NCBI GenBank assembly: GCA_041661865.1
Contig: JBAZTO010000004.1
Span: 614 to 64,613 of the forward strand
Direction of reading: 5' to 3'
Source: Phycisphaerae bacterium
GTDB taxonomy: Bacteria; Planctomycetota; Phycisphaerae; SM23-33
Length of the DNA stretch: 64,000 nt
Shown piece by piece: positions 1 through 64,000 of this stretch; the first letter of the stretch is position 1, and the number at the start of each line of letters is the position of its first letter. A program made the position numbers and the translations under genes. The notes under the pieces were generated by a model, which worked only from the letters and a program-made list of their open reading frames with translations, had not been told where the DNA came from and made no database searches.

Positions 1-343
1 TCGGCCGTTCGATCACGCCCGCCTGCTGGCGGCTACGCTGGCCGGCGCCTTGGACCTGCCCCTGGGCGATGAGCTGGTGCGCACCCGACACACCCCGCCG
101 CAGGTGCACCTGGCCCGCAGCCGACGGATCGAAAACGTCCGCGGCGCCTTCGGCCTGGTCAGGCCCGCGTCGCTGGCCGGCGCGCATGTGCTGCTGGTGG
201 ACGACGTCACCACCACCGGCGCCACAGCCAACGAGGCCACCCGGACGCTGCTGGAGGGCGGAGTCTCAGCCGTGACGCTGACCGTCATCGCCAAGAGCGA
301 ACCGCCCACCGCGTATGCCGATCACTGGCGAACGACTCCTTGA
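1..343 (+). CDS. ComF-family phosphoribosyltransferase, C-terminal part (5' end lies upstream of window)
   Basis: Frame of ORF 50..343 stays open to position 1; PRTase motif HVLLVDDVTTTGAT typical of ComFC. Confidence 0.7.
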   Translation, partial: RPFDHARLLAATLAGALDLPLGDELVRTRHTPPQVHLARSRRIENVRGAFGLVRPASLAGAHVLLVDDVTTTGATANEATRTLLEGGVSAVTLTVIAKSEPPTAYADHWRTTP

Positions 344-402
344 GACAAGTGCGAAGATCGAAGTGCGAAGTAACATCAAGAGGCCAAGCCGGCCCCTTCG
401 CA

Positions 403-864
403 CTACGCACTACGCACTTTTTTTCCAAGGAACCCCTCCAGCAGTTCTTCCTCTCTCGCGTGCATCTTGGCGGCGCCGCGGATGGAGCTGTCTTCGTAGC
501 CCATCAGGTGCAGCAGGCCGTGAGTGACGTAGAGCAGCAGCTCGCGCTGGGCGGGCAGGCGGCGGGCGCGGGCCTGCTGGGCGGCGACGTCCCCGCAGAC
601 GACCAACTGGGCGCTGATGCCGCCCCGGCCGCTCTCGGAAATGTCGAAGCTGAGCACGTCCGTCGGCCCGGCGTGGCTGAGGAAGCGGCGGTTAAGCGAT
701 GAGATTTCGCTCGAGGCCACCACGGCCAGGTCGATCTCCGCGATGCGGGCGCCCTCAGCTCTGGCGACGAAGGCCACCAGCTCGGCGATCTTCTTACGCG
801 GCACGCGAATGGCCTTCTGGGAGGAGGAAATCGCCACTTTCGGTTTCATTGCTCTGGCTGTCAT
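403..864 (-). CDS. ybeY: endoribonuclease YbeY (rRNA maturation factor)
   Basis: 153-aa ORF with zinc motif THGLLHLMGYED (HGxLHLxGYDH) characteristic of YbeY. Confidence 0.85.
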   Translation of the reverse strand: MTARAMKPKVAISSSQKAIRVPRKKIAELVAFVARAEGARIAEIDLAVVASSEISSLNRRFLSHAGPTDVLSFDISESGRGGISAQLVVCGDVAAQQARARRLPAQRELLLYVTHGLLHLMGYEDSSIRGAAKMHAREEELLEGFLGKKVRSA

Positions 865-1012
865 TATCGATGACCTTTGTCTTGGGGGTTGTGACAGGTT
901 AGAGGTTAGAGAACCTCACTCAGCGGCCCGCTCCCGCCTGCCTGTAGCCTTTTCACTCTTCGCAACCTGCTATTCTCAAGATCGAAGATTGGAATATCGA
1001 CGGTAAGCCAAC

Positions 1013-1441
1013 CTACTTCTCTGGGCCTCTTGCTGCACCAGGCAGGTCTATCTTCCAGCCTCGCAGCAATCTCCTTCGTCCATACGGCTTGGTGCTGCCA
1101 TCCGGCATGAATTGCGAAAGTATCGTGTCCTCGATCATCAACCTGTGGCCGCAACGACATTTGCCAACAAATGAGTTAGCCTGTCCCGGTGACCATTCAA
1201 TATCGTCATGCCGACATCTTCCCGAGGGGCAAGTCAAAGGTGACGCCATGTATATCACGATCCAGTACATTCCCTTTAGCAGCAATATGGCCCCCACAGC
1301 TCCAACAACGGCTCCAGCGATTGCCCCAGCCCAGCCAAAACGCGAATACCCGGCCCGCCCCAAGGCAATACCAGCTGCCACCCACAGGAAAAAGGCGAAT
1401 AGCTCGATTAGCGTGAATCCTTTTTTCTGAGTTTCCGGCAT
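1013..1441 (-). CDS. hypothetical membrane protein with Cys-rich C-terminal region
   Basis: 142-aa ORF, two predicted TM helices (WVAAGIALG..., AVVGAVGAILLL), CxxC pairs; no recognisable family. Confidence 0.4.
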   Translation of the reverse strand: MPETQKKGFTLIELFAFFLWVAAGIALGRAGYSRFGWAGAIAGAVVGAVGAILLLKGMYWIVIYMASPLTCPSGRCRHDDIEWSPGQANSFVGKCRCGHRLMIEDTILSQFMPDGSTKPYGRRRLLRGWKIDLPGAARGPEK

Positions 1442-1457
1442 TTATTTCCCTTCCTAC

Positions 1458-3212
1458 TCATTGCTCTGTTGTGACCACATCTGATTTACGACTCTTATTG
1501 TTTTCATCCCCGCCGGGTATTGTCGTTGGAATCAGCGACTGCCCATCCAGACCCGGCGGGACGGGCCGGCCCAGCAGTTCCAGCAGCGTGGGCATCAGGT
1601 CCACCGTTCGGGCGATGGTCTGCTGTGTGTGCGGCACGCCAGGCCCGGCCAGCAGCATCGGCACGTACATGTCCTGCGGGAACGTGCCGCCGTGGCCGGC
1701 GCGGTGGGTTCGGTTGAAGTCCCAGCCGGGGGCGGCAAAGGCCACCAGGTCGCCCGCGCGCGGCGAACGGAAATACGCCAGGATCTGCGCGGGCAGGTCC
1801 GGGTAAGCTGTGCCCGCCGTCGCCTCCAGCCATTGGCGTGGCGTGGCGGGCTGGCCGGCTAACAGTTCGGCGGGCACCTTGCCGCTCCAGCCCAGCACGT
1901 CGGTCCCGGAGATCGCGCGGAAGGTGATGGGCTTGCCCCTGCCGCCGTCCTGGCGGAACTCCACCAGGCCGTTCTTGCGGATCACGCGGATGCAGTCGGT
2001 ATCGGTCTGGTAGGCCACCGAGTCGATGGCCTCCTGCCGGACCAGGCGATCGGGCAGGTCCACGCCGCCATCGCGGGCGGGATACTTGCGGAGATCCTCC
2101 GCCGAGGGGCGAACCGGCCAGGGCTCCCAACCGGCGGGTTGACTGGCCTTGAGGAGAGGCTTTCGCATGCACAGGGCGAAATACCGGTCGCCGCTGCCGT
2201 AGGAGACGACGGTGATCTTACGGTGGTCAGCCAGCCGCCGCTCGAAGGGAATGTCCTCCGCCCATTCCTTGTCGTTGACCGCCAGGCCGATCTGCTCGCG
2301 GAGAAATTCCTTGAACTCAAAGTGCCGCGTCACGTCGCTCATGCCGTGATCGCTGACAAGAGCAATGACCACCTTGTCCAACTCTCCGGCGCGATCCAGG
2401 TCGCCCAGCACGCGCCCGATCTGGCGATCGCTGTGGAGCAGGGCCTCGCGATACTGCGGGCTGCTGACGCCGCACTGGTAGGCCCGCATGTCCGGGGCGA
2501 GCAGGTAGACGAACGTGACGGCTGGGAATTGGTGGTACTCGCGGGCGATGTCCATGGCTGCACCCAGCCGGTGAAGGCTGATGCGGTCGACGAATTCATA
2601 CCAGCCGAAGAAAAACGGCGGGCCCGCGGAGGTCCAGTTCTCATAGAACTTGGTGGTCCCGCGGTGCGGCTGAAAGAACAGCGAGAAGGTCAGCGCGTCG
2701 GGGAATTGCTCGTAGAGGTTGGCGGCACGGTAATCGCTGTCCAGCTCGTTCTTCTGCGCGATGGTGTCGTAGTCGCGCCAGATGAGCTGGTTGCGGTCGA
2801 ACCAGTTCACGCCGGTGATGTTGTGGTGCCCGGGGAAAAGCCCCGTCACGACGCTGGTCTCGTTGGCCAGTGTGACCGAGGGAATGTTGGCAATGGCGTG
2901 GGGGGCATAAAGCCCGCGGTCCACGAAGTATTTCTGGATGGCTGGCAGTTGCCCGGCGGCGAGCATCTGCTGGAAGGTTTCGGTATCGACGCCGTCGACG
3001 AAGAATACGATCGCGCCCTTCTGGACTGACTGGGGCGGAAGCGAAAAATCCACGCCGAAGCTGTCGGCTTTGCCCTGGGCGGCTGGGACGCCGCAGCCGC
3101 AGGCGGACATCAGGACCAGGGCGCACCAGGCCGCCGCCCCGACCAGGGAACGCAGCCGTGTCTGGGAACACGCCCAAACGCCGCCGGATGTCCGATGCCT
3201 GCTGCCGATCAT
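1458..3212 (-). CDS. alkaline-phosphatase-superfamily nucleotide pyrophosphatase/phosphodiesterase, probable lipoprotein
   Basis: Motifs GLFPGHHNITG, LVSDHGMSDV typical of type I phosphodiesterase/NPP; lipobox LMSAC after internal Met; ORF extends to 3290 so start is uncertain. Confidence 0.75.
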   Translation of the reverse strand: MIGSRHRTSGGVWACSQTRLRSLVGAAAWCALVLMSACGCGVPAAQGKADSFGVDFSLPPQSVQKGAIVFFVDGVDTETFQQMLAAGQLPAIQKYFVDRGLYAPHAIANIPSVTLANETSVVTGLFPGHHNITGVNWFDRNQLIWRDYDTIAQKNELDSDYRAANLYEQFPDALTFSLFFQPHRGTTKFYENWTSAGPPFFFGWYEFVDRISLHRLGAAMDIAREYHQFPAVTFVYLLAPDMRAYQCGVSSPQYREALLHSDRQIGRVLGDLDRAGELDKVVIALVSDHGMSDVTRHFEFKEFLREQIGLAVNDKEWAEDIPFERRLADHRKITVVSYGSGDRYFALCMRKPLLKASQPAGWEPWPVRPSAEDLRKYPARDGGVDLPDRLVRQEAIDSVAYQTDTDCIRVIRKNGLVEFRQDGGRGKPITFRAISGTDVLGWSGKVPAELLAGQPATPRQWLEATAGTAYPDLPAQILAYFRSPRAGDLVAFAAPGWDFNRTHRAGHGGTFPQDMYVPMLLAGPGVPHTQQTIARTVDLMPTLLELLGRPVPPGLDGQSLIPTTIPGGDENNKSRKSDVVTTEQ

Positions 3213-3320
3213 CTTCCTCGCCGCCGTGAGAACGCGAAACCGCACGAAGTGGGGAAGTCTACCGGGGCCTTGCCCGTGCGGCCAACTCAAAAACGGACGA
3301 CCACGGATGCCTCCGGGCTG

Positions 3321-4184
3321 CTACTTGGGCATCTTCATATCGTTGGCGGTGGGCAGGAAGTCGCTGGGGGTCAGGCCCATGTTGAACTTGATGTTGCGGA
3401 AGATGTACCGCGAGGAAAGCTTCTGCTCCCAGTCGTATCCTTCGATGGCGATGGGAACGAGGTATTCCATGTCGATGAAGGTGACGGTCTTGCAGGAGGG
3501 GTATTGGTCCCTGGGCGGCAGGTGGCGGACCAGGACGATGCTCTTGCGCCCGTCCACTTCGGCATAGCCGCCGAAATCTTCCTTGAGTTCCCCGGCGGCC
3601 TGGGCCTGCCGGTAAACCGTCAGCAGCGCCTCCAGCGAGTTCTTGAAGCCGAACTTGTTGACCGGGCGAAGCGTGTTCTTCATGGCCTCGGCGCCGTCAG
3701 GCTGGCGCATGACCGTGCCGACCAGTTGCCCCAGCATGCCCTTGGGCCGCACGAGCATCTGGTTGCCGTATTTGCCCTCGACGTAGACCACGCGGTCGCC
3801 GACGGGGGCCGTCTCAGGCGTCCATTTCATCGCCACGCTGAAGGGGGCGTCCAGGAACTTCACGTCCATCTGCTGTTCCTTGCCGACGACGTGATTGATC
3901 TGCTCCTGCTTGATCAGCGTGCAGGTGTAGTCGTGATAGCGGCCTTCGTAGTTCTTCAGGCAGTATTCCAGCAGGGCGACGTGGTCGGTCCTGGCCAGTT
4001 TTTCGACGGTGGCCTGGACGCTCAGGGCGTTCTCGCCGACGGCCTGCCCCGCGACAGCCACCAGCAGGTGCGACTGGCGGAAGGCTTCGGTTCGGGAGCA
4101 CAGGATGCAGAAGAGGGAGGCGACCAGAACCCCCACGAGGACGCGAACATGGCGGTTCGTCGGGCGGAATAAGCGCTTTGTCAT
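3321..4184 (-). CDS. hypothetical exported protein
   Basis: ORF 3321..4223; start taken at Met14 (MTKRLF) before a hydrophobic signal-like segment VLVGVLVASLFCIL; co-oriented upstream of the phosphodiesterase gene. Confidence 0.5.
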   Translation of the reverse strand: MTKRLFRPTNRHVRVLVGVLVASLFCILCSRTEAFRQSHLLVAVAGQAVGENALSVQATVEKLARTDHVALLEYCLKNYEGRYHDYTCTLIKQEQINHVVGKEQQMDVKFLDAPFSVAMKWTPETAPVGDRVVYVEGKYGNQMLVRPKGMLGQLVGTVMRQPDGAEAMKNTLRPVNKFGFKNSLEALLTVYRQAQAAGELKEDFGGYAEVDGRKSIVLVRHLPPRDQYPSCKTVTFIDMEYLVPIAIEGYDWEQKLSSRYIFRNIKFNMGLTPSDFLPTANDMKMPK

Positions 4185-4430
4185 ACGGCACCTCGTCTCA
4201 GCGAACTTCGCGGGCCTGCACATACTTACGTCGGCCAGGGGGCAAAACCAACTTTAATTTTTTCGTCAAGTCGGCGTGAGACTGGGGTCAGTGTAGGGAT
4301 GTAGGGGGGGGCAATCAAGAAAAAAACAGACCGAAGCCCTTGGCAGCGAGACAGCCAGCCTTTGGCTCCGGCTCTCAATCGTAGCCTAACAACATATCTT
4401 GCAAAGTGTTACATCCACGACCCGGACGGA

Positions 4431-4661
4431 TCAGGCCGGCCGGACATGCGGGGTTTCGTGGAGGAATGTCGGTGCCCGCACAATCAGGTATACTCCTGCC
4501 AGTCCGACAATTGTGTAAATCACCCTGGCGAGGGCCTCGTAGGGGCCGCAGAGGGTCGAAACCAGGTTAAAGTTGGCTATCCCCAACAATCCCCAGTTCA
4601 GCCCGCCAATACACAATAACGCCAATACCACCAAATCCAGAATGTGCAGTTTGGATGACAT
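4431..4661 (-). CDS. DUF378-family small membrane protein
   Basis: 76-aa, two TM helices, GLNWGLLG motif typical of DUF378. Confidence 0.65.
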   Translation of the reverse strand: MSSKLHILDLVVLALLCIGGLNWGLLGIANFNLVSTLCGPYEALARVIYTIVGLAGVYLIVRAPTFLHETPHVRPA

Positions 4662-4796
4662 GGTTTTTTATCTCCTTGCATCAGTTAGTCTTGCTTCTTG
4701 CCCGGCAGCTTACATAGCTGGGCGTTTCTCCCCTGTCAGGACATTATAGCGCGCCGCAAGGCTGGGTAGGGCCCGCGTCCGGTTCTGCCAACGCTC

Positions 4797-7589
4797 TTGC
4801 CCTCGCAGCGGCGGTGGCCTATGATCGCCGGCGTGAATACAGAGGGCAGCGAGCAACTCGATACCCCCGCGATGCGCCAGTACCGCGGCTTCAAGGAGCA
4901 GTACGGCGACTACCTTCTGCTGTTCCGCATGGGCGACTTCTATGAGATGTTCTACGAGGACGCCAAGACCGCCTCGCGCGTGCTGGGACTGACGCTGACT
5001 TCCCGCTCCAAGGGCCCCACGGCTGTGCCGCTGGCGGGCATTCCCTATCACGCCCTCGACGGCTATCTCGCCCGCATGGTCAAGGCCGGACTGAGGGTGG
5101 CCATCTGCGAACAGGTCGAAGACCCCAAGCAGGCCAGCGGCGTGGTGCGTCGCGACGTGACGCGCCTGGTCACCCCCGGCACGCTGACGGACCAGGCCCT
5201 GCTCGACCAGCGCGAGGGCAATTACCTTGCGGCGATTTTCGCGTTGGGTGGAGGGAAATCCCCCAGCAATGCTGGGGGCTTGAACAACCGCATGCCCTCG
5301 GCGTCGACGGAACAAACCCATGCTCTGAAGCCCCCGGCATCGTCGGGGGATTCTGGGAGCGTTTCGTCACGAATTGCCGGCCGCGATTCGCGCGCTGCCG
5401 AGCCGGCCGGACTGGCATGGGTGGAGCTTTCCAGCGGGACTTTCTGGGCGATGAAGCTCTCCAGCGAGCACCTGCTGGACGAGCTGGTCCGCATCGGCCC
5501 CTCGGAGGTGATCCTGGCTGAGGGCAGCAGCCTGGACGGTCCCACCTTCCGCGCCGCCCTGGGCCAGAGCACTTCCACCGCAGTCACCAGCCGCCCGCCG
5601 TGGGCCTTCGACGCCCGCGCCGCCACCGAGGCCCTCAATCAGCATTTCGGCACAGCCACGCTGGAGGGCTTTGGCTTTGACGGCTGGGATGAATCGCTCT
5701 CGGCGGCCGGGGCGGTCATCGAGTACCTCCGCGAGACGCAGAAAACCGCCCTGGGCCACATCCGTGCCCTGCGGCGTTTCGAGCGGGCCGACCACATGAT
5801 TATCGACGGCAACACGCTCCGCTGCCTGGAGGTCCACCGCACGCTTCGCACCGGCCAGCGGGCCGGCTCGCTGCTGGCCTGCATCGACTGCACCGCCACC
5901 GGCATGGGCGCGCGCCTGCTGGAGCGTTGGCTGACCTTCCCGCTCAACGGCTACAGCGCGATTTTAGCCCGCCAGGACGCCATCGAGGAACTGACCCTTG
6001 ACCGGCCGCGGCTGGGGGAGATCCGCGCGACCCTGGCGGAGATGGCCCAGGTGGACCGCATCGCCTCGGCCATCGCCCTGGCGCGCGTGCGCCCGCGCGA
6101 ACTGCTGGCCCTGGGCGACAGCCTGGCCCTGCTGCCCCGGCTGGCTGCTGCCGTCGCGCCCTGCCAGAGCGATCTCGTGGCGGCGTTGGCCCCCAGGTTG
6201 ACCGGGTTGGAAGAGCCCGCCGCCCGTATCGCCGCCGCCATCGACCGCGACTGCTCGCACGCCATCCGCGACGGCGGGGTCATCGCCAACGGCTTCCACG
6301 AGGAACTCGACCGCCTCCGCCGCATCGGCAGCGACGGGGCGAGCTGGCTGGCGGACTACCAGGCCGCCCAGGCGGCGCGGGTGGGAATCCCCAACCTCAA
6401 GGTCGGCTACAACCGCGTCTTCGGCTACTACATCGAGATCACCAACGCTCACGCCGCAAAGGTTCCCGGCGACTACGTCCGCAAGCAGACGCTCAAGAAC
6501 GCCGAGCGATACATCACCGACGATCTGAAGCGATACGAGTCGGAGGTGCTCTCCGCCGGCGAGCGGGCCAAGGCGCTGGAGGCCCAGCTTTTCGAGCAGC
6601 TCCGCAACGAGTTGTGCGCGCACATCCCGGCCCTGCAAGCCGCCGCCGAGGCCATCGCCACGCTGGACGTGCTGGCGGGGCTGGCGCAACTGGCCGTCGA
6701 ACGCGACTACCGCCGCCCGACCCTCACGCAGGACAACGTGCTGCACATCGTCGATGGGCGGCACCCGGGCCTGGCCCTCCAACTCCGCGAGCAGTTCGTG
6801 CCCAACGACGTCCACATGGACGCCAGGGACAACCGCCTGCTCATCATCACCGGACCCAACATGGCCGGCAAGAGCACCTACATCCGCCAGACCGCCTTGC
6901 TGACGCTGCTGGCCCAGATCGGTAGCTTCATCCCCGCCTCCGAGGCGACCATCGGCCTGGTGGACCGCATCTTCACCCGCGTGGGCGCCGCCGACGAACT
7001 GGCCCGCGGGCTGTCGACCTTCATGCTGGAGATGGTCGAGACGGCCAACATCCTCAACAACGCCACCTCGCGCTCGCTGGTGATTCTCGACGAGGTGGGG
7101 CGCGGCACCAGCACCACCGACGGCCTGGCCCTGGCCTGGGCCATCTGCGAGTACATCGCCCTCCACGCCCGCTGCCGCGCGCTGTTCGCCACCCACTACC
7201 ACGAACTGACCGAACTGGAGAGCCTGCTGGACGGCACGACCAACCTCAACGTGGCTGTCCGCGAATGGGCCGACGAGGTCATCTTCCTCCATAAGATCGT
7301 CCCCGGCGGCACCGACCGCAGCTACGGCGTCCACGTGGCCCGCCTGGCGGGAGTGCCCAAGGAAGTCATCGACCGCGCCCGCGCCATCCTGCCGCAGATC
7401 CAGGCCCACCTGGCCGAGGGGCTGGACATGCCGGCACTGGCGGAGCGGGCACGGGCTGCCGCCGCCCAGATGGAACTCTTCGCCGACCCCGCCACCCGCG
7501 TTGCACGCGAAATCAAGGCCGTCGATCTGGACAACCTGACCCCCCTGGCCGCCCTGGACCTCCTCCGCAAGCTCAAGTCAGATCTGTAA
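4797..7589 (+). CDS. mutS: DNA mismatch repair protein MutS
   Basis: 930-aa ORF; N-terminal mismatch-binding motif LLFRMGDFYEMF; Walker A GPNMAGKST; C-terminal HTH; alternative start at 4821. Confidence 0.95.
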   Translation: MPSQRRWPMIAGVNTEGSEQLDTPAMRQYRGFKEQYGDYLLLFRMGDFYEMFYEDAKTASRVLGLTLTSRSKGPTAVPLAGIPYHALDGYLARMVKAGLRVAICEQVEDPKQASGVVRRDVTRLVTPGTLTDQALLDQREGNYLAAIFALGGGKSPSNAGGLNNRMPSASTEQTHALKPPASSGDSGSVSSRIAGRDSRAAEPAGLAWVELSSGTFWAMKLSSEHLLDELVRIGPSEVILAEGSSLDGPTFRAALGQSTSTAVTSRPPWAFDARAATEALNQHFGTATLEGFGFDGWDESLSAAGAVIEYLRETQKTALGHIRALRRFERADHMIIDGNTLRCLEVHRTLRTGQRAGSLLACIDCTATGMGARLLERWLTFPLNGYSAILARQDAIEELTLDRPRLGEIRATLAEMAQVDRIASAIALARVRPRELLALGDSLALLPRLAAAVAPCQSDLVAALAPRLTGLEEPAARIAAAIDRDCSHAIRDGGVIANGFHEELDRLRRIGSDGASWLADYQAAQAARVGIPNLKVGYNRVFGYYIEITNAHAAKVPGDYVRKQTLKNAERYITDDLKRYESEVLSAGERAKALEAQLFEQLRNELCAHIPALQAAAEAIATLDVLAGLAQLAVERDYRRPTLTQDNVLHIVDGRHPGLALQLREQFVPNDVHMDARDNRLLIITGPNMAGKSTYIRQTALLTLLAQIGSFIPASEATIGLVDRIFTRVGAADELARGLSTFMLEMVETANILNNATSRSLVILDEVGRGTSTTDGLALAWAICEYIALHARCRALFATHYHELTELESLLDGTTNLNVAVREWADEVIFLHKIVPGGTDRSYGVHVARLAGVPKEVIDRARAILPQIQAHLAEGLDMPALAERARAAAAQMELFADPATRVAREIKAVDLDNLTPLAALDLLRKLKSDL

Positions 7590-7970
7590 CGGGCTTCGGA
7601 GGATGTTTTGACAGAGCCTATGACATAATACTTTGTAAATAAGAGTGTTATGTTTATGTTTCTTCTTGGGCACACGTTGCGTAACGTCAACATTCAAGCC
7701 CCCTAGGCCATGAATCAGGGAATTCCTGAGCCTCATTTCCAAGTCAGCCGCTGTGCGGCCGCCTTCCATGTTTCTCATATGCAACATGCCCACACATCCG
7801 GACCAGCTAGCCCGTGTTAATAATCGAGTTTTACGATTGTAACCACCTATAAAAAAATCACTTATAATGTGCTAAATCGCTTACATTTTTCCGCCGCTAT
7901 TGGCATTGTCGTTGCCTATAGTGGAATAGGGAAGTCACCGAGAAGGTCTACATAGTTGAGGGAGGCTGCC

Positions 7971-8246
7971 ATGAACGAGGCGGCGCTTAAGAAGAGGATC
8001 GATGAGTTGAACGAAGCCTTGGCCCATGCCCCGGTCGAGCCCGGAAAGCTCGCATCCGAGGATGTTTTGCTGCATTCATCCGGCAAAGGCAAGGAGAGTG
8101 TGGATGACCTTTTGGACTACCTGCGGTTGCAGGTGAAGTATCTGATGTTCGACCTGGAGGCCACCAAACGCGAGAACAGCTACCTTCGGCGGATGCTGGA
8201 AGCCCGGCAAAAGCCCGGCGACGACGGCGACGGATCCAAATGGTAG
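7971..8246 (+). CDS. small coiled-coil protein, hypothetical (91 aa)
   Basis: ATG 7971 preceded by GAGGGAGG SD; upstream 350-bp AT-rich region; downstream hairpin + T-tract terminator (8340-8383); coding-like GC3. Confidence 0.5.
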   Translation: MNEAALKKRIDELNEALAHAPVEPGKLASEDVLLHSSGKGKESVDDLLDYLRLQVKYLMFDLEATKRENSYLRRMLEARQKPGDDGDGSKW

Positions 8247-8339
8247 CCCAAGCACGATAGAGCAGTTGCCAGGAGCCCTTGGAGCGCTGCGCCCGAGCGA
8301 CCTGCCCGGTAGTGTTCGGACGCCAGCGCAGTTAGTGAG

Positions 8340-8383
8340 AGCACGGCCTCTTACTCCCCCCTGAGAGTGCCGTGCTTTTTTAT
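8340..8383 (+). terminator. rho-independent terminator of the small 7971-8246 gene
   Basis: stem AGCACGGC/GCCGTGCT followed by TTTTTTATTT. Confidence 0.5.
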
Positions 8384-8710
8384 TTCTTTGTCTTCGCGGG
8401 GGTTGCAGCCGGTGGCCAGAACACCTCAAGCCCGCTCCGTCAGGCAGTCGATAATCAAGTTGTTGGGATGATCGACGTGCGATGCCCCAACCTATGGTGT
8501 GTGGCCTCATTCCTGGGTGTGATGCGGTGCCGCCTAGGAAGGAGTGCGAGGCGACCGGAAAAGTTCAGAAAAACGTTCATGTTCGGCTTGACGTTCGGCC
8601 GATGTTAGGCTACCATGCGACAAACAAAGACCAAACAGTTATTGTCGGGCCTGCTCTCAAGGACGCTGAGCAAGGCAAAGAAATGCGGGCCTGTGCAGGG
8701 AGGTGGGATT

Positions 8711-9343
8711 ATGGCGACAGTGGCAGCGGCTTGCCAGTTCGGCCCCGGCGGCGACTTCGTCCGAACCTGGCCGAAGGGATCGCTGGCGCGGTGCGGTCAG
8801 GTGGCCATTGACCTGGTCAAGCTGGCGCGGTTCAGAGGCTTGGAATCGCCGGTGACCAGCTTTGGCCCGGCGGGGATCGCCTGGCAGCGCTCGGCCGTCG
8901 AAGGCGGCGCAACCGCTTCGCCGGTCTCAGCCGACGGAGTCCTGGCCAGCGGCGCGATGCCGGTCTCGGCCTTGAGCGTCCCCGGCAGGAAAGATACGAC
9001 ACTGCCCTCGCTGGAGTCGGTGACTTCCAGCCTGGCTAACCTGCTTGAGCCCGATCTGGCCAGGCAAAACTTCAAGGCCCCCAGCGGCCTGTACGTCTCC
9101 CAGGAGACGGCGGAGGAGCATGATGCGCACACAAGCTACTGTCACGCCGAGGCAACTGGAGATTCTTCGCTTCATCGGAGACTTTCGCAGGCAGAACGGC
9201 TTTTCCCCGACGATGCAGGAAATTGGCGACCACTTGCACCTGACGAAGGTCACCGCCTTCGAGCACGTCGAGGCCCTCGTCGAAAAGTCGCTGCTCATCC
9301 GTGGCCCCAAGCACAGGGCTCGCTCTTTACGGGTAGCCTCTGA
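8711..9343 (+). CDS. hypothetical Ala/Ser/Gly-rich protein with no stop codon before lexA (possible frameshifted gene/pseudogene)
   Basis: ATG 8711 with strong SD GGGAGGTGGG; high GC3 from 8711 to about 9120, then GC3 collapses where frame overlaps lexA (9120-9343); true 3' end unresolved. Confidence 0.25.
   Translation: MATVAAACQFGPGGDFVRTWPKGSLARCGQVAIDLVKLARFRGLESPVTSFGPAGIAWQRSAVEGGATASPVSADGVLASGAMPVSALSVPGRKDTTLPSLESVTSSLANLLEPDLARQNFKAPSGLYVSQETAEEHDAHTSYCHAEATGDSSLHRRLSQAERLFPDDAGNWRPLAPDEGHRLRARRGPRRKVAAHPWPQAQGSLFTGSL
9094..9109 (+). promoter_or_regulatory. inverted repeat CGTCTCC-CA-GGAGACG overlapping the lexA ribosome-binding region; candidate LexA autoregulatory operator
   Basis: Perfect 7-bp arms, 11-26 nt upstream of lexA ATG; motif identity for this phylum unknown. 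Confidence 0.3.
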
Positions 9344-9737
9344 TTTTGAGCTTCCCGACGAGCGGCCGACCAAGATGCCGCTGGTGGGCAAGGTCGCAGC
9401 CGGCCTGCCCATCGAGGCGATGGAGGACCGCCAGACCTTTGACATGGAAGAACTGTTCGAGGGCAGCGGCGAATCGTTCGTGCTCCAGGTGACCGGCAAC
9501 AGCATGATCGACGAGCACATCCAGAACGGCGACTACGTCATCTGCCGCCGCGGGCGCGAACCGCGAAATGGCGAGACGGTGGTGGCCCTGCTCGAAGAGG
9601 GCCAGGCCACGCTGAAGAAGTTCTACCGCGAGAAAGGCCGCATCCGCCTCCAGCCGGCCAACCCCGCCTTCAAACCCATCTACGCCCAGCAGGTGGACGT
9701 CCAGGGCGTCGTCGTCGGAGTGGTGAGGAAAGTCTGA
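9120..9737 (+). CDS. lexA: LexA repressor (SOS regulator, S24 peptidase)
   Basis: N-terminal winged HTH (TPRQLEILRFI...), Ala-Gly cleavage site VAAGLP, S24 catalytic Ser (GNSMID) and Lys (ATLKKF); start at MMRTQ; ORF track begins at 9045. Confidence 0.9.
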   Translation: MMRTQATVTPRQLEILRFIGDFRRQNGFSPTMQEIGDHLHLTKVTAFEHVEALVEKSLLIRGPKHRARSLRVASDFELPDERPTKMPLVGKVAAGLPIEAMEDRQTFDMEELFEGSGESFVLQVTGNSMIDEHIQNGDYVICRRGREPRNGETVVALLEEGQATLKKFYREKGRIRLQPANPAFKPIYAQQVDVQGVVVGVVRKV

Positions 9738-9740
9738 AGC

Positions 9741-9790
9741 CAATGACGAATGACGAAGTGCGAATGACGAATCAATGACGAAACGTCACG
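9741..9790. repeat. GAATGACGAA-family repeat arm (forward orientation) directly after lexA stop
   Basis: caatgacgaatgacgaagtgcgaatgacgaatcaatgacgaaacg; inverted partner at 11368-11420; complete IR copies at 30786-30909 and 34249-34380. Confidence 0.7.
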
Positions 9791-9977
9791 TGCCACATCC
9801 AAGCGAGGCAACGCGCAAGTTGGGGGTGTTCATCTTCGCCCCAAGCACACAACGCTTCTTGGGACGCCCAATCGAACATTTGCCCAGGCCACCTGCCGCC
9901 GTGCTGGCCGTGCATAACGACGGACCGGTTCTGGGCATGGAACTGCCATAGATACTGAACAAGAGGGGTGCAAAATC

Positions 9978-11168
9978 GTGAGATCAGAGAATGTAACGAT
10001 ATGGAAGAGAATACAGATCACCCTTCCTCACGCTTTTTGCATCGTGGTTCTGACGGCTACTGTCTTGCCCGCGCTTCATACTGTCGCCGGTTGGCTGCCC
10101 CAAGGTGTAGATGAAGACGGCGATAGAATTGATCCTTCCGTTGCCGTGGCCTTCTTTTCGCTGATTTTTTCGGTTTTGGTCTATTGGTGGCTGATTAGTC
10201 GGCTGCGAAAAGACGCAAAGCAAATTCGCGACCTGCGAACAGCCATTCAAATTGTGGCGTGCGACCAGCATGTCGATTGGCAGTCAGTGCCAGACCTCGA
10301 CACTTACCGCGAATCCCGAAATTTGCCGTTGGCAATGGCACTCGAAACGGCTGGAATCATACGGCCCAAACTCGAACTCGACGAACGCGAACGAGTGATC
10401 GCGTCTTGGCGTGCTCAACTCGATGAACCAGATCACGTGCGGGCTGTCAAAGAGGCACTCGAACACGGTCCATACAGCGGCATGTACTGGTCCTTCCAGA
10501 TTGTCAGCAGCGAATTCCGTAAGCTCATTCATCGTGAAACGCGGGAGCGATTTCCAAGAGAGTGCTACTTTGCAGAGCTTCACATTCTAATAGCGTACCG
10601 CGCAAGCGTGTTCCGGAAAGTGGCGTTTGCTGAAATGGCCAAAGATGTCGGGAATCCTTGTCTTGCGACCTTGATACATGCCATTGCCGAAATGGTGGAC
10701 AAGCCAGGCAATCCAAAGGAGATTGAAGAATCGACGCGTCGCGAACTCAATGAAGCCTTTGCCAGAGAAATAGAGCTTGAGTTACTCGAAGACGAAATCA
10801 AGAACTACGTGAAACTCCACCTAGAAGAAGCTGTGGTTCGCTGGCTAGCGAGATACAAGGATGATGCGGGTACGGTGGCCATATTCGACCGTTGGAAGCG
10901 ACTTCGCGACGGAGTTTCCAAGATGGCCGAATACCTTGGGCAAGCTAGGGGTTTCGCCACCGAAAGGCACGACATGGAGATGAACCTAAAGATTGACCGA
11001 TACGAATGGCTCAAGAATATGCAGGTTGGCAATGGAGCCAGACCTCGGAGTATCACCTGGGAGATGTACGAGGCGGCTAATAGGGGACTTGCCGCCTTCG
11101 CCAAGAGCGAGGCTGCTTTACCGGTCGACGAACCGAACAAGCCGACGTTGCCGCAAGAGCAGGATTAG
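9978..11168 (+). CDS. hypothetical membrane-anchored protein (low-GC cargo gene downstream of lexA)
   Basis: GTG start with AAGAGGGG SD; two N-terminal TM helices then about 300-aa soluble acidic/helical domain; GC clearly lower than neighbours; no recognisable family. Confidence 0.6.
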   Translation: MRSENVTIWKRIQITLPHAFCIVVLTATVLPALHTVAGWLPQGVDEDGDRIDPSVAVAFFSLIFSVLVYWWLISRLRKDAKQIRDLRTAIQIVACDQHVDWQSVPDLDTYRESRNLPLAMALETAGIIRPKLELDERERVIASWRAQLDEPDHVRAVKEALEHGPYSGMYWSFQIVSSEFRKLIHRETRERFPRECYFAELHILIAYRASVFRKVAFAEMAKDVGNPCLATLIHAIAEMVDKPGNPKEIEESTRRELNEAFAREIELELLEDEIKNYVKLHLEEAVVRWLARYKDDAGTVAIFDRWKRLRDGVSKMAEYLGQARGFATERHDMEMNLKIDRYEWLKNMQVGNGARPRSITWEMYEAANRGLAAFAKSEAALPVDEPNKPTLPQEQD

Positions 11169-11169
11169 T

Positions 11170-11420
11170 CCGTTTGCGGAAGGGCATGTTGATCGTGATG
11201 CCGTGGGCGGGTGCCGTGGTCGCGGCGTTTGCGACCACGAGCAGAAACGACGATACCCGCTCGCTTCGCGCTCGCGGCTAGTGCGCCAAGGCGCGGGCCT
11301 TGGTGCCTGCCTGCCGGTAGGCAGGTTGCGCGCCCTACATTCCGCTTAGTTCGTCCCCGCTGTCTTGGTCATTTGTGCTTCGTCATTGATTTGTCATTCG
11401 AGTTTCGTCATTCGTCATTC
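11170..11420. repeat. mosaic cluster of REP-like modules (BIME-like)
   Basis: Contains GGGTGCCGTGGTCGCGGCGTTTGCGACCACG (11210-11240, identical 31-mer at 56963), right half of CTAGCCGCGAGCGC element (11265-11295), CTGCCKGTAGGCAGGTTGCRCGCCCT module (11315-11345, also at 36519-36547) and inverted GAATGACGAA arm (11368-11420). Confidence 0.7.
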
Positions 11421-12277
11421 AAGACGGCGAGTCTTTCCGCCGTACGTTCGATCATCGTCACGCTGACGCGGGGGTGGCCCAGTTGGACGGCGGGCTTGCC
11501 CAGGCCGTGGAAGTCCGAGCCGCCGCTGGGCAGCAGGTTCAGCTTTGTCGCCAGCTCCAGGCACAGCCGCGTCTGCTGCGGCGAGTGATCGGGATGGTAC
11601 ACCTCGATGCCGTCCAGGCCCGCATGGGCCAGATCCCGCAGGACTCGCTCCAGTTGGAGGCGGTTGGCGCAGCGCAGTTGCGAGGGGTGGGCCAGCATCG
11701 CGATCCCGCCGCCGCCGTGAATGGCGTCGATCACCTGTCTCGGCCGCCAGCGATCCTTGGGCACAGCCGCCGGCCCGCCGTCGCCGAGGTAACGGTCGAA
11801 GGCCTCGGCAGGGCAGCGGACATGCCCCTTGGCCGCCAGGGTCTGGGCGATGTGCAGGCGTCCCAGGATTCGTTGGTCGCCGCCGCCGGCCTGGGCCAGC
11901 ACGTCGGCCAGGTCGATCGCCAGTCCCAGCGCCTGGAGCTTGGCGATGATCCTGGGGTTTCGCCCAGCCCGCGCCGCCTGCATCTCCCGCGTCAAGGCCT
12001 GCAGGCTCGGGGCATTCTCATCGATGCCCAAGCCAAGGATGTGCATGGTCCCGCCGGCAAAGGCGGCTGAGACCTCGATGCCGCTGACCAGGCGAAGCTG
12101 GGGAAACTCCGCCGCCGCCTGGCGCGCGGGGGCCAGTCCCTCGGTGGTGTCGTGGTCGGTCAGCGCGATAACGGCCAGCCCCGCGGCGTCGGCCTCGGCC
12201 AGCAGACGCTGGGGGCTGACCGAGCCGTCGGAGGCGGTGCTGTGGGTATGCAGATCGACCCAGCGACGGGCGCTCAT
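11408..12277 (-). CDS. PHP-domain metal-dependent phosphoesterase (TrpH/YciV-like)
   Basis: [12 protein letters not shown]-terminal PHP motif; start ATG overlaps cysK stop as ATGA (12274-12277); last codons and stop codon lie inside the GAATGACGAA repeat arm. Confidence 0.8.
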
Positions 12278-13218
12278 CGCAGGTGCTCGAACAATGGCGT
12301 GGACAGGTAGCGCTCGCCGAAACTGGGCACAATGACGACGATGCACTTGCCGGCGGACTCGGGGCGATGGGCGACCTGGTGGGCCGCGGCCAGGGCGGCG
12401 CCCGAAGAAATGCCGACGAACAGGCCCGCGTCCTTGCAGGCGCGGCGGGCCCAGTCGATGGCCTCATCCTGGTCGATCGCGACCACCTCGTCGATGGCCT
12501 GGAGGTTGAGAACCTTGGGCACGAAGCCGGCCCCGATGCCCTGGATCTTGTGGGGCCCGGGCGTGAGGGCCTGTCCCGCCAGCGTCTGGGTGAGCACGGG
12601 GCTTTGTTTGGGTTCCACGGCGACGGCCCTGAAGCCCGCCCGCCGCTGCCGGATCACCTCGCTGATGCCTGTGATGGTGCCCCCGGTCCCGACGGCGGAG
12701 ACGACGACGTCCACCTTGCCATCGGTTCCGGTCCATATTTCCTCAGCCGTGGTGCGGCGGTGAATCTCGGGGTTGGCGGGGTTCTCGAATTGCTGCGGCA
12801 CGAAGCTGTTGGGCACGACGGAGGCCAATTCCCGGGCCTTCTCGATGGCCCCGGCCATGCCGCTGGCTGCGGGGGTCAGCGAAACCTCGGCCCCCAGGGC
12901 GCGGAGCACCTTGCGCCGCTCGATGCTCATGGAGTCGGGCATGGTGACGATGCAGCGGTAGCCGCGCACGGCGCAGACGAAGGCCAGCGCGATGCCCGTG
13001 TTGCCGCTGGTGGGCTCGATAATGGTCGAGCCTTCCTTGATCGCTCCGCTCCGCTCGCCCGCATCGATCATCGCCAGGCCGATGCGGTCCTTCACCGAGG
13101 CCATGGGGTTGAGGCTTTCCATCTTGGCCAGCACGGTGGCCTTGGAGCCGATGAGCTTGTGGATGCGAACCAGCGGGGTGTTGCCGATGGTCTGCGAGAT
13201 ATCGTCGAAGATGGGCAT
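12274..13218 (-). CDS. cysK: cysteine synthase A (O-acetylserine sulfhydrylase)
   Basis: 314-aa; PLP lysine motif SVKDR, GNTG, GTGGT loops typical of CysK. Confidence 0.92.
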
Positions 13219-13351
13219 GTCCGATCCTTTCGTGACCCCGCTCTTGAAGATCGACGCGACAGCCGATCCTGCCGGGGTCCGCTGCCAGGTAATGATACAC
13301 CGTCATCGACGGGCCGTCACCAGGCTCTGTCACTCTTCAACCGACGGATCG

Positions 13352-13422
13352 GGTGCCACTGCTGCGGTGTTTGCAGCAGTGTTGAAGCTATGCACGGCTG
13401 CACACGACGCAGCCGTGGCACC
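13352..13422. repeat. 71-bp structured repeat: GGTGCCAC - hairpin - hairpin - GTGGCACC
   Basis: ggtgccactgctgcggtgtttgcagcagtg...cggctgcacacgacgcagccgtggcacc; near-identical copy at 32419-32489 and architectural variant at 32640-32712. Confidence 0.65.
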
Positions 13423-13454
13423 AGGTCAGATCAAGAGAGGGTGGAAAGCTGGAG

Positions 13455-14114
13455 TTATCGAGGCACGGGCTGGTTGGCGCTTCGGAAGGGGGCGGCGGGT
13501 TTGGTGCGAGCCGGGAGGATGATTTTCTCGGTGGGGGCGAAGATGACGCCCTTGGCCTCCATCCGCCGGAAGGCCATCTCGATCTTCTCGCCCGGCAGCG
13601 CCAGGACCGCGTCAGAGGCCAGGATCACGCCGAAGCCGCGGCTGCGGAGCCCGACGGCTGCCTCCACGATGCCGTGTGCCAGGCCCGCGCCGCAGATCAC
13701 AAAGGTGCCGCCGCCCAGTTCGGTAATCATCCGCTCAGCCCGGCTGTGGGCGAAGATGTCGGTGACTCGCTTTTCAAAGATCACCTGGCGATATTGACTG
13801 AACAGATCCCTGGGCAGGTCCGTCACGTTCCGAAGGCCAAAGTCGATGTGACGCGGCAGGATCGTCCTAGCCAACCTGAGTTCGCCCCGCGTGCCCTCGA
13901 CACAGTGGGGCGTTGCGCCCAATGGCCCAGGCCGGTTGGGCTGCACGCGCAAGACAGTGCTCACCACCGGGATGTGACCGGCGCGCGACCAGGCAAAGAG
14001 TCGCCTGATCTGCCTGGCTATCGCGGGAGAGAGTTCGGGGGAGTAAAAACTCCCACCCGATTCAAAGAAGTCGCATTGAACTTCAACGTCCAACAGGATT
14101 CGCTCGTATACCAT
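13455..14114 (-). CDS. isochorismatase-family (cysteine) hydrolase
   Basis: N-terminal LLDVEVQCDFF (DxQxDF) motif, catalytic Cys region FVICGAGLAHG. Confidence 0.8.
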   Translation of the reverse strand: MVYERILLDVEVQCDFFESGGSFYSPELSPAIARQIRRLFAWSRAGHIPVVSTVLRVQPNRPGPLGATPHCVEGTRGELRLARTILPRHIDFGLRNVTDLPRDLFSQYRQVIFEKRVTDIFAHSRAERMITELGGGTFVICGAGLAHGIVEAAVGLRSRGFGVILASDAVLALPGEKIEMAFRRMEAKGVIFAPTEKIILPARTKPAAPFRSANQPVPR

Positions 14115-14263
14115 GCCGCGCCTTCCCTTACGGCGTTACTTGGGGGCCGCTACTTCATTCTATGCTACGAGCAGGGAGCGTCCTTGGATTGACCTGGCGC
14201 GAGGAAGAAACGCTAAAAAGTCATAAGGGTTTGTCAGAAAAGCAATTAGAGGCAAGGCCCGGT

Positions 14264-14485
14264 TCAGGCCAGGCAGCGGGTGACCAGCCAAAGCCCCACG
14301 CCGACCCCCAGAAGCCCCAGGAGGATGTAGCCGAACAGGGCCAGGATCTCCAGCGGCAGGCGCGAGAGGTTGGTGGTTCGAATGGTCTTATAGATGATGG
14401 CCAGCGACGCGCAGAGCGGAAGCAGCAACCAGAGGAGTTGCTGTGAGCCAAGGGGCATCGGGTGGTGGAAAAGTGTCGCCAGCAT
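14264..14485 (-). CDS. small membrane protein, hypothetical
   Basis: start at internal Met (MLATLF...), two TM helices; stop of upstream gene 3 nt away. Confidence 0.35.
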   Translation of the reverse strand: MLATLFHHPMPLGSQQLLWLLLPLCASLAIIYKTIRTTNLSRLPLEILALFGYILLGLLGVGVGLWLVTRCLA

Positions 14486-14487
14486 CG

Positions 14488-15009
14488 TTAGGGCTTCGTC
14501 TCCTTGGCGGCAGCAGGGCGGGGTTCGCCCCTCAGGCCCATCATGCCCAGCATCAGGGCGTCGAAGATGCACATCAGGTTCATCAGGCCCGCCACGCCGG
14601 CATAGGCCCGGGCGATGGTGTCGGTCGGGCTGACCAGGGCCAGGCCGGCCTGGTCATACTTCTGGTCCATGATGACTTGCTGGCCGAAGTCCAGCCCGCC
14701 CGGGTTGCTGAGGGGGATGTTGGCCTCGGCGGCCAGGCGGGAAGTGACCTTCTCCGACAGGCGCCAGGCGGCCAGGCCATGAACGCCCGTGAACATCTCG
14801 GCGATGTACCACCATCGCTCATTGCGGCTGTCGACGGTCATCACTCCGCCCATGGCCATGCCGGCCCAGAAGGTCGCGCCGATGGTCAGGAAAATGATGG
14901 CGGCGCGGACGGGCCGGCCGACGCAGAGATGCCCGGCCCCGGGAATCAGCCACGCCAACGCCATGGCCAGCAGCGCCACGAGTCGAAAGTGAGCGTTCTT
15001 TTTTGTCAT
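14488..15009 (-). CDS. membrane protein, hypothetical
   Basis: 173-aa ORF with 4 predicted TM helices; no motif recognised. Confidence 0.5.
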   Translation of the reverse strand: MTKKNAHFRLVALLAMALAWLIPGAGHLCVGRPVRAAIIFLTIGATFWAGMAMGGVMTVDSRNERWWYIAEMFTGVHGLAAWRLSEKVTSRLAAEANIPLSNPGGLDFGQQVIMDQKYDQAGLALVSPTDTIARAYAGVAGLMNLMCIFDALMLGMMGLRGEPRPAAAKETKP

Positions 15010-15085
15010 AGACTCTCGCGGCGAATCGCACGCGAAGGGGCAATTTCGCCGACATCGCGCGGACTGTCAAGCTTTATCGCCTTTT

Positions 15086-15128
15086 GGTGGCACAGGCGCC
15101 TCGGGTAGCACAGGCGTCTCGCCTGTGC
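15086..15128. repeat. CACAGGCG-nGA-CGCCTGTG palindromic REP (two adjacent copies) upstream of prfB
   Basis: ggtggcacaggcgcctcgg + gtagcacaggcgtctcgcctgtgc; same palindrome at 19131-19156, 62947-62972 and in the 63018-63158 tandem. Confidence 0.6.
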
Positions 15129-15209
15129 ATGGGCCGGCGCTCCATTCGTCCGCCGGGCCTTGCTTTGGTCGCACGGATAGTGTTACGATGGCCGGCCAGG
15201 AGACGTCTA

Positions 15210-16335
15210 ATGCCACAAGAGCTTAATCTCAAGGATACCATCGAAGCCCTTCGCACCCGGATTCACGCCATCCGGGACTCTCTTTGACGTCCCTGCACGC
15301 CAGCAGAAAATCTCCGAACTTGAGCTGAAGATGGCCGTCCCGGGCTTCTGGAACAACAACGAAGCCGCCCAGCCGATCATCGGCGAGCTCAAGGCCCTCA
15401 AGGCCATCGTCGTTCCCATGGGCGAGCTGATCCGGCGGATCGACGACCTGGAGGCTCTCCACGGCCTGGCCGTCGAGGAAAACAGCGACGAGACGATCGC
15501 CGAGGCCGCCGCCGAGGCTGAGAGCATCCGCGCCGACGTGGAGCAACTGGAACTCCGCACGCTGCTGTCGGGGACTCACGACGCGGGCAACGCCTATTTC
15601 TCCATCCATGCCGGGGCCGGCGGCACCGAGAGCTGCGACTGGGCCCAGATGCTCCTGCGGATGTACGTGCGCTACTTTGAACGCGCCGGCTACAACGTCG
15701 AGGAAATCGACCGCCTCGACGGCGAGGAGGCCGGCATCCGCTCGGTGTCGCTGCGGGTCCGCGGGCCCTACGCCTACGGCTATCTCGCCTGCGAGCGCGG
15801 CGTGCACCGCCTGGTGCGGATCAGCCCGTATGATTCGCAAAGCCGCCGGCATACCAGCTTCGCCTCCGTCGACGTGCTGCCGGAGCTGGAGGAAGTGGAG
15901 ATCGACATCGACTTCGCCAAGGACGTTCGCGAGGATGTCTTCCGTGCCAGCGGCGCCGGCGGCCAGCACGTCAACAAGACCTCCTCCGCCGTCCGGCTGA
16001 CGCACCTTCCCACCGGCATGGTTGTCCAGTGCCAGAACGAGCGCAGCCAGCACAAGAACCGCGCCGAGTGCCACAAGCTCCTGGCGGCCAAGCTCTACCA
16101 GCTCGAACAGTCCAAGCGCGACGCCGAACTGGCCAAGATGTACGGCAACAAGGGCGAGATCGCCTTCGGCTACCAGATCCGCTCCTACGTGCTGTATCCC
16201 TACCAGTTGGTTCGCGACGAACGCACCGAACTCAAGAGTTCCCACACCGACAACGTGCTCGACGGCGAAATCCAGCCGTTCATCGATTCCTACCTGCGCT
16301 TCCGCGCAGCCCAGGAACGCGCGGCGAAGACCTAA
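15210..16335 (+). CDS. prfB: peptide chain release factor 2, translated via programmed +1 frameshift (join 15210..15284,15286..16335)
   Basis: ORF0 MPQELNLKDTIEALRTRIHAIRDSL ends at in-frame TGA within CTT TGA C; +1 frame continues DVPARQQKISELELKMAVPGFWNN...; SPF and GGQ motifs present; SD AGGAGA before ATG 15210. Confidence 0.93.
15279..15288 (+). other. prfB: prfB programmed +1 ribosomal frameshift site (CTT TGA C)
   Basis: tct CTT TGA Cgt; UGA at 15285-15287, shift onto GAC 15286-15288. Confidence 0.9.
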
Positions 16336-16351
16336 CAGGTATCTCGACGCA

Positions 16352-16429
16352 CTAGCCGCGAGCGCAAAGCGAGCGGACTATTTCCTCTTCTGAACCGACA
16401 ATCCCCGCTCGCTTTGCGCTCGCGGCTAG
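16352..16429. repeat. 78-bp inverted-repeat element CTAGCCGCGAGCGCAAAGCGAGCGG - loop - CCGCTCGCTTTGCGCTCGCGGCTAG, 17 nt after prfB stop
   Basis: perfect 25-bp arms, loop ACTATTTCCTCTTCTGAACCGACAATCC; second full copy 21712-21779 after trpB; partial copies at 11265-11295 and 62836-62862. Confidence 0.7.
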
Positions 16430-16545
16430 TGCGTCAATGGCGGGCGATGCGGTGTGCGCGATCAAGAACCAGCGAGCCGTCTGAGGGGCTTGGGATCGCA
16501 TTGATGCGTTGACCCTGTCGGAATGTGCGGTTAAGCTGGCCGGCC

Positions 16546-17412
16546 ATGGCGAAGACAGGAGTTTCATTCAGGCATATCACGATCGTCGGCGTGGGGCTGC
16601 TGGGCGGCTCAGCCGGGCTGGCCCTCAAGCGCGCCTGGCCGGGCGCAGTCGTCGCCGGCGTGGGGCGCTCGCAGGCCAATCTCGACCAGGCCCTCAAGAT
16701 GGGCGCGATCGACGCCGCCTATTCCGATGTGGCTGAGCCGGCCGGCCAAAGCGATCTGATTATCCTCGCCACGCCCGTCTGCTCGTTCGCCCAACACATT
16801 GCCGCCATTGCGCCGGTGCTGCGGCGCGGCGTGCTGGTGACGGATGTCGGCTCGACCAAGGCCGCCGTCGTCCGCCAGGCCCAGCGGATCCTGACGCGCG
16901 GCGGGCCCTTCGTGGGCAGCCACCCGATGGCCGGCAGCGAACGCAAAGGCGCCGCCCACGCCCAGGTGGACCTGTTTGAAGGGGCCACCTGCATCCTGAC
17001 GCCCACGCCGTCCACCCCGCCGGCACTGCTGGCCAGGACGCGCGGGCTCTGGCAGAGCCTGGGCATGAGAACCGTCGAAATGTCGCCGGCTGCCCATGAT
17101 CGCGCCGTGGCGGCGGTTTCGCACCTGCCGCACGTGCTGGCCGCGATGCTGATGCTGCTGCCGCGCGAGGCTGAACTACAGGTCAGTGCCCGCGGCTTTG
17201 CGGACATGACGCGGCTGGCCGGCGGGGACGTGGAAATGTGGCGGGACATCCTGCTGACCAACCGCTCAGCCATCCTCGGCCGCATCGACGACTTCGACGA
17301 GCGGCTGATGCTCCTCCGCGACCTGGTGGAACTGGGCGACGCCGGGCAGATCACTCGCTTCCTCCGGGCGGCCAAGAAACGCCGTGACGGGCTGAAGAAC
17401 AACAGGTCGTAG
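16546..17412 (+). CDS. tyrA: prephenate dehydrogenase
   Basis: Rossmann motif IVGVGLLGGS, conserved SHPMAG and HD(R/H)AVAAVSHLPH motifs of TyrA. Confidence 0.85.
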   Translation: MAKTGVSFRHITIVGVGLLGGSAGLALKRAWPGAVVAGVGRSQANLDQALKMGAIDAAYSDVAEPAGQSDLIILATPVCSFAQHIAAIAPVLRRGVLVTDVGSTKAAVVRQAQRILTRGGPFVGSHPMAGSERKGAAHAQVDLFEGATCILTPTPSTPPALLARTRGLWQSLGMRTVEMSPAAHDRAVAAVSHLPHVLAAMLMLLPREAELQVSARGFADMTRLAGGDVEMWRDILLTNRSAILGRIDDFDERLMLLRDLVELGDAGQITRFLRAAKKRRDGLKNNRS

Positions 17413-17444
17413 TTCGCAGGGGAAGAGACCGGAATACCGAATTT

Positions 17445-17474
17445 GTAGGGCGTGCAACTTGTTGCACGCGGAAT
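17445..17474. repeat. GCGTGCAAC-TT-GTTGCACGC palindromic REP
   Basis: gtagggcgtgcaacttgttgcacgcggaat; copies at 35286-35313, 36487-36512 (inverted), variant 19086-19112. Confidence 0.6.
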
Positions 17475-17603
17475 ATTGGGACGTTATCGTTTGGGGCGCG
17501 ACCAGCCATCGGCGGAACTGCATTGGAGAGATGTTCTTCTTCGCGCGGGTGGCGCAGGGCGGCAAACGGAGCCCAGGCCGGCAACGCCTATCGGAAACGT
17601 GAA

Positions 17604-19052
17604 ATGGATACTCCAAACGAGGACGCCAAACTGAACGCCTCCCCCAACGGTCCCGCTTCCAATGCGGGGTTCCTCGAAAAACGCTTTGCCATACGAGCGC
17701 GAGGCAGCACGGTAGGTCGCGAGGTTGTCGGCGGCCTGGCCACATTCCTGACGCTCTCGTACATCCTGTTCGTCCAGCCGGCGGTGATGGGGGCGGCTGC
17801 GCGGGACGAAACCCCGGCCTTTCATGCCTCGGTCCTGACGGCCGTCTGTTTGGCCAGCGCCCTGGCGTGCCTGTTGATGGGCCTTCTGGCGAACTTTCCG
17901 GTGGCGCTGGCCCCGGCCATGGGGCACAATTTTTTCTTCGCCTATATCGTCTGCCTGGGCATGGGCTTCACGTGGCAGCAGGCGCTGACAGCCAACCTTA
18001 TCGCGGGCGTCATGTTCCTGGCCCTGAGCCTGCTGGGCCGGCTGTCCTCGCGGCTGGACGTGCGGACGTTGCTGTTCTACGCAATTCCCGCGAGCCTGCG
18101 GAACGCCATCGGCGTGGGCATCGGCCTGCTGATTGCCGTGGTCGGCCTGAAGTACGCGGGCGTCGTGCTCGCCGCGCCGGGGGTGGGGCTGGCGCTGGGG
18201 ATCGGCAAGGTTCCCTGGACGCCGGTGATCGTGACGGCCGTTGGCCTGGCGGTCTTCGGAGTGCTCTGGGCCCGCAAGATCATGGGCGCCCCGCTGTGGG
18301 CGATCCTGGCTTCGGCCCTGACCGGTGCGGCGCTGGGCATCGTGCGAATGCCCGAGCAGGTGACGGCGGCGCCGACGCTCTGGGCCACCGCGTTCCATCT
18401 CGATTTTTCCGGACTGTTTCAGCTCAAGGCCGAGGCGGTGTTGGTCGTGATCGCCACGTTCCTGTTCCTGGTTGTTTTCGACACGGTAGGGACACTGGCG
18501 GCTGTCTGCCAGCGGGCCCACCTGGTCTCGCCGGACGGCAAGATCGACAAGGGCATCGTCCCGGCCTTCATCGCCGACGCCGGCGGCACGGTGGCCGGGG
18601 CCCTGTTGGGAACCTCCACGATCACAAGCTATGTCGAGAGTCTCTCGGGCATCCAGGCCGGCGCGCGGACCGGGCTGGCGGCCGTCGTTGTGGCGGGCCT
18701 GTTCGTGCTGGCGGTCTTCTTCTCGCCGCTCTTTGCCGTGGTGGCGGCGCCCTACATGCTGCCGGGCGAAGCGGCCCCGGTCTATCCATGCCTGGCCGCG
18801 GTGCTGATCGGGATCGGGGCCCTGATGATGTCGGTGGTCAGGCAAATCGAATGGGACGATGCGACGGAGGCGCTGCCGGCCTTCCTATGCATGATTATGA
18901 TGCCCCTGACGCTGTCCATCACGGACGGCATCGCGGTTGGCTTCATCTCCCACGTGGTGCTGAAGGTTCTCTCGGGCCGATGGCGCGAGGTGCATCTGTT
19001 CATCGCGGTCTGCGCGGTGCTGCTGGCGGCGCGATACGTGTATCTGATGTGA
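17604..19052 (+). CDS. NCS2-family nucleobase (purine) permease, AzgA-like
   Basis: about 12 TM segments; N-terminal FLEKRF...GLATFLTLSYILFVQP typical of adenine/guanine/hypoxanthine permeases. Confidence 0.85.
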   Translation: MDTPNEDAKLNASPNGPASNAGFLEKRFAIRARGSTVGREVVGGLATFLTLSYILFVQPAVMGAAARDETPAFHASVLTAVCLASALACLLMGLLANFPVALAPAMGHNFFFAYIVCLGMGFTWQQALTANLIAGVMFLALSLLGRLSSRLDVRTLLFYAIPASLRNAIGVGIGLLIAVVGLKYAGVVLAAPGVGLALGIGKVPWTPVIVTAVGLAVFGVLWARKIMGAPLWAILASALTGAALGIVRMPEQVTAAPTLWATAFHLDFSGLFQLKAEAVLVVIATFLFLVVFDTVGTLAAVCQRAHLVSPDGKIDKGIVPAFIADAGGTVAGALLGTSTITSYVESLSGIQAGARTGLAAVVVAGLFVLAVFFSPLFAVVAAPYMLPGEAAPVYPCLAAVLIGIGALMMSVVRQIEWDDATEALPAFLCMIMMPLTLSITDGIAVGFISHVVLKVLSGRWREVHLFIAVCAVLLAARYVYLM

Positions 19053-19085
19053 GGCGTGGCAGCGGTGCGTGCGACAATAAGTCAG

Positions 19086-19156
19086 TAGGGCGTGCTTACC
19101 AGCACGCGGAATGCGGTTGTGCCAGGACAGCCACAGGCGGGACGCCTGTGGTACCC
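19086..19156. repeat. two REP palindromes (GCGTGC-TTACCA-GCACGC variant and CCACAGGCG-GGA-CGCCTGTGG)
   Basis: tagggcgtgcttaccagcacgcggaat ... ccacaggcgggacgcctgtggtaccc between convergent permease and NRDE genes. Confidence 0.6.
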
Positions 19157-19182
19157 GCGCGTGCGGCCACGAGAACGCCATC

Positions 19183-19932
19183 CTACTTGCCCAGCATGCC
19201 TGAGAGGTCGTGGTATTCGCGCTGGCAGGGGTTGCCGTCGGCGAAGAAGTAGAGGCTGCGGGCGAACAGGCCGTCGCGGAGGGCGATGATCGTCGAGGAC
19301 ACCGTGCCGTGTCGCTCGCCGTGGACACAGAGGGCGTCGGGGCCGGTCGTCGTGCCGGCGTCCCGATCATTCCCGCTGCCGTGGTCTCGGCAGGCGGCCA
19401 TCAGCGTCCCCAGGGCCTCGTGAATGTCCAGCGGCGGGTGGATAAGCTTGCCCGCCCGCTGCACCTTGGGGTCGGAGTGTTCCTCCGGCAGGCCGTTGCC
19501 GACGAAGTGGATGCCGCTGGAGAGTTCGGCGATCCCCAGTTCCCCGCCGTTATAGGTGGCCACCCAGGCGGCCCCCTCCTCGGCCAGCAGCAGGTTGAAC
19601 TCGCTGTAGCGATGTTCCAGCACATAGGATTCCAGCACGCCCTGGCAGTCACGGTGGGGGGGCAGTTTGAGCAGGTCCAGGCAGAGCAGGCCTCGGGAGC
19701 GGGCGCCAGGAACCGGCGCGGGCCGGGACAGGATGTTGGTGATGGCGACCACCCGCCCGCCGGCGCCGACGCCCAGCCAGGTGCCCCCGGCCCGGGCGTC
19801 CTGCCCGCCCCAGACGCCCTCGCCCAGCCGATGCGGCGGCAGGCTGGGGCGGTCGAGGAACTCGTCGCGATTGGCCGCCAGGACCACCGCGTGGCCGGGC
19901 ACCACCTTGTACATCAGGGTGATAAAGCACAT
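19183..19932 (-). CDS. NRDE-family protein (TANGO2-like)
   Basis: canonical MCF N-terminus at internal Met20, NRDE motif (VLAANRDEF); longer ORF to 19989 runs into repeat region. Confidence 0.75.
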   Translation of the reverse strand: MCFITLMYKVVPGHAVVLAANRDEFLDRPSLPPHRLGEGVWGGQDARAGGTWLGVGAGGRVVAITNILSRPAPVPGARSRGLLCLDLLKLPPHRDCQGVLESYVLEHRYSEFNLLLAEEGAAWVATYNGGELGIAELSSGIHFVGNGLPEEHSDPKVQRAGKLIHPPLDIHEALGTLMAACRDHGSGNDRDAGTTTGPDALCVHGERHGTVSSTIIALRDGLFARSLYFFADGNPCQREYHDLSGMLGK

Positions 19933-19952
19933 CGCCGCTCTCCAAACAGAAT

Positions 19953-20065
19953 CACCAAGACCACAGAGAGCACAAAGATCACAAAGCACGCCAAATCAGG
20001 AACAGAAAGGCTGAGGTTCGTGCGGTTGCCTTTCTTTGAGGTCTTTGTGGCCTTCGTGGTTGTTC
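19953..20065. repeat. 9-bp-periodic inverted-repeat element (CACRRAGNN)x4 / spacer / (NNCTYYGTG)x3
   Basis: caccaagac cacagagag cacaaagat cacaaagca ... gtctttgtggccttcgtggttg; spacer contains AAAGGC/GCCTTT hairpin; lies in divergent NRDE/trpB promoter region. Confidence 0.65.
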
Positions 20066-20213
20066 AAACGAAAAAAAGCCCTGCAAAATCCGCGTCAGCC
20101 ATTATCATAGCAGGGACGTTCGTATCTTGCGACGGTCCCCGGCCTGGCGGGATGCGGGCAAGACGTGAAATTGCCGTGTGCCTCAGCCGGTCAGATCGGA
20201 CTTGGAGATTGTA

Positions 20214-21605
20214 ATGGAACAGATCAAGGTTCAGTTGGATGAGAAGGACATGCCCCATGAGTGGTACAACCTGGCCGCCGATTTGCCGACGGCCATGCTG
20301 CCGCCCCTGGGGCCCGACGGCCAGCCGGTCACGGCCGAGCAACTGGCGCCGGTCTTCCCGATGAACCTCATCGAGCAGGAAGTCTCCACCGAGCGATGGA
20401 TCAAGATTCCCGACGAGATTCAGCAGTTGCTGGCCCTGTGGCGTCCGGCGCCGCTGTACCGTGCCCGCCGGCTGGAGGCGGCCCTCAAGACCCCCGCCCG
20501 CATCTACTACAAGCACGAAGGCTTCTCGCCGGCCGGCAGTCACAAGCCCAACACGGCCATCCCGCAGGCTTGGTACAACAAGCAGTTCGGCATCAAGCGC
20601 CTGGTCACCGAGACCGGCGCGGGGCAGTGGGGCTGCGCGCTGGCCTTTGCCACCTCGCTGATCGGCCTGGAGTGCAAGGTGTACATGGTGCGGATCAGCT
20701 TCGAGCACAAGCCCTTCCGCCGCCTGATGATGGAGACCTGGGGCGCCAAGTGCGTGCCCAGCCCGTCGCCTACGACCAAGGCTGGGCGCGACGTGCTGGC
20801 CAAGTTCCCCGACACGCCCGGCTCGCTGGGCATTGCCATCAGCGAGGCCATCGAGGAGGCGGTCAGCGACCCAACCGGCCAGACGCGCTACAGCCTGGGC
20901 AGCGTGCTCAACCACGTGCTGCTGCACCAGACCGTCATCGGCCTGGAGGCCAAGAAGCAGTTGGCCAAGATCGGCGAGAACAAGGTGGACGTCGTCATCG
21001 GCTGCGCCGGCGGCGGCTCGAACTTCGCGGGCCTGGCCTTCCCGTTCGTGGCCGACAAGATCCACGGCGCCAAGATCGACATCTACCCCGTCGAGCCGAT
21101 GAGCTGCCCGAAGATGACGCGCGGGCCATTCTCCTACGACCACGGCGACGTGGCCGGCATGACCCCGCTGCTGCCGATGCACTCGCTGGGACACGCCTTC
21201 GTGCCCGCGCCCATCCACGCCGGCGGGCTGCGCTACCACGGCATGGCCCCGCTGGTCAGCCAGGCCTGCGTCGAGGGGCTGCTGACGCCCAGGGCCTACC
21301 ACCAGATCAAGTGCTACGAGTCAGCCGTCACGTGGGCGCGGACCGAAGGGTTCATCCCGGCCCCCGAGACCTCCCACGCCATCGCGTGTACCATCGACGA
21401 GGCCGTCAAGGCCCGCGAGGAAGGCAAGGAAAAGGTCATCCTGTTCAACTGGTCGGGCCACGGGCTGATGGACCTGACCGGCTACGACAACTACTTCCAA
21501 GGTAAACTGACCGACCATGCCCTGCCGGAAGAAGAACTGCAAAAGAGCCTGGCCGCCATCAAGCACCAGCCCAAGGCCCCGGTCCGCAAGAGCGGAAAGT
21601 GGTGA
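20214..21605 (+). CDS. trpB: tryptophan synthase beta chain, TrpB2 type
   Basis: 464-aa, long TrpB2-type N-terminus (WYNLAADLP), PLP lysine region [18 protein letters not shown] motif. Confidence 0.9.
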
Positions 21606-21711
21606 TTGAACAACAGTGCGAAGTGCGTGGTGCGTAGTGCGAAGAACAACAACAGTGCGAAGTGCGTGGTGCGAAGAACAGCGGCGCCGCGCCAAGACGA
21701 ACTAGCCGCGA

Positions 21712-21779
21712 GCGCAAAGCGAGCGGATTATTTCCTCTTTTGAAACGACCACACCCGCTCGCTTTGCGCTCGCGGCTAG
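21712..21779. repeat. second full copy of the CTAGCCGCGAGCGCAAAGCGAGCGG inverted-repeat element, downstream of trpB
   Basis: same 25-bp arms and similar loop (ATTATTTCCTCTTTTGAAACGACCACAC); preceded by 24-bp direct repeat caacagtgcgaagtgcgtggtgcg x2 (21611-21671). Confidence 0.7.
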
Positions 21780-21863
21780 TTTGCCTTGGCACAGATCATG
21801 GTCGCAAACGCCGCGGGCCAGGGCACTCAGCCCTCTTCCCGGCTACTGACCACAGACTACCGG

Positions 21864-22082
21864 CTACTTCATTTCCTGGTTGAACTGGAAGACATCCTCG
21901 ACCGTCGTGCTGAAGAACCGCGCGATGCGGAAGGCCAGCGTCAGCGAGGGGGCGTACTTGCCGGCCTCGATGGCGAGGATCGTCTGTCGCGTCACACCCA
22001 CACGGTTGGCCAACTCCTGTTGGGTAATCTCCCCGGCGTCAAACCTCAGCCGCCGGATTCGATTGGTCAGTTCATCGGACAT
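21864..22082 (-). CDS. XRE-family helix-turn-helix transcriptional regulator
   Basis: ITQQELANRVGVTRQTILAIEAGK HTH_3 signature; start at MSDEL with SD AGAGGGA; low-GC, AT-rich upstream region. Confidence 0.75.
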   Translation of the reverse strand: MSDELTNRIRRLRFDAGEITQQELANRVGVTRQTILAIEAGKYAPSLTLAFRIARFFSTTVEDVFQFNQEMK

Positions 22083-22497
22083 GCTGTTCCCTCTCGCCTC
22101 GGCCATAGAGGACCAGCAGGATGATCGCCCGCGAGACGAACAGCACGATAAAGCCGCTAAACGTGATCAGCGGAAGGATTTCAATCGACACCGTCGTCTG
22201 CCCGCGGTGGTAGAGAATGTACCACGGGACGAAACTGGTCAGGACAAAGGTCAGGTACGACAGCATTCCGCCGCCAACGGTGGCCCGGCGGGCGATGTCC
22301 ACATCCCGCTCGTCGGCGGACACAATATCGGCCGAGGTTCTGCGAAAGAGGATTGGCCCCAGCCCGGCCAGACCGCACAGCCCAAATGCGCCCGTGGCGC
22401 CTTTCGGACCGACAAAAAGAAGAAGCGTTAGGAATCCCGTTAGAGCCAACGCGAATGCTCCCACAATTAGCCACGCCATCTTCTGCTCTCTGTTCAT
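22072..22497 (-). CDS. DUF2178-like membrane protein co-transcribed with the XRE regulator
   Basis: 4 TM helices; start at Met10 with SD AAGGGG; 3' end overlaps XRE start by 11 nt; a membrane protein paired with a short HTH protein is a common two-gene arrangement. Confidence 0.55.
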   Translation of the reverse strand: MNREQKMAWLIVGAFALALTGFLTLLLFVGPKGATGAFGLCGLAGLGPILFRRTSADIVSADERDVDIARRATVGGGMLSYLTFVLTSFVPWYILYHRGQTTVSIEILPLITFSGFIVLFVSRAIILLVLYGRGEREQHVR

Positions 22498-22800
22498 GTC
22501 GTACCCCTTCTGGCGATAAAACAATGATCTCTTTTGGAATGCTTAATACGGCAAAATAGTATACTATTACATACTTTATGTCAAGTATATAGTACATTTA
22601 TACGAATAAAATTGTTTGTGAATATAACTTGTTCCCAAGATAGGAGTTACAACCTAGAATCCCCCGACTAAGGACTACGGATTACCAAGAGATGCAACCC
22701 AATTGAGGATTGATAGTAGTTTCGCATGTCCGCAAACCTGCCGCAGTCATCGGACACAAGTTGCCACCTTGCCTGTGTCTGCTTACACAACGAGATGTTG

Positions 22801-22844
22801 CTGTTCTTTGTGGTCTCTGTGGCCTTCGTGATCTTCGTGATTTC
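22801..22844. repeat. 9-bp-periodic repeat arm (CTYYGTG orientation) overlapping rmuC stop codon
   Basis: ctgttctttgtggtctctgtggccttcgtgatcttcgtgatttc. Confidence 0.55.
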
Positions 22845-23890
22845 TATTGGTCTTTGCTGATGCGGAGTTGCTCGATGCGGTCGAGGGGTTTTTCGAGCTG
22901 ATTGCTGCGGGTGCCGCGGAGGGCGGCGAACTGGGCGGCGGTCTGGTCGATCTTTTGCCCCAGCTTGTCCATCTCCTCTTTGTACTTCTGCCACTGCTTG
23001 TTGAACTCTTCGAGGAACGCGGCGATCTGGTCGGCGCGGGCGGTGACGTTGGCGTTCTCGGCCGCCTGGCGGATGACCGCGAGCATGGCGTAGAGCGTCA
23101 GCGGGCTGGCCAGCACGATCCGCTTGGCCAGGGCCTCGTCGATCAGGTCGCGCTGGCTCTCCATGACCAGGGAGAATAGCTGCTCGCTGGGCATGAACAG
23201 GATGACGTAGTTGACGGTGGAGGCCTTGGGGTCGATGTAGCCGCGCCTGGCCACCGCGGCGATGTGGGTCCGCACGGCGGTGGTCAGTTGGCCCAGCTCC
23301 GCGGCCCGGGTGGCCTCATCGGCGGCGTCGAGGTAGCTCTTGTAGCGTTCGAGGGGAAACTTCACATCCATGTTGGCCTTGAGCCCGTTGGGCAGCAGGA
23401 AGGTGAAGTCAGGCCGCCCGTCGGCGACGCTCTCGGAGGACTGCTTGATGTAGTTGACCCCCTCCTGCATGCCCACCAGGCGGAGCACGTCCTCGGCCAT
23501 CCGCTCGCCCCAGGCCCCGCGGCGCTGCGTGCTGGCGAGCATCTTGTGCAGCTCGCCGGCGGTGGCCGACAGAGAGGCCACGCTCGAGCCGAGCGTTCCG
23601 AAGTCCTGCCGCCGCGACGACTCGATCTGCGCCAGCAGCGTGCGGACCTTTTCCAGTTCCTCGCCCATCCTGGCCTGGGACTGGTCGATCAGGGCCTTGC
23701 GGCCGTCCAGTGCGGCGGCGGCTGAGTCGCCCAGGCGTCGCGCGTTGGCGTCGAGGGCCTCGCCGGCCAAGGCCGCGAAGGTCTCGCGCAGACGCTGGTC
23801 AGCCACGCGGCTGCGAAGCTGGTAGATCACGACGGCCAACACCGCGCCGATGACTGCCCCGATGACCAGGCCAATTGCGAATTCCATCAT
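22844..23890 (-). CDS. rmuC: DNA recombination protein RmuC
   Basis: N-terminal TM helix, long coiled coil, C-terminal RmuC nuclease-like region (NYVILFMPSEQLF, LASPLTLYAML); start MMEF. Confidence 0.85.
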   Translation of the reverse strand: MMEFAIGLVIGAVIGAVLAVVIYQLRSRVADQRLRETFAALAGEALDANARRLGDSAAAALDGRKALIDQSQARMGEELEKVRTLLAQIESSRRQDFGTLGSSVASLSATAGELHKMLASTQRRGAWGERMAEDVLRLVGMQEGVNYIKQSSESVADGRPDFTFLLPNGLKANMDVKFPLERYKSYLDAADEATRAAELGQLTTAVRTHIAAVARRGYIDPKASTVNYVILFMPSEQLFSLVMESQRDLIDEALAKRIVLASPLTLYAMLAVIRQAAENANVTARADQIAAFLEEFNKQWQKYKEEMDKLGQKIDQTAAQFAALRGTRSNQLEKPLDRIEQLRISKDQ

Positions 23891-23937
23891 GATAGTGCTC
23901 TCCCGTACTGGGGGCATTGTAAACGCAACGAGGCGGC

Positions 23938-24099
23938 AAAGCACGGAGAACACGGAGACCGCAGAGAGCACGGAGCAAACCATCGTCGAGAAAAAGAAAC
24001 ACCCCGCGAAAGGCGGGGTGCTGGATTGCTCTTTGGGTCTTGTTCAGACTCTTGGACTGTTCTCTGTGGCCTTTGTGTTCTCTGTGATCTTTGTGATGG
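23938..24099. repeat. 9-bp-periodic inverted-repeat element flanking the rpoD terminator
   Basis: cacggagaa cacggagac cgcagagag cacggagca [spacer with terminator] ctgttctctgtggcctttgtgttctctgtgatctttgtgatgg. Confidence 0.65.
23986..24020 (-). terminator. rho-independent terminator of rpoD
   Basis: hairpin CACCCCGC-GAAAG-GCGGGGTG followed on minus strand by TTTCTTTTTCTC. Confidence 0.6.
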
Positions 24100-24108
24100 A
24101 TGTTTCTT

Positions 24109-25770
<1,662 letters not shown>

Positions 25771-25904
25771 TCATAAACTCCCGGAGATCGCTCAAAGGGA
25801 AGAGTTCCTTCAACCTAAGGTACGAAATCGTGTCATTATAACCATGAGCATTGGGTTGTCAATGCGATGCGACGGCCACATTTCGCGAGCAGCACAATCC
25901 TTTA

Positions 25905-27698
25905 TTACGTTATGTTAGGCCGCTTTCGCGCATCATCCTGACGAAATCGCTGCCCCAGGGCCCGCAGGGAATCATCATTAAGTTCTGACGATCTAAGGTC
26001 TTGTAGCTCACGGCGGTGCCGCCAATAAAGCAGATTTTTTACTGCATCTTCCAGCGTGGCCTCGAAATTACCCCTTTTTTCGCCCGTCCGGGACAATTCG
26101 ACCACCAGCGGCCCGGCAGAGGACATTTCCTCCCGGGCCAGTAATTCGTCGATGGTCAACCTGCCGGCCTGCCCGAGTTTCCAGACGGTCGCGGCGATGG
26201 CAGCCAGGAAGCTGTCGGTGAAATCGCCGGCGTCGATCTTCTCCGCCACGTGGTCGAAAAGGTCGGGGCGATTGAGTAGGACCTCGAGGATATGGCGTTG
26301 CGGGTCGCCCAAGGCGCCGCCCTGGCCGGCCGGGGCGCCTTGCGGTGCCGCGGCCGTGACGGCGGGGCGCTGAATGTTGCGCGCCAGCCGCCGCATCTGC
26401 TGCTGGAGTTCGCCGGAGGAGATATTGAGCAGGTGCCCGATGTGCTGGGCCAGTTGGCCGCGGCGGACTTCATCGATGGCGCCGTAGGCCTGCGAGGAGG
26501 CGACCAGGCGAAGGAAGTCCTCGATGGCCCGCCGTCTGCCGGCCAGATCTCCGCCGGCCGACTGCACCGCCTGGTATCGCCGCGCCCAGATGTACTCCAG
26601 CGCGTCGGGGGCCTGCTTGACCAGTTCGGCAAAGGCCGGCCCGCCGTGGGCGAGGCAGTAATCGCAGGGGTCCTTGCCGTCGGGAATGCTCACCACGCGG
26701 ACGTGAATCTGCTGGGCCAGGAACAGTTCCAGCGCCCTCTCCGCGGCGGCGGCGCCGGCTACGTCGGCGTCGAAGACCAGCACGATCTCCCGGGCATAGC
26801 GCGAGAGGAGGCGCACGTGGCGGTCGGTCAAGGCCGTGCCCAGCGTGGCCACCACGTTGCCCACGCCGCACTGGATGGGCATCAGTGCGTCGAAGTAGCC
26901 CTCGACGACGATGGCCTGGTCGCTGGAGGAAATGGGCTCGCGGGCCCAGTTGAGGGCGTAAAGCTGGTTGGACTTGTCGAACAGCGGCGTATCGGGGCTG
27001 TTGAGATACTTGGCCCGCTCGTTTTCCGCCAGCGCCCGCCCGCCGAAGCCCACGACCTCGGCTGCGGGGCTGAGGATGGGGAACATCAGGCGGTTGCGGA
27101 AGCGGTCATAGCAGCCGGCCCGCTCTTCGCGCCGGGCCACCAGCCCAGCCGCCACCAACTGGTTCTCGCCGATGCGGTCCCGCATGGCCGAGCGCAGGAG
27201 GGCGTCCCACGAGTCCGGCGCATAGCCGAGCCCAAAGCGTGCGATGGACTCGTCGCTCAGGCCGCGCTTGCGGACGTAGGCCAGCGCTTCCGCCCCGGCC
27301 GGCGTGTGGAGCTGGCTGCGGAAGAAACGCGCGGCGTAGGTGGTCACGGCGATCAGGTCGCTGCGCGACAGGCCCCCTTCGGGAGGCGGGGCGGTGACCG
27401 ATTCCCGCGGCAGGGGGATGTTGGCCCGCTCGGCCAGCGTCTGCACGGCCTCGGGGAAGGAGAATTTTTCGTAGAGCTGGAGGAACTGGAAGACCCCGCC
27501 GCCGGCCCCGCACGCAAAGCACTTGAAGATCTGCTTGGTCGGCGAGACGTTCATCGATGGCTTCTTGTCGTCGTGGAAGGGGCAGAGGCCCAGGAACTCC
27601 TTGCCGCGCTTCTTCAAGGCGACGTACTGGCCGATCAGGTCGACGATGTCCGTCGCCTGGGCCACCTGCTGAATGAACTGTTCGGTAAACCGGGCCAT
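25905..27698 (-). CDS. dnaG: DNA primase
   Basis: Zn-finger CPFHDDKKPS...FKCFACGAGG, TOPRIM region EGYFD; upstream of rpoD in classical dnaG-rpoD arrangement. Confidence 0.93.
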   Translation of the reverse strand: MARFTEQFIQQVAQATDIVDLIGQYVALKKRGKEFLGLCPFHDDKKPSMNVSPTKQIFKCFACGAGGGVFQFLQLYEKFSFPEAVQTLAERANIPLPRESVTAPPPEGGLSRSDLIAVTTYAARFFRSQLHTPAGAEALAYVRKRGLSDESIARFGLGYAPDSWDALLRSAMRDRIGENQLVAAGLVARREERAGCYDRFRNRLMFPILSPAAEVVGFGGRALAENERAKYLNSPDTPLFDKSNQLYALNWAREPISSSDQAIVVEGYFDALMPIQCGVGNVVATLGTALTDRHVRLLSRYAREIVLVFDADVAGAAAAERALELFLAQQIHVRVVSIPDGKDPCDYCLAHGGPAFAELVKQAPDALEYIWARRYQAVQSAGGDLAGRRRAIEDFLRLVASSQAYGAIDEVRRGQLAQHIGHLLNISSGELQQQMRRLARNIQRPAVTAAAPQGAPAGQGGALGDPQRHILEVLLNRPDLFDHVAEKIDAGDFTDSFLAAIAATVWKLGQAGRLTIDELLAREEMSSAGPLVVELSRTGEKRGNFEATLEDAVKNLLYWRHRRELQDLRSSELNDDSLRALGQRFRQDDARKRPNIT

Positions 27699-27715
27699 AG
27701 CACGAGATGAATCTT

Positions 27716-27935
27716 ATCACAGAGGGCACGGAGATCACAAAGATCACGGAGAATGGCAAACAGGGAAAGCACGAAGCCAAGGTACGACGAATCGTGCAAA
27801 GGTCAGGAACCGGACACTGCAAAGCCACCAGGCTCGTTGTTCTTTTTTCTGGTTTTTTCTGGCTTTCCGATAGGCACTATTCTCTCTTCAGCTTCTCTTT
27901 GTGATCTCTGTGTCCTTCGTGAGCTTTGTGATAGC
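27716..27935. repeat. 9-bp-periodic inverted-repeat element between dnaG start and rnhA end
   Basis: cacagaggg cacggagat cacaaagat cacggagaa [130-bp spacer with T-rich run] ctctttgtgatctctgtgtccttcgtgagctttgtgatagc. Confidence 0.65.
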
Positions 27936-27941
27936 TGTTGT

Positions 27942-28358
27942 CTATTCCGCCGCGTCGCCGACGGAGCGTTTACTGTCCAGGGCCTGGTTGACCAGGGCGT
28001 CGGCATCGACGTTTTCCTCGCGGCGCACGTGGCGGTAGGTGCAGCGGGCAAAGCCGCGGGCCAGTTGCTGCGCCTCCTGGTAGAGCGGCTGGAGGCCGGC
28101 GTTCTTGACCCGGTATCGCCCGGTCATCTGGCGCACCAGCAGCTCCGAATCGCTGACGACCTCGACCTCGCGGGCGCCGAGCTTGCCGGCCGCCTTCAGG
28201 CCGCCCAGCAGCCCGCTGTACTCGGCAACGTTATTGGTGGCCTGGCCGAGAAAAAGGCCGGCCTCGTGAATGACCGTGCCGTCGTCGGCCGTGATGACGA
28301 TGCCCGCAGCCGCCGGCCCTGGATTTCCCCTGCTGCCTCCGTCGATATGGATGGTCAC
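27942..28358 (-). CDS. rnhA: ribonuclease HI
   Basis: TIHIDGGSRGNPGPAAAG...NNVAEYSGLL...VVSDSELLVRQM RNase H fold motifs (DEDD); start taken at GTG (VTIHID); ORF track extends to 28403. Confidence 0.8.
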   Translation of the reverse strand: MTIHIDGGSRGNPGPAAAGIVITADDGTVIHEAGLFLGQATNNVAEYSGLLGGLKAAGKLGAREVEVVSDSELLVRQMTGRYRVKNAGLQPLYQEAQQLARGFARCTYRHVRREENVDADALVNQALDSKRSVGDAAE

Positions 28359-28568
28359 ATGCAAGATACTTCTCCGCTGAATAACTGACTTAAGAATAGC
28401 CACGAATTGCGAAAATTACGCAAGTCCTTCGTAGTTCGAAGAAGGCCTATCCGCCCTGTCTCCTCGCCCAACTATAGGGGATGATGGTAGCGGGAGCAAC
28501 CCTGGCCGCAGTAGAATTGAAAGTATTCATACAATTCGCGTAATTCGCGTCTAAGGCTTTCTTGGCGG

Positions 28569-29321
28569 CTACTGGGTCCGCGACCCCTCAACCTGTGGCT
28601 GGAGATACAGGATTTTTCCGCAGTTGTCGCAGGTGCGAAGCTCGTCTCGCGTTTGCAGGACGTTGGCATGTTCGGCATTGAGGCTCATGTAGCAGCCGCC
28701 GCAGATGTACTCGTGTGGAGGCTTGCGGCCGTGGATTTCAATCACGGCCATTCCTTCGCCGTCGTTGCTCTCGGCGATGCGGTCAAAGATGCTCAATGCC
28801 GTCCGCGGCACGACCTTGGCGGCCTCGTCGCGCTTGGCCTGAAGGTCGGCCATCAGGGCCTCGAGCTTGGTCACTTCGGCGGCGCTGGCCTGCTCGATTT
28901 CCGCCAGGCGGCCCTTTTCGACCTCCGTCAGTGCGGCGGCCTTTTCCACCTCGGCCTTGAGGGTGTCGCAGTCTCCCATGACCCGCAGGGCTTCCTCTTC
29001 GGTCTTGGCGTTGTCGGCCTTGTAGGTGTTGATCTGCGTGAGGATGGCCGCGTATTCCTTGTTGGTCTTGGCCGAGTTGAGGGACGTGCGGAGCTTGACG
29101 ACCTGCTCTTCCTTGACCTTGAGATCCAGGGAGAAGCGGTCCCCATCCTTGCGGCGGTTCATGAGCTTTTCGTTGAGGGCGGCGTGGTTGGCGGCCAGTT
29201 GCTCCAGGCGATTCTTCTGGGCGGTGACCGCGTTCTTCCGGCTCGAAAGCCTTGACCGCACGGTCGCCAGTTGGCGTTCAATGGATTGCAGATGGAGTAA
29301 AGCCTCAAGCATCTTGGCCAT
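28569..29321 (-). CDS. zinc-ribbon / coiled-coil protein (COG1579 family)
   Basis: long coiled coil followed by C-terminal CGGC...CDNCGK zinc ribbon. Confidence 0.75.
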   Translation of the reverse strand: MAKMLEALLHLQSIERQLATVRSRLSSRKNAVTAQKNRLEQLAANHAALNEKLMNRRKDGDRFSLDLKVKEEQVVKLRTSLNSAKTNKEYAAILTQINTYKADNAKTEEEALRVMGDCDTLKAEVEKAAALTEVEKGRLAEIEQASAAEVTKLEALMADLQAKRDEAAKVVPRTALSIFDRIAESNDGEGMAVIEIHGRKPPHEYICGGCYMSLNAEHANVLQTRDELRTCDNCGKILYLQPQVEGSRTQ

Positions 29322-29550
29322 GCAATTGCCCTCTTTACTTGTGATGGTTGTCCAAACAGTGCATTATCAGTCTTGTGAGGATGAAATTCAAGGTCTTTTC
29401 TCCAGAGAGGCTAAAGTCGCAAAACTCCGCGAGAGAAAGACCGGCGTGCGATCCGTCCGCCGCATGAATTGCGGCCTTGGCCTTGTATGTGACGGTCCGG
29501 GGCCGTTATCATCGCAAACTCACAGGTATCAGGGCCAAGGAGTTCACCAG

Positions 29551-30780
29551 ATGGTTCGCGTGGCGTTGGTCGGTTTCACAGGATACGGGCACAGCCTGGC
29601 GCGGCAGGTCATAACGGCCTCGGCGGAGGTGGATTGTCGCCTGGTCGCAGCCGCCGACAACCAGATGCACCTCGCCCCTCGTCGCGCAGCAGAACTGAAG
29701 GCTGCGGGCGTGGAGCTGTTCGACGATGCCCTCAAGATGTTTGCCGACCTCCGCGGCAAATGTGAAGCGGTCTGCATCGCCACGGGCATCAACTCTCACG
29801 CGCCGTTGACCATCGCCGCCCTCAAGGCGGGCTACTTCGTACACCTGGAAAAACCTCCCGCAGCCACCGTCCAGGAAGTCGACCAGATGCTGGAGGTATT
29901 GGAAACGACGGGCCTGTTCTGCCAGGTGGGATTCCAGGCGGTGCATGGCATCGACCTGGCGTGGGTGAAGGACAAGCTCGTCGCCGGCGCGCTGGGGAAG
30001 GTTAGGACCATCGTCTGTCGCGCCGGCTGGCCGCGCGACGCGAAGTATTACGCCCGAACTGACTGGGCCGGCAAGCTCCGCAGCGGCCGAAGCTGGGTGC
30101 TCGACGGCCCGGCCATGAACGCCCTGGCCCACCAGACCAACAACATGATGTGGATGGCATCGAGCGAGCCGCTGGGCTACGGGACGCCCGTGCAGGTTCG
30201 GGCCGAGCTTTACGCCGCCGGTCCGGTAGAGTCGCACAACACCGCCGCCATCGAGATTCGCACGGCGGAGGGGCCGACGGCCTACTTCCTGGGCAGCCAC
30301 ACCACCGCCGGCAGGTTCGGACCGATCATCGAGGTTCAGGGCGAACGGGCGCGGCTGAGATGGGAGTATGACATCGGCGCGACGATTCATCATTCCGACG
30401 GCAGGAGCGAACGCTCGCCGGAGGGGTCCGACAAGGCCCGAGAGCGAATGATCGCCAACTTCATCCAGGCCGTTCGCACGCGCGACGGGTCGATCCTGCG
30501 CTGCCCGCTGGCCAAGGCCCGGAGCTTTGTCCTGGCCCTCAACGGCGCGCACGAATCCAGCGGCGAGATTCTCCGCATCGACGAGAAGTTCGTCAGCACT
30601 CATAAGCCCGGCACACCTGAGGCCTGGACGGTCGTGGACGGAATGGACGAACTGCTCATCGCCGCGGCCGCACAGCCGGGCCTCCTGAGCGACCTGCCCA
30701 ACGCGCCATCCTGGGCGCGGAAGACTCAGGCCTTCGACCTGGCCGGGTACAAGAGCTTCCCGCAACGGTTCAAGGGCTGA
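29551..30780 (+). CDS. Gfo/Idh/MocA-family NAD(P)-dependent oxidoreductase
   Basis: ATG 29551 with AAGGAG SD; N-terminal Rossmann VRVALVGFTGYGH and EKP motif; ORF track extends upstream to 29026. Confidence 0.8.
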   Translation: MVRVALVGFTGYGHSLARQVITASAEVDCRLVAAADNQMHLAPRRAAELKAAGVELFDDALKMFADLRGKCEAVCIATGINSHAPLTIAALKAGYFVHLEKPPAATVQEVDQMLEVLETTGLFCQVGFQAVHGIDLAWVKDKLVAGALGKVRTIVCRAGWPRDAKYYARTDWAGKLRSGRSWVLDGPAMNALAHQTNNMMWMASSEPLGYGTPVQVRAELYAAGPVESHNTAAIEIRTAEGPTAYFLGSHTTAGRFGPIIEVQGERARLRWEYDIGATIHHSDGRSERSPEGSDKARERMIANFIQAVRTRDGSILRCPLAKARSFVLALNGAHESSGEILRIDEKFVSTHKPGTPEAWTVVDGMDELLIAAAAQPGLLSDLPNAPSWARKTQAFDLAGYKSFPQRFKG

Positions 30781-30785
30781 TAGAA

Positions 30786-30909
30786 ACAATGACGAATGAC
30801 GAAATGCAAATGACGAATCAATACTCGAATGCTCGAATATCCCAAACAGAATCCCGTGGACCCTGTTGGGTTATTCGTCATTGACTCGTCATTCGAGTTT
30901 CGTCATTTG
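30786..30909. repeat. complete about 125-bp inverted-repeat element of the GAATGACGAA family between gfo and mnmE
   Basis: acaatgacgaatgacgaaatgcaaatgacgaatcaatactcgaatgctcgaatat [central cccaaacagaatcccgtggaccctgttggg] ttattcgtcattgactcgtcattcgagtttcgtcatttg. Confidence 0.7.
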
Positions 30910-30926
30910 TATTGGGTGGTCTCTTC

Positions 30927-32345
30927 ATGTTCGACTCCAGCGACACTATCGTGGCGATTTCTTCCGCTGCCGGCCTGGCGGCCCGGGCGATCGTGCGGCT
31001 GAGCGGCCCGGCGGCGCTGAGCCTGGCCTGCCAGGTCTTTCACCCCAGCGGTGCGAGCCTGCTCGATAGTCCCGGGTTTCGCCGACGGGAGGGTGTCATT
31101 GACCTGGGCTCTCGCGACATTTCGTTGCCCGCCCGCGCGTATGTCTTTCGCGCCCCGCGAAGCTACACGCGGCAGGACCTGGTGGAGTTTCACATCCCCG
31201 GTTCGCCCATCGCGGCCTCGGCATTGACGGCCGCCCTGATCGAGCTTGGCGCCCGAGCGGCGGGTGCGGGGGAGTTCACCGCGCGGGCCTTCTTCTCCGG
31301 GCGGATCGACCTGTCGCAGGCCGAGGCGGTGGCCGACGTGATCGACGCCGCCGATGAGGCGCAGCTTCGCTCGGCGGTCTGGGCCCTGGGCGGGCAGGTG
31401 CGCCGACTTTGCAGCCAGGCCGCTGCCAAGCTGACCGACGCACTGGCCACCGTGGAGGCGTCGATCGATCTGGAGGAAGAGGGCATCGTGCTGGAGTCTC
31501 CCGCGGCGCTGGCGGGCCGGTTGAAGGCCCAGGCCGGGCATCTGCGGCAGATCGCCCAGCAGGCCGGCGACATGCCCGACAGGGCATCCTGTCCGCACGT
31601 CACCATCGTCGGGCGGCCTAACGTGGGCAAGAGTTCGCTGCTCAACGCCTTGAGCGGCACGGACCGGGCCATTGTCTCGGCGCTGGCCGGCACGACGCGC
31701 GATGTGCTCAGCGCGCCGCTGCACCTGCAAGGCGGCTCGGTCACGCTCCAGGACGCCGCCGGCTTCGGCCAGGTGACCGACAGCATCGCGCGGGCCGCCG
31801 ATCGCGCGGCGCGGGCCGCCATTGCCGCCTCCGACGCCATCATCTTTCTCTGCGACATTTCCGCCGACAGCTTCGGGCCTGATGCATCCCTGCTGGCAGA
31901 GGTGCGAACGCACAACGGACGCTGCCCGCTGATCGCCGCCGCCAACAAGTGCGACCTGCTGGACGCCGAGGCGCTGCGGCAACGCGTGGCGCAGTTGGCG
32001 GCGCTGCCGGGCAACGGCGACGCGGTCCTGGCCGTCTCTGCCGCCAGCGGTCAGGGTTTGGCGGAACTGAAGGCCGCCCTGGCCGAGCGATTGAGGCTCT
32101 CTGCCGAGCGGAGCGGGTCGGCGCTGGGGCTCCCCCAGCGGCAGAAGCGGTGCCTGCGCGAGGCGGCCGCCGTGGTCGATGCCGCCGCGGACTCCCTGGC
32201 CGCTGTCGCCAGCCTGGCCCAGCGGGCCGAACTGGTGGCCATCGACCTGCGGAGCGCGCTGGCCCAACTGGGCCTCATCAGCGGGCAGGTCGTCACCGAG
32301 GATGTCCTGGGCCGGATTTTCGAGCGATTCTGCGTGGGCAAGTAG
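30927..32345 (+). CDS. mnmE: tRNA modification GTPase MnmE (TrmE)
   Basis: G-domain [15 protein letters not shown]-terminal FCVGK; start at MFDSS. Confidence 0.92.
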
Positions 32346-32418
32346 AAGTCAGCCTCTTGGAGTGTGCGATTCGATGCGGTACTCTCAACCGGTCGAAGAA
32401 CGATGCAGACAATGGATC

Positions 32419-32489
32419 GGTGCCACTGCCGCGGTGTTTGCAGCGGTGTCGGCCCCAAGCACGGCTGCACACGACGCAGCCGTGGCACC
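32419..32489. repeat. second copy of 71-bp GGTGCCAC-hairpin-hairpin-GTGGCACC element
   Basis: ggtgccactgccgcggtgtttgcagcggtg...cggctgcacacgacgcagccgtggcacc. Confidence 0.65.
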
Positions 32490-32639
32490 CATCGGATCAG
32501 ATGTTTGCTGATATGCAGGTGAACCCTTGAAACATCATCGAGCGGCGTTGATCGTCGCAGCCATCCTGGTCCTGGCCGGCGCAGCCTGCCTGGCGGTGCG
32601 GCTGCATCACTGCGGCGCTGGCAGGCCGAGTGCTTGCAG

Positions 32640-32712
32640 GGTGCCACCCCCAAACTCCGTTTGGGGGTGTGAAACGTTGGAACACCCCCAAGACAAACTT
32701 GGGGGTGGCACC
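32640..32712. repeat. architectural variant of the GGTGCCAC...GTGGCACC element with two different internal hairpins
   Basis: ggtgccac CCCCAAAC-tccg-GTTTGGGGG ... CACCCCCAAG-acaaa-CTTGGGGGTG gcacc; lies inside the predicted N-terminal extension of ORF 32527..33354. Confidence 0.55.
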
Positions 32713-32745
32713 TCCGAATTGCCGGCTGCCACATCAAATTGCGCC

Positions 32746-33354
32746 GTGGCCTGGCTGCTGATCCTGCCCCTGGGCGCGCTGGTCACCTCGATCATCCGCA
32801 ACGTCGTCGGTGTGCAGACCTATGGCACGCTGACGCCCAGCCTGCTGGCCATCAGCTTTCTCCAGGCCGATTGGCTCAGCGGCGGGCTCGTCTTTGGCCT
32901 GGTGATGGGCCTGGGCCTCGGCGGCCGGGCGTTGCTGGGCAGGCTCAAGCTCCTGATGGGCCCGCGCCTGGGCCTGGTGCTGACCTTCGTCGTGCTGGGC
33001 CTGGCCGGTGCGCTGAACCTGGCCGGCCGGCGCGGTTACCATACCGACCCGGCGGCCCTCATCCTGCCGCTGGTGGTGCTGACGATGATCGTCGAGCGTT
33101 TCTATATTTCCATCGAGGAAAACGGCCTGGGCCTCTCGCTGCGGCTGCTGGCGGGCACGCTGGGCGTCGGCGCCCTGTGCCTGGCCCTGCTGCGGTGGCG
33201 ATGGCTGGGACAATTGGCTGTGAGCTATCCCGAGGCGCAGCTCTTCGTGGCCGCGGCGCTGGTCTGCGTGGGCCGCTACAGCGGCTACCGGCTGACCGAG
33301 CTGTGGCGATTCCGCGAACTGGCTGCGCCGAAGCAACTGGGAGAAGACCGGTGA
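32746..33354 (+). CDS. polytopic membrane protein (6-7 TM) partnered with the ATP-grasp ligase
   Basis: ORF track starts at 32527 but 32527-32745 is occupied by REP hairpins; in-frame GTG at 32746 (VAWLLILPLG...) is the preferred start; stop overlaps next gene as GTGA. Confidence 0.6.
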   Translation: MAWLLILPLGALVTSIIRNVVGVQTYGTLTPSLLAISFLQADWLSGGLVFGLVMGLGLGGRALLGRLKLLMGPRLGLVLTFVVLGLAGALNLAGRRGYHTDPAALILPLVVLTMIVERFYISIEENGLGLSLRLLAGTLGVGALCLALLRWRWLGQLAVSYPEAQLFVAAALVCVGRYSGYRLTELWRFRELAAPKQLGEDR

Positions 33355-34289
33355 GCGCGCCCGCGCGTAACGGCTGGCTGCCCGCCTGGCCGGGGCATCT
33401 GCGGCGGGCTGGCGTGCTGGGCATGAACGCCCGCAACACCCAACTGCTCGTGGCGCTGAACCCCAGGCGGCTCTACGACCTGGTCAACGACAAGATCCAG
33501 ACCAAGGAACTGTGCCTCCGCGAGGCGATCCCCACGCCGCGAACCTACGCGATCCTCGACCACCCCGCGCAGGTGCCCGCGGCGGCGGAGATCATGCGGC
33601 AGGCCGGCCAGTTCGTGGTCAAGCCCTCGCGCGGCAGCGGGGGCCGCGGTGTGCTGGTCATCGCCGGCAGCGAAGAGGGCGACTTCCGCACCTCCAGCGG
33701 CGTCGCGATGAGCTGGGACGAGATGCGGTACCACCTGCTGATGACGCTGGCCGGCGCGTTCTCCATCGGCGGCCGGGCCGACCGCGTGATCATCGAGCAG
33801 CGCGTCAGCCGCCACGCCGCCTTTGAAGGCCTGGCCGTCAACGGCACGCCGGATGTGCGACTGATCGTCTATCGTGGCAGCGCCATCATGGGCATGCTTC
33901 GCCTGCCGACGCTGGCCTCGGGCGGCCGGGCCAACCTCCACCAGGGCGCGCTGGGGCTGGGCCTGGACATCGCCACGGGCGTGTCCACCGGCGGCTTCTG
34001 CCGCGACCGCAGCGTGGAAGTTCATCCCGACACCGGGGCGGCCCTGACCGGCGTGGCTGTGCCGCGATGGAAGGAAATGCTGGCCGTGTCGGAGAAACTG
34101 TCAGCCGCGGTGGGCCTGGGCTACCTGGGCGTGGACATCGTGCTGGGCGAGGAGGGCCCGCTGGTCCTGGAGGCCAACGGCCGGCCGGGACTGTCCATCC
34201 AGATCGCCAACCGCTGCGGATTGATGACGCGGATCGCCGAAGCCGAGAATCGAATGACGAATGACGAAACTCGAATGATAAATCAATGA
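33351..34289 (+). CDS. ATP-grasp alpha-L-glutamate ligase-like protein (RimK-related)
   Basis: ATP-grasp motifs VVKPSRGSGGRGV, LGYLGVDIVL, LEANGRPG; GTG start overlapping upstream stop; last 13 codons ([13 protein letters not shown]) are encoded by the GAATGACGAA repeat arm. Confidence 0.8.
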   Translation: MSAPARNGWLPAWPGHLRRAGVLGMNARNTQLLVALNPRRLYDLVNDKIQTKELCLREAIPTPRTYAILDHPAQVPAAAEIMRQAGQFVVKPSRGSGGRGVLVIAGSEEGDFRTSSGVAMSWDEMRYHLLMTLAGAFSIGGRADRVIIEQRVSRHAAFEGLAVNGTPDVRLIVYRGSAIMGMLRLPTLASGGRANLHQGALGLGLDIATGVSTGGFCRDRSVEVHPDTGAALTGVAVPRWKEMLAVSEKLSAAVGLGYLGVDIVLGEEGPLVLEANGRPGLSIQIANRCGLMTRIAEAENRMTNDETRMINQ

Positions 34290-34380
34290 CGAATAACCCC
34301 ATACGTTTCGCGTGTTTCTGTTTGGGGCATTCGAGCATTCGAGTATTGATTCGTCATTCGAGTTTCGTCATTCGTCATTA
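34249..34380. repeat. complete inverted-repeat element of the GAATGACGAA family overlapping the 3' end of the ATP-grasp gene
   Basis: atcgaatgacgaatgacgaaactcgaatgataaatcaatgacgaataacc ... cattcgagcattcgagtattgattcgtcattcgagtttcgtcattcgtcatta. Confidence 0.7.
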
Positions 34381-34400
34381 TTGAGCGAAGGACTTACAGG

Positions 34401-35252
34401 ATGCACATTCTGGCCACCATCGTTCCCGCCGAGATCAACAACGTCTACGTCTTCCTGATCCTGGGCAGCCTGTCGGCCATGCTGGTGGCCGTCGCCAAGG
34501 CCGGCTTTGGCGGCAGCATCGGCATGCTGGCCTACCCGGTGATGTTGTACGCCTTCGGCGGCGACGCGTTCCTGGCCGCCGGCACGCAGTTGCCGCTGCT
34601 GATCGCCAGCGACATCCCAGCCCTGGTGCGGTGGTGGCGCAAGTGGAACGGCCACGCCGTGCGAATGCTGCTGCCCGGGGCGCTGGCCGGCATCGGCCTG
34701 GCGTGGTGGGCGCTGTGGATGCTCATCGGCGATGGCCGCACCGCCGAGCAGGTCAAGGTCGCCAAGGCCCAGGCCAACGGCGTGCTCCTGCTGCTGGTGG
34801 GCGTGATCGCGCTGGCCTTCGTCAGCCTGCAGGTGATCCGCTACCTTCGCCGGCGGGCGCTGGCCTTTCGCCCGGTCCCCTGGCAGGGCGCGGTCGCCGG
34901 CGGCCTGACGGGCGTCTGCTCCATGCTGGCCAATGCCGGCGGGCCCATTACCACCATGTTCCTGCTGCCCCAGGAAATGCCCAAGGGCATGTATGTGGCC
35001 ACCACCGTCCTGCTCTACGCCGTCATCAACGAGGTCAAGATCGCGCCCTTCTGGCATCTGGGGATGATGACGCCGCACACGCTGTGGGCCGGACTGCTCC
35101 TGCTGCCCGCGGCGGTGGCCGGCACGTTCCTGGGCCTCTACCTCCACGACCGCGTCGGCCAGAAACAATTCAACGGCATCGCCTACTCGCTGCTGTTCCT
35201 GGCCGGCATCGACATGGTGCACAAGGGCGTCAGGATCCTTTGGTTCTCATAG
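34401..35252 (+). CDS. TSUP (TauE/SafE) family anion exporter
   Basis: 283-aa, 7-8 TM, duplicated 4-TM halves with GGxxG/PLL motifs typical of TauE/SafE. Confidence 0.85.
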   Translation: MHILATIVPAEINNVYVFLILGSLSAMLVAVAKAGFGGSIGMLAYPVMLYAFGGDAFLAAGTQLPLLIASDIPALVRWWRKWNGHAVRMLLPGALAGIGLAWWALWMLIGDGRTAEQVKVAKAQANGVLLLLVGVIALAFVSLQVIRYLRRRALAFRPVPWQGAVAGGLTGVCSMLANAGGPITTMFLLPQEMPKGMYVATTVLLYAVINEVKIAPFWHLGMMTPHTLWAGLLLLPAAVAGTFLGLYLHDRVGQKQFNGIAYSLLFLAGIDMVHKGVRILWFS

Positions 35253-35313
35253 TGCGAAAGTGCGAAGCGGCAGGTCGTAGCGAAGTAGGGCGTGCAACTT
35301 GTTGCACGCAGGA
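35253..35313. repeat. composite REP: GTGCGAAAGTGCGAAG module + GTAGGGCGTGCAACTTGTTGCACGC palindrome
   Basis: immediately after TSUP stop; inverted counterparts at 36487-36575 on the other side of the methyltransferase gene. Confidence 0.6.
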
Positions 35314-35341
35314 GAGACTGCAAGAAGCAAGGAATCCGGTG

Positions 35342-36382
35342 TTACTCCCGCACCAAGTCCGCAACAAATCGCCGTCCCATCTGGTCTGGCTCGCGAGAGG
35401 TCGTGACGACCTTCTTGACGCAGAACCCGCTCTTCACCGCAAGGTGGAGCATATGGGTCTTGTCCACGAATATGTCCGCTTTCCGGGCAATTCGCCGGTA
35501 ATTATTTGCGGATACATTTGGAACTAGCCAGGGCTTTTCGCTATGGCATAACAGGAAGTGCCCACCGGGGCGGAGAACACGATGAGCTTCCTGAAACATA
35601 GTCGATATGCCGGCAAGTTCGCCGAAGGCATTAGAACAGGTCGCCACATCAAACGCTTCCGTCATGAGCGGCAACGCGCGAACATCACCACCGACGGCGT
35701 CGGCTCGTTGTTCTGCTTTTGCAACCCTGAACTTGTACTGCAACGTCCACAGGCATCGCAAGTCGCGCTCCACAGATATAGTTCTTTGAATGCTCCGGCA
35801 GTTGTGCAGCAGCCTGCTGATGAACCATCCACCGCCCGAGGCCAGATCGACGACAGAATGCGGCGACAGGTTACGAACTTGGCACACCATTTCCTCTACT
35901 TCGGAGCGCAAGCTTTGCTTCGTCGCTATCGGCCTTGAGATTGTTGCGACTCCGGAGATTGGCTTGCTCTTCGCGGCCCAACCGAGTAACCGGCTGCGAG
36001 CCTCACGAACTTGGCTAGGTGTGATCCGCCAAAGCCTCCGGCCCGACCGAAGATTCTCCCAAGGCCGTCGGAGATCTAGCTTGGAGCCGCGGCATACAGC
36101 TTGAACCAGTTCAGCGACGCGAGAATCTGTACAAGAGCCGGGCTGGTCGCTCAACACCTCGGCTAATGCGCATGACCATGTATTGCGGGCGCCTGGCGGT
36201 AGCAGGACCGGCCGCCCCAGCACTATGGGGTATCGTGTTCTGCATTCCTCGCATCGCAGGTGTCGGCCTCTTGTCTGCGGGCCAGACATACTCGCGATGC
36301 GCAGCGATCCCATACAGGCTGGACAGGCTAGGTAAGCGATGCTTTCTCTTCTCATAAGGCCACCCCGTTTCTGTTCGCTCAT
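35342..36382 (-). CDS. Trm112-like zinc ribbon fused to class I SAM-dependent methyltransferase
   Basis: N-terminal CPAC...CEECRTRYPI ribbon; MTase motif I VVDLASGGGWF and post-I VLRPGGHFLL; GC lower than flanks. Confidence 0.8.
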   Translation of the reverse strand: MSEQKRGGLMRRESIAYLACPACMGSLRIASMSGPQTRGRHLRCEECRTRYPIVLGRPVLLPPGARNTWSCALAEVLSDQPGSCTDSRVAELVQAVCRGSKLDLRRPWENLRSGRRLWRITPSQVREARSRLLGWAAKSKPISGVATISRPIATKQSLRSEVEEMVCQVRNLSPHSVVDLASGGGWFISRLLHNCRSIQRTISVERDLRCLWTLQYKFRVAKAEQRADAVGGDVRALPLMTEAFDVATCSNAFGELAGISTMFQEAHRVLRPGGHFLLCHSEKPWLVPNVSANNYRRIARKADIFVDKTHMLHLAVKSGFCVKKVVTTSREPDQMGRRFVADLVRE

Positions 36383-36426
36383 TCTACATGGATTGGCCGG
36401 AATTGAACAGTGGGATCAGACTTGGT

Positions 36427-36575
36427 AAGGCGTGCAACGAGTCTGCCACGGCGGCCAGGGTTCTGCACGCGGAAGAAACAATTCCCCGCGTGCAACGAGT
36501 TGCACGCCCTACTACCAACTGCCTGTAGGCAGGTTGCACGCCCTGCCAATTTCGCACTTCGCACTTTCGCACTGC
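36427..36575. repeat. cluster of REP modules inverted relative to 35253-35313
   Basis: aaggcgtgcaac[insert]gcacgcggaag; cgcgtgcaacgagttgcacgccctac; ctgcctgtaggcaggttgcacgccctgcc; aatttcgcacttcgcactttcgcactgc. Confidence 0.6.
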
Positions 36576-36585
36576 ATCCTCGGCA

Positions 36586-38640
36586 CTACGCCTTGAAGAT
36601 TCTTCCTTCCCGGTACTCCGTCCAGGCCGGCTCGAAGGCGATATTGCGGTCGGGGATCGGCCGGGGCGGGGCGTCGGCCAGATCGAACAGGTCTGCCGCC
36701 GCCGGGTTGTACCGCAGGCTCAGGATGCTGTTGCGGAGAGCGGTGTTCTCGGGGCGGAAGCGGTAGGGTTTGCCGGTGTCGGGGTCGATCAGGGCGGGGT
36801 GCATCGCGATGCCGTCCGAAGCCAGGATGCAGTGACTGCCGCGGCTGCCCACGCCGCGGCCGAACATGCCGCAGATGGCCTTGAGCATCGCCACGTGCGT
36901 CAGGCACTGCTGGACGGTGACCAGGTAAGCGTGAAGCTGCCTGGGATTGGCGACCTTCAGGCCTTCCTCCAGGCAGCGGCGGTACTGCGCCTTGGCCTCG
37001 GCGAGCGCCGCGGCGGCGCCGGCCTGGCTGCGAAGGTGCGCGCCGTGGCGGGTCATGCGTGCGGCGATATCGGCCATCGCGTCGTTGGGGCTGACCTTGG
37101 CGCGGGCGCCGCTCTCCATCGCCCGTCGCAATTCCTTGACGATCCGGCCCAGGCCCGCCTGTACCAGGCCGGTCCGCGCCGCAAAGTCCGGCCCGTCGCT
37201 GCTGTAGACGTGCGCGATGAACTCCGCCGCCCGCATCGCCCCGACCTGCCCGGCATTGAGCGCCGAACCGCCGGGACGCTTGACGCCGTGCGTGCCGGCC
37301 ATCTCGCCGATGACGAACGTGTGGGCGACCGAACTCTCCCACCACTTGTTGACCGCAAATCCGCCGTTGTGGTGCTGGGCGCACACGGCGATCTCCAGGG
37401 GCTCGCGATGGAGGTCGATGCCGTTTTCCTTGTAGATGTCGATGGCCGGCCCGTTCATGTGCAGCAGGCGGTCGATGGGCAACGCCTGCGTCGCTCCGGT
37501 CTTGTCGAGGTAGTCCAGCGCCTCGGGCCGCAATTTGCGGAGGTCGAACTTCTCCCACCCGCTCTTGCCGACGGGGTTGGACAGGAAGTCCATCCACACG
37601 CGCCGTCCGCGGACGACGGTTTCCATGTGGACGGCCATGTCGATCAGCGAGGACTGGGCATCGGTGATCCGCTGGGCGTCGAAGGGCCACTGGTAGCCCT
37701 TGAGGAAGATATTGGTGGCCAGGGTGGCCATGTCGTCGAAATACTCGGTGAGGAATTCGCGCGGGTCGTTGCCGTCGGCGTCGGTGGAGAAGATGCGCGG
37801 CACCACCTGCATGTAGGTGCCCGAGACGTTCCAGCGGAACTTGATGGAGGCCAGGCCGTACTGCGACTCGGTCATGTTGCAGGCTTCCAGTCCAGCCTTC
37901 AGCGCCGGGCTGTGGATGCCGTACTGCCCGCGCGGGTAGACGGTGTCGGCGTAGATTTCTCCGGGCCCGCCGGCCGCCAGCACCCAGTTCTCGGCCACGA
38001 AGGCCGACAGCCCCATCTCGCTGTCGCTGGTGCGGGCCATGTCCAGGCACACCATCGCGACGATGCGTTTGTCGGCCCCGCTGCCGTCGGTGAGAAAATC
38101 GACGACGACGTGCTTGTCGACGATCTCGACGCCCTCGCGCTGGGCCTGGGCCTGGAGCGACTGGGCCATGAACCTGCTGGTCTTTGGGCCGGCGGAGGTG
38201 GCGCGCTCGTAGGGGTCGTGGTCGGTCTTGTAGCCGATGAAGGCGCCCTGCGGATCGTGCGGGAACGGCACGCCCACTTCCACCAGGTGGTAAAAGCCGC
38301 GGAGCGAGCCGATGCCCTCGGCCAGAGCGTTGTCGCCGTTGCAGCAGCCGAAGGCCGTCAGCGTCCGGGCGAAGTCCTCAGCCGTGTCGGACACGCGCGG
38401 GCTGGTGCCCATCTTGTAGTAGGTCTGCTTGTCCGAGCCGCTCATGCGCGACGCGCCCAGGCCCAGCCCGCCGGTGACCACCCGCAGGTGCGAGGCCGGG
38501 TCGGCCACGCCGCGAACGCGCCAGAACTCCACCAGCTTGACCGCGCAGTTCATCGCCGCCGCTCCAGCCCCGACGATCACGGTGTTGACGCAGGTGACGG
38601 GTATCGAAAGGCCGTCAATGGTGAGAGTATTCTTCAACAT
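36586..38640 (-). CDS. FAD-binding oxidoreductase (fumarate reductase/succinate dehydrogenase flavoprotein-like)
   Basis: N-terminal VIVGAGAAAMNCA dinucleotide-binding motif; 684 aa with FAD-binding 2-like regions. Confidence 0.8.
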   Translation of the reverse strand: MLKNTLTIDGLSIPVTCVNTVIVGAGAAAMNCAVKLVEFWRVRGVADPASHLRVVTGGLGLGASRMSGSDKQTYYKMGTSPRVSDTAEDFARTLTAFGCCNGDNALAEGIGSLRGFYHLVEVGVPFPHDPQGAFIGYKTDHDPYERATSAGPKTSRFMAQSLQAQAQREGVEIVDKHVVVDFLTDGSGADKRIVAMVCLDMARTSDSEMGLSAFVAENWVLAAGGPGEIYADTVYPRGQYGIHSPALKAGLEACNMTESQYGLASIKFRWNVSGTYMQVVPRIFSTDADGNDPREFLTEYFDDMATLATNIFLKGYQWPFDAQRITDAQSSLIDMAVHMETVVRGRRVWMDFLSNPVGKSGWEKFDLRKLRPEALDYLDKTGATQALPIDRLLHMNGPAIDIYKENGIDLHREPLEIAVCAQHHNGGFAVNKWWESSVAHTFVIGEMAGTHGVKRPGGSALNAGQVGAMRAAEFIAHVYSSDGPDFAARTGLVQAGLGRIVKELRRAMESGARAKVSPNDAMADIAARMTRHGAHLRSQAGAAAALAEAKAQYRRCLEEGLKVANPRQLHAYLVTVQQCLTHVAMLKAICGMFGRGVGSRGSHCILASDGIAMHPALIDPDTGKPYRFRPENTALRNSILSLRYNPAAADLFDLADAPPRPIPDRNIAFEPAWTEYREGRIFKA

Positions 38641-38720
38641 TCTTCGTCCCTATGAATCGTGAACCACGAATCGCGAGCCACCAGCTACTGCCGATAGGGA
38701 TGTCTGGAACACCCGTAACC

Positions 38721-38808
38721 CAACACAGAGGTCACAGAGCGACAGAGCAGAACACCCTTGTATTCAAAATATGTTGTCTCTGTTTCTCTGCGACTCTGTG
38801 TCGCGTAG
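38721..38808. repeat. 9-bp-periodic inverted-repeat element with 16-bp spacer
   Basis: cacagaggt cacagagcg acagagcag aacaccc ttgtattcaaaatatg ttgtctctgtttctctgcgactctgtgtcgcgtag + TGTTTTTCGG. Confidence 0.6.
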
Positions 38809-38868
38809 TGTTTTTCGGAAGTCTTGGTTTCAAATCGCCAATTCAACTGCCAAGGAACGCTGGCGGCG

Positions 38869-38908
38869 GATCAATCTGCAATCTGCAATTGGCAATCTTC
38901 AATCTACA
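38869..38908. repeat. tandem heptamers CAATCTG x5 in the promoter region of the FAD-oxidoreductase gene
   Basis: gatCAATCTGCAATCTGCAATTGGCAATCTTCAATCTACagg; coordinates +/-2 nt. Confidence 0.45.
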
Positions 38909-39671
38909 GGATTCTCAGGTGGTAGCCGCCATCGACGTTGATAACCTCGCCGGTGGAGAACTTCAGGTCGCCGCGGGCGGCCGCCGCCACCGCGCAGGCG
39001 ATATCCGCCGGCTGGCCCCAGCGCTTGATGGGGGTGATGCCCTCGGCGATCAGCTTGTCGTACTTGTCCTTGACCGTCGAGGTCATGTCCGTGGCAATGA
39101 TGCCCGGGCGAATCTCGTAGACGCCGATGCCAAACTCCGCCAGGCGGGCCGCCCACAACTTGGTGGCCATCGAAACCCCGGCCTTGGAGATACAGTACTC
39201 GCCCCGGCCGGTGCTGGCCGTGTAGGCGCTCATCGAGGAAATGTTCACCACGCACATCCAACTCTCGGGCCGCTGCCGGCGCTGGCGAACCATCCAGTTG
39301 GCCGCCGCCTGGGTCAGGAAGTAGGGGCCCTTGAGGTTGATGGTCATCACCCGGTCGTAGCTCTCTTCGGTGGCCTCCAGAATGTCGGCCCGCACCTTGG
39401 GCGCCACCCCGGCGTTGTTCACCAGCACGTCCAGCCGCCCGAAGGTCCGCTCGATTCGCTCCAGGGCCCCGGCCCGGTCAGTCGCGGAGGTGACGTCGCC
39501 GGTAATGGCCAAGCCGCGCCGGCCGATCGATTCGATCTGGGCCACGGTCTCGTCGGCAGCGATGACGTCAAAGACCGCCACGTCCATGCCGTTGCGGGCC
39601 AGTTCGGCGGCAATGGCTGCCCCGATACCGCGGGCGGCCCCCGTCACCAGTGCCACAGGTTGATCGCTCAT
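38904..39671 (-). CDS. SDR-family oxidoreductase (3-oxoacyl-ACP reductase-like)
   Basis: TGAARGIG cofactor motif, NNAG, catalytic YxxxK (YCISK). Confidence 0.9.
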
Positions 39672-39967
39672 TGCATCTCCATTTTTGTCTGCCTGGGGAA
39701 GCCGAAAGTATGACTGTCCCCGCCGAGGCTGTCAAATCCATTGTGGTTGGAGTATGGGATGGGCCGCCAGCAAACCCCCTTCGCAGCCGCCTCCCCTGCC
39801 CCAGTCGCTTGGCGGCAGAAACAAGTCCGTCGGCCCGTATTACCCTCGCAATAATCATTGAGAAAAATACACAAGATTTCGCTTAACATATCGCGGGGTC
39901 TCCCTGATAATGAGATTCGGTACTGGTTACAGTGGCTTGTTCAATCCTGAATGTAACCGCCAAAACC

Positions 39968-40534
39968 ATGAAAGATAATCTATCTACCTTCGCCATCGCC
40001 GAATTGTTGCACGTGGATCCCGGTTCCATAGCCAATTGGATTGACCAGGATATCCTCAAGGCCTACAGGACGCCCGGCGGTCACCGGCGGGTACAGGTCG
40101 GCGACTTGCTCAATTTCCTGCACCAGCACAAGATGCCTGTCCCGCCCGAGTTGAACTGTCATCCGCATCGAGTCCTGATCGTCGATGACGAGCCCGGCAT
40201 TACCCAACTGGTCGCCAAGACGATCAAGACATCTTATCCCGAAGTCGAGGTTCTGGAAGCCAACGACGGATTCCTCGCCGGCGCCTTGGTCGCAACGCTC
40301 AAGCCCAATGTGGTGATCCTCGACCTGCGGATGCCCGGCATGGACGGTTTTGAGGTCTGCCGCCTTATCAAGTCACAGGACCAGACCAAAAATATCGATG
40401 TGGTGGCCATGACGGCCTTTCCCTCGCCTGACAGCGAGAAGAGCATCCTGTCCTGCGGGGCGAGGGTCTGCCTGAGCAAGCCTCTGGACATGGGGGTACT
40501 CTTGAAGGAACTGCGCACGTCCTTCTCGGCCTGA
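39968..40534 (+). CDS. response regulator: N-terminal MerR/excisionase-type HTH fused to REC receiver domain
   Basis: FAIAELLHVDPGSIANWI HTH; receiver with VLIVDDEP, phospho-acceptor Asp in VVILDLRMPGMDG, conserved K in LSKP. Confidence 0.8.
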   Translation: MKDNLSTFAIAELLHVDPGSIANWIDQDILKAYRTPGGHRRVQVGDLLNFLHQHKMPVPPELNCHPHRVLIVDDEPGITQLVAKTIKTSYPEVEVLEANDGFLAGALVATLKPNVVILDLRMPGMDGFEVCRLIKSQDQTKNIDVVAMTAFPSPDSEKSILSCGARVCLSKPLDMGVLLKELRTSFSA

Positions 40535-40564
40535 AGATCCGCCGATACGCATCATATTTCCGGT

Positions 40565-41569
40565 TCAGCAGGCGTTGTTATCCAGGCACCACTTGACCGA
40601 CCGGGCGATGCCCTCGTCGTATCCCACCGTCGGCTGCCAGCCCAGCTCGCGACGGGCCTTGTCGCAGGAGAAGAAGCACCTCCGCCCCATCAGCCAGACG
40701 GCGTAGCGGGTGACCAGCGGGGGCTTTTTCGTCGCGAGCAGGTGCCCGAAGAGTTCCATCAGAAAGGCGGCGTTGTAGGCGACCTTGTAAGGGACTTTGC
40801 GGGTGACGGGCTTGGCCCCGATGCACTGGGCGATCTTATTGAAATACTCCGCCTGCGTGATGACGCCGTCGTTGGACAGGTTGTAGGTTTCTCCGACGGC
40901 CTTGTCGCTGGTGGCGGCCAGGATGCAGCCCTCGGCCTCGTTGCCGGCGTAGGTGAGGTTGAGGCGGTTGCCGCCGTCGCCCAGGAGCTTGCACTTGCCG
41001 GCGCGGATGGCGCGGATGAGCCGGGGCATCGAGGCCCGGTCGCGCGGCCCGTAGAGCCAACTGGGCTTGACGATCGTGACGGGGAAGTCCCCGCGGGCGG
41101 AGGCCTCGCGGATGAGATTCTCGGCTTCCACCTTGGCCCGGCTGTAGTAGCTCCAGCGATGCAGGTTGACTCCCAGGGGGGCCGTCTCGTCCAGCACCAG
41201 GCCCGCCCCGTCGGGATGGCCGTAGCTGGAGATACTGCTGATATGCAGGAAGCGCCCCACGCCGGCGGCGCGGGCGGCCTGGATCATGTTCCGCGTGCCT
41301 TCGATGGTGACGGCCACGAAACGCTCCCACGGGCCCCAGTCGCCCACCTGGGCGGCGGCGTGGTAGACGGTCTTGACGCCCTTCATGGCCGCCTGGAGAC
41401 TGGCTGGGTCCGTCACGTCGCCGGGGGCTTTTTCAACGCCCCAGGAGTCCAGCAGCGCCGTATCGCTGCCGGGGCGGCACAGCACGCGAACGTCCTGGCC
41501 CGAGGCGCGAAGCTTCTCGACAATGTGGCTGCCCAGCAATCCGGTTCCGCCAGTAACCAAGTTCATCAT
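40565..41569 (-). CDS. NAD-dependent epimerase/dehydratase family protein
   Basis: N-terminal VTGGTGLLGSHIV Rossmann motif; YxxxK region (YSRAK). Confidence 0.85.
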   Translation of the reverse strand: MMNLVTGGTGLLGSHIVEKLRASGQDVRVLCRPGSDTALLDSWGVEKAPGDVTDPASLQAAMKGVKTVYHAAAQVGDWGPWERFVAVTIEGTRNMIQAARAAGVGRFLHISSISSYGHPDGAGLVLDETAPLGVNLHRWSYYSRAKVEAENLIREASARGDFPVTIVKPSWLYGPRDRASMPRLIRAIRAGKCKLLGDGGNRLNLTYAGNEAEGCILAATSDKAVGETYNLSNDGVITQAEYFNKIAQCIGAKPVTRKVPYKVAYNAAFLMELFGHLLATKKPPLVTRYAVWLMGRRCFFSCDKARRELGWQPTVGYDEGIARSVKWCLDNNAC

Positions 41570-41894
41570 TCACCTGCCGTCGATGTAAAAGGCCAGTGCG
41601 TCGTTCAAATCCCCCCGGGGAGGCCCGAATCCTACGCACGGGCCGCCGGGCCGTCAAGGGATTGTCTTGGGCAAGGTCTTGGGCAAGGGACTTCCCATTG
41701 CTTCCTGCCCCCGAAATTCATTGACAGCCCCGGCAGGCCTTCCTACACTGCAACCTCGTTTTTCGCCAAAAAGGCGAATAGGACGGATGTATCTCCGCCA
41801 GAAGCGCCCCGCCCGAGTGAGACCTTCTCTACGATCCACTGGGCGGAGTTCTCCCGGCGAAGCGGAAATCCCTTAATCCATGGAGATTGATTCA

Positions 41895-44603
<2,709 letters not shown>

Positions 44604-44626
44604 GCTGAAAACCCGCTGCATTTTCA

Positions 44627-44664
44627 AGAGCCCCGGTGGCCCAGAGCCATCGGGGCTCTTTTGT
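44627..44664 (+). terminator. rho-independent terminator after ppdK
   Basis: AGAGCCCCG...CGGGGCTCT stem followed by TTTGT. Confidence 0.55.
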
Positions 44665-44926
44665 ATGCGCAGATCCCAGCCGGACCCATGCTTGACAGGG
44701 AGGTGGAGTTCCTACTCCACCTCCTGCTTGCCTCTCCTCTTACCGCGGCGGGGTATGCAACCCTGTTTTGGCCTTGGCTTGCCCGGCTAAACAGCAGTTT
44801 TGTGTCGCCAAAAGGCGTTCGCGGCGGTACAATACATGCAGATCGGAAGTTCATTTCGCGCAGGGAATTGACCGTCGATTCAGGCTGCGAACATGTCTTT
44901 TTGCGGGTTCGGCGAGGTGGTGGCTT

Positions 44927-46051
44927 ATGCGCTTGCGCCAGGTGCTATGCCCGAGCTGTGGGACGATCCTCGAAGTGCCGCCAGGGAAGGCGGACTGTTT
45001 CGTCCGGTGCGGCAAGTGTCACACCCGATTCCGCCTGCCCAAGCGGATCGCTGTCACCGACGACGCGGTCACCGACTGGCTGAGCGAAGAGCACGACGAG
45101 GAGGCGAAGGAGCACGCCGTCGCCGCGGCCCTGCGTCCGCATGAGGAGGCGGCCTCTGGAACAGGCACGTTCGTCCTGCCGGCGGTGCATGAGCCGATCC
45201 GCCTGGTCAAGAGCGACGCCAGCGGCGTACTGTTGGAATTCGCCGCCTCGCGCCTGACCGATCCGGCCTTCCGCTGCTGCATGCCTCGCAAGTGCCTCCG
45301 CTGCGGCGGCCAGTCGAACCTGGGGGCCCACGCCATCATCTATTCAACGACGCTGGTCGATGAGTCGTCCCTGGAGGCTGAGCATTCCGACGGGGCGTTG
45401 TCGCTGAAAGGGCCGGGAATCGCCGACCTCAGCGACGAGGAATTGCTCAATCGCATGCCCAAGGTTCCCAACGTGCCGCCGCCGGCCAACCTGCCCATGC
45501 CGTACTGGCTGTGCGACATGTGTACCTCCCGTGATATCCTCTCGGGGCAGATCCGCATGACTACCCAGGGACTGGGGCTCTGTCGCCTGTGGATCGGCAA
45601 TTTGCGGCGGGCCGAGGAGTTCCTGGTCGCCGCCGGCGGCAAAGACACCGCCGCGTACACCGAGATTCATCGCCGCATCCACGCGATGGCCGAGAACCCC
45701 TGGAGCAGCCTGCCCCCGGTCGTGCAGAACCGGCTTCAGCAGTGGTTCCGCCCGCAAAACGGCGAACACTTCATCGCCTATGTGGCCGACCGCGACCGTG
45801 CCCGCTCCGAGCAGGGCCTGGCCGGCATCGTCGTGACCAGCAAGCGTTTGATCTGTCACACCCTGTCGCGGCACAAAGAGACCGCGGCCACGGATAAAGT
45901 GGAGTTCGATGAGGTTCTGGCCTACGGAAAGCAGTGCCTGCTTATCCGCTGCCCGGCCTGGGAATTCAAGTACATGACCGTCGACCGCGAAGGACTGGCC
46001 ATCCTGCGTCACGCCTTGACCAAGGCCAAGATCCCGGCGGCATGGCACTAA
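44927..46051 (+). CDS. zinc-ribbon domain protein, hypothetical
   Basis: ATG 44927 with GAGGTGG SD; N-terminal CPSCG...CGKCH ribbon and second Cys cluster CCMPRKCLRCGG; high GC3. Confidence 0.6.
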   Translation: MRLRQVLCPSCGTILEVPPGKADCFVRCGKCHTRFRLPKRIAVTDDAVTDWLSEEHDEEAKEHAVAAALRPHEEAASGTGTFVLPAVHEPIRLVKSDASGVLLEFAASRLTDPAFRCCMPRKCLRCGGQSNLGAHAIIYSTTLVDESSLEAEHSDGALSLKGPGIADLSDEELLNRMPKVPNVPPPANLPMPYWLCDMCTSRDILSGQIRMTTQGLGLCRLWIGNLRRAEEFLVAAGGKDTAAYTEIHRRIHAMAENPWSSLPPVVQNRLQQWFRPQNGEHFIAYVADRDRARSEQGLAGIVVTSKRLICHTLSRHKETAATDKVEFDEVLAYGKQCLLIRCPAWEFKYMTVDREGLAILRHALTKAKIPAAWH

Positions 46052-46053
46052 GC

Positions 46054-46081
46054 TGGCTGCAATGAAGCTTGCAGCCAGCCA
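46054..46081. terminator. bidirectional hairpin between convergent genes
   Basis: GCTGGCTGCAA-tgaagc-TTGCAGCCAGC. Confidence 0.45.
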
Positions 46082-46235
46082 GAGCAGGAGAGCAGTAGAA
46101 AGTGGATAGGAGAGAAGACCAAGATGCACCTTTGATGAGTGGCGGCCCTTACAGGTGAGCTATTCGCTCTCCTGCGGTCTTCTTCCTCCTCTCAACTCTC
46201 TGATAACGCACTGCGCAAACAGGGGCGAAAGCAAT

Positions 46236-47489
46236 TCAGCCATTGGCTCGGCGGCGCCGTCCCGCCAGCACCATCGCCCCGATGGCCAGTAGTGACGCGC
46301 TGAGCGGTTCAGGCGTCAGCACCACGTCCCACGCCACGGATTCCTGTAAGAGGTTTCGCTGAGAGCGAACCCAGTCGGTCGGGTCATACGCCAACGCCAT
46401 GACGTTGTAGCTGCCGGCTGTATAGCCCCAGTCGGCTGGGTCGAACGTCTCGCCCGTCGCCCCGACGACCCGTCGCCCGTTGACGTACCACTTGACCGAG
46501 AGGACGTTGGGGTCGACCAGGTCCACCCAGAGGTTGTTGGGGTCCGTCAGCGGTTCGGAATCGTCGAGGAAAGAATCTATGGGCCGGACGATCCGATAGA
46601 TGTCCTGGATGATCTTCTCGCGGCAGACGGCGTTGAACGCATAGCCCAGCGATCGCATCTTGGAGTTGGCCGTGGGGCGGTAGATCCCGGTGTCATAGGT
46701 GCCGCCGCCCTCGTAGGCCCCGACCACGCCCAGATTGCCGTCCTCGTATCCCAGCCAGGACGACCATTGCTCTCCGCTGGCCGAGGTGGTGATGTTGGCC
46801 TGCCACGTCGGTCCGTAGGGGTACGCGCCGCCTCCGCCGTACTCGTCGGCCAGGTCGCTGAACTGGTGGCCCAGTTCGTGCAGCGCCAGTTCCCCCGTCC
46901 AGGTGTTGCTGCCGGCAAAGGCTGCGTACCGGGCGCCGCCGCCGCCGTAGGTGGATGCGTTGACGGTGATCAGGCGCATGTCTGCGTTGATGTCGGCCTG
47001 GCCGAAGTTGGCCGACATGGCGGCATTGGCCTTGGTTTCATCGATGTACAGCAGGCGCTGCGGCCCGCCGCCGTAGGCGTAGGAGGCATCCAGGGCCGTG
47101 TCGCGATAGATGCCCTGGTTGGGGTCATCAGCGCCGCTCTGATTGGACACCACATTGATGCGATAGGCGTTGAAGAAGTTGTGGTAGCGGGCGAAGGGGT
47201 CTTCTCCCTGATCGAACATGTGGGTCAGGACGGTGTCGATGTCGTGGGTGTAGGTGGTCTCGATCTGATCGGCGGTGTAGCCGTCGCCCATGAAGACGAT
47301 GTTGACGCGGTTGCCCGGATCGCCGGTTTGGCTGAAAACGGAGTAGTCCGCCCTGGCCGATCCAGCCAGCAAGACAGCGGCCACCGCGCAACCTGCCGCA
47401 GCCAAACCCAGGCCCCGTCGCAGCCGGCCCAGGGCGGCCCTTGCCGCCCGCAGCCAGAGGCCCGCAATTCCTCCGATACCATCGAACAT
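46236..47489 (-). CDS. M64-family (IgA-peptidase-like) zinc metallopeptidase with PEP-CTERM sorting signal
   Basis: signal peptide, HELGHQF zinc motif, C-terminal TPEPLSASLLAIGAMVLAGRRRRANG (PEP + TM + Arg cluster). Confidence 0.8.
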   Translation of the reverse strand: MFDGIGGIAGLWLRAARAALGRLRRGLGLAAAGCAVAAVLLAGSARADYSVFSQTGDPGNRVNIVFMGDGYTADQIETTYTHDIDTVLTHMFDQGEDPFARYHNFFNAYRINVVSNQSGADDPNQGIYRDTALDASYAYGGGPQRLLYIDETKANAAMSANFGQADINADMRLITVNASTYGGGGARYAAFAGSNTWTGELALHELGHQFSDLADEYGGGGAYPYGPTWQANITTSASGEQWSSWLGYEDGNLGVVGAYEGGGTYDTGIYRPTANSKMRSLGYAFNAVCREKIIQDIYRIVRPIDSFLDDSEPLTDPNNLWVDLVDPNVLSVKWYVNGRRVVGATGETFDPADWGYTAGSYNVMALAYDPTDWVRSQRNLLQESVAWDVVLTPEPLSASLLAIGAMVLAGRRRRANG

Positions 47490-47653
47490 GTGCCTGATCC
47501 TCTCTTGGATCGGCTCCCTCCGCCGGCAGCGTCGTCCTACCTCGTTGAGGCCGCCTCTGCTGCATCTGCCGGACCAGCCTTCATAAACTGATCCGGACCG
47601 CCAAAGAACCCTCTGGTCCTTCCTGGCCCATAGGCCATGTTACCTATTATACA

Positions 47654-49303
47654 TCAATGTCGCCTTCTGCGCCTTCGGCGTCTTCCGCCGCCCTGACCGC
47701 CCTGACCCTGCCCGTCGCTTGGGCCCTGGCCGGCTGGCGGGCCGCCGGCTTGTCCGGTGGCGCCGAGAGGGCTGCTCTGCGGCGAGGTGGGGTTGGGCGC
47801 TGCCGTGCGAGCCGGCTGCGATGGGGCGGCGTTGCCGCCCTGGCCGTCGCGACGCTCCCCGCCGCGCCGCCTGCGACCCCTGCGATGCCGCCGTCTCTGA
47901 GAGTCCTCCTGTCCCGGAGATGCGGGCGTCGAGGCACGCTGCACCTCTGAGGGCACCGCGGGCTGCCCCTCGCTCGGAAGGGCTGGCTGGTCGTCGTTCT
48001 CTGCCGCGACGTCCCCGTCGGCCGTTGGCGGCGTTTGGGTTTTCGGCGCCGCCTCGGGCAGGTCGGCCAGGCGCACATGCACCTTGGGCGGTTCGGCGGG
48101 CCGAGGCGCAGCCGGCGGCTGGATGGATACCGGCGGCACGTCGCGTTGCACGATCTCGTCGTTGCCGATGACCACCTGCGTGCCGTCCTGGAGTAGCAGG
48201 CGGACCAGTTGGGTGAGAATCTGGCCGTCGATGACCTTGCCCACGGCCGTGGCCGTCCGGACAAAGGTGTTCTTGCGGGGCAGGCGGGCGCGAAGCTCCT
48301 CGTAGCCGGCATCCTCGTAGCGCAGGCAGCACATCAGCCGGCCGCAGCGGCCGGAAATCTTGGCCGGGTCCAGCGTGGCCTTCTGCGTCTTGGCCATTCG
48401 CATCGAGATGGGCTTGAGATCCTTGAGAAAACCCTGGCAGCAGCACGGGCGGCCGCAACGCTCGAAGTCGCCCACCAGACGGGCCTCGTCGCGGGCGCCG
48501 ACCTGTCGCATCTCGATCCGCGTGCGGTACTGGGCGGCCAGGCGGCGGACCAGGTCGCGGAAGTCCACCCGTGTTTCGGAGGAGAAGTAGAAGATGATCC
48601 GCTCGCCGCCCAGCAGGTGCTCGACGGTCACAAGCTTCATCGACAGCTTCATCGCGCGGATTTCCTTGCGGCAGTAGGTGGCCTCTTCGTGGGCGTTGCC
48701 GTCCAGGTGCCGCTGGTCCAGCAGGTCCTGCGAGTTGGCCAGGCGGAGGAACTTGCCGTCGCGCATGAAGGGGTAGTCCGGGCCGCAGGAGCGGATGAAG
48801 TCCATCAGCTTGGCCGGCGTGACCAGGCCCGGCCCGCCTTGTTCGGACACGATCGCCACGACCTCGGCCAGTTCCACGCCGCGCTCGGTCCTGGCCACCA
48901 CCTTGGCCCCCGGCAGCAGCCGGCGTTCCAGGTTGTGGCTGAACCCCCCCAACGCCCGCATCACGCCGTAGCGTGCGACGACCTTGCCTACCAGGGCGGC
49001 AAGCTCCGGCGGCAGCGAGGCCTTCTCGGCAGATGCCTCTTCCTGCTCGGCAAGTTGGTCAGCATGGCACTGGGAGCAGCCGCACAGGCCCAGGGCCTGG
49101 CCTGGACAGGCCTCGGCGACATCCTCGCCGGCGGGGGGGGCAGACGGGGAAAAGCCGTTCGGCTCGGCCATGGGCTGGCCCTCAGGCATGGAGGCGGCGG
49201 GGGATTGGGCAGCGCCGATGGGCGCGGATTCTGCCGGGTCGGTCGGGAGCGATGAATCCGACATGCGGGTTCCGTTCTGTAAGCCGCGGCGGCCCGCGGG
49301 CAC
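47654..49303 (-). CDS. PSP1 C-terminal domain protein (RicT/YaaT-like) with long Pro-rich/Arg-Gly-rich tail
   Basis: CGRPCCCQGF and GRCGRLMCCLRYED motifs of PSP1/YaaT; about 170-aa low-complexity C-terminus ending RRRRRRRRH. Confidence 0.8.
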   Translation of the reverse strand: MPAGRRGLQNGTRMSDSSLPTDPAESAPIGAAQSPAASMPEGQPMAEPNGFSPSAPPAGEDVAEACPGQALGLCGCSQCHADQLAEQEEASAEKASLPPELAALVGKVVARYGVMRALGGFSHNLERRLLPGAKVVARTERGVELAEVVAIVSEQGGPGLVTPAKLMDFIRSCGPDYPFMRDGKFLRLANSQDLLDQRHLDGNAHEEATYCRKEIRAMKLSMKLVTVEHLLGGERIIFYFSSETRVDFRDLVRRLAAQYRTRIEMRQVGARDEARLVGDFERCGRPCCCQGFLKDLKPISMRMAKTQKATLDPAKISGRCGRLMCCLRYEDAGYEELRARLPRKNTFVRTATAVGKVIDGQILTQLVRLLLQDGTQVVIGNDEIVQRDVPPVSIQPPAAPRPAEPPKVHVRLADLPEAAPKTQTPPTADGDVAAENDDQPALPSEGQPAVPSEVQRASTPASPGQEDSQRRRHRRGRRRRGGERRDGQGGNAAPSQPARTAAPNPTSPQSSPLGATGQAGGPPAGQGPSDGQGQGGQGGGRRRRRRRRH

Positions 49304-49550
49304 ACGTGCGTTTCCGGTCCTCGGTCCGTCGCCGAGGCTCTAGACGCCCCGAAGGGCCGGCCGGCCTTACGCTCGTCGATGGAGGCCAACCGTCGACCGC
49401 CACACCCGCAAACCCTTTGCCAGCGGAAAGCGGCAGCAGCGGTACCCACGAATTATACGGTATTTCGCCTTCCGCGTTAAGTCCTTTTCCGCAGACCCCG
49501 TCCGGGGCGAGGCATTGTATAATGAAGCAGTGGAGGTAACGAAGTAGCGA

Positions 49551-50870
49551 ATGGAAACTGGCGAAAGAACTGAACTGTCGGTGCAGGCCGAGAAGGCCCT
49601 GCTCGTGACGGTCATGCTGCCGGGTTCGACGGCTGACCCCATGGACCCGGTGGGGGAACTGCGGAGTCTGGTCAAGACGGCAGGGGCGGCGGTGGTTGAC
49701 GAGATGCTCGTCAGGCGCCAGGCGGTAAGTCCCTGCCTTTACGTCGGTTCGGGCAAGGCCGAAGAGATTGCCAACCGCGCCGACATGAACGAAGCCAACG
49801 TGGTGATCTTCGACAACGACCTGTCCCCCGGTCAAATCCGCGAGCTTGAGACCATCGTTCGCCGCAAGGTGATCGACCGCAGCGAGCTGATCCTGGATAT
49901 CTTCGCCGCCCACGCCCGCACGGCAGAGAGCAGCCTCCAGGTCGAATTGGCCCAACTGGAATACACCTATCCACGCCTGACGCACATGTGGAGCCACCTG
50001 GAGCGCATGGCCGGCGGCGCCGCCGGCGCGGGCCAGAGCGGCGGCGTCGGCACGCGCGGCCCGGGCGAGAAGCAGATCGAAATCGACCGCCGCCTGGTCC
50101 AGAAGCGCGTCAGCTCGCTCAAACGCCAGATCGCCGAGATCGACCAGCGGAAGATGCGCCAGGTCAGGAGCCGACAGGAAACCTTCGGCGCCTGCCTGGT
50201 CGGCTACACCAACGCCGGCAAGAGCACGCTGATGAACCTGCTGACCGGCGCGGACACCTACGTGGCCGACAAGCTCTTTGCCACGCTGGACACCAAGACG
50301 CGGCGCTGGGACCTGGGCGAGGGGCAGTCGGTGCTGTTGTCGGACACCGTCGGTTTCGTCCGCGACCTGCCGCACCACCTGGTGGCCAGCTTCCGCGCCA
50401 CGCTGGAAGAGGCCATCAACGCCCAACTGCTCATCCACGTCGCCGACGCCTCGCACGACCGCGTCGAGCAGCAGATCCGCGCCGTCGAGGGCGTGCTGGA
50501 TGAACTCCATTGCGACCGCCAGCGCGTCCTGCTGGTGCTCAACAAGATCGACCGCATCAACGACCCGACCGTCCGCACGATCCTGGCCGGCAAGTATCCG
50601 CGAGCGATGTTTGTCTCTGCCGCCACCGGGGCGGGGGCCGCGGAATTGGCTGCCCAGGTCGCCCTTCGCTCCGCCGGCGCGCCCGTCCGCGTGACGCTCA
50701 AGGCCAACTGCGCCAATGGCCGGCTCATGCAGTACATCGCCCAGCACGCCCAGGTGCTCAGCCAGAGCTTCAGCGACTCCACCGCGCTGATCGAGGCCAC
50801 CATTCCCGCCAAACGCCTCGCGCAACTGACGACCTTCGGCAACGACGTGGAGATCCTCGTGAGGTCGTAG
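49551..50870 (+). CDS. hflX: GTPase HflX
   Basis: HflX N-terminal domain, G-domain GYTNAGKSTLMNLLT, DTVGF, NKID. Confidence 0.92.
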   Translation: METGERTELSVQAEKALLVTVMLPGSTADPMDPVGELRSLVKTAGAAVVDEMLVRRQAVSPCLYVGSGKAEEIANRADMNEANVVIFDNDLSPGQIRELETIVRRKVIDRSELILDIFAAHARTAESSLQVELAQLEYTYPRLTHMWSHLERMAGGAAGAGQSGGVGTRGPGEKQIEIDRRLVQKRVSSLKRQIAEIDQRKMRQVRSRQETFGACLVGYTNAGKSTLMNLLTGADTYVADKLFATLDTKTRRWDLGEGQSVLLSDTVGFVRDLPHHLVASFRATLEEAINAQLLIHVADASHDRVEQQIRAVEGVLDELHCDRQRVLLVLNKIDRINDPTVRTILAGKYPRAMFVSAATGAGAAELAAQVALRSAGAPVRVTLKANCANGRLMQYIAQHAQVLSQSFSDSTALIEATIPAKRLAQLTTFGNDVEILVRS

Positions 50871-50885
50871 GCTGATGAAAAAAGC

Positions 50886-50913
50886 TTGGCAAACGACGAA
50901 GTTGCCCTATAAT
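50886..50913 (+). promoter_or_regulatory. near-consensus sigma-70 promoter TTGGCA-N16-TATAAT driving the low-GC two-gene module
   Basis: aagcTTGGCAaacgacgaagttgcccTATAATacg, about 90 nt upstream of ATG 51006. Confidence 0.55.
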
Positions 50914-51005
50914 ACGAAAGGGTAGGTAGGTGTTCGTCAACAAATAGGCCGGTTTTCCCTCGGTGTTCGGCCCGAGTTTGCCGATGACAAAAAGGGAAAA
51001 GAGCG

Positions 51006-51479
51006 ATGATGGACCCGATCAAGGACAAGCCGAGAACAATCCAACTCGACTATTATAGCGAGCATGAGTGTAAGGTTGTGGTCAAGCCGAAGGACCATGA
51101 CGTATTCATGGACAGTCTCCAGAATGTGACTACCGCTTGTCAACTTGGGAACAAGAGCATAAAGTTTTTTGAGCAATTTCGTCTGCTCCTGCAGAAGTTA
51201 GCACAGTGGTTGAGTCAGCGGCGCGGCCTTGCGCGGCACGCCTATATCACACTCAAAGAAGGTGGGTTTCTATTCATCGTGGTCAGATTGACTGCTGAGT
51301 ACAACCGTCAGTTTGAAGACGATTTGACGAAGCTGGACATCGAAGTGGCAACTGATCCCGAACTGGATTTGGTGAACTTGGAGGTTCTGGCGCTCCCCAA
51401 CGGTTCCACGGACTCACTAAGATCGTTTCTTGATCCTGATACCACTATGGAGTTTTCTCCGCGTGCCGAGCAAGACTGA
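51006..51479 (+). CDS. hypothetical protein (gene 1 of low-GC two-gene module)
   Basis: 157-aa, GC about 47% versus about 65% in flanks; no family recognised. Confidence 0.5.
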   Translation: MMDPIKDKPRTIQLDYYSEHECKVVVKPKDHDVFMDSLQNVTTACQLGNKSIKFFEQFRLLLQKLAQWLSQRRGLARHAYITLKEGGFLFIVVRLTAEYNRQFEDDLTKLDIEVATDPELDLVNLEVLALPNGSTDSLRSFLDPDTTMEFSPRAEQD

Positions 51480-51888
51480 CCACCTTACGCTGGCTCAGCA
51501 CAATCAGGACACCATCGAGTTTCTCGGGGCATCGCACTCTGACTTTTCAGACTGGGTGGCAACCATTGCCTTTTACCGGGCGCTGCACCTAGTAGAATCG
51601 CTCTTCTATCAAGATCCGTCGATCGTGCATGGGTGTGACCATAAGACAAGAGAAGCAATTCTGAAAAGACGTTACAGTATGATTTATGTGCATTACAGGC
51701 CGTTGAAGTCAGCATCGATGATTGCGAGATACCTGATGGATAGTGGTGGCACCGCATACAGGAGATTCAGTGACTACCTCAAGCCGACGGAGGTAAAGAG
51801 CGAACTCTTGGAGTTTCGGCTGAAGGAACTCGAAAAACTCGTGCAAATGCTCCTAGTTGTTAAGCCATCTGGTAGCACCGGTGTCTAA
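51463..51888 (+). CDS. hypothetical protein, possible HEPN-like (gene 2 of low-GC module)
   Basis: overlaps gene 1 by 17 nt in another frame (GTG 51463; ORF track starts TTG 51430); contains R-x6-H-Y stretch (RYSMIYVHY) loosely resembling HEPN Rx4-6H motif. Confidence 0.45.
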   Translation: MPSKTDHLTLAQHNQDTIEFLGASHSDFSDWVATIAFYRALHLVESLFYQDPSIVHGCDHKTREAILKRRYSMIYVHYRPLKSASMIARYLMDSGGTAYRRFSDYLKPTEVKSELLEFRLKELEKLVQMLLVVKPSGSTGV

Positions 51889-52139
51889 CGCAGTCGTGCT
51901 GCATCGCCATCTCCGCCGCGGAAGCCACTCACCCGCCACCAGCAGGGGGAAGTTGTACAAGCCGGCAAGGATCCTGCTAGCACGCCCGGCCGATCACGCC
52001 CTGGAACCGGAAGGACAGGTCGTTCATCTACCGCCAGAACGCGCATGCCGCGCGGGCATTTTGCAGGCTCGGCCATGTCGTCGCGGCGGGGGCGGCGATA
52101 TAATCGCCCGTGCGTGGCGCATCCTTAAAGGAACCCTTC

Positions 52140-53168
52140 ATGGCCGACAACACTTACAGTGATCTTCTGCGGCGACTGCTGGCCGGCGAGAGCCTGTCGC
52201 GCGAGCAGTCGCACTGGGCCTTTTCGCAGATCATGGACGGGCAGTGGACCACCGCCCAGGTGGCCGGGCTGCTGGTGGGCCTGGCGGCCAAGGGCGAGAC
52301 CAGCGACGAAATCGCCGGCGCCGCCTCGGCCATGCGAGAGCACGTGGTGCCCATCGACACCGGCGGGGCGGACGTGATCGACACCTGCGGCACGGGCGGC
52401 ACGGGCCTGGCGACTTTCAACATTTCCACGGCCGCCGCGATGGTCTGCGCGGGCGCGGGCGTGAAGGTGGCCAAGCACGGCAACCGCACCCACACGCGGA
52501 CCTCGGGCTCCGCTGACGTGCTGGCGGCGCTGGGCGTGAACATCGACGCCGCGCCGGAAGTGGCCTCGGCCTGCCTGGCGCGGGCGGGCGTGTGCTTCTG
52601 CTTCGCCGTCCGCTGCCACCCGGCCATGAAGCACGCAATGCCCGTCCGCCGCGAGCTGGCTGTGCGGACGATCTTCAACCTGCTGGGCCCGCTGACCAAC
52701 CCCGCCGGGGCCCGGCGGCAGATGATGGGCATCTTCCGCGCGGACCTGACCGAAACGATCGCGAAGGTGCTGGCATCCCTGGGCGCCCTTCACGCCATGG
52801 TCATGCACGCCGAGGACGGCCTGGACGAGTTTTCGACGACCTGTGGCACCAAGGTCACCGAGTTGCGCGGGCCGAGCATCTCCACGCGGACGGTGCATCC
52901 GCATGATTTCGGCCTCCCCACCGCGCGAATGGCCGACCTGCTGGTCAGCAGCCCGCAGCAGTCGGCGGAGGTGATCCGCGGCGTGTTGGCCGGCAAGAAG
53001 GGCCCGGCGCGCGACATCGTGGTCCTCAACGCCGCCGCCGCCATCGCGGTGGCTGACCGAGTTGAGTCCATCGCCGCCGCCATTCCGCTGGCCCAGGAGG
53101 CCATCGACTCCGCCGCCGCCGCCGCCGCTTTGGACAAGCTCATCGGCGTGAGCAACGGAAGAGGATAG
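52140..53168 (+). CDS. trpD: anthranilate phosphoribosyltransferase
   Basis: GTGGDG-like motif CGTGGTGLATFNIST, KHGNR, NPAG motifs; TATAAT at 52099-52104 upstream. Confidence 0.92.
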   Translation: MADNTYSDLLRRLLAGESLSREQSHWAFSQIMDGQWTTAQVAGLLVGLAAKGETSDEIAGAASAMREHVVPIDTGGADVIDTCGTGGTGLATFNISTAAAMVCAGAGVKVAKHGNRTHTRTSGSADVLAALGVNIDAAPEVASACLARAGVCFCFAVRCHPAMKHAMPVRRELAVRTIFNLLGPLTNPAGARRQMMGIFRADLTETIAKVLASLGALHAMVMHAEDGLDEFSTTCGTKVTELRGPSISTRTVHPHDFGLPTARMADLLVSSPQQSAEVIRGVLAGKKGPARDIVVLNAAAAIAVADRVESIAAAIPLAQEAIDSAAAAAALDKLIGVSNGRG

Positions 53169-53191
53169 GAGACGCGACGATCGAAAAAGAA

Positions 53192-53212
53192 ACGCCCCCT
53201 TAGAGGGGGCGT
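53192..53212 (+). terminator. GC hairpin after trpD (no clear U-tract)
   Basis: ACGCCCCC-ttaga-GGGGGCGT. Confidence 0.4.
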
Positions 53213-53322
53213 CGGCCCAGAGATCCTATCCCTGGGGGGGTTCTTCAATGAATTATATCGGAGCCCGCGAGGCAAGAAACAAGAAAAAAGAAGAAAAAGC
53301 GAACCCCAGGGAATAACACTAA

Positions 53323-53973
53323 ACCATACAAAGAGTTATCGCGTACATTGACGGGTTTAACTTGTACTTCGGCCTACGCGAAAACAAGTGGCGAAGGTAT
53401 TACTGGCTCAACTTATGGGCCTTGGTACTCAGTCTACTGAAGCCTGACCAGAAGCTCGTCCTCACGAAGTATTTTACTGCCCGAATCGCTGGTGCTCGGC
53501 AAGGGGATCCTCCGATGCTAGCGCGTGAACTCGATGCCAAAGTCAAGCGGCAAGGCCTGTTTCTGGATGCCCTGAGTACTCTGCGAAACTTACAAGTCTT
53601 TGAAGGACACTATCTTGGGAAAACCGTGGAATGCTTCCGCTGTGGGGGGACGTGGCGAACCCACGAAGAAAAGATGACAGATGTGAACATCGCCACCGAG
53701 ATCTTGACGGATGCATTCAATGATCACTTTGACACGGCGATTCTGATCTCCGGGGATAGCGATCTTGTTCCTCCAGTACTGGCCGTAAGGCAGTATTTTC
53801 CCGGGAAGAAGATTGTTGCGGCCTTCCCACCGTCACGGACCTCCGAACAATTGAAGCGAGCGGTCAATGCCTATTTCGTCATCGGTGAAGCGAAGCTTCG
53901 GCAAAGTCAGTTCCCGGATTACGTCAAGAAATCAGATGGTTTCACTCTTGTTAGGCCACAGGAATGGCGATAG
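53323..53973 (+). CDS. NYN-domain (PIN-like nuclease fold) protein
   Basis: Frame opens at 53323 (stop at 53320); translation ..RVIAYIDGFNLYFGLR matches NYN N-terminal motif; no ATG/GTG before TTG 53362, so start codon is non-canonical or unresolved; low GC. Confidence 0.65.
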   Translation, partial: TIQRVIAYIDGFNLYFGLRENKWRRYYWLNLWALVLSLLKPDQKLVLTKYFTARIAGARQGDPPMLARELDAKVKRQGLFLDALSTLRNLQVFEGHYLGKTVECFRCGGTWRTHEEKMTDVNIATEILTDAFNDHFDTAILISGDSDLVPPVLAVRQYFPGKKIVAAFPPSRTSEQLKRAVNAYFVIGEAKLRQSQFPDYVKKSDGFTLVRPQEWR

Positions 53974-54024
53974 ACGGACCGCGGCCGGCGCTATGAACAA
54001 AGCGTACTTGACGCGACCGAACCG

Positions 54025-54777
54025 TTACTCTTCCCAGTATTTCGGGCGGCCGTAGTAGTCGTACAGACGAATCTCGTACTCGCGGTTGATCGGCGTCGAG
54101 GGATCAAAATGAGTACTGTGGCGGATCTGCTCGCGTGTCAGATCGACGCGCACTTCCCGGTCGGGCCAGTCCACCGATGTCACCCACGCCGGCGAGACCA
54201 GGACCTTCCGGCCGGGAATCCAGTTCCGCGTGTCGACGATCATGTAGCGGAGTACCCAGCCGTCGGTCTGGACCAGGAAGTCGGTGACGTGACCGACCTC
54301 CCCGTCGGTGGCGTGGATGTGATAGCCGGTCACCTCCTTGATGCTGCGAAGGTGCGGGTCGCCGGTCGTCGGCTTGGCCACCTCGGTGCCTGTCCGCGGC
54401 ACCGTTCCAATCGGAAGGATCATGCCCGTCATCGGCACGCCCAAGGGTGAAATCCAGTAGGGGGCCCAGTCGTAATAAATGGCCAACTGCTCCTCGTGCT
54501 GGCGTGAGACGGGCTGATGCGACTCGATGCCGGGACTGTTGGCCACCTTTTCCCTGGTCAACGCGACGGGAAGGATCGCCTGCGACCACTGGGGCTGGCT
54601 GATCACCAGCGGCGAGAGCAACACCTGCCGGCCGGTCAGCCACCCGCCGGACTCGACCGTCAGATAGCGAATGGCCCACGAATGATCGTCAAACAGGAAG
54701 TCCCTGGCGTGGCCCAGCGGGCCGTCGGTGGCCTCGATTCGATACCCGATGATTTCCTTGACGCTGCGAAGCATCAT
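54025..54777 (-). CDS. tandem PRC-barrel domain protein
   Basis: two repeats of KEIIGYRIEATDG.LGHARDFL / KEVTGYHIHATDGEVGHVTDFL PRC-barrel signatures. Confidence 0.8.
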   Translation of the reverse strand: MMLRSVKEIIGYRIEATDGPLGHARDFLFDDHSWAIRYLTVESGGWLTGRQVLLSPLVISQPQWSQAILPVALTREKVANSPGIESHQPVSRQHEEQLAIYYDWAPYWISPLGVPMTGMILPIGTVPRTGTEVAKPTTGDPHLRSIKEVTGYHIHATDGEVGHVTDFLVQTDGWVLRYMIVDTRNWIPGRKVLVSPAWVTSVDWPDREVRVDLTREQIRHSTHFDPSTPINREYEIRLYDYYGRPKYWEE

Positions 54778-54999
54778 AGTCTCCTGACCGGCGGGGTTGC
54801 CCTATGGACCTCTCGCCTCTAAACAATGGTAGGGGGCCTGATCGCCAGTGGCGAATCGCCGACGACGAATTCAGCAATCGCCGATTTTTCGATGCGGTGG
54901 AAGATGTGGCCGCCGGGCTGGTTGCCGCTTTCCCGTTACCTCTTCCTTTTCCCTTTTTTCGGGGCCTTGGGGTATAATCCGGTCTCGCAGGAGAACGCC

Positions 55000-56259
55000 A
55001 TGGATGCCGTCGCATACATCAACACGATTGCCCGCTCTGCCCGCAAGGCTGCCGCCGAACTGGCCCGCACCGCCGGGGCCGAGCGCAACGCCGCCCTGGC
55101 CGCCTGTGCCAAGGCCTTGCGCGAAGGGGCCGAGGCGATCGTTCAGGCCAACGCCAAAGACCTGGCCGCCGCGCAGGAGGCCAAGCTGCCCGCCGCCATG
55201 GTCGATCGTCTGCGCCTCAGCCCGGCGGGGATAGAGTCCATGGCCGCCGCCGTCGAACAGATCGCCGCCCAGAGCGACCCGGTAGGGCAGGCCATCGCCG
55301 CTTACAATCGGCCTAACGGCCTGCGGATCGAGAAGCGCCGCGTGCCCATCGGCGTCATCGGCATCATCTACGAGTCCCGTCCCAACGTGACGGCCGACGC
55401 GGCGGCCCTGTGCCTCAAGAGCGGCAACGCGTGCATTCTGCGCGGCGGCAAGGAAGCCCTGCACTCCAACGTGGCCATTGGCAAGATCCTCGCCCAGACC
55501 CTGGCCGCCACGGGCCTGCCCGCCGGCGCCGTCACCGTCATCGAGACAACCGACCGCGCCGTGGTGCCCGCGATGGCCACGGCTGAGGGGCTGATCGACC
55601 TGATTATTCCGCGCGGCGGCGAGCAGCTCATCCGCGCCGTCGTCCAGGCGGCCACCATTCCGGTCATCAAGCACTACGCGGGCAATTGCCACGTTTACGT
55701 CCACAGCCAGGCCGACCTGGAGATGGCCCAGCGCATCACCGTCAACGCCAAGTGCCAGCGGCCCGGCGTCTGCAACGCCGCCGAGACGCTGCTGGTCGAT
55801 GCCGCGGTGGCCGAGAAGTTCCTGCCCCTCGTGGCAGCCAGGCTGACCGCCGCCGGCGTGGAACTCCGCGGCTGCGAGCGGTCGCGCAGGATCGTGCCCT
55901 CGATGAAGGCCGCCTGCGAGGAAGACTGGCGGACGGAGTACCTGGACCTGATCCTGGCCGTCCGCGTGGTCGATGGCCTGGACCAGGCCGTCGAGCACAT
56001 CAACGCACATGGCTCGGGCCACACCGACGCCATTGTCACCGAGTCGCTCTCGGCGGCTGAGCGGTTCGTGGCCGCGGTGGACTCCTCCAGCGTGATGGTC
56101 AACGTCTCGACGCGTTTCAGCGACGGCGGGGAGTATGGCCTGGGGGCCGAGGTGGGCATCAGCACCGACAAACTCCACGCCCGCGGCCCGATGGGCGCCG
56201 AGGACCTGACCACCTACAAGTGGATCGTCACCGGCCACGGTCACCTTCGCGGACAATAG
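55000..56259 (+). CDS. proA: gamma-glutamyl phosphate reductase
   Basis: ATG 55000 with AGGAGA SD; catalytic Cys in NAKCQRPGVCNAAET; TATAAT at 54973-54978. Confidence 0.92.
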   Translation: MDAVAYINTIARSARKAAAELARTAGAERNAALAACAKALREGAEAIVQANAKDLAAAQEAKLPAAMVDRLRLSPAGIESMAAAVEQIAAQSDPVGQAIAAYNRPNGLRIEKRRVPIGVIGIIYESRPNVTADAAALCLKSGNACILRGGKEALHSNVAIGKILAQTLAATGLPAGAVTVIETTDRAVVPAMATAEGLIDLIIPRGGEQLIRAVVQAATIPVIKHYAGNCHVYVHSQADLEMAQRITVNAKCQRPGVCNAAETLLVDAAVAEKFLPLVAARLTAAGVELRGCERSRRIVPSMKAACEEDWRTEYLDLILAVRVVDGLDQAVEHINAHGSGHTDAIVTESLSAAERFVAAVDSSSVMVNVSTRFSDGGEYGLGAEVGISTDKLHARGPMGAEDLTTYKWIVTGHGHLRGQ

Positions 56260-56355
56260 CCCCGCCCTGCCTATCCGTCCTGCCTAGAATGTCGCACCAG
56301 CGAATCGGCCGCCACGGCATTGGGGCGGGGGTGCGGCTGGCCAGGGAGCACAAAA

Positions 56356-56631
56356 ATGACCATCTGGAGCGACTTGTTCCTGGGGCTTGTGGAGGTGGGT
56401 AAGGCCCACTACTGCCAGGCCGTCCACAAGGTCCGAAGCGTCGGGCCGGCGATCCTGCTGACCGTGATGGCGGCCATCGTGACGCTGTGGGGCCTGGGCC
56501 TGCTGGTGGCGTCGGTGTTCATCGGCGTCGCAAGTTGCATGGGATGCGTCTGGGCCGCGGTCATTTCGGCGATGCTCGCCTTTGCCATCGCCTCGGTCCT
56601 GGCCCTGATCGCCGTGCGAGTCCGCCGGTAA
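56356..56631 (+). CDS. small membrane protein, holin-like
   Basis: 91-aa from internal Met, two TM helices. Confidence 0.4.
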   Translation: MTIWSDLFLGLVEVGKAHYCQAVHKVRSVGPAILLTVMAAIVTLWGLGLLVASVFIGVASCMGCVWAAVISAMLAFAIASVLALIAVRVRR

Positions 56632-56725
56632 GCCGCCGCGGCAAGGCTTTCACTTCCCGCGACCCTATAATGGAGTGACCGCACGGGAGACGCATCTCCG
56701 TGCTTTGGGTCCAGGAGTGTGAACC

Positions 56726-56908
56726 ATGTTGTACTGGGCCGTTGTATTCTTCGTTGTGTCGATCATCGCAGCGATATTCGGATTCACGGGGTTCGCTATG
56801 GGCGCCGCCATGGTTGCTCAGGTTCTGTTCTTCGTATTCCTGGCCATGTTCCTGGCGACCCTTATCATGGGGCTCAGCGGACGCCATACGCCGCATCCTC
56901 GTATGTGA
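56726..56908 (+). CDS. DUF1328 small membrane protein
   Basis: MLYWAVVFFVVSIIAAIFGFTGFA...VLFFVFLAMFL typical of DUF1328/YtjA. Confidence 0.65.
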   Translation: MLYWAVVFFVVSIIAAIFGFTGFAMGAAMVAQVLFFVFLAMFLATLIMGLSGRHTPHPRM

Positions 56909-56962
56909 GCATCCGTGCCCCCAGGACGCGACCAAGACCAGGTTCTAGCCTGGCGCAAGGGC

Positions 56963-56993
56963 GGGTGCCGTGGTCGCGGCGTTTGCGACCACG
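56963..56993. repeat. GGGTGCC-GTGGTCGC-ggcgttt-GCGACCAC palindromic REP (identical 31-mer to 11210-11240)
   Basis: followed by GGCCCTGTTT...AAACAGGGCC hairpin (57000-57045). Confidence 0.55.
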
Positions 56994-57198
56994 TGGCTGG
57001 CCCTGTTTATTGGCGGCGTGGGGCAAGTCCAAACAGGGCCGATTGCGAGGAATATAGGCGCACACGTCAATGAGAGCTATATTTCCACCTCTTGGGTTTT
57101 TCGCTGCCGCCGTGTGCCTAGAATTCGACAAAAGGGAACAGGCCTGGGATAGGTGCGGGCCCTGGATCTTGGTTCCCGGAAAGAAGACAAGGTGACAC

Positions 57199-57774
57199 AT
57201 GGCGACGACTTTGGGGAAGTTTCGATGGGCGTCAGCCTTACGCGGACTGGCCGCAATTGCGTTCGGCATACTGGCACTCACCTGGCCGGCTATCACCGTG
57301 ATAGTGCTGCTGGCCCTGTTCGGGGCTTATGCCATTCTGGACGGTCTTTTTGCCCTGGTGGCTTCGTTTCAAAGACGCACGCGAGTGTTTCGTGAAGGAT
57401 GGCTGGTGCCGCTGGTGGGCATATTGAGCATCGCGATCGGCGTGCTCGCGTTCGCCCGGCCGGGGATCACCGCGATCGTGCTGCTGCTGGTGATTGCGGC
57501 TCGCGCCATCTTCGCGGGAGTGCTGGAGATTGCCGCAGCCATCCACTACCACAAGAGGATTCGGGGCGAGTGGCTCCTGGCGCTGGGCGGGGGGCTGTCG
57601 GTGGCCTTCGGCCTGCTGGTGTTCGCCTACCCGCTGGAAGGCGCCCTGGCGGCCCTGTGGCTGATCGGCGTGTATGCGATCCTGGTCGGGTCGGCGCAGA
57701 TCGTTTTCGCCCTGTCGGCCAAGACGTTGGTCGAAGAGATCGAGCGGCCCACCAGCCCACCGCTGCCGGCATAA
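57199..57774 (+). CDS. HdeD-family (DUF308) acid-resistance membrane protein
   Basis: repeated GxxxIxxGxxxI helices, 191 aa, 6 TM. Confidence 0.8.
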   Translation: MATTLGKFRWASALRGLAAIAFGILALTWPAITVIVLLALFGAYAILDGLFALVASFQRRTRVFREGWLVPLVGILSIAIGVLAFARPGITAIVLLLVIAARAIFAGVLEIAAAIHYHKRIRGEWLLALGGGLSVAFGLLVFAYPLEGALAALWLIGVYAILVGSAQIVFALSAKTLVEEIERPTSPPLPA

Positions 57775-57916
57775 GCGGCGCGGGCGGGCTGCGAGAGTGT
57801 GTGTTTGCGCCCTGGGCTACAGGGATCGGAGCCTTGTAGCCCAGGGCAGCGTCGCTGAGTAATGGCGGCGCGCAAAATCGATCTGGCGGGCGGGGGCAGC
57901 GGGGGGTGCGAGTGGT

Positions 57917-58111
57917 TTACTCGACGATTTCCAGCAGACGCTGGGCCAGGCGGACGTGGCGCTGCTTGTCAGCCAGGAGTTGCTCCAGCTCTTGCGCGGC
58001 GTGGGGGTCTCGGACACCTGCATGGATTAGCCCGGCGTAGGCCTGCTCGGCTTCCTGCGCCTTGGCCAGGAGTTGCGAGAACTGCTCGCGAAGCAAGGCC
58101 TGCTCAAGCAT
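57917..58111 (-). CDS. hypothetical small helical protein
   Basis: 64-aa ORF overlapping the upstream small gene by 8 nt. Confidence 0.3.
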   Translation of the reverse strand: MLEQALLREQFSQLLAKAQEAEQAYAGLIHAGVRDPHAAQELEQLLADKQRHVRLAQRLLEIVE

Positions 58112-58346
58112 CGCCGATCCCGCCTTTCAGCCGCCGCGACAGCAGGTCCACGGCACTGCGGTGGGCCTCGTTGTCCAGACGCAGGGCCTGGAGAATGGCG
58201 AAAACCTCCGCCCGCTGCTCGTCATCGAAACATTCAACGTGCTGGACTTCATCGGTGGTCTCGGCGAGTTTCTGGGCCAGTTGCTGTTCCAGGCCAGCCA
58301 GAAGCGATACGGAGGGATTGATGATTTCCGCGGCCGCCATGTCCAT
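58104..58346 (-). CDS. hypothetical small helical protein
   Basis: 80-aa from MDMAAAEI; ORF track extends to 58460 into tRNA-flanking DNA. Confidence 0.3.
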   Translation of the reverse strand: MDMAAAEIINPSVSLLAGLEQQLAQKLAETTDEVQHVECFDDEQRAEVFAILQALRLDNEAHRSAVDLLSRRLKGGIGDA

Positions 58347-58482
58347 GGTTCCATCCACAATGTTCAAGAGGTGCATACCCCTCGTCCAAATGGGCATTAT
58401 CACGCAAAATGGCCGAAAATTCAAGGAAAATCCGAAAAAACGCCATGTAAATCCAGCCAAACAACCTCACAAAAGACCTGAC

Positions 58483-58567
58483 TGCCCGGGACAGGAGTTG
58501 AACCTGCATGGGACAAAGTCCCACCAGCCCCTCAAGCTGGCGCGTCTGCCAATTCCGCCACCCGGGC
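58483..58567 (-). tRNA. tRNA-Leu (anticodon GAG)
   Basis: 85-nt cloverleaf: acceptor GCCCGGG/CCCGGGC, D-arm GCGGAATTGGCAGACGC, anticodon stem CCAGC/GCTGG with loop TTGAGGG, long variable arm GGGAC-TTT-GTCCC, T-loop TTCAACT, discriminator A; close to E. coli tRNA-Leu D-arm. Confidence 0.85.
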
Positions 58568-58644
58568 CTTGGGTGAACCCGCTAAACTATTCTACTTGCC
58601 GGCCAAAGTCAAGTCGCTCAATTCGGGCTTTGGCCTGGGCTGCC

Positions 58645-60402
58645 TCAGGCGGGCTTGTCCTCGCTGGGCGGAGGAGTGGCGTCCTGGGGCGCGGGGCTCT
58701 GCGCGGGCGGATTGCCCTGCTCAGTGGCGGAGGAAGCGTCAGACGGAGCGGCCTGCTGGATATCTTCCTCGATGTAGACCTCGTTCATCTCCGTCGCGTC
58801 GACTTTGCGGCGAAGCAGGCAGTAGATGATCGTCGTGCTGCTGGCGATGTAGGACAGCAGGAAGGCGCCCAGCAGGGCACTGACCAGGTAGACCCAGAAG
58901 GCCACCAGGAAGGCGCCGGCCTTCTCGCCGCCGCTCATGATCGCCCAGTTGAACGGGCCGTGAAGGTCCATCAGCGTGGGGGCGCTCCAGAGTACGTCCA
59001 GGCGTGTGGCGCCCTCGCCCAGGCCCTTGCCGCCGGTGAAGACGCCCCAGTTGGCGAAGTAGTGGGCCGAGGCCAGGGCCAGCCAGGCGAACACGCGGAC
59101 GACCAGGTACCAGACCGAGCCGAAGACCACCGCCACCAGGCCGTACCACGCGGCCCGCCACGGGCGATCGAAAACGTAGCTGAAGCCGCGGCTGATGGCG
59201 TCGAAGTTGTCCGAGCCCTCCACCGCGATGGCGGGGTACATCAGGCTCGATCCGCAGACCAGGCCCACGATCAGGAACGCGATGGCGAAGCCGGCGATGA
59301 TGGCCAGGAAGAACAGCAGCCCTGCGATGAAGGCCCCTACGCCCCAGAGGTTCAGGACCAGCCCGCCGATGGCCAGCAGCAGACCCAGCAGCAGGATCAG
59401 GCCCAGCGGAATCAGCGGGGCACTGAAGAAGCTGATGAACTTGCCGGAGGAGAATCTCAGCGCCTGGGACATGGACATCTTCTCATCGCGGGCGAACTGG
59501 AGCGCGGCGATGCGGTGAATGGCTCCGCCGAACAGGGCCCACGCGGCCAGTGCGACGGCCAGGAAGATGATTCCGAACACACAATGCTGCGAGAGCATCC
59601 AGGCGGCGCCTTTGACGCCGCGAATGACCCAGTAGAGGAAGCCGCCGGCTTCGCCTTCGACGATCAGGCCGCCCAGCAGATTGGCATGCCAGACCGACGA
59701 AATGGCATTATTGATGCACGTGGCTTCGTGGATCAGCAGCGACTGGAAGATCCCGTTGCCCCGGATGGCCTGGGCCTGCTCGGTGAAGGCCTTCTCGCGG
59801 GCGGTCAGCAGTTGCATGCCCTTGTTGTAGTCGGCGTCGTATTCCTTCTTCTCTTTGCGGGTCTGGGCCAGCAGGTCGCTGATCCTGTCGGCCTCGTCGT
59901 CGGCATCTCTCCTCGCCGCGACGTACACCTTCCGCCAGCTCTTCCTGGCGTCTTCGAGATAGAAGGACGCGCTGCGGCTCTCGTACTGCCCGGCCTTTTC
60001 GTCGGCGTTGGCCTTGGCCAGTTTTTCGCGGAAAGCATCGCTGAACGGGCCATAGGGGAGGCTCTGGGTGAAGGCCGTCAGGTCATGCGCCTCGCGGTGG
60101 GCGTCGGCGGCCAGGCGCGCGACGGCCTCGATTCGTCCGTTCTTCCAGTCGGCCTTGGCCGCGGAAAACTCGCCGGCGGGCACGGCCAGGTATTTGTCGA
60201 TCTCGCCGCGCATCGCCCGGCTGCCGGCGGCGCCCCACATTCCGTCCATCACCCGCCCGCAGAAGTACACCAGCACGACGGCCGCCAAGGCCAGCATCAG
60301 CTTGCTGGGGTGCATGGCGATGCGGAAGCTCTTGAAGATGTGCGTGAAGGGAAAGACCTCATTCCAGTTGATGCCGCGTAGCTCATGGGGGTCATTGGCC
60401 AT
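58645..60402 (-). CDS. large polytopic membrane protein, hypothetical
   Basis: 585-aa, N-terminal helical domain then about 8 TM segments, acidic Pro-rich C-terminus. Confidence 0.65.
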   Translation of the reverse strand: MANDPHELRGINWNEVFPFTHIFKSFRIAMHPSKLMLALAAVVLVYFCGRVMDGMWGAAGSRAMRGEIDKYLAVPAGEFSAAKADWKNGRIEAVARLAADAHREAHDLTAFTQSLPYGPFSDAFREKLAKANADEKAGQYESRSASFYLEDARKSWRKVYVAARRDADDEADRISDLLAQTRKEKKEYDADYNKGMQLLTAREKAFTEQAQAIRGNGIFQSLLIHEATCINNAISSVWHANLLGGLIVEGEAGGFLYWVIRGVKGAAWMLSQHCVFGIIFLAVALAAWALFGGAIHRIAALQFARDEKMSMSQALRFSSGKFISFFSAPLIPLGLILLLGLLLAIGGLVLNLWGVGAFIAGLLFFLAIIAGFAIAFLIVGLVCGSSLMYPAIAVEGSDNFDAISRGFSYVFDRPWRAAWYGLVAVVFGSVWYLVVRVFAWLALASAHYFANWGVFTGGKGLGEGATRLDVLWSAPTLMDLHGPFNWAIMSGGEKAGAFLVAFWVYLVSALLGAFLLSYIASSTTIIYCLLRRKVDATEMNEVYIEEDIQQAAPSDASSATEQGNPPAQSPAPQDATPPPSEDKPA

Positions 60403-60573
60403 GGTCTGTCCTTTCTTTTCTGTTCCCGCCTCGGATCCTGAGTCGCCCGCGACGCGAGCTTCCCGGACGCCGCCGCGCCCGATCAGCGCCGACAGCGACC
60501 CGTTGACAAAGGATTATAGGTGAGCCAACCCTTGTTGCAACGCTTTTTGGCAGCCCAGCCTATGAAAGCGGGC

Positions 60574-60897
60574 CTACTTGTCCTTCTTCTTGGGCTTGGC
60601 GGGGGTGGAGTCCTTGGCCTTGGAATCGCCCGTCGAGGCGGCGGAGGAGGAGGACGAGGAGGACGAGCCGGAAGAATCGCTCTTCTCCTTCTCGGCGCCC
60701 TTGCGGTAGGAATCGCTGCGATAGTCGGTCTGGTAGAAGCCGCTGCCCTTGAAGATGATGCCCGCCCCCGTGCCGATCAGGCGGCGGACCTTGTTCTTCT
60801 TGCAGGCGGGGCACTTGCGGATAGGCAGTGCGACGATCGATTGAAACTGTTCAAACTTCTCGCCGCAGGCCTGGCACTCGTAGTCGTATGTCGGCAT
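60574..60897 (-). CDS. FmdB-family zinc-ribbon regulatory protein
   Basis: MPTYDYECQACGEKF...CPACKK (CxxC-x-CxxC) followed by Ser-rich tail; start at internal Met with GGATGGAG SD. Confidence 0.75.
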   Translation of the reverse strand: MPTYDYECQACGEKFEQFQSIVALPIRKCPACKKNKVRRLIGTGAGIIFKGSGFYQTDYRSDSYRKGAEKEKSDSSGSSSSSSSSAASTGDSKAKDSTPAKPKKKDK

Positions 60898-60904
60898 AGA
60901 CAAC

Positions 60905-61000
60905 TCCATCCGATTGCAAATTGTTGAACTGCAAATCGCCCATTGCTCAACGCTGAGGAGAGAACTCTTTAACTTGCAATTTGCGATCGGCAAATACCCA
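60905..61000. promoter_or_regulatory. TTGCAAAT-type repeats/palindromes upstream of fmdB
   Basis: gaTTGCAAATtgttgaacTGCAAATcgcc ... aacTTGCAATTTGCgatcgGCAAATacc. Confidence 0.3.
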
Positions 61001-61011
61001 ATCGTCTTGTA

Positions 61012-61599
61012 TCACTTCTCGCCGGACTCCTGGGCCGTTTCCCCGGCCTCATCGGGCAGCTTGGAAACCACCACCGCTGCCGGGCGGATGGTCCGGCCCT
61101 TGAGTTGGAAGCCCCGCTGAAGCTCGGTCAGCACCGTGTTGGGCGGGCACTTGTCCGACGGCTGCTGCATCAGGGCCGAGTGTTTCTCCGGGTCGAAATG
61201 CTCGCCCTCAGCCTTGATGACGCTCAGGCCGTAGCGGCCGAGGATCTCGAAGGCCTTGTTGTAGACCAGTTCCATGCCCACCAGCAGCGGATCGTCGGCG
61301 GCGTGGTTGACCATCGCGGCCTTGAGGCCCCGGTCCATGTCGTCCAGCACGACCAGGAAACTCTTGATCAGGTCGGCGTTGGCGTATTCGCGGGCCTCGG
61401 TGATGTCCCGCTGGACGCGCTTCTGGTAGTTCATGAACTCCGCCGAGACGCGTTGGAGGCGCGCTAGCAGGTCGTCCCGCTCGGCCTGGAGTTTGTCCAG
61501 ATCGCCGGCCGGTTCCCGCGGCGCGGCGGCTGCGGGCTGGTCGGGGCTGGGTTGAGAGGCCGGCTCAGCCGAATCGTCCTGTTTGTGTTTCTTGTTCAT
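61012..61599 (-). CDS. grpE: nucleotide exchange factor GrpE
   Basis: coiled-coil N-terminus, FMNYQKR... GrpE signature. Confidence 0.92.
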   Translation of the reverse strand: MNKKHKQDDSAEPASQPSPDQPAAAAPREPAGDLDKLQAERDDLLARLQRVSAEFMNYQKRVQRDITEAREYANADLIKSFLVVLDDMDRGLKAAMVNHAADDPLLVGMELVYNKAFEILGRYGLSVIKAEGEHFDPEKHSALMQQPSDKCPPNTVLTELQRGFQLKGRTIRPAAVVVSKLPDEAGETAQESGEK

Positions 61600-61632
61600 G
61601 TCGCACCGATTCGTGATGTCCCCATGACCATG

Positions 61633-62775
61633 CTAGGGCTTGTCAGGGGCGAAATAATCTTTCAGCTTGTCCAGGAAGCCCTTCCGCTGCGGCGTCACGT
61701 GGGCCTCTTCGGTCTTGGCGTAGGCGTCGAGCAGCTCGCGCTGCTTGCCGGTGAGCTTTTTGGGCACCTCGATGAGCACCTGCACGTGCTGGTCGCCGAC
61801 CCTGCCGCTTCGGCCGATGGAGGGCAGCCCGCGCTTCTTGAGCATGTACACGTCGCCATGCTGCGTGCCGGGGGCGATGTCGATCTCTTCGGGCTGGTGG
61901 CCCAGCGTGGGCACGGCGATCCGTCCGCCCAGTGCCGCCTGGGAAAAACTGATGGGCACCTGGCAGTACAAATCGTCGTCCTGGCGGACCAGCAGCGGGT
62001 GGGGCTTGAGGCGGATATAGCAGTGCATGTCGCCGCGGCTGGTGCCGTTGGCGCTGGGCTCGCCCTCGCCGCGAACGCGAATGACCTGGCCTTCCTGCAC
62101 GCCGGGAGGCACGTGGACGCTGAGGATGCGCTTCTTGCGCTTGCGGCCGCTGCCGCGGCAATCGGTGCAGGGGTCGCTCACCAGCGTGCCCTTGCCCTTG
62201 CACTTGGGACAGGGAACGATCCGCACCGACATGCCGAAAAAGCCCTGCATCTGCTGCTGCATCTGGCCGTAGCCGCCGCAGTTGGCGCATCGCTGGGGCG
62301 ACGTCCCAGGCCGGGCGCCCTTGCCCGAGCAGGTCTCGCAGAAGTCCATCCGCTCAAACTCCAGCGTCTGGTCGACCCCGGTGGCCACCTGTTCGAGGGT
62401 CAGGACGACCTCGGTCTCCAGGTCGTAGCCGCGGTCCATGGCGGATCGCGCGCCGCCCCCGCCGAAGCCTCCGCCCAGGATGTCCTGGAACATCGAGAAA
62501 ATGTCCCCGAAACCCATGCTGGAGAAATCGTGCACGCCCGCGCCGCGCAGCCCCTCGTGGCCGAAGCGGTCGTACTGCTCCCGCTTGCCCGGGTCGGACA
62601 AGACTTCGTAGGCCTCGGCCAGCTCCTTGAACTTGGACTCGGCTTCGCTCTTGTCGCCCTTGCAGTTGTCAGGGTGGAACTTCAGCGCGCCGCGGCGGTA
62701 GGCCCGCTTGATCTCGTCGGCGCCGGCCGAGCGCTCCAGCCCCAACACTTCGTAATAGTCACGCTTCTGAGACAT
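61633..62775 (-). CDS. dnaJ: molecular chaperone DnaJ
   Basis: J-domain with HPD, G/F region, four CxxCxGxG zinc repeats. Confidence 0.95.
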
Positions 62776-62946
62776 TACCTGGTTATCGACTTCCGGTTTC
62801 TTGATTTTTCGATTTCAGCCGCCGCGGGTGCCCAGATCAAACCAGCCGTGAGCGCAAAGCGAGCGGAAATCCTGGCGACACTTTCCGGCCTCGCGAGCAA
62901 AACAGTCTACAACGTCGCCCGGCGGTTTGCACTCTCATTGCGTTCT

Positions 62947-62972
62947 GGTAGCACAGGCGTCCCGCCTGTGCT
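62947..62972. repeat. inverted single copy of the CACAGGCG palindromic unit
   Basis: ggtagcacaggcgtcccgcctgtgct. Confidence 0.6.
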
Positions 62973-63017
62973 CTGGAACCCTATCGGCGATTGTTTGTAG
63001 TCTTACGGCCTTACACC

Positions 63018-63158
63018 CACAGGCGAGACGCCTGTGCTACCACACTCACAGGCGAGACGCCTGTGCTACCACACTCACAGGCGAGACGCCTGTGCTACCA
63101 CACTCACAGGCGAGACGCCTGTGCTACCACACTCACAGGCGAGACGCCTGTGCTACCC
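63018..63158. repeat. tandem array of five 29-bp units CACAGGCGAGACGCCTGTGCTACCACACT (no spacers)
   Basis: exact 29-nt period at 63018, 63047, 63076, 63105, 63134 (last unit truncated); each unit contains the CACAGGCG-AGA-CGCCTGTG palindrome. Confidence 0.8.
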
Positions 63159-63224
63159 ATGACGTTTCAGGGGCGCCGCGGCCTTGGCCACAGCGCCCCT
63201 GAGTTTCTTCGCTAATTGCTGTTC

Positions 63225-63256
63225 ACGTGGTCGCAAACGCCGCGACCACGGCACCT
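63225..63256. repeat. CGTGGTCGC-aaacgcc-GCGACCACG palindromic REP
   Basis: cacgtggtcgcaaacgccgcgaccacggcacc; preceded by CAGGGGCGC...GCGCCCCTG hairpin (63169-63202). Confidence 0.5.
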
Positions 63257-63296
63257 GCGGCCATCCGATCGATGGCCACGGGAGTTGGCAATCGCT

Positions 63297-64000
63297 TTAA
63301 TGCACTGCGGCGGCGTTCTGCACGTCGGCCTTTTCGTCGTACTCGGCCACCATCAGGTCGGTCGTCAGCATCATGGAGGCCACCGACGCGGCGTTCTGCA
63401 AGGCCGTGCGGGAAACCTTCGCCGGGTCGATGATGCCCGCGGCGATCATGTCCACGTACTCGCCGGTGGCGGCGTTGTAGCCGATGTTGTTGCCGCGTTC
63501 GAGGATCTCGGCCACGATCACGTCGCCGTCCTCGCCGGTGTTGGCGACGATCTGCTCGGTGGGGGCCGTCAGGGCCCGGGCCACGATGTCCACGCCGATC
63601 TTCTCGTCGCCCTTGGCCTTGTCACGGGACTTCTTGACCGCCGCGATGGCGTGCAGCATCACCACGCCGCCGCCGGGGACGATGCCTTCCTGGCTGGCAG
63701 CGCGGGTCGCATGCACCGCGTCGTCGATGAGGTCCTTGCGTTCCTTCATCTCCGCCTCGGTGGCAGCGCCGGCATAGATCACCGCCACGCCGCCGGTCAA
63801 CTTGGCCAGGCGCTCGTTGAGCTTTTCCTTGTCATAGTCGCTGGTGGTCTTGGCGATCTGGCCGCGAAGGGTCTCGCAACGGGCCTGGATTTCCTTCTTC
63901 GTGCCCGCGCCCTCGATGAGGGTGGTGGTTTCCTTGTCCACGACCACTCGCTTGGCCGTGCCGAGCATGTTCAGTTCCACGCTCTCGAGCTTGAGGCCCA
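63297..64000 (-). CDS. groEL: chaperonin GroEL, C-terminal part (5' end beyond window)
   Basis: ORF open to window end; GroEL apical/equatorial motifs (GGGVAVIYAGAATE, VEEGIVPGGGV, IIDPAKVSRTALQNAAS). Confidence 0.93.
   Translation of the reverse strand, partial: GLKLESVELNMLGTAKRVVVDKETTTLIEGAGTKKEIQARCETLRGQIAKTTSDYDKEKLNERLAKLTGGVAVIYAGAATEAEMKERKDLIDDAVHATRAASQEGIVPGGGVVMLHAIAAVKKSRDKAKGDEKIGVDIVARALTAPTEQIVANTGEDGDVIVAEILERGNNIGYNAATGEYVDMIAAGIIDPAKVSRTALQNAASVASMMLTTDLMVAEYDEKADVQNAAAVH

Follow-up and report, generated by a model that had tools for sequence, protein, structure and literature searches.

An NYN-domain gene lying between trpD and a convergent PRC-barrel gene, in the 64,000-nucleotide stretch of DNA that we analyzed (the window), is best explained as one half of a horizontally acquired module. 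The other half is a divergently transcribed gene for a small RNA of ~63 nt, and the nuclease gene itself carries ATA at its start, probably a recent lesion that makes it a null or strong hypomorphic allele (Table 1). We put the probability of this reading as a whole at about three in four. The most likely cause of the lesion is a substitution in the start codon that leaves the gene either null or expressed at ~1%; the ATA would then be derived rather than ancestral, and expression of the NYN protein would be low.

Table 1 Features of the NYN gene and the predicted RNA gene (positions counted from the first base of the window)
Feature	Position	Strand	Basis and remarks
Predicted small RNA gene, ~63 nt	53183..53245	-	Covariance model, structure and G.U counts; ends predicted from the -10 box and U tract
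Hairpin B, intrinsic terminator stem-loop	53192..53212	-	Terminator scan, inverted repeat I4; U tract 53183-53191
Hairpin A, nine pairs, one of them G.U	53216..53236	-	Apex GAU-AGG-AUC; family consensus GAUAGCAUC
Perfect TATAAT -10 box	53252..53257	-	~11 nt 5′ of the ACCCC tail; layout compared across loci
A-rich tract (T-rich on the minus strand)	53268..53300		Takes the place of the relatives' RNA -35 hexamer and of the spacer up to the NYN ribosome-binding site
Two in-frame TAA codons (53314-16 and 53320-22)	53314..53322	+	Direct reading; shut the frame just 5′ of the ATA
NYN ORF (PADLOC HEC-09 family)	53326..53973	+	Pfam, PADLOC HEC-09, alignment with 29 homologues
GAC codon, first catalytic Asp (D10, YIDGFN motif)	53350..53352	+	D10 nearly invariant in alignment A1
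TTG, first canonical in-frame start	53362..53364	+	3′ of the catalytic Asp; product of 203 aa
Internal ATG	53515..53517	+	NCBI (MFA6132932.1), IMG and Logan call a 152-aa fragment here

The initial annotation had described an NYN gene without a canonical start, whose frame opens at 53323 and whose N-terminal motif is encoded upstream of the first TTG, and direct reading of the sequence bore this out. From 53323 the frame runs uninterrupted to a TAG at 53971-73. Its codons begin ACC ATA CAA AGA GTT ATC GCG TAC ATT GAC GGG TTT AAC TTG, encoding T I Q R V I A Y I D G F N L, and no ATG, GTG or TTG occurs in frame from 53323 up to the TTG at 53362. The near-cognate codons in frame are ATA 53326, ATC 53338 and ATT 53347. 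We read the ORF from the ATA to the TAG, which gives a product of 215 aa if the ATA initiates. A start-free run of 13 codons is expected by chance with a probability of (61/64)^13, or ~0.53; the oddity therefore lies not in the length of the run but in the position of the conserved N-terminal strand and the catalytic Asp 5′ of the first start, an arrangement shared by none of the homologous loci (0/86). Since products begun at TTG 53362 or ATG 53515 lack D10, an active enzyme could arise solely by near-cognate initiation. Initiation at ATA, ATC or ATT on the one hand and 5′ damage on the other, as had been proposed, were in our judgment the right pair of alternatives.

Other routes into the frame were examined and rejected. 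Neither of the remaining frames offers a start from which the NYN frame could be reached by frameshift or read-through, and the in-frame ATG at 53248 is separated from the ORF by the two TAA codons; TAA is also read as a stop in the adjacent PRC-barrel gene (54025-54027, minus strand). An SD-like AGGGA lies 13-14 nt 5′ of the ATA, a poor spacing that we regard as neutral evidence. A 9-nt inverted repeat (53229-37/53304-12) that might have sequestered this AGGGA is at chance level for a region of this size. The annotated 152-aa protein covers 70% of the query at 100% identity, and a collection of ~15 billion proteins contained no 215-aa, 203-aa, ATG-bearing or TTG-called version.

Read from the ATA, the frame encodes a MARF1/LabA-like NYN protein, a predicted metal-dependent ribonuclease. 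It scored 45.5 bits with Pfam PF01936 (NYN; cut-off 24.2, E 1.5e-11) and 292 bits with the PADLOC HEC-09 HMM (E 4.1e-88), positions 2-203 of the 203-position profile aligning with residues 3-216. An AlphaFold2 model built from 30 sequences adopts a PIN-like alpha/beta fold (pLDDT 93.7), whose best match in the PDB is 2qip, VPA0982 of Vibrio parahaemolyticus (E 1.3e-9, probability 1.0), which we take to be a member of the LabA/NYN family. A search of the PDB by sequence alone gave nothing significant, and no NCBIfam family matched the protein. D10, D120, D145 and D147, which are invariant or nearly so in alignment A1, are all present in the window frame. The Pfam match, the modeled fold and the HEC-09 match thus agree with the original identification of the gene as that of an NYN nuclease, its nuclease activity being predicted. 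The family is large, with 6255 matches at E <=1e-5 from many phyla.

HEC-09 stands for Hma-embedded candidate 09 (Payne et al., bioRxiv 10.1101/2024.01.29.577857). Its location inside Hma (helicase-methylase-ATPase) systems led to its proposal as a defence candidate, and it was described as MARF1-like, with three conserved Asp in common with the MARF1 active site; in E. coli it gave no protection against the phages tested (bioRxiv 10.1101/2024.01.29.577857), a result that weighs against our preferred reading. Judged by its profile match, the window protein is a new member of this known candidate family. Like HEC-09 it is a MARF1-like NYN protein with the conserved Asp and a Zn-ribbon-like insert, encoded as a single protein-coding gene. 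It differs in that it lies between trpD and the PRC-barrel gene instead of being Hma-embedded, in that it lacks a canonical start, and in that it has an RNA partner, which by a text search is apparently not described in the preprint (bioRxiv 10.1101/2024.01.29.577857). Among its relatives, L050, with a DUF1156-like motif in a downstream ORF, and L035, with large flanking ORFs, appear to be Hma-embedded.

For each homologous locus we located the catalytic Asp and listed the in-frame starts 5′ of it; this survey of start positions covered 52 genome loci, from species representatives or close relatives, and 34 non-redundant metagenome loci. A canonical start preceded the Asp in all 86. The usual start was an ATG eight codons before the Asp, found at 21 of the 52 genome loci and 21 of the 34 metagenome loci (42/86 together); a further 8 of the 52 genome loci had an ATG nine codons before it. 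The window's ATA 53326 is exactly the eighth codon before the Asp, and the window alone, among 87 loci, has ATA at the usual start codon. A single transition separates this ATA from ATG, and L007 has MQRVIAYIDGFNLYFG at the site of the window's IQRVIAYIDGFNLYFG. The initial claim also withstood the comparison with orthologues, as none of the 86 starts at the equivalent of TTG 53362 and every one of them starts 5′ of the Asp.

The nearest relatives differ in their start sites: TTG occupies the window-ATA codon in two close relatives, L231 (70% identity) and L002 (69%), while L232, L005 and L006 begin with an ATG, 13 codons ahead of the Asp, and L001 with a GTG, 23 codons ahead. This leaves the lineage's ancestral codon uncertain, and the fact that the nearest relatives by protein identity do not all start at the ATA-equivalent codon counts against our preferred reading. 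Apart from its start the window protein is well conserved; it agrees with all 37 invariant alignment columns and departs from the 90% consensus at three positions only (V74 for R, I140 for L and K163 for R). With a protein otherwise so conserved, any lesion must be recent, or else the gene is still functional.

The main rival to a null or hypomorphic allele is accordingly a maintained weak start, in which AUA has been selected to hold a potentially toxic nuclease at ~1% translation relative to its RNA partner. We regard this as improbable, although it deserves more weight than any other alternative for the start codon. The ORF is fully intact, free of frameshifts and stops and with its conserved residues kept, which leaves room for function through a weak AUA; a weak TTG stands at the same codon in the two close relatives; and AUA initiation is measurable in E. 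coli, where initiation at AUA, AUC and AUU reaches ~0.02-3% of that at AUG (bioRxiv 10.1101/063800). Against this stand the uniqueness of ATA at that codon among the 87 loci, the poor ribosome-binding spacing and the lack of any near-identical relative on record in which the codon has been maintained. In E. coli, infC and pcnB start with AUU, and they resemble the window gene in that a near-cognate AUN start limits translation; those AUU starts are conserved, however, whereas the ATA is confined to one locus. The AUU start of infC is autoregulatory.

Two further possibilities are far weaker than a selected AUA. One is a sequencing or consensus error at a codon that is really ATG: a single G/A difference would restore the usual start, and the source is a metagenome-assembled genome (MAG). 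The NCBI contig of the MAG, however, agrees with the Logan assembly of run SRR18595301 at 100% identity over 4859 bases (window positions 50515-55373, zero mismatches), which makes an assembly artefact unlikely, although the two assemblies may share the same reads, a caveat that applies equally to our preferred reading; consensus substitution errors are in any case rare with short reads. The other is that the real product starts at TTG 53362 (203 aa) or ATG 53515 (152 aa) and is truncated and nuclease-dead, for example only RNA-binding, as the 152-aa call made by all three annotation pipelines might suggest; yet a protein begun at either codon would lack strand 1 of the NYN fold and its first catalytic Asp, the 13 codons 5′ of the TTG still encode a perfect RVIAYIDGFN motif, and 0/86 homologues start there. 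Taken alone, the start-codon lesion is an ordinary case of gene decay or, at most, a weak start of an unusual kind.

The partner of the NYN gene is recognized by comparison with loci in which NYN has other neighbours. The closest NYN homologue, L001, follows tsaE, not trpD, and its upstream region contains a 59-nt stretch that is 83% identical to window positions 53185-53243, with both hairpins differing by compensatory changes. The same two-hairpin element precedes the NYN genes of many phyla, with a conserved TGTCAA to its right (50 loci inspected). Since the element is conserved beside NYN where the neighbour is not trpD, we assign the hairpin at 53191-53213 to the islet, in which it forms the 3′ terminus of a divergent RNA gene. 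The initial annotation had taken the hairpin for the trpD terminator; in the terminator scan the T-run lies on the minus strand only, with none on the trpD strand, and that assignment must be given up.

In order of transcription, the RNA begins with a C-rich tail, after which come hairpin A, the linker CCGAC, and hairpin B with its U tract. The minus-strand promoter of the family, of the sigma-70 type, consists of TTGACA, a 17-nt spacer and TAnnnT, followed after ~11 nt by the ACCCC tail; the family RNA then continues with hairpin A and its near-invariant GAUAGCAUC apex, the CCGAC linker, hairpin B and UUUCUUUUU. TTGAC is in place in 40/55 loci and the full -35/-10 pair in 31/55. Loci from Bacteroidota have TAnnTTTG, the Bacteroidetes promoter element, in place of the usual promoter. 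In the window, TTGACA is absent at the 17-nt spacing and TTGCCT is found at 12 nt instead; a strict promoter scan was blank there because there is no -35 hexamer, which is a further point against the preferred reading. The A-rich leader that had been ascribed to the NYN gene also needs reinterpretation, as the tract lies within the spacer between the RNA's -10 box and the NYN start, partly over the site of the relatives' -35 hexamer.

Base pairing in the RNA is supported by covariation. In an alignment of 55 sequences (A3), standard pairs occupied 96.0% of cells and 13 of 17 pairs showed changes on both sides; none of 500 shuffles attained the observed values, and pairing fell to ~44% when the partners were slid. 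The counts of G.U pairs, 45 when the element is read on the minus strand versus 5 on the plus strand, favour the minus strand. A set of metagenome sequences collected by the RNA itself (A4; 75 distinct sequences among the matches listed) gave 96.8% pairing with 10 double-change pairs, figures that lean towards structure, since these sequences were aligned by fitting them to the model.

From A3 we derived a covariance model, which was run on 82 NYN loci, 492 kb in all. The RNA adjoined NYN in 79 of the 82, and the model had no matches elsewhere in the 492 kb; L002, L054 and L076 were without a match and L067 was matched weakly. In the 64-kb window the sole match was at 53178-53251 on the minus strand, with a tied top score of 80.6 bits. 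On these comparative grounds, we count the existence of the predicted RNA, its strand, its structure and its genetic linkage to NYN as shown, and the same holds for the start-codon anatomy and family assignment of the NYN gene. The window copy of the RNA gene is intact in sequence; its expression there is predicted, from a promoter without a -35 hexamer.

Rfam 15, searched at gathering score, gave no match to the RNA. With E up to 10, the window yielded weak overlaps only, far below the gathering scores, and with E up to 1, nothing was found over the RNA element in seven other loci. We also found no report of an NYN-RNA pairing in the literature searched, whose scope lay outside subscription journals. 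The RNA is a structured class absent from Rfam 15 and from that literature.

The setting of the module is consistent with its acquisition from elsewhere. The region was initially described as a low-GC islet, and rightly so: GC is 0.51 in the NYN ORF versus 0.67 in the flanks, a deficit of 0.155, compared with a mean deficit of 0.046 in the family (65 loci). A deficit above the family mean argues for a comparatively recent arrival, and together with the occurrence of the module in unrelated contexts elsewhere it makes the suggested recent insertion plausible. The module starts within ~15 nt of the trpD stop and ends ~50 nt short of the stop of the convergent PRC-barrel gene. We found no syntenic empty site among the closest trpD relatives (L224-L228, 75-77% identity), because the nearest trpD relatives have different neighbours; L224-L228 are without hflX or PRC-barrel neighbours, without NYN and without the RNA. 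A search for a target-site duplication or terminal repeats around the islet gave chance-level short repeats only.

To describe the arrangements in which the RNA occurs, we searched an exact 17-base core of it in 241 million metagenome records and obtained at least 120 loci. NYN was divergent from the RNA at no fewer than 59 loci among the matches listed. It was co-directional, directly 3′ of the RNA, at 16 of at least 75 NYN-linked metagenome loci listed, and also at L024 and L027. Among the matches listed, 31 of 106 informative loci had no NYN though the contig was long enough, and at 14 loci the contig end was too near to judge. The NYN and RNA genes thus occur together across phyla and in either orientation. 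We note that an NYN mRNA would overlap the RNA in antisense if it began upstream of the RNA gene.

At the co-directional loci, the promoter is followed by the RNA, hairpin B, a ribosome-binding site and ATG-x-R-V, with ~25-35 nt from hairpin to ATG. This gap leaves no room for a separate promoter, so that co-directional NYN would be transcribed by read-through. The U tract is also weaker in this layout, with 4.25 versus 6.46 T in 9 nt (p 9e-9). The RNA can be present in several copies as well. At L050, four RNA genes, all with promoters of their own, come after the NYN gene, and beyond them lies an ORF with a DUF1156-type N-terminal motif recognized by eye; L022 has three abutting RNA copies; L045 has two, with a TTGACA within the first terminator loop; and at L035 RNA copies lie on both sides of NYN. 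L218 resembles an empty Hma junction.

The neighbours of NYN-free copies include an Hma-type helicase with a DUF1156 methylase (L218 and L220), DUF3800 (L105), Cas8b (L162), a DNA methylase (L204), an AAA_21 ATPase (L164) and an IS110 transposase (L148). In IMG/VR, the core pattern was found on 19 contigs, for 17 of which the model gave confirmation, scoring as high as 80.6 bits, and the stretches fetched from these contigs contained no NYN gene; the reverse search found two NYN loci only among 2.9 million viral contigs. The RNA is present but unannotated on plasmid pSTJ2 of Sulfuricystis multivorans and in the Dolichospermum phage Dfl-JY45. Besides S. multivorans pSTJ2, cultured carriers include Singulisphaera sp. 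PoT, on plasmid pPOT-3, and Opitutaceae bacterium D2-102.

What might the RNA do? The divergent layout makes a cis-regulatory leader unworkable, and the RNA would hence act in trans, on or together with the nuclease. Hairpin A, whose apex is invariant while its lower stem covaries, has the look of a site recognized by a protein, and the arrays and strong promoters suggest, as far as sequence can tell, that the dose of RNA matters. Predicted duplex energies, -36.6 kcal/mol for cognate and -36.2 kcal/mol for non-cognate combinations (p 0.32), lent no support to type I-like antisense pairing between the RNA and the NYN start region, which may still occur depending on where NYN transcription starts. 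The co-directional layout, the weakened terminator and the lack of room for a separate NYN promoter imply co-expression, and the combination of this layout with a leaky terminator points, by analogy, to type III toxin-antitoxin loci such as ToxIN.

We therefore tentatively propose, as a possibility that we would not yet back at even odds, that NYN and the ~63-nt RNA constitute a new and phylogenetically broad class of type III-like RNA-antitoxin or abortive-infection systems. The RNA would restrain the nuclease, with arrays increasing its dose, and in co-directional loci the leaky terminator would fix the ratio of RNA to toxin. Stand-alone copies in phages would be decoys that disarm the nuclease, and the window would represent early decay, the toxin having been silenced at its start codon while the antitoxin gene is still intact. 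The known type III systems (ToxIN, CptIN, TenpIN and AvcID) likewise place a nuclease or other enzyme toxin beside a small structured RNA; the order of promoter, RNA, leaky terminator and toxin recurs here in co-directional loci, and multi-copy RNA arrays recur at some loci as two to four full units. Phages that carry the RNA without the toxin recall escape by pseudo-ToxI. By contrast, the window RNA is single-copy and divergent, as most loci are divergent; the toxin fold is NYN and not ToxN/AbiQ; and the unit is a two-hairpin RNA of ~63 nt with its own promoter as opposed to tandem repeats of 34-36 nt.

Slightly less probable, in our view, is that the RNA is a general element of defence islands or cassette junctions, of which NYN is merely the commonest passenger. 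It would then be a portable promoter-terminator RNA gene with a role of its own, or a homology arm for cassette exchange. The RNA-first loci without NYN (31 of the 106 informative ones among the matches listed), the defence and mobile genes that neighbour them, the RNA alone on phage contigs, and the NYN gene lying between RNA copies at L035, with L218 like an empty Hma junction, are all in keeping with such an element. It is harder to reconcile with linkage at 79 of 82 NYN loci, which holds in chromosomal settings that are unrelated to one another and lie outside defence islands, the window included, or with a co-directional architecture whose weakened terminator implies co-expression.

Comparison with other RNA systems gave only partial likenesses. 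As in the type I toxin-antitoxin pairs tisB/istR-1 and shoB/ohsC, a small RNA is divergent from an adjacent candidate toxin gene; here, however, the protein is a 215-aa enzyme and not a small membrane peptide, and the association is independent of orientation. DUF3800-I, drum and skipping-rope (Weinberg et al. 2017, PMC5737381) are also conserved structured RNAs with intrinsic terminators, and one of our loci, L105, pairs the RNA with a DUF3800 gene. They differ from the present RNA in that it has no match in Rfam 15 and that its main associated protein is NYN. By the tests run, the RNA is not a member of DUF3800-I, drum, skipping-rope or the type III antitoxins.

These findings bear on how the locus and its family are read. 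The public annotation is misleading, as its "NYN domain-containing protein" of 152 aa represents only part of a gene with an ATA start, and the intergenic hairpin is part of an inserted module and not of trpD. For HEC-09, which gave no phenotype when assayed by itself, the RNA offers a hypothesis: it may be the antitoxin or regulator of the nuclease, and the phage copies may be decoys. The linked RNA is conserved from Proteobacteria to Chloroflexota, Planctomycetota and Bacteroidota, with promoters adapted to the host, and it would add a structured class that is missing from Rfam 15.

The small RNA gene, a predicted ~63-nt two-hairpin gene ending in an intrinsic terminator, occurs in arrays at three of the comparison loci (L050, L022 and L045; see table). 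At L050, each of the four copies has a separate TTGACA-17-TAATAT promoter, and the array sits between the gene for the NYN nuclease (PADLOC HEC-09 family) and an ORF whose N-terminal motif, judged by eye, is of the DUF1156 type. At two metagenomic loci, L218 and L220, a DUF1156 methylase gene lies immediately downstream of the RNA. L218 also carries a gene for a helicase of the type found in Hma, the helicase-methylase-ATPase system, upstream of the RNA, with no embedded gene in between; this helicase-RNA-methylase junction looks like an unoccupied cassette site.

High-scoring RNA copies without an NYN gene were also observed in IMG/VR viral contigs (L098, L101, L089/L093, L095 and L097). Several viral contigs have the RNA flanked by large ORFs, all on the same strand, which, judged by eye, look like phage structural or ribonucleotide-reductase genes, and an extended -10 box (TGGTATAAT) is found at some viral copies. 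The NYN protein itself also matched a PHROG family of unknown function, phrog_7929 (window 53323-53970, E 2.4e-36). Despite this match, only two NYN loci emerged when 2.9 million IMG/VR contigs were scanned with a protein pattern.

Near the NYN ribosome-binding site of the window, we noted a perfect 9-nt inverted repeat (53229-53237 / 53304-53312; TCCCTGGGG / CCCCAGGGA), although chance alone is expected to give a repeat of this length in a region of such size. Through this repeat, the SD-like AGGGA upstream of NYN pairs with the antisense of the RNA 5′ arm, and in a long transcript produced by read-through, the NYN ribosome-binding site could thereby be sequestered.

Features of the window and of the comparison loci (positions are those of the named record)
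Feature	Record	Position	Strand	Details
ORF in low-GC islet	window	51006-51479	+	157 aa
ORF in low-GC islet	window	51430-51888	+	152 aa; 141 aa as called in Logan record
tRNA gene	window	58483-58567	-	Rfam, 50.9 bits
6S RNA	L002	3304-3457		downstream of pheT; Rfam, 47.3 bits, slightly over gathering score
Small RNA array	L050	3150-3545		four copies, spacing ~103 nt
Small RNA array	L022	2241-2434		three abutting copies, single promoter
Small RNA array	L045	3100-3290		TTGACA of second copy inside first copy's terminator loop
Small RNA	L229, Sulfuricystis multivorans plasmid pSTJ2	9295-9368		unannotated
Small RNA	L230, Dolichospermum phage Dfl-JY45	74458-74518	opposite to neighbours	high-scoring; no NYN gene

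Another low-GC islet of the window lies between hflX and trpD (50880-51900; GC 0.47-0.53 versus ~0.68). Its two plus-strand ORFs overlap, and neither had a match in Pfam, NCBIfam, PADLOC or PHROG. On the other side of trpD, which immediately precedes the NYN/RNA module, the closest relatives of trpD that lie on long contigs (L226/L227) have a gene for a SIR2_2-domain protein, a weak Pfam match, directly 3′ of trpD (5178-6620). Therefore, the 3′ flank of trpD may be a variable, defence-prone spot in this lineage.

Follow-up and report, generated by a model that had tools for sequence, protein, structure and literature searches.

The repeat cluster between groEL and dnaJ in a 64-kb stretch of DNA from a Phycisphaerae bacterium (the whole of this stretch is called the window below) is very probably a cluster of GTAG-tagged REP elements, in which an outward-facing pair was inserted between the terminator of groEL and a promoter-like box of dnaJ, and one of the two partners was later amplified. 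Repeats of this kind are already known in bacteria, and as such the cluster is fairly ordinary. What is mildly surprising concerns the family and not the locus, namely that exactly the same REP is common to several phyla and that pure head-to-tail arrays of it recur.

The features of the cluster and of its surroundings are listed in Table 1. A single array call was obtained with TRF over 63013-63157 (period 29, 5.0 copies, 99% matches, score 283) and direct reading of the sequence agrees with it, so the 29-nt period repeated five times in the first-pass annotation of this DNA is borne out, with correct coordinates and unit. The units are identical except for the first one of the plus strand, which has ACACC where the rest have ACACT; read on the minus strand, the linker AGTGTG is replaced by GGTGTA after the last unit, the one nearest dnaJ. 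The single copy at 62948-62970 is inverted with respect to the array and forms with it a pair with the GTAG ends facing outwards ("HH"), its 25-nt arm being 96% complementary to each of the array units. An open reading frame of 91 aa that runs across the cluster (62927-63202, plus strand) is most reasonably regarded as spurious, and a protein-coding reading of it was discarded, as it has no Pfam match and is made up of repeat units.

Table 1. Positions in the 64-kb window of the REP cluster, its flanking features, the other REP copies and two further repeat families.
Feature	Position	Strand	Remarks
grpE	61012-61599		after dnaJ
dnaJ	61633..62775	-	downstream of cluster
Box GTTGTAGACTG	62903..62913	-	upstream of dnaJ
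Single REP GTAGCACAGGCGTCCCGCCTGTG	62948..62970	+	inverted relative to the array
Spacer, single REP to first array unit	62971..63017	.	47 nt
Head-to-tail array, five 29-bp units	63013..63157	-	each unit: 23-nt REP GTAGCACAGGCGTCTCGCCTGTG plus 6-nt linker AGTGTG
REP cores of the array	63134-63156, 63105-63127, 63076-63098, 63047-63069, 63018-63040	-	
GC-rich hairpin TCAGGGGCGC...GCGCCCCTGA	63167..63202	-	outside the REPs; downstream of groEL
groEL, 3' part	63297..64000	-	upstream of cluster; runs past the end of the window
Single REP GTAGCACAGGCGTCTCGCCTGTG	15105..15127	+	between DUF6677 gene (-) and prfB (+)
Single REP, variant GTAC head, GTACCACAGGCGTCCCGCCTGTG	19132..19154	-	between convergent permease gene (+) and TANGO2-family gene (-)
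Second repeat family	347-418, 9742-9782, 11368-11420, 21615-21676		
Second repeat family, further sites	30788-30907, 34251-34379, 35251-35266, 36550-36573		
Third repeat family	19951-19986, 23942-24095, 27716-27752, 27897-27931		

Each unit had been described as containing a palindrome, and a hairpin core is indeed present, but it belongs to an oriented sequence of 23 nt and not to a simple palindrome. This element consists of GTAG, an 8-bp stem CACAGGCG, a 3-nt loop TCY and the returning strand CGCCTGTG. When all copies are read on one strand they follow the pattern GGTAG-CACAGGCG-TCY-CGCCTGTG, and the orientation is set by the unpaired 5' GTAG and by the pyrimidine loop (GGTAGCACAGGCG-TCY-CGCCTGTG). 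The stem can be extended to 10 bp and the loop is either TCT or TCC. Folded as DNA, each unit is predicted to form a hairpin of 8-10 bp that leaves GGTAG single-stranded, with z-scores from -4.3 to -6.1. The core CACAGGCG-N3-CGCCTGTG is found eight times in the window, whereas 0.06 occurrences are expected from 100 dinucleotide shuffles, none of which reached eight. Apart from the five array units, these cores are at 15109-15127, 19132-19150 and 62952-62970, confirming all the additional copies that had been indicated near 15.1 and 19.1 kb and, inverted, at 62947-62972. The window thus holds four separate intergenic REP sites that adjoin unrelated genes, and the head of the element is GTAG in seven copies, GTAC in one and GTGG in a partial copy.

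The REP at 15.1 kb is preceded by an 18-bp partial duplicate of itself (GGTGGCACAGGCGCCTCG, 15086-15103). The whole stretch 15086-15127 can be read as an 18-bp tandem duplication inside a REP, in the order GGTGGCACAGGCGCCTCG / GGTAGCACAGGCGTCTCG / CCTGTGC, and deletion of either 18-mer regains a perfect REP. On a small scale, it exemplifies slippage-type duplication in this REP family.

These traits were compared with those of the GTAG-tagged REPs (Di Nocera, De Gregorio and Rocco 2013, PMC3733652), a superfamily defined, in the sections of that article used here, by a short GC-rich hairpin that carries a GTAG at its 5' end. The likeness extends to the unpaired terminal GTAG with tolerance of GTGG and GTAC, to a GC-rich stem of 6-9 bp (up to 13 in the family range) and to a loop of 2-3 nt; high copy number and extragenic position are traits of that system. 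According to the same sections, such REPs have been reported in Proteobacteria, in Planctomycetes and Verrucomicrobia (PVC), in Cyanobacteria and in Chloroflexi, and they form head-to-head, tail-to-tail and head-to-tail dimers, as well as clusters reiterated in tandem. Head-to-tail dimers are described there as rare in most families, so the configuration found in the window is the less usual one. The element presumably corresponds to one of the numbered GTAG families, compared here by their description in the text. Particularly close are the PVC families, such as GTAG-19 of Opitutus terrae, whose intragenic copies encode the peptide GTGVPPV, against STGVPPV here, in the same frame and one residue apart. 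In those same sections of the text there is no description of the stem CACAGGCG, of an exact 23-mer in at least eight phylum-level groups or of pure head-to-tail arrays of up to 13 units. A literature search with the REP sequence itself returned only unrelated primer matches.

The genes on both sides are dnaJ and groEL, as had been claimed. Four Phycisphaerae relatives (L183-L186), with DnaJ proteins 72-77% identical, share the synteny groES-groEL-dnaJ-grpE-Zn-ribbon, and no REP was found in their groEL-dnaJ spacers or anywhere else in each locus of about 6 kb. The spacer measures 93-304 nt in these relatives against 521 nt in the window, where it would be reduced to 310 nt by removing the cluster. 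Three of the four (L183, L184 and L186) keep a GC-rich hairpin after groEL and a TGTAGACT-like box before dnaJ, the boxes found being TGTAGACT, GGTAGACT and GGTAGAGT; neither feature is evident in L185. As the same type of hairpin is present in three of four relatives, the one at 63167-63202 is likely the groEL terminator, and the box at 62903-62913 may act as a promoter -10 element. Since the relatives share the synteny but have no REP at this place, the cluster is a lineage-specific insertion between a conserved terminator-like hairpin and a conserved promoter-like box, and does not belong to the ancestral regulation of these chaperone genes.

The distribution of the REP in other genomes was analyzed by a scan for GTAGCACAGGCG-N3-CGCCTGTG with one genome per species, which returned at least 118 stretches, so that the unit is clearly not confined to this genome, nor is it confined to one phylum. 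The exact 23-mer was found in at least eight phylum-level groups: Planctomycetota (at least 66 stretches), Verrucomicrobiota (at least 16, plus at least two in Kiritimatiellia), Cyanobacteriota (at least 16), Acidobacteriota and Desulfobacterota (at least five each) and Chloroflexota (at least three), the others being single cases among the matches listed. Isolates are also among the matches listed (Oscillatoria PCC 10802, Calothrix NIES-4105 and Cerasicoccus frondis), and in other genomes there are several loci per genome. Of 132 copies, 123 have a loop that fits the pattern NCY and just two are symmetric, which supports a strand-specific element. Many copies of the family have an inverted partner 2-60 nt away, and such doublets are common in other genomes; neighbour pairs among 228 elements were oriented with GTAG outwards in 43 cases, inwards in nine and head to tail in 19. 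The genes next to the at least 118 loci belong to unrelated housekeeping families. A cargo or constant neighbour gene was also considered and discarded, as clustering of the ORFs at the 118 listed loci brought up nothing beyond abundant families (DUF1501, PSCyt/PSD, kinases, ClpP and ECF sigma factors, among others). In addition, the exact 23-nt REP is present on twelve contigs classified as viral (IMG/VR, L171-L182), in some cases in two copies; the number is small, and host DNA included in prophage calls is a likely explanation, with prophage borders or real phage copies as alternatives.

It had also been proposed that the array, between dnaJ and groEL, could be a set of binding sites for a dimeric protein. 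The consensus of CIRCE, the operator of HrcA, is TTAGCACTC-N9-GAGTGCTAA, and the full-length palindrome contains TAGCAC-N13-GTGCTA, which corresponds to the spacing of the CIRCE half-sites. An inverted repeat near chaperone genes could then be an array of duplex operators for a heat-shock regulator, HrcA or another, of dnaJ-grpE or groEL. However, no match to CIRCE was found in the window with up to three mismatches, and on one side of each array unit TAGCAC is replaced by ACTCAC, which leaves a single half-site. The other copies in the window adjoin prfB, the DUF6677 gene, the permease gene and the TANGO2-family gene, and unrelated families surround the REP at the at least 118 other loci, so it is not specific to chaperone genes. 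The four syntenic relatives, three of which retain terminator and promoter-like box, lack the element in the same spacer. Finally, the asymmetry given by the GTAG head and the NCY loop would be unexpected in a symmetric duplex operator. A chaperone-gene operator is therefore unsupported, and we consider this explanation very improbable.

A different role, which would be compatible with a REP origin, would be that of a co-opted RNA element: if transcribed from groEL or into dnaJ, the several hairpins of the array, and the long duplex that it can form with the inverted copy, would act as a terminator or insulator or through 3'-end stability or RNase processing, and set the level of groEL with respect to dnaJ-grpE. 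The whole region folds with -165.6 kcal/mol (z = -10.6 against shuffled sequences) and the units lie in sense orientation between two co-directional genes. Crude ORF calls placed the end of a same-strand ORF at most about 20 nt upstream of around one third of the other arrays, and several arrays stop just before a Shine-Dalgarno sequence and an ATG; moreover, terminator and mRNA-stabilizing roles are ascribed to REPs in the sections used of PMC3733652. Against this, in the direction of transcription a conserved terminator-like hairpin comes before the array, which may thus escape groEL transcription, and a conserved promoter-like box comes after it, so that it may be outside the dnaJ transcript; this position disfavours a role at transcript level. 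The relatives, besides, manage without the cluster. Nor does it belong to a known RNA family: with Rfam gathering thresholds the window gave only a tRNA located elsewhere, and a permissive scan added sub-threshold matches to miRNA precursors, which come from the long hairpin. Such co-option is thus unlikely. Given the very strong folding, a secondary structural effect (a back-up terminator, an insulator or a cruciform) would be possible.

The statement that this is not a CRISPR, as there are no spacers, was found correct. With a short palindromic repeat recurring every 29 bp, the array superficially resembles a degenerate or orphan CRISPR, but the 23-nt hairpins are separated by identical linkers of 6 nt instead of unique spacers of 25-40 nt, the unit is also dispersed as single copies, and the genes flanked by the REP encode RAYT proteins and not Cas proteins. 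We give this reading practically no credit.

The connection with RAYT transposases was analyzed with an HMM built from a published RAYT alignment (supplement of PMC3733652), which gave three matches among the listed REP loci, in such a manner that a RAYT or a remnant of one was found at only three of the at least 118 loci (L093, L069 and L024). A regular-expression search had found none, because the HUH context of these proteins is HVHS. With the HMM, no RAYT gene was detected in the 64-kb window, and the genome of this Phycisphaerae bacterium would presumably encode one. At L093, from an Akkermansiaceae genome, the gene codes for a 214-aa Y1_Tnp protein (36 bits in Pfam, against a cutoff of 23), and is flanked by the identical 23-mer, upstream at around 50 nt, and by a compensatory variant in inverted orientation, CACAGCCG, downstream at around 30 nt, which is a classic REPtron. 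At L069 (Schlesneria), a head-to-tail pair of REPs is accompanied by an inverted one (CTCAGGCG), and the group stops 13 nt short of the ATG of the RAYT gene, and at L024 (Acidobacteriota) a RAYT remnant lies beside an exact REP copy. Five further RAYT homologues were inspected together with their flanks, and all five are bordered by REPs. One of them, L122, is 52% identical and has on both sides REPs of the family found in the window (CACGGGCG/CACAGGCG), with some mismatches in the stem; the other four have flanking REPs of identical GTAG-8-3-8 geometry and genome-specific stems. The REP that flanks the transposase gene in L093, L122 and L069 is accordingly either the same as that of the window or a variant differing in one pair.

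The proteins of this clade have about 210 aa, with RNLPHW...FVTFRL as a motif near the N-terminus and invariant HUH and Tyr motifs. The clade comprises 5,225 homologues, many of which are called RayT by JGI. It scores 72.6 bits with the NCBIfam model REP_Tyr_transpos, just below the curated cutoff of 80, and 21 bits with the IS200 model, and its best PDB match is the E. coli TnpA_REP 4ER8, only at E = 3e-5. These comparisons suggest a RAYT-like clade. Two observations on its members can be added. In Oceaniferula marina (JACBAZ010000002.1; L123, 1184-2409) the RAYT gene lies inside a BIME-like lattice of alternating GTAG-GACAGGTT and GTAG-GACAGCTT REPs, with regular steps of 78 and 46 bp on both sides, a well-preserved REPtron in a cultured verrucomicrobium. 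In addition, several homologues of around 365 aa (P0008, P0020, P0048, P0053, P0076 and P0117) are annotated as fusions with, or read-throughs into, a D-Tyr-tRNA deacylase (PF02580), which suggests a recurrent dtd-RAYT neighbourhood or gene fusion.

The REPs of E. coli with their BIMEs and the transposase TnpA_REP (RayT), as well as REPtrons (Nunvar 2010; Ton-Hoang 2012, PMC3333891; Messing 2012; Corneloup 2021, PMC8266576), resemble the present system in the 5' GTAG followed by a hairpin, which in those systems is recognized as ssDNA by a Y1 HUH enzyme, in having the transposase gene between inverted REPs and in their regularly spaced clusters; models of local tandem amplification have been put forward for them. 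They differ in that the E. coli palindromes ("group 2") are longer, imperfect and bulged, whereas those described here are short and perfect, like "group 3", and in that BIMEs alternate in orientation, whereas the cluster is uniformly head to tail with one inverted partner. The expansion of a REP or BIME proposed initially is therefore supported as regards the REP, through the GTAG and short perfect hairpin, the dispersed copies, the doublets and the RAYT genes flanked elsewhere, but the alternation of a BIME is absent: given that all five units point the same way and the sixth copy alone is inverted, the cluster is termed BIME-like here and is not counted among the BIMEs. REPINs (Bertels and Rainey 2011, PMC3116915) are likewise formed by two inverted REPs with a short spacer and are presumed to be the mobile unit; the corresponding gap here is 47 nt, but one of the arms is present five times. 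REPIN-RAYT systems have also been described as vertically inherited and lineage-specific, whereas the exact REP of the window appears in several phyla.

In order to see if such arrays recur, contigs from metagenomes were scanned for two exact REPs separated by 1-14 nt, and 43 contigs were obtained. Their arrays have from two to 13 units, and each has its own constant period (24-40 bp) and linker. Loop variants alternate within them in patterns that suggest duplication of blocks of several units. The longest have 13, 12 and 7 units (L132, 1622-1968; L170, 7538-7887; and L143, 1322-1512), with loop variants (TCC/TCT or GCT/GCC) alternating in higher-order patterns, and those of L170 and L143 end directly upstream of the Shine-Dalgarno sequence and ATG of a co-directional gene. 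A period of 29 bp as a mechanistic constant seemed plausible after L045 and L126, and was ruled out by the 24-40 bp of the 43 arrays; as the period is specific for each array, the 29 bp of the window have no special meaning. The arrays are tandem amplifications of a REP together with its local linker. Both slippage or unequal exchange and an amplification primed by TnpA_REP (PMC3333891) fit the array data.

The count of five units rests on one metagenome assembly, as the source is a MAG (Phycisphaerae bacterium, 107-kb contig). A second, independent assembly of the same population (L119, Logan SRR18595301) agrees with the window at 100% identity across dnaJ and the sequence upstream of it, until it breaks within the array after 1.2 units; it starts with the linker of a preceding unit (GAGTGT) followed by a full unit, hence an independent sample also contains a minimum of two units in tandem. 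The junction between tandem units is thus real, and the exact number of five is uncertain, both for the origin of the sequence in a MAG and for this break. An assembly artefact, in which a short-read assembler entered a repeat cycle and the true units are one or two, or many more, would be favoured by that origin, by an array length of 145 bp, close to typical read and k-mer lengths, by the break of the Logan assembly within the array, and by the lack of any match to the unique flank of the array among the metagenome contigs scanned. All the contigs with identical DnaJ or GrpE (L119-L121) break in the array or stop short of it, in practice a warning that this locus is prone to break assemblies. 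The two tandem units of L119 speak against an artefact, as do comparable arrays of 2-13 units on the 43 other contigs, some of them of 0.1-0.6 Mb, and the change of AGTGTG to GGTGTA after the unit nearest dnaJ, which fits a true array edge. We regard an artefactual array as quite unlikely.

Taking the REP cluster as such, its origin may be envisaged by analogy with known systems. The elements would be non-autonomous REPs, recognized strand-specifically as folded ssDNA through the GTAG and the hairpin, and the recognizing protein would be a single-copy Y1 HUH transposase (RAYT or TnpA_REP) that cleaves and rejoins them. For E. coli, Stenotrophomonas (S. maltophilia) and Marinomonas, binding and cleavage of the folded single-stranded REP by the enzyme has been demonstrated in vitro (PMC8266576). 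In the lineage of this bacterium, an outward REP pair would have been inserted between the groEL terminator hairpin and the promoter-like box of dnaJ, and one partner, together with its 6-nt linker, would then have been amplified head to tail to around five copies, possibly through slippage during replication, through unequal exchange of neighbouring copies, or through the local amplification primed by TnpA_REP that was proposed by Ton-Hoang et al. (PMC3333891). The cluster is most likely a selfish or neutral element, and might have some effect on groEL or dnaJ transcripts. For annotation, it should be entered as a repeat region and not as a CRISPR, an operator or a gene, though at this locus the matter has little importance.

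A bolder reading, which we hold only tentatively and judge rather doubtful, is that one REP, identical over 20 specified bases, and the RAYT clade that co-occurs with it have spread between phyla (Planctomycetota, Verrucomicrobiota, Cyanobacteriota, Acidobacteriota, Chloroflexota and Desulfobacterota), and that the arrays were left behind by local rolling amplification primed by RAYT rather than by slippage. If true, a spread of this kind would contradict a strictly vertical, lineage-specific inheritance of REPIN-RAYT systems, and the spacer-less arrays would be a natural in vivo record of TnpA_REP activity. In any case, a cross-phylum REP, a large and poorly studied RAYT clade and recurrent arrays provide material for testing horizontal against vertical inheritance of REP-RAYT systems, and the same material serves to test the amplification mechanisms proposed in vivo.

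Some other features of the window were recorded. The second intergenic repeat family of Table 1 consists of degenerate heptamer runs, AATGACG and AGTGCGA, with the inverted partners TTCGTCATT and TCGCACT; pairs of runs flank genes or build long imperfect inverted repeats, and AATGACG occurs 11 times on the plus strand and nine on the minus strand of the 64 kb. In the third family, 9-mer runs (CACGGAGAN and ATCACAAAG) are paired with inverted runs (CTTTGTGAT and TTCTCTGTG), and those at 23942-24095 bracket a terminator-like GC hairpin. The prfB gene, for release factor 2 (15210-16335, plus strand), has a canonical programmed +1 frameshift site, CTT TGA C, around 15282-15288; its ORF0 reads MPQELNLKDTIEALRTRIHAIRDSL*, and the NCBI product has 374 aa, against 334 aa for the plain ORF. 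The only match at gathering score with Rfam in the window (50.9 bits) is a tRNA gene on the minus strand (58483-58567), located within, or antisense to, long mechanical ORFs.
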